A DNA stretch of 64,000 bases, from the NCBI GenBank assembly GCA_030390025.1, contig CM059432.1, positions 27,344,001 to 27,408,000 on the forward strand. Direction: 5' to 3'. Below are positions 1 through 64,000 of this stretch, in pieces. Within the stretch, counting starts at the first letter, position 1. Each line of letters starts with the position of its first letter. The stretch is from Squalus acanthias (lineage: Eukaryota). Both the position numbers and the translations under genes were made by a program. The notes beneath the pieces are model-generated. The model saw only the letters and a program-made list of their open reading frames with translations. It had not been told where the DNA came from and ran no database searches.

Positions 1-162
1 AGATATCGAAGCCCCGATTTTAGCGCGGCACATGAATCGGCAAGCCCTCATGACATCGTCGGCGGGAGATCCGGGCATCATTTTAATATCAGAAACTGGT
101 GGCAGGGACAGCCCAGGAGAGAGGTCGTCAGAGAGCAAGGTTCAGCTGATGAGGTCAGAGAT

Positions 163-164
163 GA

Positions 165-196
<32 letters not shown>
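163..196 (+). repeat. (GAAA)n microsatellite
   Basis: About 8 direct GAAA copies. Confidence 0.9.
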
Positions 197-197
<1 letters not shown>

Positions 198-227
198 GGC
201 AGAATGATGACAGAAAGAAAGAACAAA

Positions 228-773
228 CCAATGAAGTACTTTTGAAGTAGAAGCAGAAAATGTTGGAAATACTCAGCAGGTCAGGCAGCATCCGTGGAGA
301 GAGAACCAAAGTTAATGTTAACTCTGTTTTTCTCTCTCCACAGATGCTGCCTAACCTGCTGAGTACTTGCCAGCATTTTCTGTTTTTATTTCAGATTTCC
401 AGCATCCGCAGTATTTTGCTTAGGTACTATTGAAGTGTAGTCACTGTTGTAATGTAGGAAACAGGGCAGTCAATTTATATACGACCACATAATTTTTTTT
501 GTGATGTTGCTTGAGCGACAAATATTGGCCAGGACACCAGGGAGAATTCCCCTGCTCCTTCTTCGAATAGTGCCATGGTATCCTTTACGTCCACCTGAGA
601 GGGCAGATGGGGCCTCAGTTTAACGTCTCATCCGAAAGGCAGCGTCTCAGACAGAGTAGCACTCCCTCAGTGCTATGCTGAAGTGCCAGCCTAGATTATG
701 AGCTCAAGTCCCTGGAGTGGGACTTGAACCTTCTGACTCAAAGGCGAGAGTACTACCACTGAGCCAGGGCTAA
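228..773 (-). mobile_element. tRNA-derived Deu-domain SINE (SacSINE1/AmnSINE1-like), split by a PLE fold-back
   Basis: Reverse complement of the intact copy at 59664-60115. Confidence 0.8.
249..421. mobile_element. Penelope-like pLTR fold-back remnant (family 2)
   Basis: Inverted arms cagaaaatgttggaaatactcagcaggtcaggcagcatc / gatgctgcctaacctgctgagtacttgccagcattttctg. Flanked by a 15-bp duplication aagtacttttgaagt (234-248) / aggtactattgaagt (422-436). Matches the termini of the PLE at 47981-53048. Confidence 0.75.
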
Positions 774-832
774 CAGAGGTGCTTTTATATTGAAGGAGTG
801 CAGCCTAAACATCCTATTGGATTCTCCAGATA

Positions 833-1183
833 ACTGGCTCACTGGTAGCACACTTGGCTCTGAGTCAGAAGGGTTGTGGGTTCAAGTCTCGCTCCAGAGA
901 CTTGAGCACAAAAATTCTAGGCTGACACACCAGTGCAGTACTGAGGGAGTGTTGCATTGTCGGAGGTGCCGTCGTTTTGATGAGATGTGAAACTGAAGCC
1001 CTGATGGACGTAAATGATCCCATAACACTATTTTGAAGAAGAGCAGGGGAATTCTCCTCAGTAACCAAATCACTTGAACAGATTATTTGGTCATTATCAT
1101 ATTGCTGTACGTTGGAGCTTGCTGTGTGCAATATGACTGCTGCGTTTCTAAAGTACAACAGTGACTACACTTGGTTGTAAAGT
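833..1183 (+). mobile_element. Deu-domain tRNA SINE
   Basis: A/B-box-like head tggctcactggtagc...ggttcaagtc; body matches 59664-60115. Confidence 0.8.
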
Positions 1184-2137
1184 CCTTCCTTCCTCCCCCC
1201 CTCCCCCCTCCCTATCGTCTTGATCTTCTTTCTGTTGCAATCTTTTTACATCACCAATTCTCAAATATTATTAACAGATGTGAGGATCTCTGATGAGAGT
1301 GGGAGCGGATTGCTGGCAGTCTGTGCACTGGTTAGATCTTGACAGTATTTTAAATGCAAGTTCTTTTTTCCATTAATACTTTCCCTATAACTTCTGTGAA
1401 GGTCACCATTTATTTAAAGCTGAATTTATTACGTGTGACCACAGCGTAGAGCTTTTAATAGTGGGAATACTTAAGTGAGTGTGACCACACACACAGAGAT
1501 CCCTTATTCTGTATTCTTTGGCCTTTTGTTTAATGACTTTCTTAAAGGGTCATTGCTGTAGAAGGGAGGGTTTCTTCCAAGTTAAAACACCTCCAATGTT
1601 TCACCTATTCCAGTAGAGTTGTTTAAAGAAAGTTGTCTTCCCTTGTTTATCCTTGAGAGCCTTGGGTCCCAGGAAAAATCTTCCTTTCTCTCATTCGCAT
1701 TCCCCACTCCGTTATTTCTTTTTTCTGTTTCCCCTCTCACTTCTTTTTGCTTTCCTTTTTCCTCTGCACCTTTCTTACTCTTCTGGTTCTATATCACACT
1801 ACTTTTTTTTGCACCATGAGCGGGCAACAAGAGGCTACAGCATCAGGGAGAAGCAGTAGCATTGGAAATCAAGCAGAAAGGCAGAGTCATTGGTTTGGAG
1901 CAGCAGATCATTGGGACTAGGGTGAGTGGGAGAGCCACTGAATCAAGCATCGGGACCCAGTCAGATGGAGCGAAGCAATGGTGGGGGACGAGTAGACCAT
2001 AGAATAGGTCGGGAAAAACAGACTGTAGGGCAGGTGGGGAGTAGTAGACAATAGGGAGATAAGCAGACCATAGGGTGGGTAGAGAGGGAGGGAGAAGCAG
2101 AGCAAAGGAGGGGGGGAGAAGCAGAGCAAAGGAGGGG

Positions 2138-2731
2138 TGGACAGGTGGGGGAGATAAGATCAAAGGGTGAATGGACAGGTGGAGGGGAGAAGATCAGAGA
2201 GTACGTGGACAGGTGGGGTGGAGCAGATCAGAGAGTGGGTGGACAGGTGGAGGGGAGAAGGTCATAGGGTGTGTGGACAAGTGGGGTGGAGCAGATCAGA
2301 GAGTGGGTGGACAGGTGGAGGGGAGAAGGTCATAGGGTGCGTGGACAAGGGGGGTGGAGCAGATCAGAGAGTGGGTGGACAGGTGGAGGGGAGAAGATCA
2401 GAGAGTGCATGGACAGGTGGGGTGGAGCAGATCAGAGAGTGGGTGGACAGGTGGAGGGGAGAAGATCAGAGAGTGCATGGACAGGTGGGGTGGAGCAGAT
2501 CAGAGAGTGGGTGGACAGGTGGAGGGGAGAAGATCAGAGAGTGCATGGACAGGTGGGGTGGAGCAGATCAGAGAGTGGGTGGACAGGTGGAGGGGAGAAG
2601 ATCAGAGAGTGCATGGACAGGTGGGGTGGAGCAGATCAGAGAGTGGGTGGACAGGTGGAGGGGAGAAGATCAGAGAGTGCATGGACAGGTGGAGGGGAGA
2701 AGATCAGAGAGTGCATGGACAGGTGGAGGGG
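2138..2731 (+). repeat. Purine-rich 34-bp minisatellite with a 68-bp higher-order A/B period
   Basis: Alternating ggacaggtggggtggagcagatcagagagtgggt and ggacaggtggaggggagaagatcagagagtgcat. Confidence 0.92.
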
Positions 2732-3289
2732 GAGTAATAGCCCAATCTGAGAAAATATAATTTTGAACTTCGGTGTGGGCTGAAAACTGGCAGTAGCAGA
2801 TTGACAGTCCGTATGCAACCTGCCTGACTTCAGTGGGAAGGAATGTAAGCAGACCCTATCGCAATTTAAAAAATGACTGCCCCGAGCCTTTTACATCAAT
2901 CTGAACAGTTGGATTTTTGTAACGTCTCATTCGGAAGACAGCAATTCTAACAGTGCAGCACTCCCTCAGTACTACACTGAAGTGTCAGCACAAATTACAT
3001 GCTAAAGTCATGGCGTGGAACTTGAACCCACAAGCTTGCAACTCAGGGGCAGGAGTGCTACACCACCGAGCCAACCGAAAGACTGAAAAGCTGGGGTAGG
3101 TTCCGTGATAGGGTTGACTTAGCATGGTTGATGGAAGGGGTCGGCATCCTCATGCATTTACAATGAATGCAGCCTTTTGTGTCTTTTTAAAAAAGACTTG
3201 CATTTATATAGTGCCTTTCATGAGCTCAGAATGTCTGAAAGCGCTTTACAGCCAATGAAGCACTTTAGAAGTGTAGCCACTGTAGTAAT

Positions 3290-5849
3290 TTTTTTTTAAT
3301 TAGTTTATGGGATGTGGCCATCGCTGGCAAGGCCAGCATTTATTGCCCATCCCTAATTGCCCTCGAGAAGGTGGTGGTGAGCCGCCTTCTTGAACCGCTG
3401 CAATCCTTGTGGTGATGGTACTCCCACAGTGCTTTTAGGGAGGGAGTTCCAGGATTTTGACCCAGCGACGATGAAGGATCGGCGATATACTTCTAAGTCA
3501 GGATGGTGTGTGACTTGGAGGGTAAGTTGCAGGTGGTGGTGTTCCCATGCGCCTGCTACCCTTGTCCTTCTAGGTGGAAGAGGTCGCAAGTTTGGGAGGT
3601 GCTGCCGAAGAAGCCTTGGCGAGTTGCTGCAGTGCATCTTGTAGATGGTACACACTGCAGCCATGGTACGCCGGTGGTGAAGGGAGTGAATGTTTAAGGT
3701 GGTGGATGGGATGCCAATCAAGCGGGCTGCTTTGTCCTGGATGGTGTCAAGCTTCTTGAGTGTTGTTGGAGCTACACTCATCCAGGCAAGTGGAGAGTAT
3801 TCCAACACACTCCTTACTTGTGCCTTGTAGATGGTGGAAAGGCTTTGGGGAGTCAGGAGGTGAGACACTCGCCGCAGAATACCTAGCCTCTGACTTGCTC
3901 TTGTTGCCACAGTATTTATGTGGCTGGTCCAATTAAGTTTCTGGTCAATGGTGACCCCCAGGATGTTGATGGTGGGGGATTCGGCGATGGTAATGCCATT
4001 GAATGTCATGGGGAGGTGGTTAGACTCTCGCTTGTTGGATATAGTCATTGCCTGGCACTTCTGTGGCGCAAATGTTGCCTGGCAGTTCTCAGCCCAAACC
4101 TGAAAGTCGTCCAGGTCTTGTTGCATACGGGCATGGACTGCTTCATTATCTGAAGAGTTGTGAATGGCGCTGAATACTGTGCAGTCGTCAGCGAACATCC
4201 CAATTTCTGACCTTATGTTGGAGGGAAGGTCATTGATGAAGCAGCTGAACATGATTGGGCCTAGGACACTGCCCTGAGGAACTCATGCAGCGATGACCTG
4301 TGGCTGTGATGATTGACCTTCAACCACCACAACCATCTTCCTTTGTGCTAGGTATGACTCCAGCCAGTGGAGCGTTTCCCCCCCCGATTCTCATTGACTT
4401 CAGTTTTACTAGGGCTCCTTGATGTCAAATGCTGCCTTGATGTCAAGGGCAGTCACTCTCACCTCACCTCTGGAATTCAGCTCCTTTGTCCATGTTTGGA
4501 CCAAGGCTGTAATGAGGTTGGGAGCCGAGTGGTCTTGGCGGAACCCAAACTGGACATCAGTGAGCAGGTTATTGGTGAGTAAGTGCCACTTGATAGCACT
4601 GTTGATGACACCTTCCATCACTTTGCTGATGATTGAGAGTAGACTGATGGGGCGGTAATTGGCCGGGTTGGATTTGTCCTGATTTTTGTGGACAGGACAT
4701 ACCTGGGCAGTTTTCCACATTGTTGGATAGATGCCAGTGTTGTAGCTGTACTGGAACAGCTTGGCTAGAGGCGCGGCTAGTTATGGCGAACAAGTCTTCA
4801 GCACGATAGCCGGGATGTTGTCGGGCCCATTGCCTTTGCTGTATCCAGTGCGCTCAGCCATTTCTTGTTATCACATGGAGTGAATCGAATTGGCTGAAGA
4901 CTGGCTTCTGTGATGGTGGGGACCTCAGGAGTAGGCCTATATGGATCATCCACTCGTCACTTCTGGCTGAAGATGGTTGCAAACGCTTCAGCCTTGTCTT
5001 TTGCACTCAAGTGCTGGGCTCCGTCATCATTGAGGATGGGGATATTCATGGAGCCTCATCCTCCCTTTAGTTGTTTAATGGTCCACCACCATTCACGACT
5101 GGATGTGGCAGGACTGCAGAGCTTTGATCTGATCCGTTGATTGTGGGATCGCTTAGCCCTGTCTATAGCATGCTGCTTCCGCTTTTTAGCATGCATGTAG
5201 TCCTGTTTTGCAGCTTCCCTAGGTTGGCACCTCATTTTTAGGTACACCTGGTGCTATTCCTGGCATGCTCTTCTACACTCCTTATTGAACCAGGGTTGGT
5301 CCCCTGGCTTGATGGTAATGGTAGGGTGAGGGATATACTGGGCCATGAGGTTACAGATTGTGGTGGAATACAATTCTACTACTGTTAATGGCCCACAGCG
5401 CCTCATGGATGCCCAGTTTTGAGCTGCTAGATCTGTCCTGAATCGATCCCATTTAGCAGAGTGGTAGTGCCACACAACACGATGGAGGGTGTCCTCAGTA
5501 TGAAGACGGGACTTCGTCTCCACAATGACTGTGCGGTGGTCACTGCTACCAATACTGTCATGGACAGATGCATCTGCGACAGGTAGATTGGTTCTCTCAC
5601 CACCTGTCGCAGGTCCAGACTGCAGGACTCGGCCAGCTCGGTCAGTAGTGATGTTACCGAGCCACTCTTGGTGATGGACATTGAAGTCCCCCACCCAGAG
5701 TATATTCTGTGCCTTTGCTACTCTCAGTGCTTCTTCCAAGTGGTGTTCAACATGGAGGAGTACTGATTCGTCAGCTGAGGGAGGGCGGTAGGTGGTAATC
5801 AGCAGGAGGTTTCCTTGCCCGTGCTTGACCTGAAGCCATGAGACTTCAT
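3290..5849 (-). mobile_element. 5'-truncated non-LTR retrotransposon (CR1/L2/Jockey group, family B), decayed APE-RT ORF2
   Basis: ORFs carry YRPP/VGDFN/SDH (APE) and NYRPISLLS, QFGFR, FADD (RT). A-rich tail at 3290. Interrupts a SINE (3188-3289 resumes at 5850). Confidence 0.9.
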
Positions 5850-8069
5850 GTAGGAAATACTGCAGCCAATTTGCACACAGCAAGCTCCCACAAAGAGCAA
5901 TATGATACTGACTAGATAATCTGTTTTACTGATGTTAGAAATCACTGGTTAGGCCTCAGTTAGAGTATTGTGTCCAATTCCAGGCTTTAAGAAGGACGTC
6001 AAGGCCTTGGAGAGGGTGCAGAGGAGGTTGTCCACAGGGATACCAGGAATACTAGTTGTATTGCATTATCAAAGCCAATTTCCTCAAAAATGATTGGGAT
6101 TAACAGTAGATAATCTGTGTTAAATCTGTCTTGAGGATATAATTTTCATGGTTCAGAAATGCTCAAACAAATTTAACTTATTACCGATGAATGCTTTACA
6201 AGTCAGTGGAAAACGACACTTGTATGTCACGTTCTTTGTTTTAGCCTAAAGGGATTTATTTTAAAATATGGGTAAAGAGTCAAAACAAATTGTGCAGCAC
6301 ATCACCAAGTACAGGGTAGTTATGGGGCCAGGGCTGTAGCGGCAATAGGCAGCCTCCTAGAATCATAGAGAGCCTCAGCAACCATGTTTTTGTCCTGATT
6401 TAACAATGTTTGATTTGGCTGTGCAGAGGCATAGGAAGTGTTGTCTCCCAAATCACTGTAGGCAGTATTTTGCCCCAATAAAAATGTAACCGCTGCTACA
6501 GCCGTGGCAGTGGTGTTAGAATTGGTCTCAGTGCTCTTGAGTTAGATAGGTGTGTTTAATGAGCCGTCATTCCTACTCCTGACCATTATCCAATGAATCC
6601 TGCTGGATAGAGCTCACGTATAGAGTCCAGCTGAGCTCAGGATCGGGCTCGGCTATGACATCTTCCCCAGTCAATACCCGCACCTTCATTTTTACATTTG
6701 GCATTATTGCTAAACTGGGGTTAACCCACTCACATATATAGAAGTTACAACACGGAGAGAGGCATTTGGGCCAACCAGCTCTTGTTGGCATTTGCCCTCC
6801 ATGCAAGCAAATCGTTCTGATCACATTTACCCATAATCCTTTGACCCTTCATCCGCCTACCCTATCTAATCTTGAAGAAGCTCGCACCAGTGGGTGGCTA
6901 GGATCAGGAGAACCATACACGGGCAAGAGTCGTTGGGGGTGAGATTGGTCTTCAATGGTAGCACAACACAAGCGACAATTAATATATTCTCAGACCTCAG
7001 GTTCCTTCCATCTCCCTTTCAAAACTGCCGTCATCACCTCCTTCTAAAAAAAAACGCCCTAGACCCCTTTGTCCTTGCCTGTTTACATCAGGTGCCTAAT
7101 CCACATGTTTGTGGGGGGAGGAGTAGAGTTTTGCCACTGTAGGAGATGCATCTTTCTGTCAGCAGTGCAGGTCTGTGCATCTCAGGCAGATCTTGCACCC
7201 ATTGGAACAGGCATAACAGACGGGAATGAATCTAACAGAACTGCAAACTAGTCTTGGCATTTGTGCTATACCATGTTCTCTTGCTCTGCATATGGAAGAC
7301 CAAAATTGCATCGGAGTCCTAAATACGTCTTAGGACCCTGATTTAAATGTATTAATCGCCTGTTTTGGGCAGGAGTGTTAGCTGTATAATACATAGAAAT
7401 ACATAGATGTGACAACACAAAAGCAATCCATTTGGCTCAAACAAATAGTTCTACTCACATTTACCCACCCTGTTGCATATCTCTTTGAACCCTTTTCCAC
7501 CATCCGCCTATCGAATCTTGAGTTTCGACAGACTTTCTGCCTCAACCACTAAATTGCATTGGGCGGATCTCAGGCTGCAAGTGAGCAGTAGGTTTTCTTT
7601 TACATTTTTGCCATGTGTTTCAAGCTGCAAACTGGGGCAGCAATGAGAAGGAAATTTCCCCCATCATCCAGTCTGGGGTGGTGGGGGGGGGGTGGGCGGG
7701 GGGGGTCGGGGGGGGGGGTGGCGGTGGGTGAGGGGTCAAGATTTTGGTTAGTATTTTGTAGTCAATGTTGAGCAGGGCTTGGGCCTGTGGGATGCATGAG
7801 CTAGGACCTCTACCCTTCTTGAGTTCATTTTGCTATCCTGAGTGAGTCTGGGAGGGTTTTATAAATACTGAAATAGTTTCTGCAGTATTGCTATTAGCTT
7901 GGGGAGTAGAAATTTGTAGAATTTGGTAAGGAACCTATCATGTGTCAGTGCTTTGCTAGTCTGTAGCCTACTTTTTGCTCCCTTTTGTAACTAGGGATGG
8001 GCAATAAATGTTGGCCTTGCCAGCGGCACTCACTTGCCAAGAATGAATATATTAAAAAAATTATCTGTA

Positions 8070-8790
8070 GAAGATCAATATGGCAACCAACCAGGAGGTC
8101 ATGCGCACGCCAGGCAGGCATGGGTTCAGGGAGGACTTTGGGGCAGAGTTGGTATGCTGAAAGATTTGCTTGCAGTTTGGAAGGTGTGTCACAGATGAAT
8201 ATGGGCTGCTTTGTGATTGCTTGAGAAAGGTTGAAGGATTCCCAAATGATCAGCATGTGAATATGCAGCTGACTGAAATGCAAGTGTGTTCCTGCCATGC
8301 CATACCATAGCACCCAAGGTAGCTTGGAAGTTCAAGGCATTGGAGACTTCTACTGCTATCGGCAGAGCCTTTGCAGTTGTTGCAAGGTTTGGTGGTCTGA
8401 CTGCAGCAGAGGGCAAAATTTCAAGATCTTCTCGCTGGTGAAGTGTACATGGTGAAGAGAGGGCCTCTTGGATATGCCCAAATAATTGTGGCCTTGTTCC
8501 TGCCATTCAGCAGACACTTTCTTCGCCAAACTTCTTTAATGAGTTAAATTTCTTGCAGATCTGAGCTGAGGCCCTCCCCACCTCATGACAGAAACTGCGT
8601 ACACCTGTTCTGCCATCTCTTTCCACACAGAAAAGACAGCTCCCTTTTGAGGAGGGTGCCAAAGATCGCAATCCTGCTTTCCTTCAGCTCTTGCAGCCTT
8701 ACTTCCAGGGCTCTGTCTGTAAAACAAGTAGTCCTCCCTCCTGTCTGTGCCCGTGCCCGCTCCTCCATCATCTTTCAAACAGTTTCCAAA
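8070..8790 (-). mobile_element. Decayed PIF/Harbinger remnant (Myb/SANT-like and transposase fragments)
   Basis: FTDRALEVRLQELKESRIAIF...VWKEMAEQV is Myb/SANT-like. ALPIAVEVSNALNFQAT...DHLGILQ resembles the HARBI1-type N-terminus. Confidence 0.55.
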
Positions 8791-9099
8791 GACTTCTCTC
8801 TTTTTTTCCGTTCGTTCATGGGATGTGGGCGTCGCTGGCAAGGCCAGCATTTATTGCCCATCCCTAATTACCCTTGAGAAGGTGGTGGTGAGCCACCTTC
8901 TTGAATCGCTGCCGTCCTTGTGGTGAAGGTACTCCCACAGTGCTGACTTTCACAGCAGTGAGTTTTGGTGCCGCTTTGATGGCTCAGAATCAACTCTTTT
9001 GTGCCAGTGCACATGATATTACACTCCTGGTTAGCTGTCAGACAACAAACTGTCTTTAGCTGTAAAATAATTTGTCAGTATTAGAAGAAGACACTCCTC

Positions 9100-9616
9100 G
9101 GGCTAAAAAATGAGTGCCCCCACGACGGAAATTGAGTGGTAGCGCCCCAAGGGGGAAGCGGGGCGCTCAAGAGAAGTACCAGGCTCATGGAGCGCAGCCA
9201 GCACTCCACGGCAGAGGGTGAAGGGGGGGGCGGGTAAGGAGGCCGGAGACGGGAGCGGAGGCAGGTGCTGGCAGGCGGCCAGCAACAAAAATGGCCGCCC
9301 CGCACCTTACCTTTAAATAGCGCCTCCCCGGCCGCAGGTAGGCATCCCTGACCCCGTTGGACATAGCGTCCACCGGTAAGTCAGGGGGCGCGCCCAAAGA
9401 TCGCGGCCGGGGCGCAAGCGGGGCGCTGCTCACGGCGATGATGCCATCGCCGGCGGCGCAGCGCGCGGGGCACTAACGGTTAGCGCCGCCGCTAACCTCC
9501 CGCTGAATTTTGCGGGAGGTGTTGGCGGCGCCGCGCCCGGGCGCTAGTGGCTTTGCGCCCCGTTAGCACCCTCTTAGGGCGCTAACGGGAGGAGCAAAGC
9601 AACCGATTTTTCCCCC
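9100..9616. mobile_element. GC-rich Harbinger-type MITE
   Basis: Termini gggctaaaaa / atttttccccc. Homologous to 48638-49382 (opposite strand) and 50403-50800. Confidence 0.75.
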
Positions 9617-9683
9617 CTTATCTTTAAATGGATGCACTTGCACTTTATCAGACAAGAAACAGCTTTTAATTGTAAAAGAATTA

Positions 9684-12600
9684 GGACTAGAAATTCGTGG
9701 CTGCCACAAGAGCTGCTGGAGCCTCCGCGGCCAGGGGTTAACAGCCACCGAAAATGGTGGTGCCAGCAGGACTGAGAAATTGGCACTGGAGACTAATGCT
9801 TTAGCCCAGCGCTAAACTCACCGTGTAAAAAAAATAATGTTAAAAAGAATTCCCAAATGGGAGTCTTCAGCTCTTAAAGCTGAATTGCCGTCTGCACCTC
9901 AAAAAATGGGAAAAGTGTTTCAGCACTAACACAAATGGCTCAGCAAGCCAGGGAAGGGGCTACCAGGGTCTTGCACACAGCACTCCAGCTTTGTGCAGAG
10001 GGTCAGCACTGCAAGAGAGGTCCTCCACGCACAGAGGCCAGGAGGCCGTCCAGAAAGAACAATGTGGGACCACATCACCAAGGCCAGCACTTCCAGCAGT
10101 GTCGCCCCCACCATCTGGCTCCAGTGCCCAAAGAAGCTTCATGATCTCAGACCAGTTGTCAAGGTCAGTGAATGCATCTTCAAAAGCCGTCTCCTACCAA
10201 CTGCATCACTAGCCTCACACACTTCTCAATGCACAACTCCCCCGCCCCTCCACCAATCACACACCTACCAACTGTACCAATCATGAGGCATACCTCCTAT
10301 TCCTAGCTTCACCTCACCCCCTTGGAGGAGACGGTGCTGGCCATTCTTGACAGGGGCATGGCTGAGCCCTTGGCCAGCGGCGGGGCTGAAAGGATACAAG
10401 ATGTTGGTATCCTCATACGTTATCCTCCTTTTCGCATGCTCCTCTTGCTTTCCCACCATAACTCTACTCTTGTGCCTTCCTCATTTCACACACCCAAGAA
10501 ATCCAACCTGCCCAACTAGTGGTTGATCAAGAAGAGGGAGAGGAGAGTGAAGAAAAAGAAGGAGAAGAAGAAGAAACACCATCACCCGATTTGACATGCC
10601 CAGCCACCAGCTACCAGCTCCTCAAGGTCGACCAGCAGGACCATTTGCAGTGTCCCCCACTGAAAATCAGCAGCCTTCCACCAGCCATGCTGCAGCCACT
10701 GGGGTAGCACTGTGTGACATCAGTAGGATAGGCAAAGACACACACAAGACACTCACTAAGAGAATGCATAAGGGTGATGAATTGATTTCTTCCTGTCATA
10801 TTGGATGGTTAGATGTATAATGTTGAATTGGAAAGTTTGCTTTGTGGTGGCTTTTATTTCAGCATTGTGGCCAAGAGGACTCTGTGATGGTCAGTAACAG
10901 AGGGAAGGTAAGGTGTGGGACAAATGTTTAAAGGAGAATTGGGGTTGGGGTCACTGGTAACACGGACAGATGATTTCATCTCGGATATCCTGGCCAGAAA
11001 GGGGCTGTCTGGGTTGCATCCTTCCTTCTGCTTCCTTCTTTTCTACTTCCTCCTCTTCTGCATCTTCCTCTTCTGCGTCTTCCTTTTCTGTGTCTTCCTC
11101 TTCCCTCTGCGAGTGGATGCTGTAAATCTGAAACAAAAGCATAAAATGCTGAAAATACTCAACATGTCAGGCAGCATCTCGACCTGAGACGTGAACTCTG
11201 TTTCGTTCTCCACAGATGTTGCCTGACCTGCTGAGTATTTCCAGCATTTTCTGTCTACTCAGAGGCTTTCCTTTACCATCCAAGGCCTTGCAAGCATCCA
11301 GCAGTACCCTCTGCACACATAAAAAACTTTGAACATGTATTGCACCAAGCCATTACTTCAATAAAATAAAAAAATCCAGTCCAAAAGCTTAAATGCAATC
11401 TTACCTGAAAGATGTGTGTGTCCATAGAAACATAGAAGATAGGAGCAGGAGTAGGCCATTCGGCCCCTCGAGCCTGTTCCGCCATTTAATGAGATTATGG
11501 CTGATCATCCAAATTCAGTACCCTGTCCCTGCTTTCTCCCCATATCCCTTGATCCCTTTAGCCTTAAGAAATATATCTAACTCCTTCTTGAATATATTTA
11601 ATGAATTGGCCTCAACTGCCTTGTGTGGTAGAGAATTCCACAGGTTCACAACTCTCTGGGTGAAGAAATTCCTCCTCAACTCAGTCCTAAATGGCTTACC
11701 CCTTATCCTTAGACTGTAACCCCTGGTTCTGGACTCACCCGCCATCGGGAACATCCTTCCTGCATCTAGTCTGTCTAGTCCTGTTAGAATTTTATAAGTT
11801 TCAATGAGATCCCCTCTCATTCTTCTAAACTCTAGCGAATATAAGCCTAATCGACCCAATCTCTCCTCATACGTCATTCCTGCCATCCCAGGTATCAGTC
11901 TGGTGAATCTTCGCTGCACTCTCTCCATGGCAAGAACATCCTTCCTCAAATAAGGTGACCAAAACTGCACAGAATACTCAAGGTGTGGTCTCACCAAGGC
12001 CCTGTAAAACTGCAGCAAGACATCCTTGCTCCTGTACTCGAATCCTCTCGCTATGAAGGCCAACATACCATTTGCCTTCTTAACCGCCTGCTGCACCTGC
12101 ATGCTTACCTTCAGCGACTGGTGCACAAGGACACCCAGATCTCATTGCACTTCCCCTTTTCCCAATCTATTGCCGTTCAGATAATAATCTTTCTTCCTGT
12201 TTTTGCCACCGAAGTGGATAACCTCACATTTATCCACATTATACTGCATTTGCCATGCATCTGCCCAATCATCCAACCTGTCCAAATCATACTGGAGTTT
12301 CTCTGCATCCTCCTCACAGCACACACACCCACCCAGCTTTGTGTCGTCTGCAAACTTGGAGATATTACATCTCGTTCCCTCATCTAGATCATTTATATAT
12401 ATAATGTGAATAGCTGGGGTCCTAGCACCGATCCCTGCGGTACCCCACTAGTCACTGCCTGCCACTCGGAAAAAGACCCATTTATTCCAACTCTTTGCTT
12501 CCTATCTGCCAACCAGTTCTCTATCCAAGTCAGTACCTTACCTCCAATCCCATGTGCTTTAACTTTACACGCTAATCTCTTATGCGGGAACTTATTGAAA

Positions 12601-15600
12601 GCCTTCTGAAAGTCCAAATACACCACATCCACTGGTTCTCCCTTATCTATTCTACCAGTTACATCCTCAAAAAATTCCAGTAGATTAGTCAAGCATGATT
12701 TACCTTTTGTAAATCCATGTTGACTTTGTCCGATCCTGTAACTGTTTTCCAAGTGCTCTGCTATTACATCTTTTATAATGGACTCTAGCATTTTCCCCAC
12801 TACCGATGTCAGACTTACCGTCTATAATTCCCCGTTTTCTCTCTACCATCTTTTTTAAATAGTGGGGTTACAGTAGCTACCCTCCAATCCATGGGAACTG
12901 TTCCAGAGTCTATAGAATTTTGGAAGATGACCAGCAATGCATCTACTATTTCTAGGGCCACTTCCTAAGTACCCTAGGATGTAGATTATCAGGCCCTGGG
13001 GATTTATCGGCCTTCAATCCCGTCAATTTCCCTAACACCATTTCCCTACAAATACTAATTTCATTCAATTCCTCCCTCTCATTAGACCCTATGTTCCCTG
13101 AAATCTCTGGGAGGTTATTTGTGTCCTCCTTTGTGAAGACAGAACCAAAGTATGTATTTAATTCGTCAGCCATTTCTTTGTTCCCCATTATAAATTCCCC
13201 TGATTCTGACTGCAAGGGACCTACGCTTGACTTCACCAATCTTTTTCTCTTCACATATCTATAGAAGCTTTTACAGTCAGTTTTTATGTTCCCTGCAAGC
13301 TTACTCTCATAATCTATTTTCCCCCTCTTAATTAATCCCTTTGTCCTCCTTTGCTGAATCCTAAACTGCCCCAATCCTCAGGTTTGCTGCTTTTTCTGGC
13401 CAATTTATATGTCCTTTCCTTGGATCTTTTGCTATCCCTAATTTCCCTTGTTAGCCACGGTTGAGTCACATTTTTTGTTTTATTTTTATGCCAAACAGGG
13501 ATGAACAAATTCTGTAGTTCATCCATGCGATCTTTAAATGTTTGCCATTGCCTATCCACCGTCAACCCTTTAAGTAACATTCCCCAATCCATCCTAGCCA
13601 ACTCGTGCCTCATACCATCGTAGTTTCCTTTATTTAAATTCAGGACCCTAGTCTCTGAGTCAACTACTTCACTCTCCATTTTAATGAAGAATTCTATCAT
13701 ATTATGATCGCTCCTCCCCAAGGGGCCTCGCACAAGATTGCTAATTAATCCTTTCTCATTACATAATACCCAGTCTAAGATGGCCTGATCTCTAGTTGGT
13801 TCTTCGACATATTGGTCCTGGAAACCATCCCGTATACACTCTAGGAATTCCTCCTCCACAGTATTGTTACTAATTTGGTTAGCCCAATCTATATGTAGAT
13901 TAAAGTCACCCATAATAACTGCTGTGCCCTTATTGCATGCATCTCTAATTTCCCGTTTAATGCCATCCCCAACCTCAGCATTACTGTTTGGGGGTCTGTA
14001 TACAACTCCCACTAACGTTTTCTGCCCCTTGGTATTTCTCAGCTCTGCCCATACAGATTCCACATCATCAGAGCTAATATCCTTCCTTACGATGGTGTTA
14101 ATCTCCTCTTTAACCAGCAATGCTACCCCACCTCCTTTTCCTTTTTTCCTGTCCTTCCTGAATATTGAATACCCCTGGATATTGAATTCCCAGACTTGGT
14201 CATCCTGGAGCCATGTCTCCGTAATCCCAATTATATCATATCCGTTTACATCTATTTGCACAGCTAATTCATCCACCTTATTACGAATGCTCCTCGCATT
14301 AAGACACAAAGCCTTCAGGCTTGATTTTTTAACACTCTTAGTCCTTTTAGAATTATTATTTACTGTGGCCCTGTTTGATTTCCACCCTTGATTTCTCTGA
14401 CTTCCACTTTTGCTTTTCTCCTTCCTGTCTTTTGTTTCTATCCTTGCTTCCCTTTCCTCTGTCTCCCTGCACAGGTTCAAACCCCCTGCCATTTTAGTTT
14501 AAACCCTCCCCAACAGCACTAGCAAACACTCCCCCTAGGACATCGGTTCTGGTCCCACCCAGGTGCAAACCGTCCAGTTTGTACTGGTCCCACCTCCCGC
14601 AGAACCGGTTCCAATGTCCCAGGAATTTGAATCCCTCCCCCTTGCACCATTCCTCTAGCCACGTATTCATCTGAAATATCCTTCTATTTCTACTCTGACC
14701 AGCACGTGGCACTGGTAGCAATCCTGAGATTACTACCTTTGAGGTCCTAACTCCCTATATTCATCTTTTAGGACCTCATCCCATTTTTTACCTATATCGT
14801 TGGTACCTATATGCTCCACGACAACTGGCTGTTCACCCTCCCCCTCCAGAATGCCCTGCAGCCGCTCTGAGACATCCTTGACCCTTGCACCAGGGAGGCA
14901 ACATACTATCCTGGAGTCTCGTTTGCGGCCGCAGAAATGCCTATCTATTCCCCTTATAATAGAATCCCCTATCATTATAGCTCTCCAGCTTTTTTTCCTC
15001 CCGTCCTGTGCAGCAGGACCACCCATGGTGCCAGGAAGTTGGCTGCTGCTGCCTTCCCCCGATAAGCCATCCCCCTCAACAATATCCAAAGTGGTATATC
15101 TGTTTGAAAGGGGGATGGCCACAGGAGACCCCTGCACTACCTGCCTGCGCCTACTACTCTGCCTGGTGGTCACCCATTTCCTTCCTGCCTGTGCAGCCTT
15201 TACCTGCGGTGTGACCAACTCCCTAACCGTATTATCCACGATGTGCTTAGCATTGCAAATGCTCCAGTACGTATCCATTCGCAGCTCCAGCGCCGCAATG
15301 CGGTCTGTCAGTAGCAGCTGGATACACTTCCCGCACACATGGTCGTCAGGGACACAGGAAGTGTCCCTGATTTCCCACATGCCACGGGGCCAAGCTGTGC
15401 TGCCATGACTTACTCTTTAATTAATTCAAATTAAATTAAATCAAATCAATACCACTAATTACACTATAATTAAATGATATACTCAAGGGCCCTTGTTTAC
15501 CAGCACTCCCTGCTACACAACAGAGACCCTAGAAACTATAAACCACAAAAATTAAGTTTGGAAAAAAGCGAGAAAGAGAAAAATACTCACCTACCAATCA

Positions 15601-16075
15601 CTTACCTGCTTTCTGGTGACGTCACACTTCGATTACTTTTTACTTCTCTCTCTCCTCTCGCTGACTCTGTGCCTCTCGCAGGTCCGCCGCTCAGCTCCGG
15701 TCCCAGGCCTCCTCTCCGCGCTCGTTTTCTCCTTCTCTCGCTGACTCTGTGCCTCTCGCAGGTCCGCCGCACAGCTTTAAGAGGTGCTGACAGCGTCTCT
15801 GTCAGTCTGCTGAACGTTGGGTTTTCATGGCAAGCTTAGGACCCAGTGCTGAACTCAGCGCTACGGTCCAAGTTTGCTGAGGTGATGTTAAGTCGACATC
15901 ACCCTGTCTTCATTTACATTTCCTGGGCCAGCGTTGCTATCGACAGCACTAAGGCCCTCACCAAAATGGCAGCCGCCGACTCCTGCGCCACAGAAAGGCG
16001 CTAGAGTGGTGGCCGCCATTTTTAGACCAGATCGCGGTGGTGACTCGTGGCGGTAAGCGGGACAATTTCTAAAAC
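9684..16075. mobile_element. Internally deleted Harbinger DNA transposon hosting a full-length CR1 and a PLE remnant
   Basis: Ends ggactagaaatt / aatttcta. + strand Myb/SANT-like remnant at 9935-10170 (MWDHITK...IWLQCPKKLHDL) followed by LTPLEETVLAI. Convergent acidic transposase-like C-terminus at 10951-11110 (GQDIRDEII). 11095-11423 plus 15775-16030 aligns with 44497-45109. Confidence 0.65.
11424..15774 (-). mobile_element. Near full-length CR1 LINE (ORF1 with SGNH esterase, ORF2 APE-RT; frameshifted)
   Basis: ORF1 motifs GDSIIRG, HIGTND, DGLHL. ORF2 motifs LNARSI, ITETW, YRPP, MGDFN, SQHGF, YLDFQKAF, GVPQGSVLGP, RPHLEY, FFTQRVVNLWNSLP. 3' octamer tail catagaaa at 11423-11437. 36-bp duplication in the 5' region (15655-15770). 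Confidence 0.95.
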
Positions 16076-16078
16076 ATT

Positions 16079-16390
16079 AATGAGCTTTATGAGTGGAAAG
16101 TTATTGCGTCCATCAGTGTTCCAACTAACTGGGTCTTTTCAATGGTGGTAGCAATGAAAAGAAATGATAAAGTGCACCTGTGCATTGATCCAAGGCCCAA
16201 AAACATAATCATTAACCATTTTAAACCATAAATGATGTTCTGCCTGAACTAGTAAAAGCAAAAACTATTGTGGATGCAAAGAATGGGTTTTTGGCATTAG
16301 GTGAAGAATCAAGGCTGTTGACTAACTTTTCAACACCACTTGGTAGATACAGATGGTTGTGCTTGTCTTTGTATATAGATGATGATACTA
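16079..16390 (+). mobile_element. Ty3/Gypsy reverse transcriptase fragment
   Basis: Hand translation: VIASISVPTNWVFSMVVAMKRNDKVHLCIDPR...INDVLPELVKAK...VDAKNGF...EESRLLTNFSTPLGRYRWLCL...YIDD, with deletions. Confidence 0.8.
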
Positions 16391-18666
16391 GTTTGGATCC
16401 CGAGGACCCCTGCTGAATACTGATACAGTGAGGGTCAGAGTATCATCAGGATTGTAACCGAGCAGACCATCTGTATTCTGGAAGCATGGTTCAGTGCCTT
16501 GATGAACCTAAGGCTAGGACAGTGCTCCAGTGCAGTCCATCCAGGTTGCCACAATTGTTGTAGTTTGCCATTCACATGCCATTAATGTCCCAGAGGGGCG
16601 GGGGAAGGGTGGGTGCACCAAAGGAATGTAAACAAGACCAGCAGGCAGCAAAGGCACTGGAGAAGCTTTTCCCAGCCTTGAGACATCTGTGCAAGAGCTG
16701 ATAAGGAACATCTTCACCTAACTAATAGCACTTTTGTGAATACATCAGACATATCTTGTCATTTAGCTCTCCAGTACCTGTTTTGGATACATTCTCAGAA
16801 ACATTCTCAGATACATTCTCCCAGGCATTCTCCCACCTTGCCACAAATCAATTTTTACACCATGAATACAAACAAATCTTTAAACCATAGAAATATGTTC
16901 TGTTTTCTTGTAGCCTGAATCTGTGTCTACTTTCAACCCCAATCTCCTACTTCTCCTCGGTGCTCCCTCAAGGGCAGGAGATCCTGAAATTACTGGTGCT
17001 TATCAGCAGGAGCCATTGGGGACTGAGGTGGACCTCATCTCAGGGACCTGCGAAAGGCTACGTTTCAACTGCTGCTAGAAGGGCAACCTGGCTACATTCA
17101 GCTGCATGTGAGGGGACTGGCAGGAGGGTACATAGAGGATACTGCCACAAGAAGCAGTTTCATCATGCATGTGCACACCTGCCAGGCCACCAGTACTGGG
17201 CTCTTGCTCTGCTTAGGCACTGATCAGTGGAAAATCTTCAACAGACTAAACTCCGATGGGAGTGGCTGGTGGCAGAAGATACGCTTGCCTACAAAGTGGT
17301 GCCGGGCTGCAAATGGCAGGATGGTGAGAGCCAAAGCTGCTTTCCTAGAAATTCTGCCGTTTGCACCAGAATTGCACCTGACTTAATTTAAGCTTGCAGA
17401 AAAGAGGGGTAAATGCATAACTTGTCAAACCAGGAGTTCATAAACTTTGTCTAAAACAACAGCTTGGAGTGAAATGAGTAGAAGGGTCCTTTCTCAGTTG
17501 TGCTGCCAGGAAAGAATTCTGTTAGCTGCCTTTCACCAGTTGGGTTCATTTTGGTCATTCCCATATATAGAAGCAGAACAGAAGTAGAAGAGGAAATGAG
17601 AGAGGCACACAAGATAAGGCTACATCAAGGGAGAAAAAATCTAACTAGGAGGTAACCAACCACCAGATTCTGCAGACCATGATGCTCCCTCAATGATGTC
17701 TCATAAGAGCTTTGCTTAAGGTGGCAACAGTTCATAAAGGAGGCATAGAAGGAACTCTGTGTCTCATCACACACTGAAGCCTAAACATCCTCTCACATAA
17801 AAAACAAAGAACCAACCAACTTCAGAACACTGGACTCCATATCCCAAAGCTGTTTTATTGTGCGCATCAAGTGCTACATTTCACCACTGTGCATACCCCT
17901 GGTGCCTCTCTTTGCTGTTCTCAAACCTCTCCTGGTGCTGTGCCGCGGTGTTACCTGAGGGTCAGGCTACTGCAGGTACATGGCAGGCTGGTCCTGTGTC
18001 CTGATTCCTACACGAGCAAGCGTCTGAGGGAAGTTGGCTAAACAGGTCACACAAGGAGAGAGGGCAGCAACAAGAAGGCAGCTTTTGGGCAACTTCACTT
18101 GTGCTAGGTCCTGGATCTGAGTGCCCACTGATCAGCAGGAGGGGAGACCTGATGCTATCAGTGCAATCCTGAAGACCCACATAGATGTTGGCCAGAAGCT
18201 CTCAAAAACTACCTTCCATTGTTCTCTCCAAACAGTCACCCAAGGCCTGAGGTCAGCTGTCAAAGCATTGACGTTGAATGAGCTGATTTGTCTGGAAGCC
18301 TCTCTGTCAGGCAAGGATGGATGTAGATGTTCATGGTGCCACCACCTGCTCCAGGTGGCACTGTATTGTGTTGGATCATTCTCAGATATTGACACTGAGA
18401 ATAGAATTAGACTTTTCTGTGACTCCTAACATCTGTCTCTGGTCCTCTGAGGTAGTCCTCAGTGCCACTGTGCGAGGGTGATGCTCATACAGCAACCTTT
18501 TTAGAGCAGGAACCCAGAGATCTGAGGCTCCCAGAGATCTGAGGCCACAGGGTCGGGAGCCAGGGGTTTAATACAGCGGAATGTCCACTATCCACTGTCA
18601 AATCCCACTTTCACCTCTGATTCCTCTGGCACATTGAGGATAATGAAGAAAAGAATGCCACACTTA

Positions 18667-18822
18667 GGGATAATTTTAGCTTTTGCCGATAGTGTATACC
18701 AGACAAAATCGAATTGACCACTTAATATACACACTGCCCGATTTACCTTTCCATTGACTTCAATGGGTGGCCGATCCGATATCGCCCTTTTAACACCAGC
18801 GTCGAAAGTTAAACTTATTTCC
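18667..18822. mobile_element. Short Harbinger-type MITE
   Basis: Starts gggataattttagc...gatagtg, similar to 54930-55055 and the fragment at 61982. Flanks tta/ata. Confidence 0.5.
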
Positions 18823-18878
18823 ATAAAAAGAGTCCACAAAGGAAGGGTCAGATATTTCAAATTTGGCTGCTCTGGTCG

Positions 18879-19090
18879 TTAAGACTTCTTCCTGCAATGC
18901 GAAGGAGTCTTGGGGTTCAAGGAGGTGGCTCTCACTGCTATAGTCACCTCCTTCCACAGAGGGCAAACCACCTTCTTGGCGCATCTTCGACTCCCGATCC
19001 CAAACCATCTCTTCTGCTCCTGATCTCCATTACAAGGATGTGCAGCTCCAGCTTCCTGAAATTTGCTGCTTGTTTCTTCAATATGGCTAC
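18879..19090 (-). mobile_element. Harbinger Myb/SANT-like gene remnant
   Basis: Frameshifted KKQAANFRKLELHILVMEIRSRR ... LWKEVTIAVRATSLNPKTPSHCRKK. Confidence 0.55.
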
Positions 19091-19139
19091 CATCCTTCTT
19101 ACCCAAATTGGTGAGTAGCTGGTGATTGTTCTTTTTTAA

Positions 19140-22100
19140 GTCTTGAGTTTATTTCTGTTAAGTTAGTTAATAATCTGTTAAGTAGAGGCATGGCAGGGCA
19201 CCTCAGTCCCGTGGAATGCACATCTTATGCCATGTGGGAACTCCAGGATGCTTCCAGTGTCCTGGACACCCATGTGTGCAGGAAGTGTCTTCAGCTGGAG
19301 GAACTCAAGCTCCAGTTTTTGGAGCATGAGCAGCAGCTGGCGTCACTGCAGTGCATCCGTGAGGCTGAGAGCTATGTGGATAGCACGTTTTAGGAGGTGG
19401 TCACCCCGCAGCATAAGGGTGTGAAGGCAGAGAGGAAATGGGTGACCGCCAGACAGACAAGGAGGACCAGGCAGGTAGTGCAGGAGTCCCCTGAGTGCAT
19501 CTCACTCTCCAACCAGTATTTTGAATACTGGTGAGAGCGATGGCTCCTCTGGGGAGTACAGACAGAGCCAAGTTCACGGCACCATGGGTGGCTCAGCTGT
19601 ACAGGGGGGGAGGAGGAAGATCGTGAAGGCAATAGTGGTAAGGGATTCGATAGTTAGGAGAACAGACAGGTGTTTCTGTGGCCGCAAACGTGATTCCAGG
19701 ATGGTATGTAGCCTCCCTGGTGCCAGGTTCAATGATGTCACTGAGCGGCTGCAGAACATTCTGAGGGGGGAGGGTGAACAACCAGAGGTTGTGGTCCATA
19801 TTGGTATCAACGACATAGGTAGAAAGAGGGATGAGGTCCTGCAGGCAGATTTTAGGGAGCTAGGAAAGAGATTAAAAAGCAGGACCTCAAAGCTAGTAAT
19901 CTCTGGATTAGTCCCAGTGCCACGAGCTAGTGAGTATAGAAATAGAAGGATAGAGCAGATGAATGCATGGCTGGAGCGATGGTGCAGGAGGGAGGGCTTC
20001 AGATTCCTGGGACATTGGGACCGGTCTTGGGGGAGGTGGGACCTGTACAGGCCGGACGGGTTGCACCTCAACAGAGCTGGAACCTATGTCCTCACGGGGG
20101 GAGGGGGTGGCGGTTTGCTAGTGCTATTGCGGAGGGTTTAAACTAATTTGGCAGTGGGATGGGCACCAGGATGTAGCATTAGAAAGGAAAAATAAAGTGC
20201 ACAAAGGATTGTAAACCTTTCTCTTGCTACGGTTCGGACTTCGAGAATTACGAATAAGCGTAACAGTGACAGATGTGATCAATAAAATTGGTCTTTATTC
20301 ACACTATAGTTCAAAATCCAAGTGTACATAGAAGCACCTTCGGCAATGTATATGCCCGCAGTTTATTAATTCAATCGTACATAAAAGTATCCCCTTAACA
20401 ATATCTAAGCTTTATGTCCGACTTTCATACATACTCCTTTGTCTCTGGGTGATCGGTCCAGGGAGAGTCGTAAGTCGAAACATAGACTGGCCAGCTTTCT
20501 CTGTTCGTCTGTTCTTCCTTCTGTGTTTCTGAATTTCCCGCCCCTGGGTTACTTCCATTACAGGGCCTTTCTGCCGGCCTCCCTCGTATATCACTGTCCG
20601 CCTCCCTCTGATAGGTCAGTTTCTCTGATTGGAGTTTCTTACGCATGACACGTTCATGTTCCTGTGAGGTGTGTGGGGGCGGGACTTCCTTGTCAATCAT
20701 GTTCCTTCTTCCTGTCCATGTGGCCTTTCAAACAAAGGACCATGCTGACCACCAGTCAAAGGACCCCCTGCTGACTTCTGTCATTTTGTGTCTTCACAAA
20801 CAAAGAGCACATGCTGATTTCCTACATTTTGAATCTGTCTGTAACCATTTCACAATTCATTCTGAACTTCGATCTCCACACGGTAGCAATGGTTTTATTA
20901 CAATTTTCAGAATCTTACAGGATTGAGAGAGACAGACAGCACTAGAGTAAGAAATAGTATGGTATTAGGTGGGGTCAGACTAAGAGAGAATACAAGAAGG
21001 TCTAAGATAGGTTTACAGTGCATGTGTGTAAACACATGAAGCATGGTAAATAAGGTTGATGAGCTGTGGCTGCAAATAGCCACATGGGAATATGATGTCG
21101 TGGCGATAATGGAGACCTGGCTCAAAAAAGGGCAGGATTGGGTTTTAAATATTCTTGGATATAAATTGTTCAGGAAAGAGAGGGAAGGAAAGATAGGAGG
21201 TGGGGTGGCAGTATTGGTTAAGGAGAATGTTGCAGTGCTGGAGAGAGAGGATCTCCTGGAGGGGTCAAGGACAGAATCTATTTGGTTAGAATTAAGAAAT
21301 AATAGAGGTGCCATTACTCTACTGGTTAAGAAATAATAGAGGTGCCATTGCACTACTAGGTGTATTCTATAGGCCACCAACTAGAGGAGCAAATTTGCAG
21401 GGAAATTACAGAGAGGTGCAAGAACTGTAGTGAAAATGGGCGACTTCAATTATCCTAATATAGACTGGTATAGTAATAGTGTAAAGGGCAGAGAGGGGGA
21501 AGAATTTCTGAAGTATATTCAGAAGAAGTTCCTTGATCAGTACATTTCTGGCCCAGCGAGGAAGGAGGCATTGCTGAATCTGGTTCTGGGGAATGAGATG
21601 GGTCAAGTGGAGCAAGTGTCAGTAGGGGAATATTTAGGGAACAGTGATCATAGTATCATAAGGTTTAGATTAGCTATGGAAAAGGTCAGGGAGCAATCTA
21701 GAGTAAAAATACTTAATTGGAGGAAGGCAAATTTCAGTGGGTTGAGAATGGATCTGGCCTGGGTAAATTGGAATCAAAGATTGGCAGACAAAACTGTAAT
21801 GGAACAATGGGATGCCTTTAAAGAGGAGATGGTTCAGGTACAGTCGAGGTACATTCCCACAAGGGGGAAAGCCAGAGCTTCCTGGATTATGAAAGAGATA
21901 GAGAGTAAGATGAAGCAGAAAAAGTGCATGTATGACAGATGTCAGGTTGAGAATACAAGTGAGAATCAGGCTGAATATAGAAAGTTCAGAGGGGAAGTGA
22001 AAAAGAAAATAAGAGGGGCAAAGAGAGAGTATGAGAATAGATTGGCAGCTAACATAAAAAGGAATTCAAAAGTCTTCTAACGGCATATAAATAGTAAACA

Positions 22101-23880
22101 GGTAATAACAGGAGGGGTGGGGTCGATTAGGGACCAAAAAGGAGACTACGCATGGAGGTAGAGGGCATGACTGAGGTACTAAATGAGTACTTTGCATCTG
22201 CCTTCACCAAGGAAGAAAATGCTGCCAAAGTCATAGTGAAAGAGGAGGTAGTGGAGATACTAGATGTGATAAAAATTGATAAAGAGGAGGTACTAGAAAG
22301 GTTGTCTGTACTTAAAGATGATAAGTCACGAGGACTGAATGGGATGCATCCTAGGATGCTGAGGGAAGTTAAGGAGGAAATTGCGGAGGTACTGGCCATA
22401 ATTTTCCAATCCTCCTTAGATACGGGGTGGTGCCAGAGGACTGGAGAATTGCAAATGTTACACCCTTTGTTCAAAAAAGGGTGTAAGGATAAACCCAGCA
22501 ACTACAGGCCAGTCAGTTTAACCTCAGTAGTGGGGAAGCTTTTAGAAACAATAATCAGGGGCAAAGTTAACAGTCACTTGGACAAGTGTGGATTAATCAA
22601 GGAAAGCCAGCATGGATTTTTTAAAGGCAAATCGTGTTTAACTAATTTGATTGAGTTTTTTGATGAGGTGACAGAGAGGGTTGATGAGGGCAATGTGATT
22701 GACATGGTGTACGTGGACTTCCAAAAGGCGTTTGATAAAGTGCCACATAATAGGCTTGCCAGGAAAGTTGAAGCCCATTGAATAAAAGGGACAGTGGCAG
22801 TATGGATATGAAATTGACTGAGTGACAGGAAACAGAGGAAACAGGTGAACAGTTGTTTTTCGTACTGGAGGAAGGTATACAGTGGTGTTCCCCAGGGGTC
22901 GGTACTCGGACCACTGCTTTTCTTGATATATATTAATGACTTGGACTTGGGTGTACAGGGCACAATTTCAAAATTTGCAGATGACATAAAACTTGGAAGT
23001 ATAGTGAACAGTGAGGAGGATAGCGATAGACTTCAAGAAGACATAGACAGGCTGGTGAAATGGGCGGACACATGGCAGATAAAATATAACACAGAAAAGT
23101 GCGAAGTGATACATTTTGGTGGGAAGAATGAGGAGAGGCAATATAAACTAAACAATCCTAAAGGGGATGCATGAACAGAGAGACCTGCACAAATCGTTGA
23201 AAGTGGCAGGGCAGGTTGAGAAAGTGGTTAAAAAAGCATATGGGATCCTGGGCTTCATAAATAGAGGCATAGAGTACAAAAGCAAGGAAGTTATGATGAA
23301 CCTGTATAAAACAGTGGTTCAGCCTCAACTGGAGTATTTTGTCTAATTCTGGGCACCGCACTTTAGGAAGGATGTGAAAGCCTTAGAGAGGGTGCAGAAA
23401 AGATTTACGAGAGTGATTCCAGAGATAAGGGGCTTCAGTTATGTGGATAGACTGGAGAAGCTGGGGTTGTTCTCCTTAAAGCAGAGAAGGTTGAGAGGAG
23501 ATTTGATAGAGGTGTTTAAAATCATGAGGGGTCTAGACAGAGTATATAGAGAGAAACTGTTCCCATTGGTGGAAGTGTCGAGAACCAGAGGACACAGATT
23601 TAAGGGGATTGGCAAAAGAACCAAAGGCGACATGAGGAAAAACTTTTTTACGCAGCGAGTGGTTAGGATCCGGAATGCACTGCCTGAAAGGGTGGTGGAG
23701 GCAGACTCAACTGTGGCTTTCAAAAGGGAATTGGATAAGTACCTGAAGAAAACAAATTGCAGGGCTATGGGGAAAGAGCGGGGGAGTGGGACTAGCTTAA
23801 GTGCTCTTGCAGAGAGCTGGCATGGGCTCGACGGGCCGAATGGCCTCCTTCTGTGCTGTAACCACTCTATGATTCTGTGA
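19140..23880 (+). mobile_element. Near full-length decayed CR1 LINE interrupted by a solo LTR
   Basis: ORF1 (C..C, DSIVR, HIGIND, DGLHLN) and ORF2 fragments (METW, MGDFN, ESQHGF, GVPQGSVLGP, KFADD, FFTQRVV). Tail ctatgatt. Confidence 0.93.
20210..20919 (-). mobile_element. Solo LTR (710 bp)
   Basis: TGTAA...TTACA termini; exact 4-bp TSD GGAT (20206-20209, 20920-20923). CR1 sequence resumes across it. tctttatt gives a minus-strand AATAAA. Confidence 0.85.
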
Positions 23881-24870
23881 CCATTTTCCCTTTAAACATC
23901 AGGTTCTATATCTTGCTTTTTCACCAGGTCTCTGCCTTTTACATAGAAACAGGAGTAGTCGAGCCTGGTCCATCATTCAAATAGATCATGGTTGATCTGT
24001 AGCTTAACTACATTTACCCATCTTGGTTCCATATCCCTTAATACCCTTACCTAATAAAAATCTATCAATCTCAGTTTTGAAATTTTCAATTGACCTAACC
24101 TCAACAGATTTTTGGGGGAGAGTGTTCCAGATTTCCACTACCCTTTGTGTGAAGAAGTGCTTCCTGACATCACCCTTGAACGGCCTAGCTCTAATTATAA
24201 GGTTAAAACCCCATGTTCTGGACTCCTACACCAAGGGAAATAGTTTCTATCTTTATTTATTCAAAGAGTAATGAGAATGTGGAACTCGCTTCCACATGGA
24301 GTGGTTGAGGCAAATAGCATAGATGCATTTAAGGGAAATACATGAGGGACAAAGGAATAGAAGGATATGTTGATAGAGTAAGATGAAGTCACTAGAGTGG
24401 GAATAGACTTGTGTGGAGCATAAACACTGGCATAATGGCCGGTTTCTGTGTTGTAAATTCTATCTACCCTAACATATCCTTTAAACACCTCAATTAGATC
24501 ACCTGTTAATCTTCTATACTTGAGGGAATACAAGCCTAGGCTATGCAACCTGTCCTCATAATTTAACCCTTTCAGCCCCGGTATCACTCTGTTGAATCTG
24601 CGCTACACCCCCTCCAAGGCCAATATATCCTTCCTTAGCTATGGTGCACAGAATTGAACGCAGTATTCCATATAATGTCTAACCAGAATTTTCTTCAGGC
24701 CTCCAGACCACCGCCCCAGCTAATTTAAATAGACTGCCTGCATGCATCTACCTATTTAAATTAGCTGATCCCACAATTTACAGCAGGGTCAACACCACAA
24801 CCTGAAGAGGGTCGTCGCCGCTCCAGTTCCAATGGCACTGTTGGAATTTCTGGCCCTTCCTATTTTATTT

Positions 24871-25320
24871 AAGAAAGACTTGCATTGATATAGCACCTTT
24901 CACGACCACTAGACCACAAAGCACTTTATAACCAATGAAGTACAGTCACTGTTGTAATGTGGGAAACGCAGGAGCCAATTTGCACACAGCAAGCTCCCAC
25001 AAACAGCAATGTGATAATGACCAGATAATCTGTTTTTTGTTATGTTAATTGAGGGATAAATATTGGCCAGGACACTGGGGTATAACTCCCCTGCTCTTCT
25101 TCTAAATAGTGCCATGAGATCTTTTGTATCCACCTGAGAGAGCAGACGGGGCCTCAGTTTAACGTCTCATCCAAAAGAAGGCACCTCCAACAGTGCAGCA
25201 CTCCTTCAGCACTGCACTGGAGTGTCAGCCTAGATTTATGTGCTCAAGTCCCTGGAGTGGGACTTGAACCCACAACCTTCTGACTCAAAGGCAAGTGTGC
25301 TGCCCACTGAGCCACAGCTG
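24871..25320 (-). mobile_element. Deu-domain tRNA SINE, near full length
   Basis: Colinear reverse complement of 59664-60115. Confidence 0.85.
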
Positions 25321-26769
25321 GTCTCCCTGATACTGTTCAAAGTGAGATGGAAGTCAAGCTTTTGCAGCGGAGAAGGAGGAAGTTTAGGTGAGGAAGCACC
25401 GTGGGCACTGAAAGGTTTTGAAAAGAAGTTTCCAAGACACGTGTTCAGAGATAGTGATGTAAGGGTTTTAAATGTTTATTGTTTGATTCCGAGGAAATTT
25501 GAACAATCAGTTTTTTTATGTGTGGCAGATGCATGTTTGGTGCAATACTTAGAAAGATATACCTAGAAAGAAAAGAAAAACTTGCATTTATAAAGCATTA
25601 CAACAGTGACTACACTCCAAAAGTACTTCATTGGCTGTAAAGCGCTTTGAGACGTCCAGTGGTCGTGAAAGGCGCTATATAAATGCAAGTCTTTCTTTTA
25701 TGTTTCTCAATAATGTCCCAAAGCACTTCACATGCAACAATTACTTGGTAGTTGCCATGCAGCCAACTATGGCAGCCTTTTTGAACACAGCAAGATCTTG
25801 AAAGTGACATTTTGATGAATGATCAGGCGACCTAGTTCGTTCTTGATGTTGTTGGTTGAGGAAGGAACATTGGCCAAAACACCAAGAGAATTTTCTTTTC
25901 TTCTCTGAACGGCGCCATTGGATCTTCAGCATCCAACAAGGAATTTGGAAGTGAGGCGGGGGTAGTGGAAGTTGGTGTAAGCAAAGGGTTAATCTTAATA
26001 TTGTAGTAATGTTAGCTTTTAACCTTTGCCTGTTAAGTGAGAAAGTATAAGTCAATTTAGATGCAGCTAACTCTGAACTGTTGAACTAAGATTGACTTTG
26101 AAGCAATGGTCAGTTCAGACAATAAATCTAATTTTAAAAAAATTCCAGTCTATACTGCAGAGAACTGTAAATAGTTGATAAGTTCTGCAGAAACGACTAC
26201 GTGCAGATAGAAAAGCTCCCTTTGTTCATAAGATAAGAGAAAGTAAGTACCAGTCTACTGAGAAAGAACTTATTAAACCTAAAGTTATTGATAAGAAAAA
26301 AGCTCATTAAAATTCACCTGACCTTGAATTATATTCGGTAATTTAGAAACGTGTAGTTTGTCACATAGAAGGGTTGTAAAACAAAAAATGTTTTAAAAAA
26401 AAAGTGGGTGCTGGAACAGATACTCAGGAATTCGATGAAGGTCTGATCAACCAATGACACCGAGCTGGGAACTGTAACATGTTTGGATTCTCTGGCTAAA
26501 CCTTGCAAGGTTTTGCTGTAAGCGCTGCTGTTAAGTGTATGAATCCCTGGCATGTGTTTCATGGAGCAACAGTACAGGTGCCACAGTTGAGCTCAGCATC
26601 GCTTGCCAGGAAGGTGAAAATCAGGCACGGTTCCCACCCCTAACTGCATTGCGGGGAATCCTGTCGGAAAGTGCGCGTGCGTCTTGTCATTTTTAGATTT
26701 GACTAAGCTATCCTCCATGGTTGAATAATCTACCAACACTCGCATATCTAGGCTCATATGTGAAGAATG

Positions 26770-27120
26770 GGAACTGGATTAGTAATCCACAGGCCTGCAC
26801 TAATAATCCTGCGAGCATGAGTTCAAATCGCAGTTTTCGCAGTTAAATTTAGTTTTTAAAATATCTGGAAATAAAAGTTACCACAAAGCTGTCGGATTGT
26901 CGTAAAAACTCAACTGGTTCGCTAATGCCCTTCAGGGAAGGAAACCTGCCATCCTTACCACATCTGACCTATACGTGACTCAAATCCCACACCAATGTGG
27001 TTGACTCTAAACTGCCCTAGCAAGCCACTCAGCTGTATTAAGACAGGGCAATTAGGGAGGGGCAATAAATGCTGGCCTTGCCTTGCCAACGCTGCCCACA
27101 TCCCAAGAATGAATAAAAAA
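26770..27120 (+). mobile_element. SINE sharing its 3' tail with LINE family B
   Basis: B-box-like gagttcaaatc. Ends gggcaattaggg...gcaataaatgctggccttgcc...cacatccc...gaataaaaaa, the same tail as the LINE at 3290-3360. Confidence 0.7.
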
Positions 27121-27879
27121 CATACACCCATGCCAGTTGACTGTAAGAAACATGGACTAGCATCTTTAGGAGAGGAGTGGGAGAAAAAAAAAACTAGGGA
27201 CAGAGTAAATAAATCTAATTGGAGTCAGCTGCTTAGCTTGGCACTGAACAGAAGAGGCTCACTTTCCCTTCACGGTCTTACTCCAGAGCAAGCTGCTCAT
27301 TCAGGTTTACAAAATAGGCTGCTGCTGACATTTGGTTCTGTAAAGTTTACCTTTTTCTAATTCCTTTCTATCAGACATGACCTGGTTCTGACTATATGCC
27401 AGTGAGACATTGGGCAGGAGTACATTGTTCTGATTGTGTGACAGGACATTTAAATGTGTATTTATACATTGCGGTTGATTTGGTGCACGTAACATGCACT
27501 TATTTTGCTAAAGAATTCAGAAATCATAGGGTGCTGCGGTTCTCCACTCAGTAGCTTGCCAAGAACACAAGCTCAGCACGTGTCAGGAGAAAGAAGCAAA
27601 CTCTGGACTTAGGAACCTGCACTTGAACTGCTTGTTCCAAGCTGCTTGTTGCCATCCCTGTGAATCAGACACTGGAGCACACCGCAACACCTCTTTCTTT
27701 TTCTTTGTCTCTCCCACCAATCTCCTCAAAACACATTGACAACAATTTTGCTGAGCTTCCCTAACAACTGGGTTGGTAAATACACTGCCCAATTGGGAAA
27801 TACACTGAGCTGTACCAGGCGAGAAGGTCTTGGTTTTGATCCCTGCTTTTTACTGAGTTTGCTAATTTAACCTAATCAG

Positions 27880-28840
27880 ACTGCCCACTTCATTTGCAGG
27901 AGTCCAATATTGGACTAAAGTAGAAAGAGTTTCTGCTATATCAATGGCCCGAGATGTCATCGGCACCCTTTGTAGATGTGATTTAAGGTCTAGTATTATG
28001 ATCCTGTACTGCCAGGGGGAGGCCCCATTTTCAGACTGTGCGGGTCGGAGAGGGACCCAATTCTATGACCTAAATTCTTTGGGAGTGCGGTTCCCGTGAC
28101 CCCTGCCCCCTCATCGTGAGTCCAGAACTCCTTTTTAATGCTTTGCTGATTGTATATTACCATCTAAAGGTAAATATTGAGAATGCGCTTTCCCACTATG
28201 AAGACTCGCCTGCCGGGAACACATATTAGAAAATCTTGCACACGTTCCCCAAAATTGTGCATCCATATTTTACCCGCTAATGTCACAACATCAGTAGTGC
28301 ATCAACTGCAATTAGGTTGAGGGGCAACCTGTCCAATCTGGACCCTTCTAATCCCTTCTGTCAGAAGGGGCCTAATTGGAATGTCAAATCAGCATCCAGT
28401 CTAGTAGATGTTTGGCCCTGTTCCCAGATCAAACACTGTTGTATAGCCAGACCAAACACTGGGATGAAATTCTCCTAACTCAAGTAGCTAAGGATTGAGG
28501 ATAAATTGATCTTCCATGGCATTACTCCAGTTTCCACTAAATATGAGTCTGAGGCACCATATTGATTATGGTTTGCCACTAATTGACCCTGTCTGGTATC
28601 TCAACTCAAGTGGCCATTCTAATATTGAAGTTTGTGCAAGCAAGTGAACCAAGGAGGGAACCACATCTAAACCTATCACTGGATAGAGATCAGGAAAAGG
28701 AACTTTGTCTGATTTTTTCCCCCCTCTAAACACCCCTACAGACTCCTGGCCCACTTGGTGTGGGCATCGCTTTGTTGGGCCTACCCAAAGTGGAGACCCA
28801 GGAAAATGGGGTGGGATGTGTGGTGTCATCACTCCCACTT
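27880..28840 (-). mobile_element. Possible highly decayed DIRS/Ngaro tyrosine-recombinase retrotransposon
   Basis: Weak motifs in the expected order: PPHFPGSPLWVGPTK (RT-start-like), VPQTHI*WKL, PSVWSGY, LLTEGIRRVQ, PKEFRS/RIG (YR box-like). Many stops. Confidence 0.35.
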
Positions 28841-29161
28841 AATTTCCGTGACACTTAAATTCTTCACCTACTCCAAGCGCTATGCAACTCAAAGAGGGAG
28901 GAGAATTAGCGAGTCTCAGCTTTTTTTTTTCACTCCAAAGCAGAGGAAAATCACTTTTAATAAGTAACTGAACTACAAATATATGCAAGCATACAGTACA
29001 GCAGAGGTGGGACTGGTGGGAATTCAGGTGGGTGACGTCATCCTGCCCGTGCCTTTTCCATCTGTGATGTTGAGCTGTAAGGGGGTGATTACAAGAACCG
29101 CCTCTTCACCCTCCCATCCCATAAACCCCAGCGCTTTTGGAACAGGCTGGCCGGAGACTTA

Positions 29162-29891
29162 GGGCTGGATTTTGATACTGGGGCGGGTTGGGGTCGTGTC
29201 ATCCACTTTTCGTGTTATCCACCCGACTGCAATTGGATGTGGGAGATTGATGCGATTTTCACCTAATTGGGCAATTGAGTTCCAGCATGTGGGAACCCAT
29301 GACCCAATTAGTGGTTTCAGTCTGAAAGTCGCCTCTGATGATGTCATCATTGCTGCTGCATTGAAGGTCTGCAAAGACTGCCTGGCCTTTGCTGTGAGAG
29401 GACCTGGATGCAAAATGAGCAGCAGCAGCCCGAAGTCTGCTCCCAGATATTTTTGCACCACCACTCCCAGATATGTCTCCCATCCACCACCACTCCCAGA
29501 TATGTCATCCATCCATCCACCACCACTCCCAGATATGTCATTCATCCATCCATCACCACTCCCAGATATGTAGCCAGCCAGCCAGCCAAATGTGCTCCCA
29601 TCAGGTTTCACATTCGTGGTTCCGAACAGGCGTGCTTCACGTAGAAAAAGGGTTAAAATCACAAAGGCCTTTCAAAATGGCATTATAGAGGCAATTTAGT
29701 GCTTGTTAAGGGCCTTAACAGCCTATCCCGCCTCTTAGAGGCGGGACGGAGTCGGGACCAGCAGACACAATTTAATTAAAATTGCGTGGAGGCGGGATGG
29801 AGGTGGGCTTGTGCCCGGCCGCCAGTTTTCGCAATTTTAACCCCCCACACGCCTCCAAACCCACCTCCACGGGTCAATGAAAATCCAGCCC
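29162..29891. mobile_element. Harbinger-type MITE (TIR GGGCTGGATTTT)
   Basis: Perfect 12-bp TIR; near-identical inverted copy at 42197-42855; internal tandem repeat at 29450-29570. Confidence 0.88.
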
Positions 29892-30519
29892 ATTGTCTCA
29901 GAAAGGGGTCCCTTATTCCTTCCGGTGGAGTAGTTGATGAAGTTAAGTGTGGTTTGTGACCTTTTTCTCTTGTTTTCTTCATTTAGGAGGAAGCTTTATT
30001 CAGCCATTTTGAACTCAAGTGCAAGTCAAGAGATTACCAAATCAAAATGACTTAAAGGTAAATTCAAACAGTGAGGCCAACCATGTCACTGGAATTCAAG
30101 GCATCAACATGACAGACTTCATACTTTCTATTTTGAATGCACCTCCCAAAGGCAACTGTTTACTCACCCTGCCTACTCTGAAGGAAAGATATTAAAAGTT
30201 GACTCAACTCCGCATTAACTTTCTCCGTCACTGGCTTGCTGCCAAGGAAAACATACTGTAATTTGTTGCTTCCTTTCTGAAAACTTTGGTTGTTCTGACG
30301 AGAAAAATTCCATTTGTGTGGAAGTATTCTTAAAACTGCTGCTGTTCCTGCTCAGTAACCAGCCATTGAAGAAGACTGGAGTCATACACAGAGATCTCTG
30401 TGTAGAGGGTACATACTGCAGAATTCATCCACACCCTTTCACTGACAGGATCTGTTTTCTGTCCTTCCTTTTTTTCCACTGCCTAAGCGGAGGAGCATTG
30501 TCATCAAGCAGGTTTCAAA

Positions 30520-30798
30520 ATGCTTCTCAAGAAAATTGTTCTCAAGCTGCATAGGCTTCAGTGGTTTTTATATTTGCTGTTTTTTGGAGTGCTGCTGCTT
30601 TCTGTCTTGTTCACTTACACCAACAAGATGAACTTAACACTCCGCGGTCTTATCAACAGGAAACAGTGCAAATGTAGCCGCTGCGTGTCTGAATTAGGTG
30701 TATCGGAGTGGTTTGACAGACGATACAATCCCAATATGTATCCCTTCCTGACCAAAAGCAACTACACGATTTCCGAAGAGTCCTTCAAATGGTGGCGG
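30520..30798 (+). CDS. ST3GAL1: ST3GAL1-like beta-galactoside alpha-2,3-sialyltransferase, first coding exon (cytoplasmic tail, TM anchor, stem)
   Basis: ATG at 30520. MLLKK...WFLYLLFFGVLLLSVLFTY is a type II TM anchor. CKCSRC...SEWFDRRYN...PFLT...KWWR resembles the ST3Gal I/II stem. Donor CGG|GTAAAT at 30799, phase 0. Exact paralogue (ST3GAL1, 2 or 8-like) needs a phylogeny. Confidence 0.88.
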
Positions 30799-31039
30799 GT
30801 AAATATACTTCTCAGAAGGCATCGTCACTTAAATAAAATGAAGGAAAAGTCTCTTGATTGAATGGAAGCTTGGTAATGCAGGAGGACCAACAATGTGATG
30901 TAAAGTAGTGAGACACGGAGGTTGTAAGCTGAACTCTGACGTGCTACTGGGGTAGGGAGGAGGGGCACAAAGAGGCTGACTGGCTGTTCACTTCTGAAGT
31001 AACAAGGATAAGTAATGTATTACCCAGGCAGCCATAGTA

Positions 31040-31665
31040 TAAAAAGAAAAGAATTGTGACTTGCATTTATATAGCGCCTTTTACAACCTCAGAATATCTC
31101 AAAGCCAATGTTCCCTATAATTCTTTTTTGGGTGCGCGCCCCTTTAATGGGCTGCGCGGCCCATTCAAATTCCCGCGCATACGCAATTTTCTCTATTTAA
31201 AATCCGATGCGCTGGCTGTGCGGGAGCTCCAGTCAGCTGTACGGCCGCGCAGCTTAATGGGAACATTACTCAAAGCTCTTTACAGCCAATGAAGTACTTT
31301 TGAAGTGTAGTCAATGTTGTAATGTTGGAAACTCGGCAGCTCATTTAGGCACAGCAAGCTCCCACAAACAGCAATGACATAAGTGACCAGATCATCTGTT
31401 TTAGGCGTTAATTAAGAGACAAATATTGGCCAGGATACCAGGGAGAACTAGTTCCATGGGATCTTTTATGTTCACCTGAGAGGGAAGAGGGGGCCTCAGT
31501 TTAACGGCTCATCTGAAAGACAGCACCAGTGACAGTGCAGCATTCCCTCAATACTGCAGAGAAGTGTCAGCCCAGATTATGTGCTCAAGTCTCTGGAGTG
31601 GTTCTTGACCCCACAACCTTCTGACTCAGAGGCGAGAGTACTGCCATTGAGCCAAGGCTAACACC
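31040..31665 (-). mobile_element. Deu-domain tRNA SINE split by a hAT MITE
   Basis: Matches 59664-60115 once 31106-31276 is removed. Confidence 0.82.
31106..31268. mobile_element. hAT-type MITE (163 bp)
   Basis: TIR caatgttccc / gggaacatta; exact 8-bp TSD CTCAAAGC (31098-31105, 31269-31276). Confidence 0.85.
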
Positions 31666-33036
31666 CTTGTATAATATATACCACAGGCAGCCACAACACC
31701 ACCATTGCGGAGGGTTTAAACTAGCTTGGAAGGGGGAACCTGAGTGTAGATTCAGAAGGGAGAGAAGCAAAGCTGGAAATGGAAGGCAGTAAATTAGTAA
31801 GTGAGTTTGGAAGGTAGAGGAAACAAAGGCTATAAAATAGACAACAAAGGGGTTTGGCAGTGCTTAATGGTATATACTTCAATGCAAGGAGTGTAGTAAA
31901 TAAGGCTGATGAGCTGAGGGCACAGATAGACATGTGGAAGTATGATATCATAGCTATTATTAAAACATGGCTGAAAGAGAGGCAGCAATGGAAGCTCAAC
32001 ATTCCTGGTTACAGGGTTTTCAGACGAGATAGAGAGGGGGCTATAAAAAAGGAGGGGGTTGTAATATTGGTTAAAGAAACAATGACATCTGTGAGGCGGA
32101 ATGATGTGTTAGAAGGATCATCAAATGAGGCCATATGGGTTGAACTGAAGGACAAAAAAGGGGTAATCACACTACTGGGAGTGTACTATAGACCCCCAAA
32201 CAGTCAGAGGGAGAAAGAACAGCAAATATGTAGGCAAATTGCTGAGAAGTGCAAAAACAATAGGGCAGTAATAGTAGGGCATTTCAGCTACCCCAATATT
32301 AACTGGGATATAATCCGTGTAAAAACGTATAGAGGGCGCAGAATTCTTAAAATGTATTCGGGAGAACATTTTAGTCAGTGCGTAGCAAGCCCAACAAGAG
32401 AGGGGGCGGTTCTGGACTTAGTTTTAGAGAATGAAGCTAGGCAAGTGGAAGGGGTAACCGTGGGAGAGCATTTTGGTGGTAATGATCATAATTCAGTTAG
32501 ATTTAGCATAATTATGGAAAAGGACAAAGATAGACCAGGAGGAAATGTTCTCGATTGGGGAAAGGCCAATTTTACTAAGCTGAGATGTGATTTAGCAAAA
32601 GTGGACTGGAAACAGCTACTTGAAGGTAAATCAGTGTCAGAGCAGTGGGAGGCATTCAAGGAGGGTTCAGAACAAATATATTCCCACAAAGAAAAAGGGT
32701 GGGACTCCCAAATCTAGAGCCCCCTGGATGTCAAGGGGCATACAGGGTAAGATAAGGCAAAAAAGGGAAGCTTATGTCAGATACCGAGAGCTAAATACTA
32801 CAGAAAGCCTAGAGGAGTACAGGAAGTGCAGGGGTGAAATTAAAACGGAAGTTAGGAAAGCAAAGAGAGAGCATGAAAAAATATTAGCAAGTAAAATCAA
32901 GGAAAACCCAAAGATGTTTTATAAACACATAAAGAGCAAGAGGATGACTAAGGAAAGAGTAGGGCCTATTAGAGACCAAAAAGGTAACCTGTGTGTGGAG
33001 GCAGAAGCTGTGGGTATGGTTCTAAATGAATACTTT

Positions 33037-34556
33037 GTTCGCGATTTTCTACTCGGTGTCGGGATGGGTGCAGGTCAGCTGGTTTCTGGGTTCCAGTCCC
33101 ACCCCCAGCTGCCTCCGCTCTACAGACGTGATTTTCCCTTGATTGGCCTTGTTAAACCCATCGGCCAATTAACAGGAAGCGGGTCTGATGACGTCAATTG
33201 ATGACGTGTCATCTGCCAGTTTCCTTAAAGGGACCATGCACAATTTTATTTTGACAGTTGATTTTTCAGTGTTTGACAGCATTGAGGTGCTGAAAACACT
33301 GACTTCACTGCACAGAGGTGAACTCTTACACCCAGGCTCTCCAATGACTCCCTCCATATGCTTATGGAGGGAGTCACAGTACACAGGGAGGTTCTCTTCC
33401 CTTCCAAGGGACACCAACTTACCTTGCACCTCCACCCAACTCTCTCTATCTACTTTATCACTTCCCCATCTCACTAGCCACCCCTCACACTCACCCTCAT
33501 TCTACTGCAAGCATACCAACTAACAACACACAAGGGTGGGCACTTGAGGGGTTTAGCCAATGTCCATGTGAAGTTTCTGGTAATGTGTTGTCATACAGTG
33601 AAATCTCTTTTTCAAAAAGTGCCCCTTATTGGACAGATCTGAGCGCACATTGAGAAGTGTCTTACTGAGTTCCGTGATTGTTCAGTCATAACTCCACCTC
33701 CCCCCCGCCGCCCAGCTATATTGATGTGAGTGCATGGAATGGCTTGGACATTAAAGGGATGCTTCACGGTGCTGGTGTGGGACGATGTCAACCTGGCGCA
33801 TCATGTGGCAACCAGGGTTTACAGCATCAAGTGAAGAAAGTCTGGCCATGGTGATGCCATCACTGGCCTCCCGGCCAGCAATTTTGTCAGGGGCTGATGC
33901 CCTGTACCCAGTGCAGCATCAGGTGATGGCGGCGAAGGTTGGTGATGTTGGTGTTGGGGATGATTGTGGATGGATTCGGAGGACCACGGTCTGATTGTTT
34001 CATTGGCTCCGATGTTGCTGGAATAGATGGCAGCTGCAGGTGAGATGACAGAAGCGATCTGTCACTGGTGAGAGAGGTTCTCCCAATGAGGTGGCACTGG
34101 ACATACAGTTGGATTTAAAAGCTTGTAAGCTAAAGAAATCTGTATATGTGTTAAAAATGCAATAACCAACATTTTCTTTGCTCAGAAACTCACCATGTGC
34201 AACATGGCATCCTTGACACCACTTCTGCAGCTGTCATCTTTTCACAAACATCAAACCAGACTCACAACACGCCACACTTACCTGGCGTGTTGTCTGGACG
34301 TCGCGAAACCCGATCCAGAAGCTGGAAAATCGAAAAAGACCCTGAAAACTGCTGACAAGTACCTGTTAATAGGCAGTTAATTGCCTTTAATCCGTTTCCC
34401 GCCGCTGGGTGTTGGGTCCCCACTGGGGACCCGACACTTGGGAAGGTTGTGTGGAGGTGGGTTGACGGCGGGTGTGGAACCCGCCATCAATCAAAACAAC
34501 TTTAACCTCTGACCCACCTCCAAACCCGCCCTCTGAGCGCCGGCAAAATCGCGGCC
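33037..34556. mobile_element. Non-autonomous Harbinger element
   Basis: Imperfect TIR gttcgcgatttt / aaaatcgcggcc; TSD TTT. Internal PRLSNDSLHMLMEG is a Myb-start-like remnant. Confidence 0.8.
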
Positions 34557-35037
34557 TTTGCGTCTGTCTTCACAAAAGAGAGGGACGATGCAGACATTGT
34601 AGTTAAGAAAGAGGTGTGTGAAATATTAGATAGGATGAACATAATGAGAGAGGCAATATTAAGGGGTTTAGCATCTTTGAAAGTAGATAAATTGCCAGGC
34701 CCGGATGAAATGTATCCCAGGCTGTTAAGAAAAGCAAAGGAGGAAATAGCGGAGGCTCTGACCATCATTTTCCAATCCTCTCTGGCTACAGGTGTGGTGC
34801 CAGAGGATTGGAGGACTGCTAACATTGTACCGTTGTTTAAAAAGGTAGAAAGGGATAGACCGAGTAATTACAGGCCAGTCAGCCTAACCTTGGTGGTGGG
34901 AAATTATTGGAAAAAATTCTGAGGGACAATACTAATCGTCATTTAGAAATGATGTGGAGATGCCGGTGTTGGACTGGGGTGGACAAATGTGAGAAGTCGC
35001 ACAACACCAGGTTATAGTCCAACAGCTTTATTTGAAA

Positions 35038-35074
35038 TCACAAGCTTTCGAAGCGCTGCTCCTTCGTCAGGTGA
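35038..35074 (-). ncRNA. Minimal type I hammerhead ribozyme motif
   Basis: Minus strand reads tcac-CTGACGA-a-ggagc-agc-gcttc-GAAA-gctt-gtga. Stem I tcac/gtga, stem II, palindromic AGCT stem III. Confidence 0.75.
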
Positions 35075-35134
35075 AGTGAAGAGATGCATATGTTCTCTGA
35101 CTATATATGCTGTGCCTATATGCATCTCTTCACT

Positions 35135-35171
35135 TCACCTGACGAAGGAGCAGCGCTCCGAAAGCTTGAGA
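35135..35171 (+). ncRNA. Minimal type I hammerhead ribozyme motif (stem I mismatch)
   Basis: tcac-CTGACGA-a-ggagc-agc-gctcc-GAAA-gctt-gaga. Confidence 0.68.
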
Positions 35172-35870
35172 TTTCAAATAAAGCTGTTGGACTATAACCT
35201 GGTGTTGTGCGACTTCTCACATTTGTCATTTAGAAAGGCACAGATTAATCAAGGACAGTCAGCATGGATTTGTTAAGGGTAGGTCGTGTCTGACTAACTT
35301 GATTGCATTTTTTGAGGAGGTAACAAAGAAGGTTGGTGAGGGTAGCACGTTTGATGTAGTCTACATAGATTTTAGCAGGGCTTTTGACAAGGACCCATAC
35401 GGCAGACTGGTCAGAAAAGTAAAAGCCCTGGGATCCAAGGGAAAGTGATAAGTTGCATCCAAAATTGGCTCAGTGGCAGGAAGCAAAGGGTCATGGTCGA
35501 CGGGTGTTTTTGTGACTGGAAGGCTGTTTCCAGTGGGGTGCCACAGGGCTCAGTACTAGTTCCTTTGCTTTTTGTGGTATATATCAATAGACTTTAATGT
35601 AGGTGGCATGATTAAATAGTTTGCAGATGATACACAAATTGACCGTGTGGTTGATAGAGAGGAAGAAAGCTGTAGACTGCAGGAAGATATCAAAGGACTG
35701 GTGATATCAAAGGACTGGTCAGGTGGGCAGAAAAGTGGCAAATGAAATTCAATCTGGAGACGTCTGATGTAATGCATTTGGAGAGGGCTAACAAGGCAAA
35801 GGAATACACAATTAATGGTAGGAGACTGAGAAATGTAGAGGAACAGCAGGACCTTGTAGTGCATTTGGCG

Positions 35871-37150
35871 TTTGACAAATCTGTTAGAGTTTCTTGAGGT
35901 TGTAACTAGCAGAATAGATAAGGGGGAACCAGTGGATGTGGTGTATTTGGATTTTCAGAAGGCATTCGATAAGGTTCCACACAAGAGGTTATTAAACAAA
36001 ATTAGGGCTCATGGGATTGGGGATCATATACGAGCATGGATTGAGGATTAACGGAGGTTAACATACAGAAAACAGAGAGTAGGAATAAACGGGTCATTTT
36101 CGGGTTGGCATGCTGTAACTAGTGGGGTACCGCAAAGATCAGTGCTTGGGCCTCAGCTATTCACAATCTACATCAATGATATAGATGAGGGGACCAAAGG
36201 TAATATATCCAAATTTTCTGATGATACAAAGCTGGGTGGGAATGTAAGTTGTGAGGAGGATGCAAGGAGGCTTCAAGGGGATGTAGAAGGCTAAGTGAGT
36301 GAACAAGAATATGGCAAATGGAATATAATGTGGAGAAATGTGAAGTTATCCACTTTGGTAGGAAAAATAGAAAAGCAGAATATTTTTTAAATGGTAAGAG
36401 ATTGGGAAATGTTGGTGTTCAGAGGGACCTGGGTGTCCTTGTACAAGGATCACTGAAAATTAACATGCAAGATCAGCAAGCAATTAGGAAAGCAAATGGT
36501 ATGTTGGCCTTTATTACGAGAGGATTTGAGTGTAAGAGTAAAGACGTCTTACTGCAATTATATAGGGCCCTGGTGAGGCCATACCTGGAGTCTTGTGTAC
36601 AGTTTTGGTCTCCTTACCTAAGAAAGGATATACTTGCCACGGAGGGAGTGCAACAAAGGTTTATCAGACTGGCTCCTGGGATGGGGGGATTGTCCTATGA
36701 GGACAGATTGAGTAGACTAGTCCTATATTCTCTTTAAGTTTAGAAAAATGAGAGGTGATCTCATTGAAACATACAAATTCTTACAGGGCTTGACAGGGTA
36801 GATGCAGGGAGGATGTTTCCCCTGGCTGGGGAGTCTAGAACCAGGGGTCACAGTCTCAGAATAAGGGGTCGGCCATTTAGGACTGAGATGAGGGGAAATT
36901 TCTTCACTCAGAGGGTGGTGAATCTTTGGAATTCTCTACCCCAGAGGGCTGTGGAGGCTCAGTTGTTGAGTATATTCAAGACAGAGATCGATAGATTTTT
37001 GAATATTAAGGGAATCAAGGGATATGGGGATAGTGCAGGAAAGTGGAGATGAGGTAGAAGAACAGACATGATCTTATTGAATGACGGAGCAGGCTCGAAG
37101 GGCAAATGGCCTAATCCTGCTCCTATTTCTTATGTTCTTATGTTCTTATG
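35871..37150 (+). mobile_element. 5'-truncated CR1 (RT C-terminal half and tail)
   Basis: YLDFQKAFDKV, KCEVIHFG, FFTQRVVNLWNSLP; tail ttcttatg repeated. Confidence 0.9.
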
Positions 37151-38780
37151 ATGGAACTTTGATACAGGCAATAATGGAACTTTGATGGGGGCAATGAGGG
37201 ACCTTTGATACATGCAATATTGGAACTTTGATGGGGCAATGATAGACCTTTGATGGGGCAATGGTGGAACTTTGAAGGAGGCGAAAAGTGATGGAACCTT
37301 GATCTATTGAGCAGGTCACTGTGGATGTGGGAGGTGAAGCTATTTCAGATATTGCCTCTACTTGGATGGGTAAGAGTAGAGAAATGAGAGGTCAGGACCC
37401 AGGGAGGAGAAGTGCTGAAGGAGAATGGAGTGATCGACCACATTAAAGAGCACAAAGATAGATAATAAATCCTTGCTATCAAAAGGATGTTGTTAGTAAT
37501 ACTAAATAAAATAAATCCTTCCTGTATCTTTCAGTTGTGCCTGCTTTAAGCCATTTGCACAGAGGGCAGTAACCTTTCTGAATCATTTCAGCTGTATTAT
37601 CATTGAACTATTTGAAGTGGATTAAAGGGAAATTCTATATTGCAGTAATTATAGAATACAGACAAGGAATGTTTTAAATCCAACCATAATCCCACATCCT
37701 GAAAATGGCACACAAATTGTTTCCATAAATGGTTTGTAGCAGCCCACCAGATAATAATCTATTTCTCTCCGTGCAATGATATTCAAACACAGAGGACAAA
37801 TCTGGTATTTATAAAATTATCGTATTGCCTCGTGTATTGACTGCAGCCCCGATTTCACATTCTTCAATGTGAAAATCTTAGAAGTAAACTCGGCAAGTGG
37901 TTCAGATGGTAACTGCAGTCCACAGTGCAGAACTGAGCCATACAGACCGGGAAGGTTCCAGGTTTGATCCTCGCTCTGTGCCATGTTTGCTTGTCTCTCC
38001 CAGGGCTTTCAGTGCACCTGGATTAGGAAGGGTTAAAGATTCACATATCTCTTTATCCCCTTTTTTGTTATTCACCTATCCAATCTAATCTTGAATGTTG
38101 ATGTACTTTCTGCCGTAAACAGTAACCCTGGAAGTAAATTCCACTGCCTCAAACCTCATATGTAAAGTTTCTCCTGTCCTCTGTTCTACATAGACTCATA
38201 GGATGATACAGCACAGAAGGAAGCTATTCGGCCTCGTACCTGTGACGGCTCTTTTGTAGAGCTATCCAATTAGTTCCACTCCCCTGCTCTTTCAACATAG
38301 CTCTGCAAATTTTTCCACTTCAAGTATTTATCCAATTCCTTTTTGAAGGTTATTATTGAATCTTCTTCCACCGCCCTTTCAGTCCGTGCATTCCATATTG
38401 TAGCAACTCGTGTAAAGAATATATCGTGTCGCCTCTGGTTCTTTTGCCAATCACCTTAAATTTGTGTCCCCTGGTTACCGACCCTTCTGTCACTGAAAGT
38501 TTCTCCTTGTTTACTCTCATCAAAATCATTCATAATTTTGAACACCTCTATCAAATCTCCTCTTAACCTTCTCTGCTCTAAGGAGAACAAACCCAGCTTC
38601 TGCAGTCTCTCCACATAACTGAAGTCCCTCATCCCTGGTAGCATTCCAGTAAATCTCTTCTGCACCCTCTCCAAGGTCTTGATATCCTTGTTAAAGTGTA
38701 GTGCCCAGAATTGAACACAATTTTCCAGCTGTGGCCTAACTAGTGTTTATAAAGGTTTTGTACTCTATTCCTCTATTAAT

Positions 38781-41160
38781 AAAACCAGAAATGCTAGGGA
38801 ACCAAGGGTCTAGTGAGAAGGAGGAATTAAAGGAAATTAGTATTAGTAAAAAAATAGTGCTGGAGAAATTAATGGGACTGAAAGCCGATAAATACCCAGG
38901 GCCTGATAATCTGCATCCCAGAGTACTAAAAGAGGTAGCCATGGAAATAGTGGATGCATTGGTTGTCATCTTCCAAAATTCTATAGATTATGGAACAGTT
39001 CCTGCAGATTGGAGGGTGGTAAATGTAACCCCACTATTTAAAAAAGGAAGGAGGGAGAAAACAGGGAACTAACATCAGTAATAGGGAAAATGCTAGAGTC
39101 TATTATAAAGGATGTGATAACAGGACACTTAGAAAATATCAACAGGATTAGACAAAGTCAACATGGATTTATGAAAGGGAAATTGTGTTTGACAAACCTA
39201 CTGGAGTTTTTTGAGGATGTAACTGGTAGAATAGATAAGGGAGAACCAGTGGATGTGGTGTATTTGGATTTTCAGAATGCCTTTGATAAAGTCCCACATA
39301 AGAGGTTAGTGTGCAAAATTAAAGCACATGAGATCGGGGTTAAATACTGGCATGGATTGAAAATTGGTTAGCAGACAGGAAACAGAGAGTAGGAATAAAG
39401 GGGTCTTTTTCGGGGTGGCAGGCGGTGACTCGTGGGGTACTGCAGGAATCAGTGCTTGGGCCCCAGCTATTCACAATGGCCCAGAAATTGATCTCGCTCT
39501 GTTCCCGCGGGGGTAAGGCTTCCCCGCGATCTCTCACTCCGCGTGTGCTTTTTCAGATCCAGCTCGCACGAACTTGATGTTCCAGACATCAGCTGGGCAG
39601 TGCTTGCGTATCCCACCGGCGTAGTGAATTCGTGCGAGCTGTGGGATCACGTGACTCAGTTAGAGCCAATGGCAGCACACCATCTTCCATTCATAAGTTT
39701 CACATACGTGCTGTGAAATCTATGAATCTTACACCCCCCCAAAATAACAGCTAAACCTCAATTAAATTTTTTAAAAAACCATCACATTAATAAAATAAGT
39801 ATAGTTAAATAAATTAACCATTTTAAATAAAAAATTAAATTTTTGAAAAAATTTAAAATCTTTTAAAAAGTTATAAAAATAAACTTACCTGTCTTTAAAG
39901 TCTCTAAAAAAGATATACCTGTTAAAAAAAATTCAAAAAAATACTTAATTCACTACTTACCTTGTTAAAAGTGGGTCTTACTCCTCCTTTTTCCATTTCT
40001 AAAATCTTCCGTCCTTACCTGCGCGTCCAAAGCACGAAGTGCACAGCGTGCGCGCAGCCTGTAGCGCGCACGCGATGCACCGAGGAACCGCCCCCTTTTC
40101 AAAAGACCAAGTGCCGGTTTTCAGCGCATGCGCAGGGCATGCAGAAAACCGGCAATTGGAGAGAGAATACGCGAGAGTACGCACTGCATACTCTCGCGCA
40201 GTGGGATGAATTTTTGGCCCATTATATATCAATGATTTGGATGAGGGAACCAAATGTAATATTTCCAAGTTTGCTGACGACACAAAACTAGGTGGGATTG
40301 TGAGTTGTGAGGAGGATGCAAAGAGGCTTCAAGGCGATTTAGACAAGTTGAGTGAGTGGGCAAATACATGGCAGATGCAGTATAACATGGATAAATGTGA
40401 AGTTATCCACTTCGGTAGGAAAAACAGAAAGGCAGAGTATTATTTAAATGGTGATAGATTGGGAAATGTTGACGTACAGAGGGACCTGGGTGTCCTTTAA
40501 CACCAGTCACTGAAAGCAAACATGCAGGTGCAGCAAGCAGTTAGGAAGGCACATGGTATGTTGGCCTTCCTTGTAAGAGGATTTGAGTACAGGAGACCAC
40601 AGCTGGAGTACTGTGTGCAGTTTTGGTCTCCTTACCTAAGAAAGGATATACTTGCCATAGAGGGAGTGCAGCGAAGGTTCACCAGACTGATTCCTGGGAT
40701 GGCAGGACTGTCGTATGAGGAGAGATTGGGTCGACTAGGCCTGTATTCACTAGAGTTTAGAAGAATGAGAGGGGATCTCATTGAAACATATAAAATTCTG
40801 ACAGGGCTAGACAGACTGGATGCAGGGAGGATGTTTCCCCTGGCTGAGGGGTCTAGAACGAGGGGTCACAGTCTCAGGATACAGGGTAGGACATTTAGAA
40901 CTGAGATGAGGAGAAATTTCTTCACTCAGAGGGTGGTGAACCTGTGGAATTCTCTACCACAGAAGGCTATGGAGGCAAGTCACTGAATATATTTAAGAAG
41001 GAGATAGTTAGATTTCTAGACACAAAAGGCATCAAGGGGTATGAGAGAGAGCGGGAATATGGTATTGAGATAGAGGATCAGCCATGATCATATTGAATGG
41101 CGGAGCAGGCTCGAAGGGCCGAATGGCCTACTCCTGCTCCTATTTTTCTATGTTTCTATT
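38781..41160 (+). mobile_element. 5'-truncated CR1 interrupted by a MITE
   Basis: PGPDNLHPRVLKE, QSQHGF, KFADD, FFTQRVVNLWNSLP; tail tttctatg. Confidence 0.9.
39478..40220. mobile_element. Harbinger-type MITE
   Basis: Ends ggcccagaaatt / aatttttggccc; 3-bp flanks aat/att; splits the CR1 codons LFTIYIND. Confidence 0.8.
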
Positions 41161-42196
41161 AACTTGCCCTGTCACCTTCAAAGAATTGTTTACATAAATC
41201 CCGAGTTCTCTCTGTTCCTGCGCCACCTTTAAAATTGTACCATTTAGTTCATATTGCCTCTCTTCATCTTCCTACAAAAGTGTATCACTTCGCACTTCTC
41301 TGCTTAACTTTCATCTGCCATGTCTGCCCTTTTCACCAGTCTGTCTATGTCGTCCTGAAGTCTGTTACTATCCTCCTCATTGTTTACTACATTTCCGAGT
41401 TTCATAACATCTGCAAACTTTGAAATTATGCCCTGTATACCCAAGTCCAGGTCATTAATATATATCAAAAAGAGCAGTGGTCCTAATACCAACCCCTGGG
41501 GAACACCACTGTATACTTCCCTCCAGTCTAAAAAACAACCATTCACCACTACTCTCTTGCTTTCTGTCCCTTAGCCAATCTTGCATCCTTGGTGCCACTG
41601 TCACTTTAATGCCAGGTGCTTTAATTTTGCTAACAAGTCTATTATGTGTTACTTTGTCAAACGCCTTTTGAAAGTCCATGTACACAAGATTAACCGCACT
41701 ACCCTCATCAACCCTCTCTGTTACTTCATCAAAGAACTTAATCAAGTTAGTCAAACACAATTTGCCTTTAACATCCATGCTGACTTTCATTTATTAGCCC
41801 ATACTTTTCCAAATGACAATTAATTTTATCCTGGATTATTGTCTCTAAAAGTTCCCCACCACTGACGTTAGGCTGACTGGCCAGTAGTTGCTGGGTTTAT
41901 TCCTCTCCCCTTTTTTAAACAGGGGTGTAAGATTGTCACTCCTCCAGTCCTCTGGCACCACCCCCAAATCTAAGGAGGATTGGAAAATTGTGTAAGAGCC
42001 TCCGCAATTTCCACCCTTAGTCTCTCAGTAACCTAGGATGCACTCCATCCGGACCGGGTGACTTTTCTACCTTGAGGACTGCCAACCTTTTAAGTACCTA
42101 TTCTGTATCTGTTTTTATCCTATCCTATATTGCTACAGCCTCCTCCTTTACTGCTATATTGGCAGCATCCTCTTCTCTAGTGAAGACAGACGCAAA

Positions 42197-42855
42197 GGGC
42201 TGGATTTTCATTGACCCGTGGAGATGGATTTGGAGGCGTGTGGGGGGTTAAAATTGCGAAAACTGGCGGGCGGGCACAAGCCCACCTCCATCCCGCCTCC
42301 ACGCAATTTTAATTAAATTGTGTCTGCTGGTCCCGACTCCATCCTGCCTCTAAGAGGCGGGATAGGCTGTTAAGGCCCTTAACAAGCACTAAATTGCCTC
42401 TATAATGCCATTTTGAAAGGCCTTTGTGATTTTAACCCTTTTTCTACGTGAAGCACGCCTGTTCTGAACCACGAATGTGAAACCTGGTGGGAGCGGCGGT
42501 GGTGGTCATTTTGCATCCAGGTCCTCTCACAGCAAAGGCCAGGCAGTCTCAGAAGACCTTCAATGCAGGTCCTCTCACAGCAAAGGCCAGGCAGTCTCAG
42601 AAGACCTTCAATGCAGGTCCTCTCACAGCAAAGGCCAAGCAGTCTCTGACCTTCAATGCAGCAGCAATGATGACATCATCAAAGGTGACTTTCAGACTGA
42701 AATCACAAATTGGGTCATGGGTTCCCACATGCTGGAACTCAATTGCCCAATTAGGTGAAAATTGCATCAATCTCCCACATCCAATTGCAGTTGGGTGGAT
42801 AACACGAAAAGTGGATGACACGACCCCAACCCGCCCCAGTATCAAAATCCAGCCC
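42197..42855. mobile_element. Harbinger-type MITE (TIR GGGCTGGATTTT)
   Basis: Perfect 12-bp TIR, TSD AAA; internal triplication of about 48 bp at 42518-42660. Confidence 0.9.
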
Positions 42856-43682
42856 AAAGTACTCAGTTAGTACCTCAGCCACGCCCTCTGCCTCCACATG
42901 AATATCTCCTTTTCGGTCCCTAATTGGCCCCACCCTCCTTTTGACTATCCTTTTACTAGTTATGTGCTTATAAAAGACTTTTGGATTCCCTTTTATATTA
43001 GCCGCTATTCTATTCTCGTACTGTCTCTTTGCCCCTCTTTTTCCCTTTTTTAGATCTCCTCTGTACTTTTTACATTCAGCTTGGTTCTCTACTGTATTAT
43101 GAACCTTACGGTTGTCATAAGCCTCTTTTTCTGTTTCATTTTAACCTCTATAAGTCATCCAAGGAGCTCTAGCTTTGGATGCCTTTCCTTTCCCCCTCAT
43201 GGGAATGTGTCTATTCTGTACCCGAACCATCTCCTCTTTGAAGGCCTCCCATTGTTCAATTACTGTTTTGCCTACCAATTTTGATTCCAGTCCACCTGGG
43301 CCAGATCCCTTTTCAACTCATTGAAGTTAGCCCTGCTCCAATTAAGTATTTTTATGTTTGATTGTACCTTGTCTCCCACTGAAACATGCTCCATTTGCCC
43401 CACTTCATTCCCCAGAACTAGATCCAGCACTGCTTCCTTCTTCGTTGGGCTAGAAACATACTGATCAAGAAAGTTCTCTTGTACACATTTCAGGAATTCA
43501 TCCCCTCTTTGCCCTTTACACTGTTACTATCCCATTCTATATTAGGATAATTGAAGTCTCCCATTATGACTACTTTGTAATTCTTGCATTTTTCTAGTTT
43601 TTTGCCTGCAACTTTGACCCTCTATCTCCTTCCCACTATTTGGTGGCCTATAGGATACAGCCAACAGCATAATAAAGAAAAA

Positions 43683-44142
43683 CAAAAGAAAGACTTGCAT
43701 TTATATAGCGCCTTTCATGACCTCAGGACATCCCAAAGCACTTTACAGCCAATGAAGTACTTTTGAAGTGTAGTCACTGTTGTAATGTAGGAAAAGCAGC
43801 AGCCAATTTGCACACAGCAAGCTCCCACAAGCAGCAATGTGATAATGACCAGATAATCTGTTTTTAGTGATGTTGATTGAGGGATGAATATTGGCCAGGA
43901 CACCAGGAGTAACTTTCCTGCTCTTCTTCAAAATGGAATCTTTTACATCTACCTGAGAGGGCAGACAGGGCCTCGGTTTAACGTCTCATCCGAAGGACTG
44001 CACCTCCAACAGTGCAGCATTCCCTCAGCACTGCACTGAAGTGTCAGCCTAGATTTTTGTGTCAAGTCTCTGGAGTGGGACTTGAACCCATAACTTTCTG
44101 ACTCAAAGGCAAGTGTGTTACCAACTGAGCCATGGCTGACAC
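43683..44142 (-). mobile_element. Deu-domain tRNA SINE, full length
   Basis: Colinear reverse complement of 59664-60115. Confidence 0.88.
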
Positions 44143-44496
44143 TAATAGCTCCTCTATTGTTCCTTAATTGTAACCAAATAGAGTCTGACCATGTTGACTC
44201 TGCCTAATCATGTTATGATTTTCTAAGTGCCCTGATACCACTACCTTAACAATGGATTCCAGCATTTTTCCGACCACTGATGTCAGGCTAACTGGCCTGT
44301 ACAGTTCCCTGTTTTTTCTCTCCCTCCTTTCTTGAATAGCGGTGTTACATTTGCGACCTTCCAATCCGCTGGAACCATTCTAAAATCTAGGGAATTTTGG
44401 AAGATCAAAACCAATGCATCCACTATCTCTTCAGCCACCTCTTTTAGAACCCTAGGATGTAGGCCGTCGGGTCCTGGGGATTTGTCGGCTTTTAGT

Positions 44497-45109
44497 CTTC
44501 CTCTGCCCTCTGTGAGCGGATGTTTTAAATCTGAAATAAAAGCATAAAATCCTGGAAATACTCAGCAGGTCAGGTAGCATCTCGACCTGAGACGTGAACT
44601 CTGTTTCTCTCTCGACGGATGTTGCCTGACCTGCTGAGTATTTGCAGCATTTTCTGGCTTCTCAGAGGCCTTCCTTTACCATCCGAGGGCTTGCAAGTGT
44701 CCAGCAGCGCTCCCTGCACACTTAAAAAACTTTTAATATCTATTGCAGCAAGCCACTACTTCAGTAAAATTTTAAAAATCCAGTCCAAAAGCTTAAATGC
44801 AAACTTACCTGAAAGATGTGTGTGTCCCTTTAAGAGGTGATAACAGCACCTCTGTGAGCCTGCTGAATGCTGGGATTTCATAGCGAGCTTAGGCCCCAGC
44901 GCTGAACTCAGCGCTGCAGTCCATTTTCGCCGAGGTGACATTAAGTCGGCGTGCACTGACTAACGTCACCCTCTCCCTAATTTAAATTTCCATGACCATC
45001 GCTTTTACCGGCAGCGCTGCCAGCCCTTGGAAAATGGTGGACGCCGCGGAACCCGCCACCAGCTGGTGAAAGAGCGGCGCCCACCGTTTCTTCACGAAAT
45101 TTTGCCTCC
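44497..45109. mobile_element. Right-end fragment of the same Harbinger family as 9684-16075, with embedded PLE fold-back
   Basis: Direct sequence similarity to 11095-11423 plus 15775-16030. Confidence 0.8.
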
Positions 45110-46125
45110 ATGTCTGACCCCACCCACCTATTTCTGAACTATTCTTTTCTCTAGTGCTATTTGCCTCTCCCTCTATGCACCTTGTTTCTCCTCTCTAATG
45201 TTCATCTTGGTACCCGTCCCCCTGTCAAATTAGTTTAAACCCTCCCCCAAAGTACTAGTTAATCTTCCCGTGAGGACATTGGTCCCAGCTCTGTTGTGGT
45301 GCAACCTGTCCACCTGCCCCAGAGCTGGTCCCAATGCCCCGGGAATCTGAAGCCCTCCCTCCTGCACCATTTCTCCAGCCACGCATTAACCTGTTTTATC
45401 CTACTATTCCTCTGCTAACTAGCGCGTGGCACTGAGAGTACTCTAACGATTACCATCTTTGAGGTCCTGCTTTTTAACTTCCTCCCTAGCTCCTGATACT
45501 CTGACTGCAGGACCTCAACCCTTCCTTCCTATGTCATTGATTTCCACATGGACCATGACTTCTGGCTGTTCCCCTTCTCCCTTCAAAATGTTCTGCACTC
45601 TCTCGTTCAGTTCTGTCCTTTACCCTGGCACAAGGGAGGCAATGCGGACTAATGTCGGCGGTTGCAGAAACACCTGCCTGTCCCGCCTGACTATTGAATC
45701 CCCTATGACCACTGCATTTCTACACTTTGCTGTGTCCTCCTGTGCAGTCATTTGCCCCACAGTCCCATGTGCGCTAGACTGCACTCCCCCAAGGTGTCGT
45801 CACCCTCACTGGCATTCAGCACTGAAAACCGGCTTGAGAGTACCACATTCCTGGAGAATTCCTGCACTGCCTGCCTCCTGAAACCCTGCCGGATGGCCAG
45901 CCACTTACTATTCTCCTGAACTTCCTGTTGCTGCGAGGGTGACCGCCTCCATGGAATGGGTGCTCCAGGAGATTCCCAGCCTGCCGTATGCCCTGCAGTG
46001 ACTCCAGCCGCTCCTCAAGCTCAGAAACCCTGAACTCGAGTTTGAGCAACTGGAGGCGTGAAGCGTCCTGGAGTTCCCACATGGCACAGGAATTGCAGGC
46101 AATGGGTCTCAGCTGTCCATTTTGC
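45110..46125 (-). mobile_element. CR1 ORF1 region, decayed
   Basis: MWELQDAS...LEFRVSELEERL coiled coil; VIGDSIVR; HVEIND. Confidence 0.8.
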
Positions 46126-46199
46126 TTAAAAGTCTATCTACTTACTATATATATAATATCTCTTATGTTATCTATATGTCTTTAGCTTACACCTATTTA

Positions 46200-46862
46200 T
46201 TTATTTATTATTCGCCTATGGGATCTGGGCGTCGCTGGCAAGGCCAGCATTTATTGCCCATCCCTAATTGCCCTTCAGAAAGTGGTGGTGAGCCGCCTTC
46301 TTGAACCGCTGCAGTCTGTGTGGTGAAGGTACTCCCACAGTGCTGTTAGGGAGGGAGTTCCAGGATTTTGACCCAGTGACGATGGTGTGTGACTTGGAGG
46401 TGGTGGTGTTCCCATGCGCCTGCTGTCCTTGTCCTTCTAGGTGGAAGAGGTCGCGGGTTTGGGAGGTGCTGCCGAAGAAGCCTTGGTGAGTTGCTGCAGT
46501 GCATCTTGTAGATGGTACACACTGCAGCCACGGTACGCCGGTGGTGGAGGGAGTGAATGTTTAAGGTGGTGGATGGCATGCCAATCAAATGGGCTGCTTT
46601 GTCCTGGATGGTGTCGAGCTTCTTGAGTGGTCTTGGAGCTGCACTCATCCAGGCAAGTGGAGAGTATTCCATCACACTCCTTACTTATGCCTTGTAGATG
46701 GTGGAAAGGCTTTGGGGAGTCAGGAGGTGAGACACTCGCCGCAGAATACCCAGCCTCTGACCTGCTCTTGTTGCCACAATATTCATGTGGCTGGTCCAGT
46801 TAGGTTTCTGGTCAATGGTAACCCCCAGGATGTTGATGGTGGGGGATTCGGCGATGGTAATG
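46200..46862 (-). mobile_element. 3' fragment of LINE family B
   Basis: Near-identical to 3300-3993 (EYSPLAW...SLHHRR). Confidence 0.9.
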
Positions 46863-48637
46863 ATTATGTATACCAGATTTTTATTTCATGCAATTTGGAT
46901 CCCTTTAATGTTGGTATCCTCTACTTAGTTAATTTTAATTTTATCCCTCTAGATCTAATTCATTACTCTGATTATTTATATATTTACTGTTGGTTTAAAG
47001 GACTTCACCCTCTGCACTGAATTCCCACTCTCTCCAAATTCCTGTTGCCACTCTTTTAGCAGATACTCACAGCTCTGTGCACATACAGCTCTTTTACTTG
47101 TATCTATGGGCACCCATTCTAGTGGAAACAGTCTGCTTCTATCTACCCAATCCTATCCTTATATAATTTAAAACACCTTTATCATAACGTCCCGTTATCT
47201 GCAGTGTTCTAATGAAAAAAGACCCAATTTTTCTAGTCCTATTTCATATTTGTATTTCTTCATACCAGTCAGCATTCAAGTAAATCTGCGTTGTAGCCTC
47301 TCTAAGCCTCAAATTCCTTCCTATAGTGTGGAACCTATTACTGCACACAGTACTCCGACTGAGGTCTTATTAAGGATTTATATAGGCTCATCATTACCTC
47401 TTGGCTTTTATATTCTGCATCTCTTGTGATAAAACCTAGAATTCCATTTTAGCTTTTTTTTTTACAGCCTTATCAACCTTTAATGTCCTATAAACCAAAT
47501 CCCTCTGCTCTTCCATAGCAACAAGGCTTCGTCCATTCGTAGCATAATTACTGCTGGTTTTTCTTTGCCAAAATGAGATGTCACACTTTTATTGAGTACC
47601 ATCTGCAACATTTTAGACTATTCTCCCACTTATCAATATTCCTTTGCAGCGTCCTTTGGTCTTCTAAAGAATTAGCTATACCTCTTAATTTGGTATCATC
47701 TGCAAATATTGACACCACTCCCTCTAGGCCTATATCTGAAAAGGAATACTAACCCTTAATATACTTATGTTTGGTATCGCACTTGCTAAAAGTTACTTAA
47801 TTATTTTTTGCTTTAAACTTTCTATTTAATTGTAAATAAATATATTTATATATATATATAAATACATTTATTTAGTCTGTAAAAGTAATATCTGCCTATT
47901 CAAAGAGATTATGTAGTGTAGCACAAGACTATGTTTAATCTTGTAAGCAGATCATTGCAATAAGTATTATTAATCCTCAGGCAAAATATGCTGGAAATCT
48001 GAAATATAAACAGAAAATGCTGGAAATGCATGTCTGGCAGCATCTGTGGAGAGAGAAACAAGAGTTATTGGGCCGTAATTTGTGGCCCCTACGGGTGTGT
48101 ATGAGGTGTGTACACGCCTGTAAGGGTTTAGACATGTGCTGCACATGCATTAAAACCAAGAACTTGCGATCTGTCAAGTGTCAGGATTTCAGCGTACTCA
48201 GCCAATTTACCTTTCTCTCCTTGTTTTGCAATGGGCTCGGACTAGTCTTTTATTTGTCACACAGCAGAGATCAACATGACAACAGTATCTCAAGCAGTAG
48301 TTTACAGTACCAAACAGATTTATATTACTGCCCGGTCACTGGACAGCGTTAGCGTGAGTCGCCTCCCTCTCCTCTCACAGCCAGGAAGGTGTTAAACCGA
48401 AGCCAGCATGTATCCACCTTGCGCAAACTGCGGTCGATTCAGGGTGTTCTCCCCCTCTGCGTCCAACACTTTTTAAAATCCTTTTCCTTGGCCACCTGAC
48501 CTTATTTGACCACTCACTAGTTGCCCTAGGGTCTCCATTTCACCTATTCTTCTTTGCACGTATACCCCCTTATCTTATCTCGATGTCTCTTTCTGTTCTT
48601 TCTCGACCTGTGAATGACATAGACTTCGCAAGACATA

Positions 48638-49382
48638 GGGGGAAAAATTTGGTTGCTTTGCACCTCCCATTAGCGCCCTCGCTAACGGGCGCAAAGCAAC
48701 TAGCGCCCAGGCACGGCGCCGTCAACACCTCCCGCAAAATTCAGCGGGAGGTTAGCGGCGGCGGTAACCGGCAGTGCTCCACAGCGCTGCGCCGCGCTGC
48801 CGGCGATGGCATCATCACCGTGCGCAGCGTCCCGCTCACGCCCCGGCCACGATCTTCGGGACGCTGTGTCCGACGGGGTCAGGGGGGCCTACCTGCGGCC
48901 AGGGAGGCGCTATTTAAAGGCCAGGTGCAGGGCGACCATTTTTGTTGCTGGCCGCCTGCCAGCACCTGCCTCCGCTCCCGTCCCCGGCCTCCTTACCCGC
49001 CCCCCCGCGGAGTGCCGGCTGCGCTCCATGAGCCCAGCACTTCTCTTGAGTGCCGGGCTCTTTTGCCGGCACTCTCGATCCCCGGGGACCCAGCTGGGCC
49101 CTGGGTCGCGCTGCGCAAGGCCCCTCCCCTTTAAGAAGGGGAGGAAGGCCTGCAATACCGTGGCGCGACCGCTGCAGCGTGTGGCGCTGTGGCACGTAGC
49201 GCCGCGATATTCCCTCGCAGCGCCCCAAGAGGGAGGCGGGACGCTTCCAGTAGCGCCCCACTTCCCTCTTGGGACGTTACCACTCAATTTCCGTCGCGGG
49301 GGCGCTAATTTTTCCGGGGCACTAAAAGTAGCGCCCCAACGAAGTTAGCACCCCAAGAGAGGCACTACTCAGTTTTTGGCCC
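48638..49382. mobile_element. GC-rich Harbinger-type MITE
   Basis: gggggaaaaat / agtttttggccc; TSD ATA. Confidence 0.85.
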
Positions 49383-49455
49383 ATAGTCTTTAACCAATAA
49401 CCAAAAATAGCTGTGACTTGCTTTTGCAAAAACTGCTTGCATAGCAACAAACATA

Positions 49456-50210
49456 GGGCTGGATTTTGAATGACCCATGGAGTCGGGTTTGGAGGCGTGT
49501 GGGGGGTTAAATTTGCGGGGTCGTGGTTTCCGACCCTATCCCGACACCATCCCGCCTCCACGCAATTTTGACATAATCAGTCGCGGGGTTCCCGATTCCA
49601 TCCCGCCTCCAAGAGGCGGGAGAGGCCATTGAAGCCCTTAACAAGCTCTAAATTGGCTCTGTAATGCGATTTTGAAACGCTGTAGCTAGTTTAACCCTCT
49701 TCTGATGTGAAGCACGCCTGGTGTGAAACACTCCAGTGAAACCTGGCGGGAGCACAAGTGGATAGCTGACTATCGGCTGCAGGTCCACTATTACAACGGA
49801 GATGTGATGAAGGTGGTAGTGGTACTAGTAGTATTAGGTCTGAACATTGCCTGTGATGCTGCTGGATTGAATGCTTTAAGAGACTGCCTGGGAGGACTTA
49901 CTTGGCAAAAAACTCTCTCTCTCTCTCTCTCTCTCCATTTTTGCATCAATCTAGGCCCACTCACATCATAAGCCAGGCAAGTCCTCTCTCACCAACAGTC
50001 TCTGAGACTAGGCAGTCAGTAATGATGACATCATCAGAGGCGACTTTCAGACTGAAAACACTCATTAGTTCATGGGTTCCCACATGCTCGAACTCAATTG
50101 CCCAATTAAGTGAAAATTGCATCAGGCACCCACATTAATCTGGAGTCGGGGAGGAAACACGAAATGTGGATTACACGACCCCAACCCGACCCCAAGACAA
50201 AATCCAGCCC
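49456..50210. mobile_element. Harbinger-type MITE (TIR GGGCTGGATTTTG)
   Basis: Perfect TIR, TSD ATA; related to 29162 and 42197. Confidence 0.88.
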
Positions 50211-50402
50211 ATAGTTTTTTGCCAAAACAGGCAGTAGAAGCATTAGATCCAACGCTTTTATCTCTGCACAAACCTGATTTAATCTCATGCTCCATTTTAC
50301 AGAAATATAGTTGCACTTTGCACGGTCTTAAAGACCAACTGTCATGTCTTGTAAACAGTAAGAGCGATTTAACAAGAAAAATGAATACTTATAAAAATCA
50401 AT

Positions 50403-50800
50403 GGGGGGCAAAATTGGGTCGCACCCCCTTTGGGGCTTCACAGGAAGCCAGGGACAGCAATGGGGGCAGGTGCTGGCAGGCGGCCAGCAACAAAATTGGC
50501 TGCCCAGCACCTCCCCTTTAATTTGCACCGCACCGGCCGCATGTACGCCCCCCTAACCCTGTCGGACATAGCGTCTGGCGGTAAGTCAGGGGGCGCTACC
50601 GAAGATCGCGGCCGGGGTGCAAGCAGGGGCGCTGCGCACGGAGATGATGTCATCGCCGGAGGTGCAGCGCCGCGGGCGCTAATGGTTACCGCTAACCTCC
50701 CGCTGAATTTCGCGGGAGGCGTTAGCGGCGCCGCGCCCGGGCGCTAGTTGCTTTGCGCCCCGTTAGCCTGGGAGGCGCAAATTAACCAAATTTTTCCGCC
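50403..50800. mobile_element. GC-rich Harbinger-type MITE, deletion derivative
   Basis: ggggggcaaaatt / aatttttccgcc; TSD AAT; homologous to 9100-9616. Confidence 0.82.
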
Positions 50801-50994
50801 AATACATTTTATAATCTCACAAAAGCTTTTCGCTTCTGCGTTAACCATTTACATTCTTACATAAGCATCTTCTTGACAGATCGTACGAATCCCTGGGAAA
50901 AGGGCATCCGCGGGCGGAGAGTTGGGCTGTTTCTGCCAGATAATGCCTGTGAAATTCTTACGCCTGGTAGAAACAGGCTTAAGGCCTGCTTTTA

Positions 50995-51365
50995 GAACAT
51001 AGAAACATAGAAAAATAGGAGCAGGAGTAGGCCAGTCGGCCCTTCGAGCCTGCTCCGCCATTCAATATGATCATGGCTGATCCTCTCTCAATACCATATT
51101 CCCGCTCTCTCCCCATACCCCTTGATGCCTTTTGTGTCTAGAAACCTATCTATCTCTTCTTAAATATATTCAGTGACCTGGCCTCCACAGCCTTCTGTAG
51201 TAGAGAATTCCACAGGTTCACCACCGTCTGAGTGAAGAAATTTCTCCTCATCTCAGTCCTAAATGTCCTACCCCGTATCCTGAGACTGTGACCCCTCGTT
51301 CTAGACCCTCCAGCCAGGGAAACAGCCCCTCTGCATCCAGTCTGTCTAGTCCTGTCAGAATTTTA
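50995..51365 (-). mobile_element. CR1 3' fragment
   Basis: catagaaa tail; similar to 11424-11795. Confidence 0.85.
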
Positions 51366-52946
51366 CCAGAAAAAAAAATGTTATCAATAATTTATACATT
51401 TAAACACCTGTGAAATAAGGTAAGTTTATTTTTCGCCCCTTTAAAACATGTACATTTATTTTTCAAAAAATTAAATTTTTGTTTTAAATATTTAATTAAA
51501 TGCCATTTTAATTAATTTTAATTATATGATTTTTTTCTTCATTTCTTTGAAGTGTAGATGTATTTTTGGGGGTATTCCCATTCATGCTTATGGGGTTTCC
51601 GTACATACGGAATCCCCATAAGTATGAATGGGGATTCCCTTCTTTAAATCGTTGGGCCGGCCCACGTGATCCCAGCAGCACTTGCGAACCACCTGCGCCC
51701 CGGAGATACGTGGGCCTCTACCCGCGGGTGCCCGGAGAGGCCCAGGACCACGAATCTCCGTACCTCTCGGACCATCAGGTACGCGGGCATTTTATTTGTG
51801 GATCGGAGGCGTTTCCCCACGGGAAGCCTCCGACTACAAATTCAGGGCCAATGTTTCAGGCCAGTGACCTTTCGTCAGAACTGGAAAATGTTACAGATGT
51901 AACAGGTTTTAAGCAATTACAGAGGCAGGGAAAGGCAGGGTGGAGAGGAGGAAAGAACAAAAGAGCAGGTCTGTGAGAGGGTGGAAGGCAGGAGTGATTA
52001 AATGAACAGCAAAATCATTACTGGCACCCACTGTCCAAAAAAATGGGAGCAGTGGTTATGACCTGAAATTGTTGAACTTGATGTTGAGTCCGGAAGATTG
52101 TAAAGTGCCTCATCGAAAGATGAGGTGCTGTTCCTCGAGCTTCTGTTGAGCTTCATTGGAATAGTATAGGAGGCCGAGGACAGAGAGGTCAGAGTGGGAG
52201 TGGGTCAGAGAAATAAAATGGCAAGCGACCGGAAGCTCAGGGTCACACTTGCGGACTGAACGGAGGTGTTCAGCAAAGCGATCTGCTTTTGGTCTCCCAA
52301 ATGTAGAGGAGACTGCATCGTGAGCAGCGAATACAGTATATTAAATTGAAAGCACAAGTAAATCGCTGTTTCGCCTGGAAGGAGTGTTTGGGGCCCTGGA
52401 CGGTGGGAAGGGAGGAGGTGAAAGGGCAGATGTTGCATCTCCTGTGCTTACATGGGATGGTGCCGTAGGAAGAGGAGCTGGTGTTGGGGGTAATGGAAGA
52501 CTGGACTAGGGTGTTGGGGAGGGAACGGTCCCTTCGGAATACTGATAGAAGAGGAAAGGGGAAGATGTGTTTGGTGGTGGCATTGCGCTGGAAAGGGCGG
52601 AGGATGGTTCGTAGAATGTGGAGGCTGGTGGGGTGGAAGGTGAAAACAAGGGAAACCCTATCGTGGTTCTGGGAGGGAGGAGAAGGGGTGAGGGCTGAGC
52701 GTGGGAAATGGGATGGACACGGTCGAGGTCCATGTCAACCACAGGGGAGGGGAATCCTTGGTTGAGGATAAAGTCCCTCCGCACCTCCATCCTCCACCAG
52801 GATGGCCTGCGGGCCCTCCGCTTCTTCCTTGAACGGAGGACCAACCAGTCCCCATCGACCATCACCCTCCTCCGCCTGTCTGAACTTCTTCTTACATTCC
52901 CTGCCTCTGTACTTGCTTAAAACCTGTTACATCTGTAACATTTTCC

Positions 52947-52983
52947 AGTTCTGACGAAAGGTCACCAGCCTGAAACGTTAACT
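52947..52983 (+). ncRNA. Minimal hammerhead motif in PLE pLTR (family 2), weakened stem II
   Basis: agtt-CTGACGA-a-aggtcaccagcct-GAAAC-gtt-aact. Stem I agtt/aact, palindromic ACGT stem III. Confidence 0.6.
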
Positions 52984-54187
52984 CTGTTTCTCTCTCCCGA
53001 AATGCTTCCTGACCCGCTGAGTATTTCCAGCATTTTCTGTTTATATTTATCGTTAATCCTCAGACCACAGAACTCTGCGCAGGACGGATTATTGAGAGAA
53101 AGCATTTACAGTGTATAAAATAATATCTAAAATCAAAAATATCTACAAAAAACTGACAATACAATAGTAAAGTTACCCAATGTACAAATGGAGTTGACTA
53201 TTTAAAAAAGACAATGGGGATGATTTTGACTTTTGAGCAACAGACTGGCCTCATTTAAATTTGTCAGGCAATCTGCGAGGTGCCAAACAGGTAACCCGAT
53301 GCAGCTGTTCAGATTGAGGCCTTACGATCGGTCCAGGACATCTGCCTGCAAGGTAAGTTGCGGGGAGGGGGTGGGGGCGGTCGTGATCACGGAAGTGACC
53401 CCTGGGGCGGCAACAGCCCAGATTATTTTTGTGAGCCCCAGTGGGTCACTCCTGCTCCTCTGGGTCCCACAAAAATAATTTGACACTTATCTTTGGCGGG
53501 CCTCTTCAGTACCATTGCCTGTGGAACTGGTCAGAGCCTGCACTGCTCAGCGTCAGACCACTTCTGACCAAAATAGCAATCGGGCTCCTATGTACTTCAT
53601 AGGACCCCGATTTCCTGTTTTAAAAGAGACCTGTTGCCTGAAACAGGCAGGCGATTTGAACAGCAGGCAGTAGGGCTCTTTCAAGATGGAGCAGACTGCA
53701 TCAACGGGCAGAAGTACCACCTTGTCGAAACTCCGCGTGGTAGAGAAGAATTCCCACCCCTACCCATGGATTGATCTAAGCTGATAATTCTTTTGCAGTA
53801 CTGAGGGAGCACTACATTGTTGGAGGTGCCACCTTTCAGTTGAGATATTAAATCAAGGCCTGCCTGTTCAGATGAATGTAAAAGATCTAATCACACAATT
53901 TGAAAAAGAACAGGATATCCTGGCCAACATTTATACCTTAACCAACACCATCAAAAACAGATTGACTGTCTCTGATGCTGTTTAAAGCACTTTTCTGTGT
54001 GCAGTTTTTTGTTCCTATTTTTGTCTATATAACAACAGTGGCTGCACTTCAAAAGTAATTTGTTGGCTATGAAGCACTTTGCGCGGTCCTTGGGAAGTGA
54101 ACGGAAGTTTTGCTTTCTATTTGCTTCATGAAGAAATGGCAGATAGAGTACCTCATGTCAGCCTTAACTCAGTGGTGGCAGTCTCTC

Positions 54188-54385
54188 CTCTGAACTTCCT
54201 CCCTAAACCTCTCCACTTCGCTACCTATCTCTCCTTCATTAAGACACTCCTTAAAGCCTACCTCTTTGACCAAGCTTTTGGTCACCTGTCCTAATATCTC
54301 CTTACATGGCTAAGTGTCAAATTTTGTTTGATAATGCTCCTGTGAAAATCCTTGGGACGTTTAGGTGCTATATAAATGTAAGTTG
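54188..54385 (+). mobile_element. L2-type LINE 3' end inserted in a SINE head
   Basis: LPKPLHFATYLSFIKTLLKAYLFDQAF resembles an L2 ORF2 C-terminus. Tail ...gggacg...gtgctatataaatgtaagt resembles the Deu-SINE tail. Confidence 0.65.
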
Positions 54386-54597
54386 TCGTTATTGAGTTAG
54401 AAGGTCGTGAGTTTCAGCCATACTCCAGAGAGATGAGCACATAATTAAGGCTGATGCTTCAGTACAGCACTAAGGGAGCACTGCACTGTTGGAGGTGCCA
54501 TCTTTTGAATGAGATGTTAAATCGTGGTCCCATCTCTCAAAGGACATGAAAGATCCCATGGCACTTTTCGAAGAAGAGCAGGGGAGTTCTTCCATTG

Positions 54598-54730
54598 ATA
54601 CAAAAGCAAAGTACAGTGGATGCTGGACATCTGAAATGAAAACAGAAAATGCTGGAAATACTCAGCAGGTCAGGCAGAATCTGTGGAGAGAGAAACAGAG
54701 TTAACGTTTCAGGTCGATGGCCTTTCGTCA
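54598..54730 (-). mobile_element. PLE pLTR fragment (family 2) truncated at the hammerhead core
   Basis: Exact 14-bp TSD gagttcttccattg (54584-54597, 54731-54744) inside a SINE. Minus strand reads CTGACGA-aaggccatcgacct-GAAAC-gttaact. Confidence 0.82.
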
Positions 54731-54929
54731 GAGTTCTTCCATTGTCCTGGCCAACATTTATTTCTCAAGCAACATCACTAAAACAGATTATCTGGTCATT
54801 TAACTCATTGATAAGCATAAATTGGCAGCTGCGTTTCACTACATTACAACAGTGACTACACTTCAAAAGAACTTTATTGGCTGTGAAGCACTTTGGAATG
54901 TCCAGGGGTCATGAAAGATGCAACTCAAT

Positions 54930-55055
54930 GGGCTAATTTTTACTTTGGGAGATAGTGCGAAATGAGCTATATCAATGAGGTATATCGCCCATTAAACATT
55001 ACTCCTGATTTTCATTTCCATTGATTTCAATTAGTCCAAAATCAAAATTACCCCC
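54930..55055. mobile_element. Short Harbinger-type MITE
   Basis: gggctaatttt / aaaattaccccc; TSD AAT. Confidence 0.7.
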
Positions 55056-55304
55056 AATACTACAAATGAACAAAATATTTACACAACAGTGTGAGCTAGC
55101 CCATCAGAAAGACAGCCTCAGTCCTTATATGCAATGGTCCAATGCATAGCATCCTCATTGATTTAGCCATGCTATATTGAATCCCTCATTGGACACCAAA
55201 CACAGCGTTATAATAAAGCTAAGCTATACCTGATTCTAAATATGGTGTGGAATTGTTGGGCGTAAACTAATAAATCTTTTTTTTTTAATATTATCTTCCC
55301 ATAG

Positions 55305-55498
55305 AAGCTGCAAAGTGAGAAAAAGCCAACTAATATCACTACCTTGATGAAAGAACTATTTGAGCTGTTTCCGGGAGACAGCATGTTCATGAACCAGGGA
55401 CCAAACAGATGTAGGACGTGTGCTGTAGTAGGGAATTCTGGGAATTTAAAAGGATCCAATTACGGACCATCAATTGACTCTAATTATTTTGTCATGAG
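55305..55498 (+). CDS. ST3GAL1: ST3GAL1-like coding exon 2 (start of sialylmotif L)
   Basis: Polypyrimidine tract then ATAG| acceptor. Translates KLQSEKKPTNITTLMKELFELFPGDSMFMNQGPNRCRTCAVVGNSGNLKGSNYGPSIDSNYFVM(R). Donor AG|GTAAGT; 194 nt, phase 0 to 2. Not in the ORF track. Confidence 0.95.
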
Positions 55499-55775
55499 GT
55501 AAGTCACCTGGTGCTAACAGTAGTGTGTTGCCTGCCTATTAGAGGAGATGAAAGAGGCTAGTTCAGAACTCAAATAAAATAGTGCTAATGATGCCATGCC
55601 TGCAGCTAAAATTTCTCAAACCACTGTGCGATACTTTTTATTTCCTTAATATCAGCACCTAAAGGAGAGTAGGAGAGAAATTGGAGGGAAGATAAAAAGT
55701 TCACAAACCTCTTTGTAAGTTGAACCCAAAGCTCAATTTCTACCCAAAGGGAACATACATCATAATAGAGTCATA

Positions 55776-56517
55776 GGGGTAAAAATTCAGTTGGTTGCGC
55801 CTCCCGTTAGCGCCTTAAGAGGGTGCTAATGGGGCGCAAAGCCGCTAACGCCCGGGCGCAGCGATGTTTGCGCCGCTCGGGAACTTAACTAGACATTGTG
55901 CGGCGGCGCTAAACTTTACCGCTGCGACAACCTGCGCGCGCAGATTGTGACGTCATTCCATGGTGCAACGCCCTTGTGGCGCCCCGGAGCGGAAATTGAG
56001 TGGCGCCCCCTGCCTTACCGCCTGGCGCATCCAACGACCGGAAGACTGGAACGCTATCAATCGCTGTGGGGCTGGGGGGGGGGCGCTATTTAAAGGGGGC
56101 CTCTTCCTGTCTTTTTCTGTGGTTGACATTTTTGCACCACTCGTTCTGAGAGAGAGAGAGAGATTCGGAGAGAGAGAAAGAGAGACTTCTGCATTGAGTC
56201 AACGCTTTGTGAGGTAGTTTTGCCTACTGATCCTAACAGTTGGCCCCCCCCGCTTTAAGAACTGGCCGGCGCCAGTGTGTCTGTGTTCCCTCGCTAACTG
56301 GCAGCACCTGCGCTGTGCTCGCGCGCTGAGTTAGCGCCTCACTGCTCGGCCTTTGCGCCTTAAGACAGGTGTGCAGCGTCTGATTTAGCGCTCCACTCAC
56401 CTCCCGGGGCGGTAAAAGTGAAGTTTCCAGTCAGTGGCGATAATTAGCGCCAGGCGCTAATATTTGCGTCCAGACGATATTTGCGCCCCAAACGGGGCGC
56501 GACCTAATTTTTCCCCC
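55776..56517. mobile_element. GC-rich Harbinger-type MITE inserted in a CR1 (atagagtc)n tail
   Basis: ggggtaaaaatt / aatttttccccc; TSD ATA. Confidence 0.85.
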
Positions 56518-57328
56518 ATAGAGTCATTACGGCACAGAAGGAGGCCATTCGGCCCATTGAGTCTGTGCCAGCTCTCTGTAGAGCAATCCAGTCAGTCCCA
56601 TTCCCCTGCTCTATCCCCGTAGCCCTGCAAGTTTCTTTTCCTCAAGTGCCTATCCAATTTCCTTTTGAAATCATTGAACGTCTCCGCTTCACCACCCTTG
56701 TCGGCAGCGAGTTCCAGGTCATTACCACTCGCTGCGTAAAAAAGTTCTTCCTCACATCCCCCCCTGTATCTCTTGCCCAAACCCTTAAAATCTGTGTCCC
56801 CTAGTCCTTGTACCATCAGCTAATGGGAACAGTCTTTCTCTGTCTACCTTATCCAAACCCGTCATAATCTTGTACACCTCCATCAAATCTCCCCTCAACC
56901 TCATTTGCTCCAAGGAGAACAACCCCAGCTTCTCCAACCTAACCTTGTAGCTAAAATCCCTCATCCCTGGAACCATTCTGGTAAATCTCCTCTGCAACCG
57001 CTCAAGGACCTTCACATCCTTCCTAAAGTGTGGTGACCAGAACTGGACGCAATACTTTAGTTGTGGCCTAACCAGAGCTTTATAAAGGTTCAGCATATCT
57101 TCCCTGCTTTTGTACTCAATACCTCTATTTATGAAGCCCAAGATCCTATATGCTTTGCTAATTAATCTCTCAATATGTCCTGCCACCTTCAAAGATCTAT
57201 GCACATGAACGCCCAGGTTCCTCTGTCCCTGCACACTCTTTAGAACTGTGCCATTAAGTCTATATTGCCTCTCCCCATCCCTTCTGCCAAAATGCATCAC
57301 CTCACACTTCTTTGTATTAAATTCCATA
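56518..57328 (-). mobile_element. CR1 3' fragment
   Basis: KCEVMHFG...RPQLKYCVQFWSP...RLRGDL. Confidence 0.9.
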
Positions 57329-57334
57329 ATGTTT

Positions 57335-57893
57335 CTCTGTTACACCTGGAGCACTGTGAGCAATTCTGGGCACCACAAGTTAGGAAGGATATATTGGCCT
57401 TGGAGGGAGTGCAGCGTAGGTTTACCAGAATGATACCCGGACTTCAAGGGTTAAGTTACGAGGAGAGATTACACAAATTAGGGTTGTATTCCCTAGAAGT
57501 TAGAAGGTTAAGGGGTGATCTGATTGAAGTTTTCAAGATATTAAGGGGAACAGATAGGGTAGATAGAGAGAAACTATTTCCGCTAGTTTGGGATTCTAGG
57601 ACTAGGGGGCATAGTCTAAAGGTTAGAGCCAGACCTTTCAGGAGTGAAATTAGAGAACACTCCTACACACAAAGGGAGGTAGAAGTTTGGAACTCTTTTC
57701 CGCAAACGGCAATTGATGCTAGATCAATTGTTAATTTAAATCGGAGATTGAAAGCTTTTGTTAACCAAAGGTATTAAGGGATATGGGTCAAAGGCGGATA
57801 TATGGAGTTAGGTCGCAGATCAGCCAGGATCTCATTGAATGGTGGAACAGGCTTGATGGGCTCAATGGCCTACTTCTGTTCCTATGTTCCTAT
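57335..57893 (+). mobile_element. CR1 3' fragment of another subfamily
   Basis: HLEHCEQFWAP...LEGVQRRFTRMIPG; tail ttcctatg. Confidence 0.85.
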
Positions 57894-59221
57894 GTGTGGT
57901 TCTCTGATGTTTGTTCACCTACCTAGATTGAGCTTGTCAACCTCTAGTGATCTGAATCTGAGACAAACTTGGCTTAGTTGGCACTCTTGCCTCTGGGCCT
58001 GAACATTGTGGGGTTGAGCCACATTCCAGAATATCGAGCCCAACATTGTAAGATGACACTCCAGTGCACCACTGAGAAAGTGCTGCATTAGCAGAGGCCC
58101 TGTCCTTCTGATGAAACTTTAAATAGGGATCTTTAATACCCACCTAACACAGACGTCTGGTTCGGGAAGACCTTAAAGATCCCATGGCACTATTTGTAGA
58201 AGAGCAAGGAGTTCTCCCAGTGACCTGGCCAACAATCCTTTCTCAACCAAAACAATCAAAAGCAGATTAACTGGTCATTCATCCCATTGTTGCTTGTGGG
58301 ATCTTGTTCTGTACAAAATGGATCCTGTGTTCCCCCTACATAACTGCCACTGCAGTTCAAAGTCATTCTTTGTATGGGAAGTGCTTTGAGACAGCCCCAA
58401 CTTTTGCACCAGCTAAGATTAGGTCAAACAACAGGCTATGTAATGGCTCATTAGATAACATTGGAAGCTCTAAATGAAGAAGGTCCCAGGTTTCATTCCC
58501 AGCATTAAGAGAGTTTATTTCATCCACCCGTAGAATATGGATTCAATTGTAAATTTGTGTGTCATGCTTGCACGGGGGTGATGCCAATTTTCTCTGTAAC
58601 CTTCCCATTTTAGCGCAGATCAGGAATCGAACCTTGGACCTTCCTAATCTGCAAGGTTTAGCACCTCAACCAAGTGGCCATTTTTTATCTATAAGCCTCG
58701 GCAGTGAATGTCAGCAGGCTAATCCACTGCCGGAGATATAAAACCCCAAAATTGCTGCCCCAGCTAAGATTAACTAACTGAGCATAGCTCAGAGATAGAA
58801 GCTCGGAGCTTCCTGAGCAGTATGGCTGTAGTCACTGAATGCTAGGAACACTGAGACCAATTGTAAAAAGAAAGAAAGGCTATCACAACCTCAGGATGTT
58901 CCAAAGTGCTTTACAGCCAATAAAGTACATTTGAAGTGTAGTCACTGTTGTAATGTAGGAAATGTGGCAGCCAATTTGCAAGTTCCCACAAAGATCAATA
59001 TGATAATGGCTAGATAATCTGTTTTAGTGATGTTGGTTGAGTGATAAATATTGGCCAGGACACTGAAGAGAACTCCCCTGCTCATCTTTGAAATTGTAGT
59101 GTCCCAACCACCACCCTATGAGCTATCTCAACATAGAGCAGGAATTATTTTAACACTTGCTTAATGTCCTTCTGTTTTACAACGTACTCATTTTTCCTTT
59201 TTTTGTCTCCTGTCTACATAG

Positions 59222-59401
59222 GATGAATCGGGCAAGGACCACTGGCTACGAGGGGGACGTGGGCAGTAAAACCACGCATCACTTCATGTACCCTGAAAGT
59301 GCTCAGAACCTCGCAGACAATGTGTCCTTGGTTCTGATCCCATTTAAAATATTGGACATGCAGTGGCTAGTGAGCGCTTTTACAACGGGCAACATCACCC
59401 G
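59222..59401 (+). CDS. ST3GAL1: ST3GAL1-like coding exon 3 (end of sialylmotif L)
   Basis: Acceptor CATAG|G. Translates [59 protein letters not shown](R). Donor CG|GTGAGT; 180 nt, phase 2 to 2. Confidence 0.95.
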
Positions 59402-59663
59402 GTGAGTCAATAGGTAAAACACATAAACAGACAGTAACTCCATGATGGTCAATTTCCCTCCATATTTTGTTTTACAATTTTTTCCCTTTCCTGCTCTGCT
59501 ATCTTGAAGGCATAGACTCACTCTGGGGTACAGCTTCAAATGGACCTGCAGCACTTCCATATCTCACCTAGGTACCCATCCTCCATGTGAGCCTAGACAA
59601 GGGATTTCTAGGCTTTTGTCCACATGGGCCGTAAAGGGATATATAATATTGGTCTGTGACAGT

Positions 59664-60115
59664 GTCAGCCGTGGCTCAGTTGGTAGCACACTTGCTTCTG
59701 AGTCAGAAGGTTGTGGATTCAAGTTCCCATTCTAGGGACCTGAGCACGTAAAGCTAGGTTGACACTCCAGTGCAGTACTGAGGGAAGTGCTGCACTGTCG
59801 GAAGTGCCGTCTTTTGGATGAGATGGTAAACCGAGGCCCCATCTCAAGTGGACTTAAAAGATCCCATGGCACTAATTTGAAGAAGAGTAGGGGAGTTATC
59901 CCCGGTGTCCTGGCCAATACTTATCCCTCAACCAACATAACAAAAACAGATTATCTGGTCATTATCACATTGCTGTTTGTGGGACCTTGCTGTGTGCAAA
60001 TTGCCTGCTGCGTTTCCCACATTACAACAGTGACAGTACTTCATTGGCTATAAAGCGCTTTGAGATGTCCGGTGGTCGTGAAAGGCGCTATATAAATGCA
60101 AGTCTTTCTTTCTTT
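59664..60115 (+). mobile_element. Deu-domain tRNA SINE, full length
   Basis: A box tggctcagttgg, B box gattcaagttc. Deu-like core aaagatcccatggcact...gtcctggccaat...tcacattgctgtttgtggg. Tail aaggcgctatataaatgcaagt(cttt)n. Further copies near 2920-3076, 53795-54100, 54390-54925, 57967-58395 and 58866-59092. Confidence 0.88.
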
Positions 60116-60422
60116 TGTGAGAATTCAAAACTGGGTCATTGCTTGACTACCTCCCCTTAAGTGTCCATAGTCACCATAAATATCAATGGAAGTGGAGGAT
60201 ACATTGAGATGTTCATTATTGATCAATGAGTATCAATGATGTGAGGTGTAGCATTGATCAATTCCACTATAATAGGAGGTCCCAAGTTGATCAGTAAGAG
60301 ACAATTAGATATCAGATTATTTCGATAAAATTCTTGCATCTCTCTTTAATTGTGTGCTCGGAATGAGATGAATTAATCACATTTTCTACATGACATTTAC
60401 TTATTTATTTTTTCATGAACAG

Positions 60423-60468
60423 CACTTATATGCCAGTGTTACGTCAAATCAAGGCAAATAAAGACAAG
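60423..60468 (+). CDS. ST3GAL1: ST3GAL1-like coding exon 4 (46 nt)
   Basis: Acceptor AACAG|C. Translates TYMPVLRQIKANKDK, similar to the TYxPV...K..KDK segment of ST3Gal I. Donor AAG|GTGAGT, phase 2 to 0. Confidence 0.9.
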
Positions 60469-62716
60469 GTGAGTTGGAATTTTGTTTTCTGTATTTAGTT
60501 GGAAAGGGTCAATGTTGAGGTACAGGTGGAAGATCTTTGGTGGCTGTTTGAGGCGGTATTTATATTACAGTTGTAACATTTCCACGAACACTGAAGTTGT
60601 AGTGCCCGACCGGACTCCAGAGCAATGCTAAATGAGACATCTTGAAATAAGTCAGATCAAGGCCTGATTTTGAATGTATTATTGGTCCAAAAATCAAAAT
60701 GCTTTTTACTGACACTACAGTTAAAGCTAGCCTGAGAGTGTATCATGAGTGGGGACTGGTTGAGAATATGTGGTTGTGGGGTCGGGGGGGAATGAATATT
60801 CTATAAGAAGGAAAAGATCATTGAACACCTATTGTATGGGTCAGTCGTGAGACTTGTTGTGGAGTGGATGACTGAGCATTTCTGATGATCTATAGATGTG
60901 GTGTTGAGTGTGTGTGGGAAGGGCTGAGTATCTGTGACATGACGATTGGTGGGTGGTTAAAGGTCTATATTGATATTGAAAAATTTGAGAGTCTTTGGAT
61001 GATAAAAGAAGACTCGTGTGGAGCATAAACACAGGCACAGACCAGTTGGGCTGAATGGCCTGTTTCTGTGCTGTAAATTCTATGTAATTCTATTCTAAAG
61101 AATGTTAAGCGTCTGTAGTGGTTGCATGGTGTTTAGTTGAGAATCGGTGGGGAAAGGTGAATGGTTTGTGATCTCTGTGGAGCGTGCAGAATAGATGACC
61201 TGTAGTTGAATTGGTTTAGGCTCTGTGGTGAGAGTTGGGTAGTACAGGGTTCACGATAAAGGCTTGCTTGGTATTTGGCTGGGATCTTTTCATTTCCGTG
61301 GGATATACTGACCCATTTCCCACATGGAGGCATCCGTAGTTTTTTTTATTCATTCACGGGATGTGGCTGTCGCTGGCAAGGCCAGCATTTATTGCCCATC
61401 CTTAATAAAGTGCCTTTAATATCCATGTAGATATAGCTGTTTTCCCATGTGAGATTCCCATGCCTGGTCAAAGCAGAGATGAGAGCATAGCCTAATATTG
61501 ATGTTAGATGACACACCGGTGCTGTTCACGGGTTAGAGAGCAGTAATAGTGAGATTGCAGTCTGCTGGGCAGGTTCCAATTAGATTTTGCACAATGCCAA
61601 ATTATTGTTCTCAGGAAATGGCTTCTTGGTGCCACAGAAATGAAAATATGCTTTAAACTTGTTGAAGTCACTATTGCCAACATAACATATGACTAGTTCA
61701 ACAGCACAACATATCCCGTGGTTCTCAATCTACAATGTGTGGTGCATTGCTAAACCTTATTCAAACAAAAAAAGCATTGTTGCAGCGGCTGTGTCTAGGT
61801 TCCGAATAGAACTGCTGCATAGTTGATTACAAAGCTAGAAAGCTATTTATTTCTAAAATAAGTACTGGATTCAGTGATCCCCAGCACTGCAAGCGGACTA
61901 GCAAGAGCAAGAAGAAGCTGCTGTCAGGTCAGGTACTTTGCAAGGCTTACCAGCCGGTCCTAGCAGTATACGACACATTGCGGGTAGTTTTGACTTGGGG
62001 TGATAGTGTAATAGAAGATATCTGATCAGACGCCTGTTATACATTGAGTCATAGAGTCATAACGGCTCAGAAAGAGGCCATTCGGCCCATCGAGTCCGTG
62101 CCGGCTCTCTGTAGAGCAATCCAGTCAGTCCCATTCCCCCGCTCTATCCCCGTAGCCCTGCAAGTTTATTTCCCTCAAGTACCTATCCAGTCTCCCCTTG
62201 AAAACATTGAGTATCTCCGCTTCCACCACTTCCGTTGGCAGCGAATTCCAGGTCATCACCACTTGCTGCGTAAAAAAGTTTTTCCTCACGTCCCCCCTGT
62301 ATCTCTTGCCCAAAACCTTAAATCTGTGTCCCCTAGTCCTTGTACCATCAACTACTGGGAACAGCCTTTCCCCGTCTCGCCTATCCAAACCCGTCATAAT
62401 CTTGTACACCTCTATCAAGTCGCCCCTCAACCTCCTTTGCTCTAATGAAAATAAATCCAGCTTCTCCAACCTGTCCTTGTAGCTAAGATCCCCCATCCCC
62501 GGAACCATTCAGGTAAATCTCCTCTGCACCCTCTCAAGGGCCTTCACATCCTTCTTAAAGTGTGGTGACCAGAACTGGATGCAATACTCCAGTTGTGGCC
62601 TAACCAGCGCTTTATAAAGGTTCAGCATAACTTCTCTACTTTTGTACTCAATACCTCTATTTATGAATGAGAAGTCACACAACACCAGGTTATAGTCCAA
62701 CAGATTTATTTAAAAT

Positions 62717-62752
62717 TACAAGCTTTCGGAGCTGTCGCTCCTTCTTCAGGTA
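62717..62752 (-). ncRNA. Minimal type I hammerhead ribozyme motif (mirror copy)
   Basis: Exact reverse complement of 62787-62822. Confidence 0.75.
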
Positions 62753-62786
62753 GGGTAGCTGTGAGAGAATTCTCTCACAGCTACCC

Positions 62787-62822
62787 TACCTGAAGAAGGA
62801 GCGACAGCTCCGAAAGCTTGTA
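62787..62822 (+). ncRNA. Minimal type I hammerhead ribozyme motif
   Basis: tac-CTGAAGA-a-ggagc-gaca-gctcc-GAAA-gctt-gta. Confidence 0.75.
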
Positions 62823-64000
62823 ATTTTAAATAAATCTGTTGGACTATAACCTGGTGTTGTGCGACTTCTCATTTTTGTCCACCCCAGTCCAACGCCGGCA
62901 TCTCCACATCATGACCTCTATTTATGAAGCCTAAGATCCCATATGCTTTGTTAACCACTCTTTCAATATGTCCTGCCACCTTCAGGGACCTATGCACAAT
63001 AACTCCCAGGTCCCTCTGTCCCTGCACACTCTTTAAAACTGTGCCATTAAGTGTATATTGCCTCTCCCTGTTCCTTCTGCCAAAATGCATCACCTCACAC
63101 TTCTCTGTATTAAATTCCATCTGCCACTTGTCTGCCCATTTTACTAGTCTTTCTATGTCCTGTTGCAGTCGATTGGTATCATCATCACTGTTTGCCACAC
63201 CCCCAAGTTTGGTGTCATCGACAAATTTAGAAATTCTACTCTGCATTCCAATATCCAGGTCATTTATATATATCAAAAAAAGCAGTGGCCCCAGCACTGA
63301 CCCTTGGGGAACACCACTGACTACCATCCTCCAGTCTGAAAAACAGCCATTTACCACAACTCACTGTTTTCTGTCCTTAAGCCAATTCCATATCCAATCT
63401 GCCACTGACCCACCTATTCCGTGAGCCTCAATTTTGTTAACCAGCCTTCTATGTTGTACTTTGTCAAACGCCTTCTGAAAATCCATGTAGACAACATCCA
63501 TTGCATTCCCTTCATCAATCCTCTCTGTTACTTCATCAAAAAATTCAATTAGATTAGTCAAACACGATCTGCCTTTTACAAATCCGTGTTGGCGCTCCTT
63601 AATTAGCTTAAACCTCTCCAAGTGCCCGTTAATTTTTTCCTTGATTATAGTTTCTAAAACTTTACCCACCACTGATGTTAAACTGACCGGCCTGTAGTTA
63701 CTAGGATTGTCCTTACACCCTATTTTGAACAATGGTGTCACATTTGCCACTTTCCAATCCATAGGCACCTCCCCCGCATCTAGGGAAGTTTAGAAAATTA
63801 TGGCAAGCCCTTTCGCTATCTCCTCCCCCAGTTCCCTTAGCAACCTGGGATGCAAGCCACCTGGACCAGGCGACTTGTCCACTCTAAGCATAGCCAGCCT
63901 TTCTAGTACATCCTGTCTATCAATTTTCACCCCTTCCATTGCTTCTAGCTTTTCCACTTCTACCGATATTTTGTCAGCATCCACCTCCTTAGTAAACACC

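Follow-up and report, generated by a model that had tools for sequence, protein, structure and literature searches.

An inverted, 5'-truncated copy together with a 30-40-bp tail is the insertion pattern described for Penelope-like retroelements (PLEs; PMC8557442; PMC3846280). According to the text of these two papers the tail can lie at either end, and that text does not state which of the two arms is the longer one. For the minimal hammerheads of metazoan PLEs, the text of Cervera and De la Pena (2014; PMC4209133) lists four traits, reports motif pairs on opposite strands 100-700 bp apart and calls the families 'full of covariations'. A lizard PLE protein, as described in the text of PMC11167929, cuts and extends both DNA strands, with two start sites that bound the tail, and this reaction does not need ribozyme cleavage in vitro. 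The later steps are unvalidated in that text.

The insertion described here lies at 34938-35236 of the window, by which we mean the whole stretch of 64,000 nt of Squalus acanthias DNA that was analysed. This insertion (35-kb copy) is very likely a PLE stump. In our reading, to which we assign a probability of about 0.6, it consists of head-to-head, unequally truncated PLE ends that likely arose by two primings at a staggered cut. The features are collected in Table 1.

Table 1. Features of the 35-kb copy, its sister insertion and family B, in positions of the window
Feature	Position	Strand	Remarks
Left target-site duplication	34938..34949	+	12 bp, 9/12 A/T; identical copy at 35225-35236
One-sided tail, distal 3' end of the element	34950..34981	-	contig loose ends with mixed flanks at 34949
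Left arm, tailed copy	34982..35091	-	5'-truncated 21 nt upstream of hammerhead C3
Left minimal hammerhead motif	35039..35073	-	stem I cac/gtg intact; predicted scissile bond 35042/35041
'Spacer', parent sequence upstream of right arm	35092..35117	+	26 nt; TATATA at 35102
Right arm, tail-less copy	35118..35227	+	with spacer reaches 47 nt upstream of C3
Motifs of the right arm	35118..35227	+	initiator-like TCACTTC, A at 35132; AATAAA at 35177
Right minimal hammerhead motif	35136..35170	+	middle stem I pair broken (cac/gag)
Right target-site duplication	35225..35236	+	first 3 nt overlap the end of the right arm
Decayed host LINE copy, AP-endonuclease type	34800..35400	+	limits are those of the stretch tested; 74% identity across empty site
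Sister insertion (62.7-kb copy)	62653..62928	+	tail on right; stem I tac/gta
62.7-kb copy, duplication	62653-62667 / 62914-62928		15 bp, 11 A/T
62.7-kb copy, tail-less arm	62666-62769		
62.7-kb copy, tailed arm	62770-62873		
62.7-kb copy, tail	62874-62913		40 nt
Family B copies	243-421, 11112-11254, 44515-44656, 47988-48067, 51850-51932, 52860-53048, 54598-54731		

The arms of the 35-kb copy are 110 bp long and pair at 108 of 110 positions (2 mismatches), with 26 unpaired nt between them. The 12-bp duplication GTCATTTAGAAA is found on both sides and the 32-nt tail on the left side only, so that the arms, spacer, one-sided tail and duplication given in the preliminary description were all confirmed by coordinates. 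The longest exact inverted arm of the window measures 92 nt, whereas 10 dinucleotide-shuffled sequences reach 9-12 nt, and the exact motif CTGANGAAGGAGC occurs four times in the window, always inside the 35-kb copy or the sister insertion at 62.7 kb. When the insert and one duplication are removed, the empty site of the 35-kb copy shows 74% identity to the LINE at 41654-41955; we take the host LINE to be CR1/L2-like. The empty site of the 62.7-kb copy is 90% identical to the LINE at 56969-57287, and other LINE copies of the window are uninterrupted across the target sites of both insertions. Because the flanks match LINE copies straight through both empty sites, both copies are true insertions. 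Their identical duplications and the few differences between the arms (2/110 and 1/104) suggest that they are young.

The 62.7-kb copy has 104-bp arms with 1 mismatch and no spacer. It is symmetric, each arm ending 20 nt upstream of C3 with GAATTC at the centre. Downstream of the ribozyme the two copies differ at only 6 of 92 nt, whereas upstream of it their alignment score is at shuffle level (p=0.83). It had been claimed that the sequence inside the ribozyme differs completely between the two elements; this is true for the upstream DNA and wrong for the ribozyme and the 92 nt downstream of it. A PLE parent, the hammerhead motif and the division into two subfamilies, which had been proposed at the same time, are supported. 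The tail of the 62.7-kb copy is closed by an ATG (62911-62913) in the context CACATCATG, a likely ORF start, and an ATG early in the tail is also present in a metagenome PLE family of 48 copies. A 68-nt intron from the 3' strand of stem I to CCCCAG before the tail-end ATG was considered and rejected, as no such joint was found among the matches listed.

Outward from the centre, each arm carries stem I, CUGANGA, an extra A, stem II, GAAA, AAGCUU and the second strand of stem I. The core (CUGANGA and GAAA) is present in all four arms of the two copies, and so are the extra A between positions 9 and 10.1, the G10.1-C11.1 pair and the AAGCTT palindrome (15.2-16.2). Stem II has 5 bp and is G-C closed in both copies. 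Helix I is short, with 3-4 bp in three of the four arms and the middle pair broken in the arm at 35136-35170. The stem II loops are agc (35-kb copy) and gaca (62.7-kb copy), as had been reported. That core and stem II ggagc/gctcc are kept was also correctly noted, except that a G-U pair in stem II of the left arm (35051) had been omitted; it is private to the 35-kb copy, since about 99.8% of the contig depth differs from it. At 35042 (position 17) the contigs vary between U17 and C17. Four public runs were aligned to the left arm at 80% likeness (10,836, 6,519, 2,411 and 11 records). They gave 16 variant rows at >=3%, none of them at the 14 core positions, in stem I or in the tail, although contigs drop rare variants and the lack of listed variants is therefore weak evidence. 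An Rfam search of the window returned no hammerhead family at E<=1, and over the palindrome only sub-threshold microRNA hairpin matches.

Monomer folds of the four motifs were uninformative (z of 0.38, 0.38, -1.36 and -0.63). All four read-through RNAs are predicted to form one hairpin of -197 to -215 kcal/mol, in which the pair probability of stems I and II is 0. In the energy model a double hammerhead can be drawn for two same-sense RNAs, yet with -13.3, -8.7 and -18.9 it lies 6-13 kcal/mol above the best dimers (-23.1, -21.7 and -25.1), which is in line with the reported low or protein-assisted activity. Since the hairpin removes stems I and II and the two motifs lie on opposite strands, a read-through transcript of the 35-kb insertion is predicted to lack catalytic activity.

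The third stem-I pair is C-G in the 35-kb copy and U-A in the 62.7-kb copy, which is a single change between two subfamilies. As this change adjoins unrelated upstream DNA, the chance of a matching 5' base given the 3' change is about 0.25-0.3 (T frequency of 0.29 in the upstream flank). The contrast of cac/gtg versus tac/gta that had been put forward is correct for the left (minus-strand) arm, and the right arm reads cac/gAg (35169). The stem-I letters of the 62.7-kb copy were not among the variants at >=3% in the four runs aligned to the left arm.

Metagenome contigs were then scanned with a generic hammerhead motif that leaves stem I and most of stem II free. The scan gave at least 121 loci (about 410 estimated), which were grouped into 51 families. 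The family of the 35-kb copy is not among the matches listed, except for a 39-nt motif match (L070:395-433), near-identical to it with stem I ttcac/gtgaa and stem II ggagc/gctcc in unrelated flanks. Among the matches listed, 12 of the 19 families with >=4 stem-II pairs have a full 3-bp Watson-Crick stem I, compared to 2 of the remaining 32 (Fisher p=2e-5); two of the 19 seem to have been split off from larger families. This level was reached by 0 of 20,000 partner shuffles, and three or four pair types are found per stem-I position across these families. An alignment of 6 rows is 87.5% paired (0/500 shuffles) and carries little weight, as it holds three lineages from which the structure was drawn. 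The covariation is convincing only across families, and at the level of the whole class the structure is real, as has been published. The earlier conclusion of a conserved structure therefore stands on other families and on the text of PMC4209133, and not on the single compensatory pair from which it had been drawn. Two loci of the scan (L060 and L061), 2.4 kb apart on one contig, carry the same hammerhead motif in direct orientation, each with a stem I of 6 bp. On an unrelated contig (L115:240-440) a head-to-head double-hammerhead palindrome, its centre about 12 nt upstream of C3, sits in an apparently coding AT-rich region.

The family of the 35-kb copy is abundant, with 10,836 and 6,519 matching contigs in two DNA runs. 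Among the matches listed, contigs diverge from the element into varied flanking DNA at 34949 (121, 71 and 24 contigs in three runs), and further discrete 3' exits lie at 34980 (21 contigs) and 34990 (38 contigs). These discrete 3' ends fit the two RNA start sites that bound the tail in the lizard PLE. The four target junctions of the 35-kb and 62.7-kb copies share 1, 3, 2 and 2 nt with the element, for which the rough joint chance is 2e-5. No GIY-YIG match was obtained in a domain scan of 45 of the 122 stop-to-stop frames of the window, and a 24-nt family pattern was absent from the viral, genome and metagenome collections searched. Since no parent ORF was found in the frames scanned, the PLE identity rests on the motif, the architecture and another family. 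This is the largest metagenome family (48 copies among the matches listed), in which GIY-YIG is found upstream of the motif (PF01541, E=1.4e-5). As the domain lies upstream of the same motif class, the 48-copy family is a PLE.

At the centre of the 35-kb copy, contig loose ends behind 35090-35092 (7, 21 and 5 contigs in three runs) match the 26-nt centre in reverse complement, and those before 35091-35093 run on into further shared sequence. Because the loose ends match the centre, the spacer is the stretch of the parent that precedes the right, tail-less arm, and the copies in the arms thus stop 21 nt (tailed) and 47 nt (tail-less) upstream of C3. With fold-back of a tail-primed cDNA the loop would belong to the tailed arm, therefore this route is excluded for the 35-kb copy. 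For the 35-kb copy, the earlier view of a fold-back within about 20-30 nt of the ribozyme, on its upstream side, in both elements fails on the same two points, the unequal arm ends and the side of the spacer. The 62.7-kb copy, being symmetric at 20 nt, does not discriminate between the routes. Among the matches listed, opposite-strand joints in the family of the 35-kb copy lie at 34986/35077 and 35044/35081, both unequal. Depth decreases across the 30 nt that precede 35091 in the same way as it increases at the tail end; this decrease is inseparable from an edge effect and was not used.

The window also contains a second PLE-like family (family B), whose separate minimal hammerhead has gtt/aac in stem I and the palindrome AACGTT. 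Its copy at 243-421 is a symmetric inverted pair centred on this stem-III palindrome and is flanked by 15-mer duplications (234-248 and 422-436) with 2 mismatches. One family B copy begins at C3 and has a 14-bp duplication. The pieces at 47988-48067 and 51850-51932 are apparently one copy interrupted at its cleavage triplet; the intervening DNA measures about 3.8 kb and has GGGCC-like ends. An inverted family B insertion is found twice with its flanks (11092-11374 and 44495-44777, 87% identical), and because the flanks are the same it was copied within a host repeat. Outside these families, the window holds a decayed U6 snRNA copy (58531-58639, minus strand; 52.2 bits, above the Rfam gathering score), a 34-bp tandem repeat that is G-rich on the plus strand (2007-2816) and a frame at 19479-20138 (plus strand) with a GDSL-like lipase/esterase match (PF13472, E=6.5e-14), presumably a LINE ORF1.

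The 48-copy family supports a pile-up of 5' ends near the ribozyme. Among the matches listed, the 5' end lies <=26 nt upstream of C3 in 31/48 copies, with 23/48 ending 1-15 nt upstream versus 7/48 at 20-30 nt; 12 copies stop further upstream, and 5 run past the end of the DNA retrieved. Ends number 3.6, 0.8 and 0.39 per 100 nt of exposure in the bins 4-35, 35-100 and 100-300 nt upstream; a constant rate is a weak null here, and the copies are old and were chosen for an intact motif. Copies stopping downstream of the ribozyme were excluded by the motif search.

A second, opposite-strand piece was found at 20/48 loci among the matches listed. Left out were 2 pairs with the piece downstream, 3 about 100 nt or more apart, 3 uninformative ones (one symmetric) and, as a detection bias, 2 tail-only partners. 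The tailed arm is shorter in 9/10 informative inverted pairs of the matches listed (one-sided p=0.011) and in 8/9 (p=0.02) without the ambiguous L082, the pairs having been sorted by eye, after the fact, from copies with an intact ribozyme. L112 has the opposite polarity, and two of the nine are shaky (overlap in L082, broken 3' end in L099). The 35-kb copy shows the polarity of the nine. The unequal event of family B at 11112-11254 (repeat at 44515-44656) has this polarity as well, the tailed arm starting from ruler position 50 and the tail-less arm from 15. Elsewhere, the arms at inverted junctions stop from within or downstream of the ribozyme to about 180 nt upstream. The shorter tailed arm of PLE inverted pairs, the only point here that is possibly new, fits two primings on one RNA. 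A literature search, which covered main texts and mostly papers outside subscription journals, listed no paper with a statement of polarity or twin priming for PLEs, and published figures may already show which of the two arms bears the tail.

One lead for the position of the 5' ends comes from the TATA and initiator consensus motifs. In the 35-kb copy TATATA (35102) is followed by TCACTTC, whose A stands 30 nt later (35132) and 7 nt before C3, and family B has TTAAAA and CCAGTTC at like spacing (52917-52951) just upstream of its hammerhead. TATA-initiator pairs of such spacing number 6 over the two strands (128 kb). In run X3, two joints have an end at 35077, which mirrors 35132. The text of PMC3846280 describes a TATA with TCACT about 20 bp behind it in a rotifer element, and that of PMC2377424 a TATA-less promoter in a fly element. 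As a general cause of the 5' pile-up the TATA/initiator was rejected and remains a lead only: a TATA is present in 1/12 aligned copies of the 48-copy family, and the 62.7-kb copy is without an initiator in its 20 nt.

The two-priming route itself has, in our view, a slightly better than even chance of being correct. A GIY-YIG endonuclease would nick both strands 12 bp apart. One 3'-OH would prime at the inner start site and give a tail-less cDNA that extends further, and the other would prime at the outer start site, copy the tail, trail and stop earlier. The two cDNA ends would be joined by short homology or, if both stop together, at a short palindrome, for which GAATTC in the 62.7-kb copy and AACGTT in family B (314-319) are candidates. 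Owing to its position about 90-120 nt from the 3' end, the ribozyme motif would be carried along passively, and it is likely selected in the parent element. What we observe are the products; from them we infer every enzymatic step of this route. The argument from junction microhomology is weakened, as the start sites of the lizard enzyme are not homologous to the cut DNA, and the polarity of the arms is equally predicted by self-priming of an antisense RNA.

The latter reading also yields a PLE stump: the antisense RNA would fold back at its 3' end, the tail would stay on the sense cDNA, and the arm derived from the RNA, which includes the loop, would be the longer, tail-less one. It was proposed from palindromes at inverted junctions in the text of PMC3846280, can give the observed polarity and fits the perfect centre at 62769/62770 as well as the AACGTT centre of family B. 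However, it requires antisense transcription and removal of the tail from one arm, neither of which is seen; junction e1 and the upstream parent sequence have only about 1 nt in common; and the in vitro reaction in the text of PMC11167929 used sense RNA and extended both DNA strands. We consider this reading unlikely. Less probable still is a tail-primed cDNA that folds back 20-30 nt upstream with a 26-nt loop, at a point set by the ribozyme. The symmetry of the 62.7-kb copy at 20 nt and the 31/48 listed copies of another PLE family ending <=26 nt upstream agree with it, but the loop should continue the tailed arm and continues the tail-less arm instead, which refutes it for the 35-kb copy. 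In addition, the stops at inverted junctions range widely on both sides of the ribozyme, and a truncation rate that falls with length is expected without any effect of the ribozyme.

It is very improbable that the insertion is a MITE-like or retrozyme-like hairpin element that is non-autonomous and transposes as an entire palindrome. Such an element would be short, non-coding, of high copy number and flanked by duplications, as is the case here. However, the 35-kb and 62.7-kb copies have different centres, arms of different length and duplications of 12 versus 15 bp, and a tail at one end makes their ends unequal. The centres, the duplications and the tail set them apart from MITEs; the opposite-strand joints given above end at different points, and the motif has no tandem direct repeats in the window. 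An assembly artefact (fold-back chimera) can be regarded as highly improbable: no contig among the matches listed from the public runs spans the whole 35-kb copy, and palindromes collapse in such contigs, but the clean 12-bp duplication, the restored host LINE, the one-sided tail and two arm differences speak against a chimera, and the layout recurs in four other insertions of the window and in contigs of other genomes. A working double ribozyme kept by selection has next to no probability, because intact cores, as seen in all four arms, are expected from youth, dimer pairing of the opposite-strand motifs within one RNA is impossible, both stems are lost in the hairpin and one arm has a broken stem I.

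For the two-priming reading we formulate a tentative and rather doubtful rule: at its 5' end the tailed arm would almost never be longer than the tail-less one, as both cut strands would be primed on one RNA, the inner site first and the outer one after it by strand displacement, and short copies would pile up at a transcription start a few nt upstream of the hammerhead, predicted at 35132. If this rule is true, one reaction would account for the tail, inversion, duplication and short length. If the polarity holds genome-wide, fold-back of a tail-primed cDNA would be ruled out and a direct prediction for the in vitro system obtained. The 35-kb locus itself has little weight alone; the repeat is abundant and has left a great many such stumps.

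L1 twin priming uses two target primers and leaves an inverted junction with short homology, the inverted piece coming from further upstream. The two primers and the short homology are alike here, whereas both arms of the 35-kb copy cover the same stretch. Like the animal non-LTR retrozymes in the text of bioRxiv 10.64898/2026.07.22.740005, the 35-kb copy is non-coding, hammerhead-bearing and PLE-derived; unlike their tandem direct repeats, it is a single inverted pair, and so is the other of the two insertions. All four traits of minimal hammerheads given in the text of PMC4209133, which names no cartilaginous fish, are present in the 35-kb copy, although stem II has 5 bp instead of 7-8 and stem I 3-4 bp. 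Compared to the EN+ PLE insertions in the texts of PMC3846280 and PMC8557442, the two head-to-head copies of the insertion are reduced to <150 nt each and have no ORF, but the 35-kb and 62.7-kb insertions share the head-to-head copy, the tail at one end, a duplication in the range of about 8-15 bp, the AT-rich target and an inverted junction with palindromes or microhomology. Poseidon PAc of Anolis carolinensis, according to the text of PMC11167929, has its start codon at stem II, whereas the only likely one here ends the tail (62911-62913). In both systems discrete 3' ends bound the tail, the targets are AT-rich and the ribozyme lies about 90-120 nt from the 3' end.

Follow-up and report, generated by a model that had tools for sequence, protein, structure and literature searches.

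A palindromic insertion in the genome of Squalus acanthias as a truncated, inverted copy of an abundant Penelope-like element

In the excerpts of PMC8557442 used here, EN+ Penelope-like elements (PLEs) are described as inserting with an inverted 5'-truncated copy and a tail of 30-40 nt, and the portion of PMC3846280 at hand describes palindromes at inverted PLE junctions. The same part of PMC8557442 describes as undefined the way in which PLEs make these inverted ends and tails. Metazoan PLEs carry hammerhead motifs in pairs on opposite strands, 100-700 bp apart, according to the excerpted text of PMC4209133. For the anole PLE Poseidon in vitro, the available sections of PMC11167929 report that both target strands are cut and extended, that two RT start sites bound the tail, that there is no homology at the start site and that the hammerhead is dispensable for insertion.

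The window analysed here is a 64,000-nt stretch of the S. acanthias genome (assembly GCA_030390025.1, CM059432.1, positions 27,344,001 to 27,408,000, forward strand), and a 208-bp palindrome lies towards its right end. I regard this insertion, with a probability of roughly 0.9, as a 5'-truncated, 5'-inverted copy of a young and abundant PLE, which probably formed in a single event, with RT primed from both nicked strands; that it is a PLE insertion product is close to certain. Its parts and surroundings are as follows (TSD, target-site duplication).

59223..59402, + strand: upstream sialyltransferase exon (PF00777); the intron after it, about 20 kb long, holds the insertion
62040..64000, - strand: host, an older LINE remnant broken by the insertion, with RVT_1 matches and paralogues in the window
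62653..62667, + strand: left TSD copy, 15 bp, single-copy in the LINE paralogue at 57121-57135; its last 2 nt double as the outermost paired bases of the inverted arm
62666..62769, - strand: inverted pLTR arm, element positions 41-144 from the 3' end, without tail, with one CpG-type change
62717..62752, - strand: the hammerhead motif within the inverted arm
62769..62770, no strand: spacer-less junction at a self-complementary 2-nt microhomology, AT, already in the parent element
62770..62873, + strand: forward pLTR arm; with the tail (144 nt) identical to 40/40 scored genomic copies
62787..62822, + strand: minimal type I hammerhead motif, sense copy, by sequence motif after the descriptor in the available text of PMC4209133
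62874..62913, + strand: tail, 40 nt, terminating at the ATG that opens the element ORF in tandem copies
62914..62928, + strand: right TSD copy; its first 9 nt equal the element ORF start (microhomology)

The architecture of the insertion is already in print, and the window locus is a further copy of a known kind. As in the EN+ PLEs of the excerpted PMC8557442 and PMC3846280, there is 5' truncation, an adjoining inverted copy without a tail, a one-sided tail, a short TSD, a palindromic inverted junction and a pLTR hammerhead. Unlike the EN+ PLE examples in those excerpts, only pLTR ends are left at the window locus. The tail ends at the ORF's ATG here whereas the rotifer PLE pLTR, in the text available, takes in 12 codons, and the commonest TSD length is 12 nt here against 8-10 in the rotifer examples given there.

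The two arms (62666-62769 and 62770-62873, 104 nt each, spacer 0 nt) differ at a single position, where the C at 62862 faces a mismatched base at 62677. Because the right arm is identical to other genomic copies, the change is assigned to the left arm, where it falls at a CpG. The 15-nt exact repeat at 62653-62667 and 62914-62928 occurs once in a paralogue of the host LINE inside the window (57121-57135) and is therefore a true target duplication. The left arm's outer 2 nt are also the last 2 nt of the TSD, and the first 9 nt of the TSD match the element's own sequence directly after its start codon. A sequence-only reading had described the spacer-less palindrome with one mismatch, a tail of about 40 nt on one side and an exact 15-bp TSD, and all three descriptions are accurate. 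Sequencing reads and assemblies are known to contain perfect palindromes as artefacts, and a palindrome could also arise after insertion by recombination or repair. Either origin is exceedingly improbable here, given the exact TSD with its single-copy site in the paralogue, the CpG-type difference between the arms, the tail on one side and the recurrence of this anatomy at many loci.

An older LINE, which I take to be CR1-like, is broken up by the insertion; its RVT_1 matches, 62914-63360 and 63364-63789, are on the - strand. The sequence-only reading had overlooked this host. Its placement of the palindrome in a sialyltransferase intron was right: PF00777 exons lie on both sides on the + strand, at window 55320-55499 and 59223-59402 and, past the window, at C8:27,423,513 and 27,426,960. 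Within the inverted arm, 62749-62757 (+) reads CAG/GTAGGG on the host sense strand, a splice-donor-like sequence predicted to be buried in the hairpin. The window also contains a second inverted PLE stump at 34940-35237, of an older subfamily, in minus orientation and likewise inside a LINE, with a tail, a central spacer, a duplicated target of about 10 nt and a hammerhead with a compensatory stem I pair. Three hammerhead-like motifs of another type (CTGACGA ... GAAACGT) occur at window 51878 (-), 52951 (+) and 54731 (-), and probably belong to another PLE family.

A 49-nt pattern for the element end has 5,299 exact matches genome-wide, and the right arm with its tail (144 nt) is identical in 40/40 scored candidates out of 816. 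Upstream of these 144 nt, most of the 30 loci inspected run on into a retroelement. As judged from sequence, the right arm and tail are the 3' end (a pLTR with a minimal hammerhead motif) of a Neptune-type PLE. One locus, L119, holds a partial tandem. Its open frame, 892 aa long counted from Met, has an RVT_1 match and the motifs YIDD, a C-x4-C-x2-C linker at aa 808 and VVY..C-x3-C..YIG. Pfam gave no GIY-YIG match on the C-terminal third of this ORF, and the call of a GIY-YIG endonuclease follows from the motifs read in L119 together with annotated homologues: relatives carry PF00078, many also PF01541, and the closest are shark proteins at 79-92%. By these motifs, the L119 parent has the single ORF with RT and GIY-YIG-type parts and the CCHH-type motifs of EN+ PLEs. 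The available part of PMC8557442 gives a CX2-5CxxC linker between RT and EN for the Neptune clade; the family would be Neptune-type by this linker, a feature also found in Nematis. On its 3' side the element terminates with the ATG that starts its own ORF, partial-tandem junctions that define the pLTR occur in L119, L015 and L038, and a 5' truncation series is present. L119 also pairs its uninterrupted ORF in partial tandem, at 3639-5732 (+), with a long inverted copy at 645-3488 (-). With that uninterrupted ORF the family looks recently active; the window copy, which lacks an ORF, is probably dead. The earlier assignment of the palindrome to PLEs with minimal hammerheads stands.

The motif itself, CTGAAGA-stem II-GAAA-GCTT-GTA, is found at 62790 (+) and 62749 (-), one in each arm as had been noticed from the letters. 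The sense copy comprises stem I TAC/GTA, the core CTGAAGA, an extra A, a 5-bp stem II, GAAA and a palindromic AGCT stem III, so that the core boxes, stems I and II and the palindromic stem III of the minimal PLE hammerhead are all present, and cleavage is predicted between 62819 and 62820. It resembles the minimal PLE hammerheads in the excerpted PMC4209133 in its type I core, the extra base between 9 and 10.1, G10.1-C11.1 and the palindromic 15.2-16.2, and departs from the description there in having a stem I of 3-4 bp, a stem II of 5 bp, motifs about 35 nt apart and U at the predicted cut site. Across 27 hammerhead haplotypes, which were picked by core pattern and are mutually related, stems I and II are kept (95.9% of cells paired), with one compensatory pair in stem I (4 sequences) and G-U changes at 4 pairs. 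The sequence-only reading had suggested a check against the Rfam hammerhead models. Neither the palindrome nor the sense arm gave a hammerhead match at E<=10, the only matches being to hairpin (miRNA) models below gathering scores, perhaps since the motif is without the full stem III that the Rfam hammerhead models expect.

Computed folding favours the hairpin by 65 kcal/mol (-192.7 kcal/mol against -127.8 with the hammerhead forced), and the probability of stem II falls from 0.99 in the sense arm alone to 1e-17 in the hairpin. In host pre-mRNA the hammerhead is accordingly predicted by the folding model to be held inactive within a 104-bp duplex, and the earlier suggestion that about 104 bp of dsRNA would mask the ribozyme holds as computed. 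The transcript of each strand carries just one sense hammerhead. The further sense motif required for dimeric cleavage (PMC4209133, available text) cannot come from a head-to-head pair. The hammerhead is presumably a passenger in this insertion. The hairpin might instead have been recruited by the host as a miRNA or siRNA source or as a regulator of sialyltransferase splicing, and its intronic position, the 104 bp of dsRNA it would give and the sub-threshold miRNA-model matches are compatible with this. Recruitment is nevertheless very unlikely: the insertion is very young (one change in 248 nt) and is one of an estimated several hundred similar near-perfect palindromes, and any perfect hairpin would give miRNA matches under the gathering scores.

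Two copies (L040 and L074) end at the predicted hammerhead cut. Counts of end patterns, which differ in stringency, are 90 for the cut and 53, 43 and 103 for positions 93, 95 and 96, so that the cut stands above the first two of these positions but not above 96 and an excess of ends there is not established. When 30 loci were viewed by eye, about one third had A-rich filler at the junction, and about one third had arms without a tail. A/T-rich filler occurs at the cut-ending junctions of L131, L133, L136, L143, L144, L154 and L156, and looks as if untemplated bases had been added by RT at the RNA end.

The layout of the family was sampled from the first 100 pattern matches on contig C1, which cover its first 79 Mb and require an intact 49-nt end. 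An inverted arm, a forward arm, a tail and a TSD make up the family's commonest product, found in 59/100 of these positionally sampled copies when the inverted arm is directly joined and starts 28-50 nt from the 3' end. The forward arm is at most 250 nt in 49/100. The sequence-only reading had offered, as one option, an extreme fold-back product of PLE integration; this option is supported, except that with a short forward arm in about half of the copies the window product is not extreme. In 70/70 inverted copies, a set filtered to 28-50, the distance from the 3' end to the start of the inverted arm is 32-46 nt. A TSD was found in 67/70 (12 nt in 31, 12-14 nt in 59) and was absent in 3/70; the TSD and microhomology counts include 17 of the loci L001-L030, a set that is skewed to copies of at least 144 nt and to the window haplotype and was excluded from the permutation tests. 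Among the first 53 inverted copies the spacer is zero in 3 and 1 nt in 5, and 2/53 gave no spacer value. A further zero-spacer case, L167, is centred 613 nt from the end; its arm starts at 26 nt, and the 28-50 filter therefore excludes it from the 59. The LINE site hit in the window is also the target at L024 and L101 (3/70), and there appears to be a strong site preference, in part through a match to the element's ORF start. One head-to-head copy, L078 (C1:32122898-32123190), carries a tail on both arms. Viewed by target, repeated insertion at the same or near-identical repeat sequences links L024, L101 and window 62653; L002, L003 and L115; L022 and L065; L082, L086 and L114; L042 and L093; and L009, L023 and L033.

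The other option raised from the letters was a non-coding, ribozyme-bearing mini-element or retrozyme mobilised by PLE proteins. Animal retrozymes come from pLTRs, and the likeness to the non-LTR retrozymes in the accessible part of 10.64898/2026.07.22.740005 extends to a pLTR-derived, non-coding unit with a hammerhead motif; those retrozymes, however, are families of head-to-tail repeats, whereas the window holds a single head-to-head product. The same 16-nt centre as in the window occurs at 8 loci of similar length, L126 and L127 among them sharing one haplotype, but the 8 loci comprise 7 haplotypes, with 8 different TSDs and arms or left ends of 103-110 nt. Five of the 8 haplotypes are identical to copies of at least 400 nt, and the rest differ by 1, 2 and 4. 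The pairing of haplotype and centre is single: the window's exact 30-nt junction occurs at 1 locus genome-wide while its haplotype (a 54-mer) has 648 matches. No parent flank was seen in the sequence stretches viewed at the same-centre loci, and no tandem direct monomers were found. Two other spacer-less centres are commoner, at 49 and 102 loci, although the three counts come from patterns that vary in length and pick up different subfamilies, and they cannot be compared as rates. In the 11 of these 151 other-centre loci that were inspected, the arms belong to the family and the flanks differ. The single junction, the mixed haplotypes, ends and TSDs and the other centres together indicate independent insertion products, and the same-centre copies appear to be just that. 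The sequence-only reading had held that a different centre in every copy would mark these as one-off products; taken literally that condition fails, as 8 loci share one centre, but those loci carry 7 haplotypes and 8 TSDs. A palindromic mini-element or retrozyme, for which there is no fixed unit, shared descent or head-to-tail repeat, is thus largely ruled out and highly improbable.

The statistics of the junctions bear on how such insertions are made. Arm ends lie at most 10 nt apart in 19/59 copies (null mean 3.5, maximum 13 in 20,000 permutations), and among the longer copies they lie within 25 nt in 9/31 (null 2.8). They are more than 25 nt apart in 29/59, so common stopping is not the rule. 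The two arms are within one difference of each other in 32/34 (null 5.4). Of the two arms, the inverted one extends further in 33/59 and the forward one in 14/59. Microhomology averages 2.34 nt at the tail junction against 0.82 in shuffled controls, and 1.70 nt at the inverted junction against 0.99 (n=64, after 3 copies with a TSD below 11 nt were dropped), excesses that may be inflated against the null by a TSD finder that maximises repeat length and permits overlap. In the window the values are 9 nt and 2 nt, respectively. All four zero-spacer centres examined (4/4) sit on natural palindromes of 2-4 nt, a length that leaves no room for a hairpin loop. The interval 119-138 nt from the 3' end collects 13 forward and 10 inverted arm ends, whereas the 20-nt bins next to it have 3-6. 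This pile-up lies directly upstream of the hammerhead and downstream of motifs which, against the promoter consensus, I take to be TATA-like and Inr-like; the window centre (144) is outside it. These motifs, at 165 and 137 and 28 nt apart, were seen by eye in L001 and other long copies, in four haplotypes.

Integration with priming from both strands would proceed as follows. The endonuclease would make staggered nicks about 12 nt apart, longer TSDs such as the 15 nt here presumably arising from chance or primer matches. The bottom-strand end would pair with the RNA at the AUG (a 9-nt match here) and copy the tail and then the arm, and the top-strand end would pair about 40 nt upstream in a U-run (2 nt here) and copy the arm again, inverted. 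Both cDNAs would halt near one position, probably since the same RNA molecule is their template, and their ends would then anneal through the 2-nt palindrome AT, followed by fill-in. The shared haplotype, the correlated arm ends and the microhomology at both target junctions fit two-strand priming on one RNA. As the inverted arm is often the longer one (33/59), it cannot in general have been copied from cDNA primed at the tail and must be primed on RNA from the top strand. On the evidence of genomic end products, the single-RNA, two-primer step is somewhat favoured; a shared arm haplotype would also be expected if two RNAs came from a single active master or if one cDNA copied itself. In LINE-1 twin priming, two nicks prime on one RNA and the inversion junction has short microhomology, while the segment that becomes inverted is another one, further upstream. 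In the present family the inverted part duplicates the forward arm instead, so that strand displacement or a second template is needed.

The mirror arm might alternatively come from one cDNA that folds back and copies itself, or from an antisense transcript that primes itself, as has been proposed for rotifer Penelopes, with the PLE identity unchanged. This would account for the shared arm haplotype (32/34) and for the excess of short loops (27/53 within 25 nt), and palindromes at inverted junctions are read as self-priming on an antisense template in the portion of PMC3846280 consulted. The zero-spacer centres have only 1-2 natural bp per side, however, and a loop would need untemplated bases; nor can snap-back of a tail-primed cDNA yield inverted arms longer than the forward arm (33/59), so a second priming is needed even then. 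Snap-back is on balance unlikely as the whole explanation, and remains a rival for the joining step.

Poseidon offers a close parallel to two-strand priming: as in the available sections of PMC11167929, there would be two internal start sites bounding the tail and extension on both strands, deduced here from genomic copies. Poseidon belongs to another clade, without the linker Zn-finger, and its start sites lie 111-118 nt inside the ORF; inverted arms are not treated in those sections. A search of the literature found no two-primer model for PLEs, and since most subscription papers fell outside its coverage, such a model may be in print. A fuller version of two-strand priming, which I put forward tentatively and at slightly less than even odds, is that the spacer-less palindromes record PLE integration in which each nicked strand uses microhomology to prime on a shared RNA, at sites 40 nt from one another. 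The first cDNA would be displaced by the trailing RT, and both strands would run off at the RNA 5' end, probably a start site just upstream of the hammerhead. The basis for that proposed start site is the arm-end pile-up at 119-138 nt together with the TATA-like and Inr-like motifs.

If this is true, the short palindromes are copies of an mRNA 5' leader, and thousands of young shark copies form a ready data set for the mechanism. The window locus itself is of little weight, being one of thousands of dead stumps. The family is of more use as a test bed for the formation of inverted ends and tails in PLEs. Its junction statistics (a TSD of about 12 nt, two microhomology priming sites, correlated arm ends and palindromic joins of 2-4 nt) give predictions for the in vitro system described in the available part of PMC11167929. 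Finally, the genome holds hundreds of such near-perfect hairpins, some of them intronic, and these could be sources of dsRNA.
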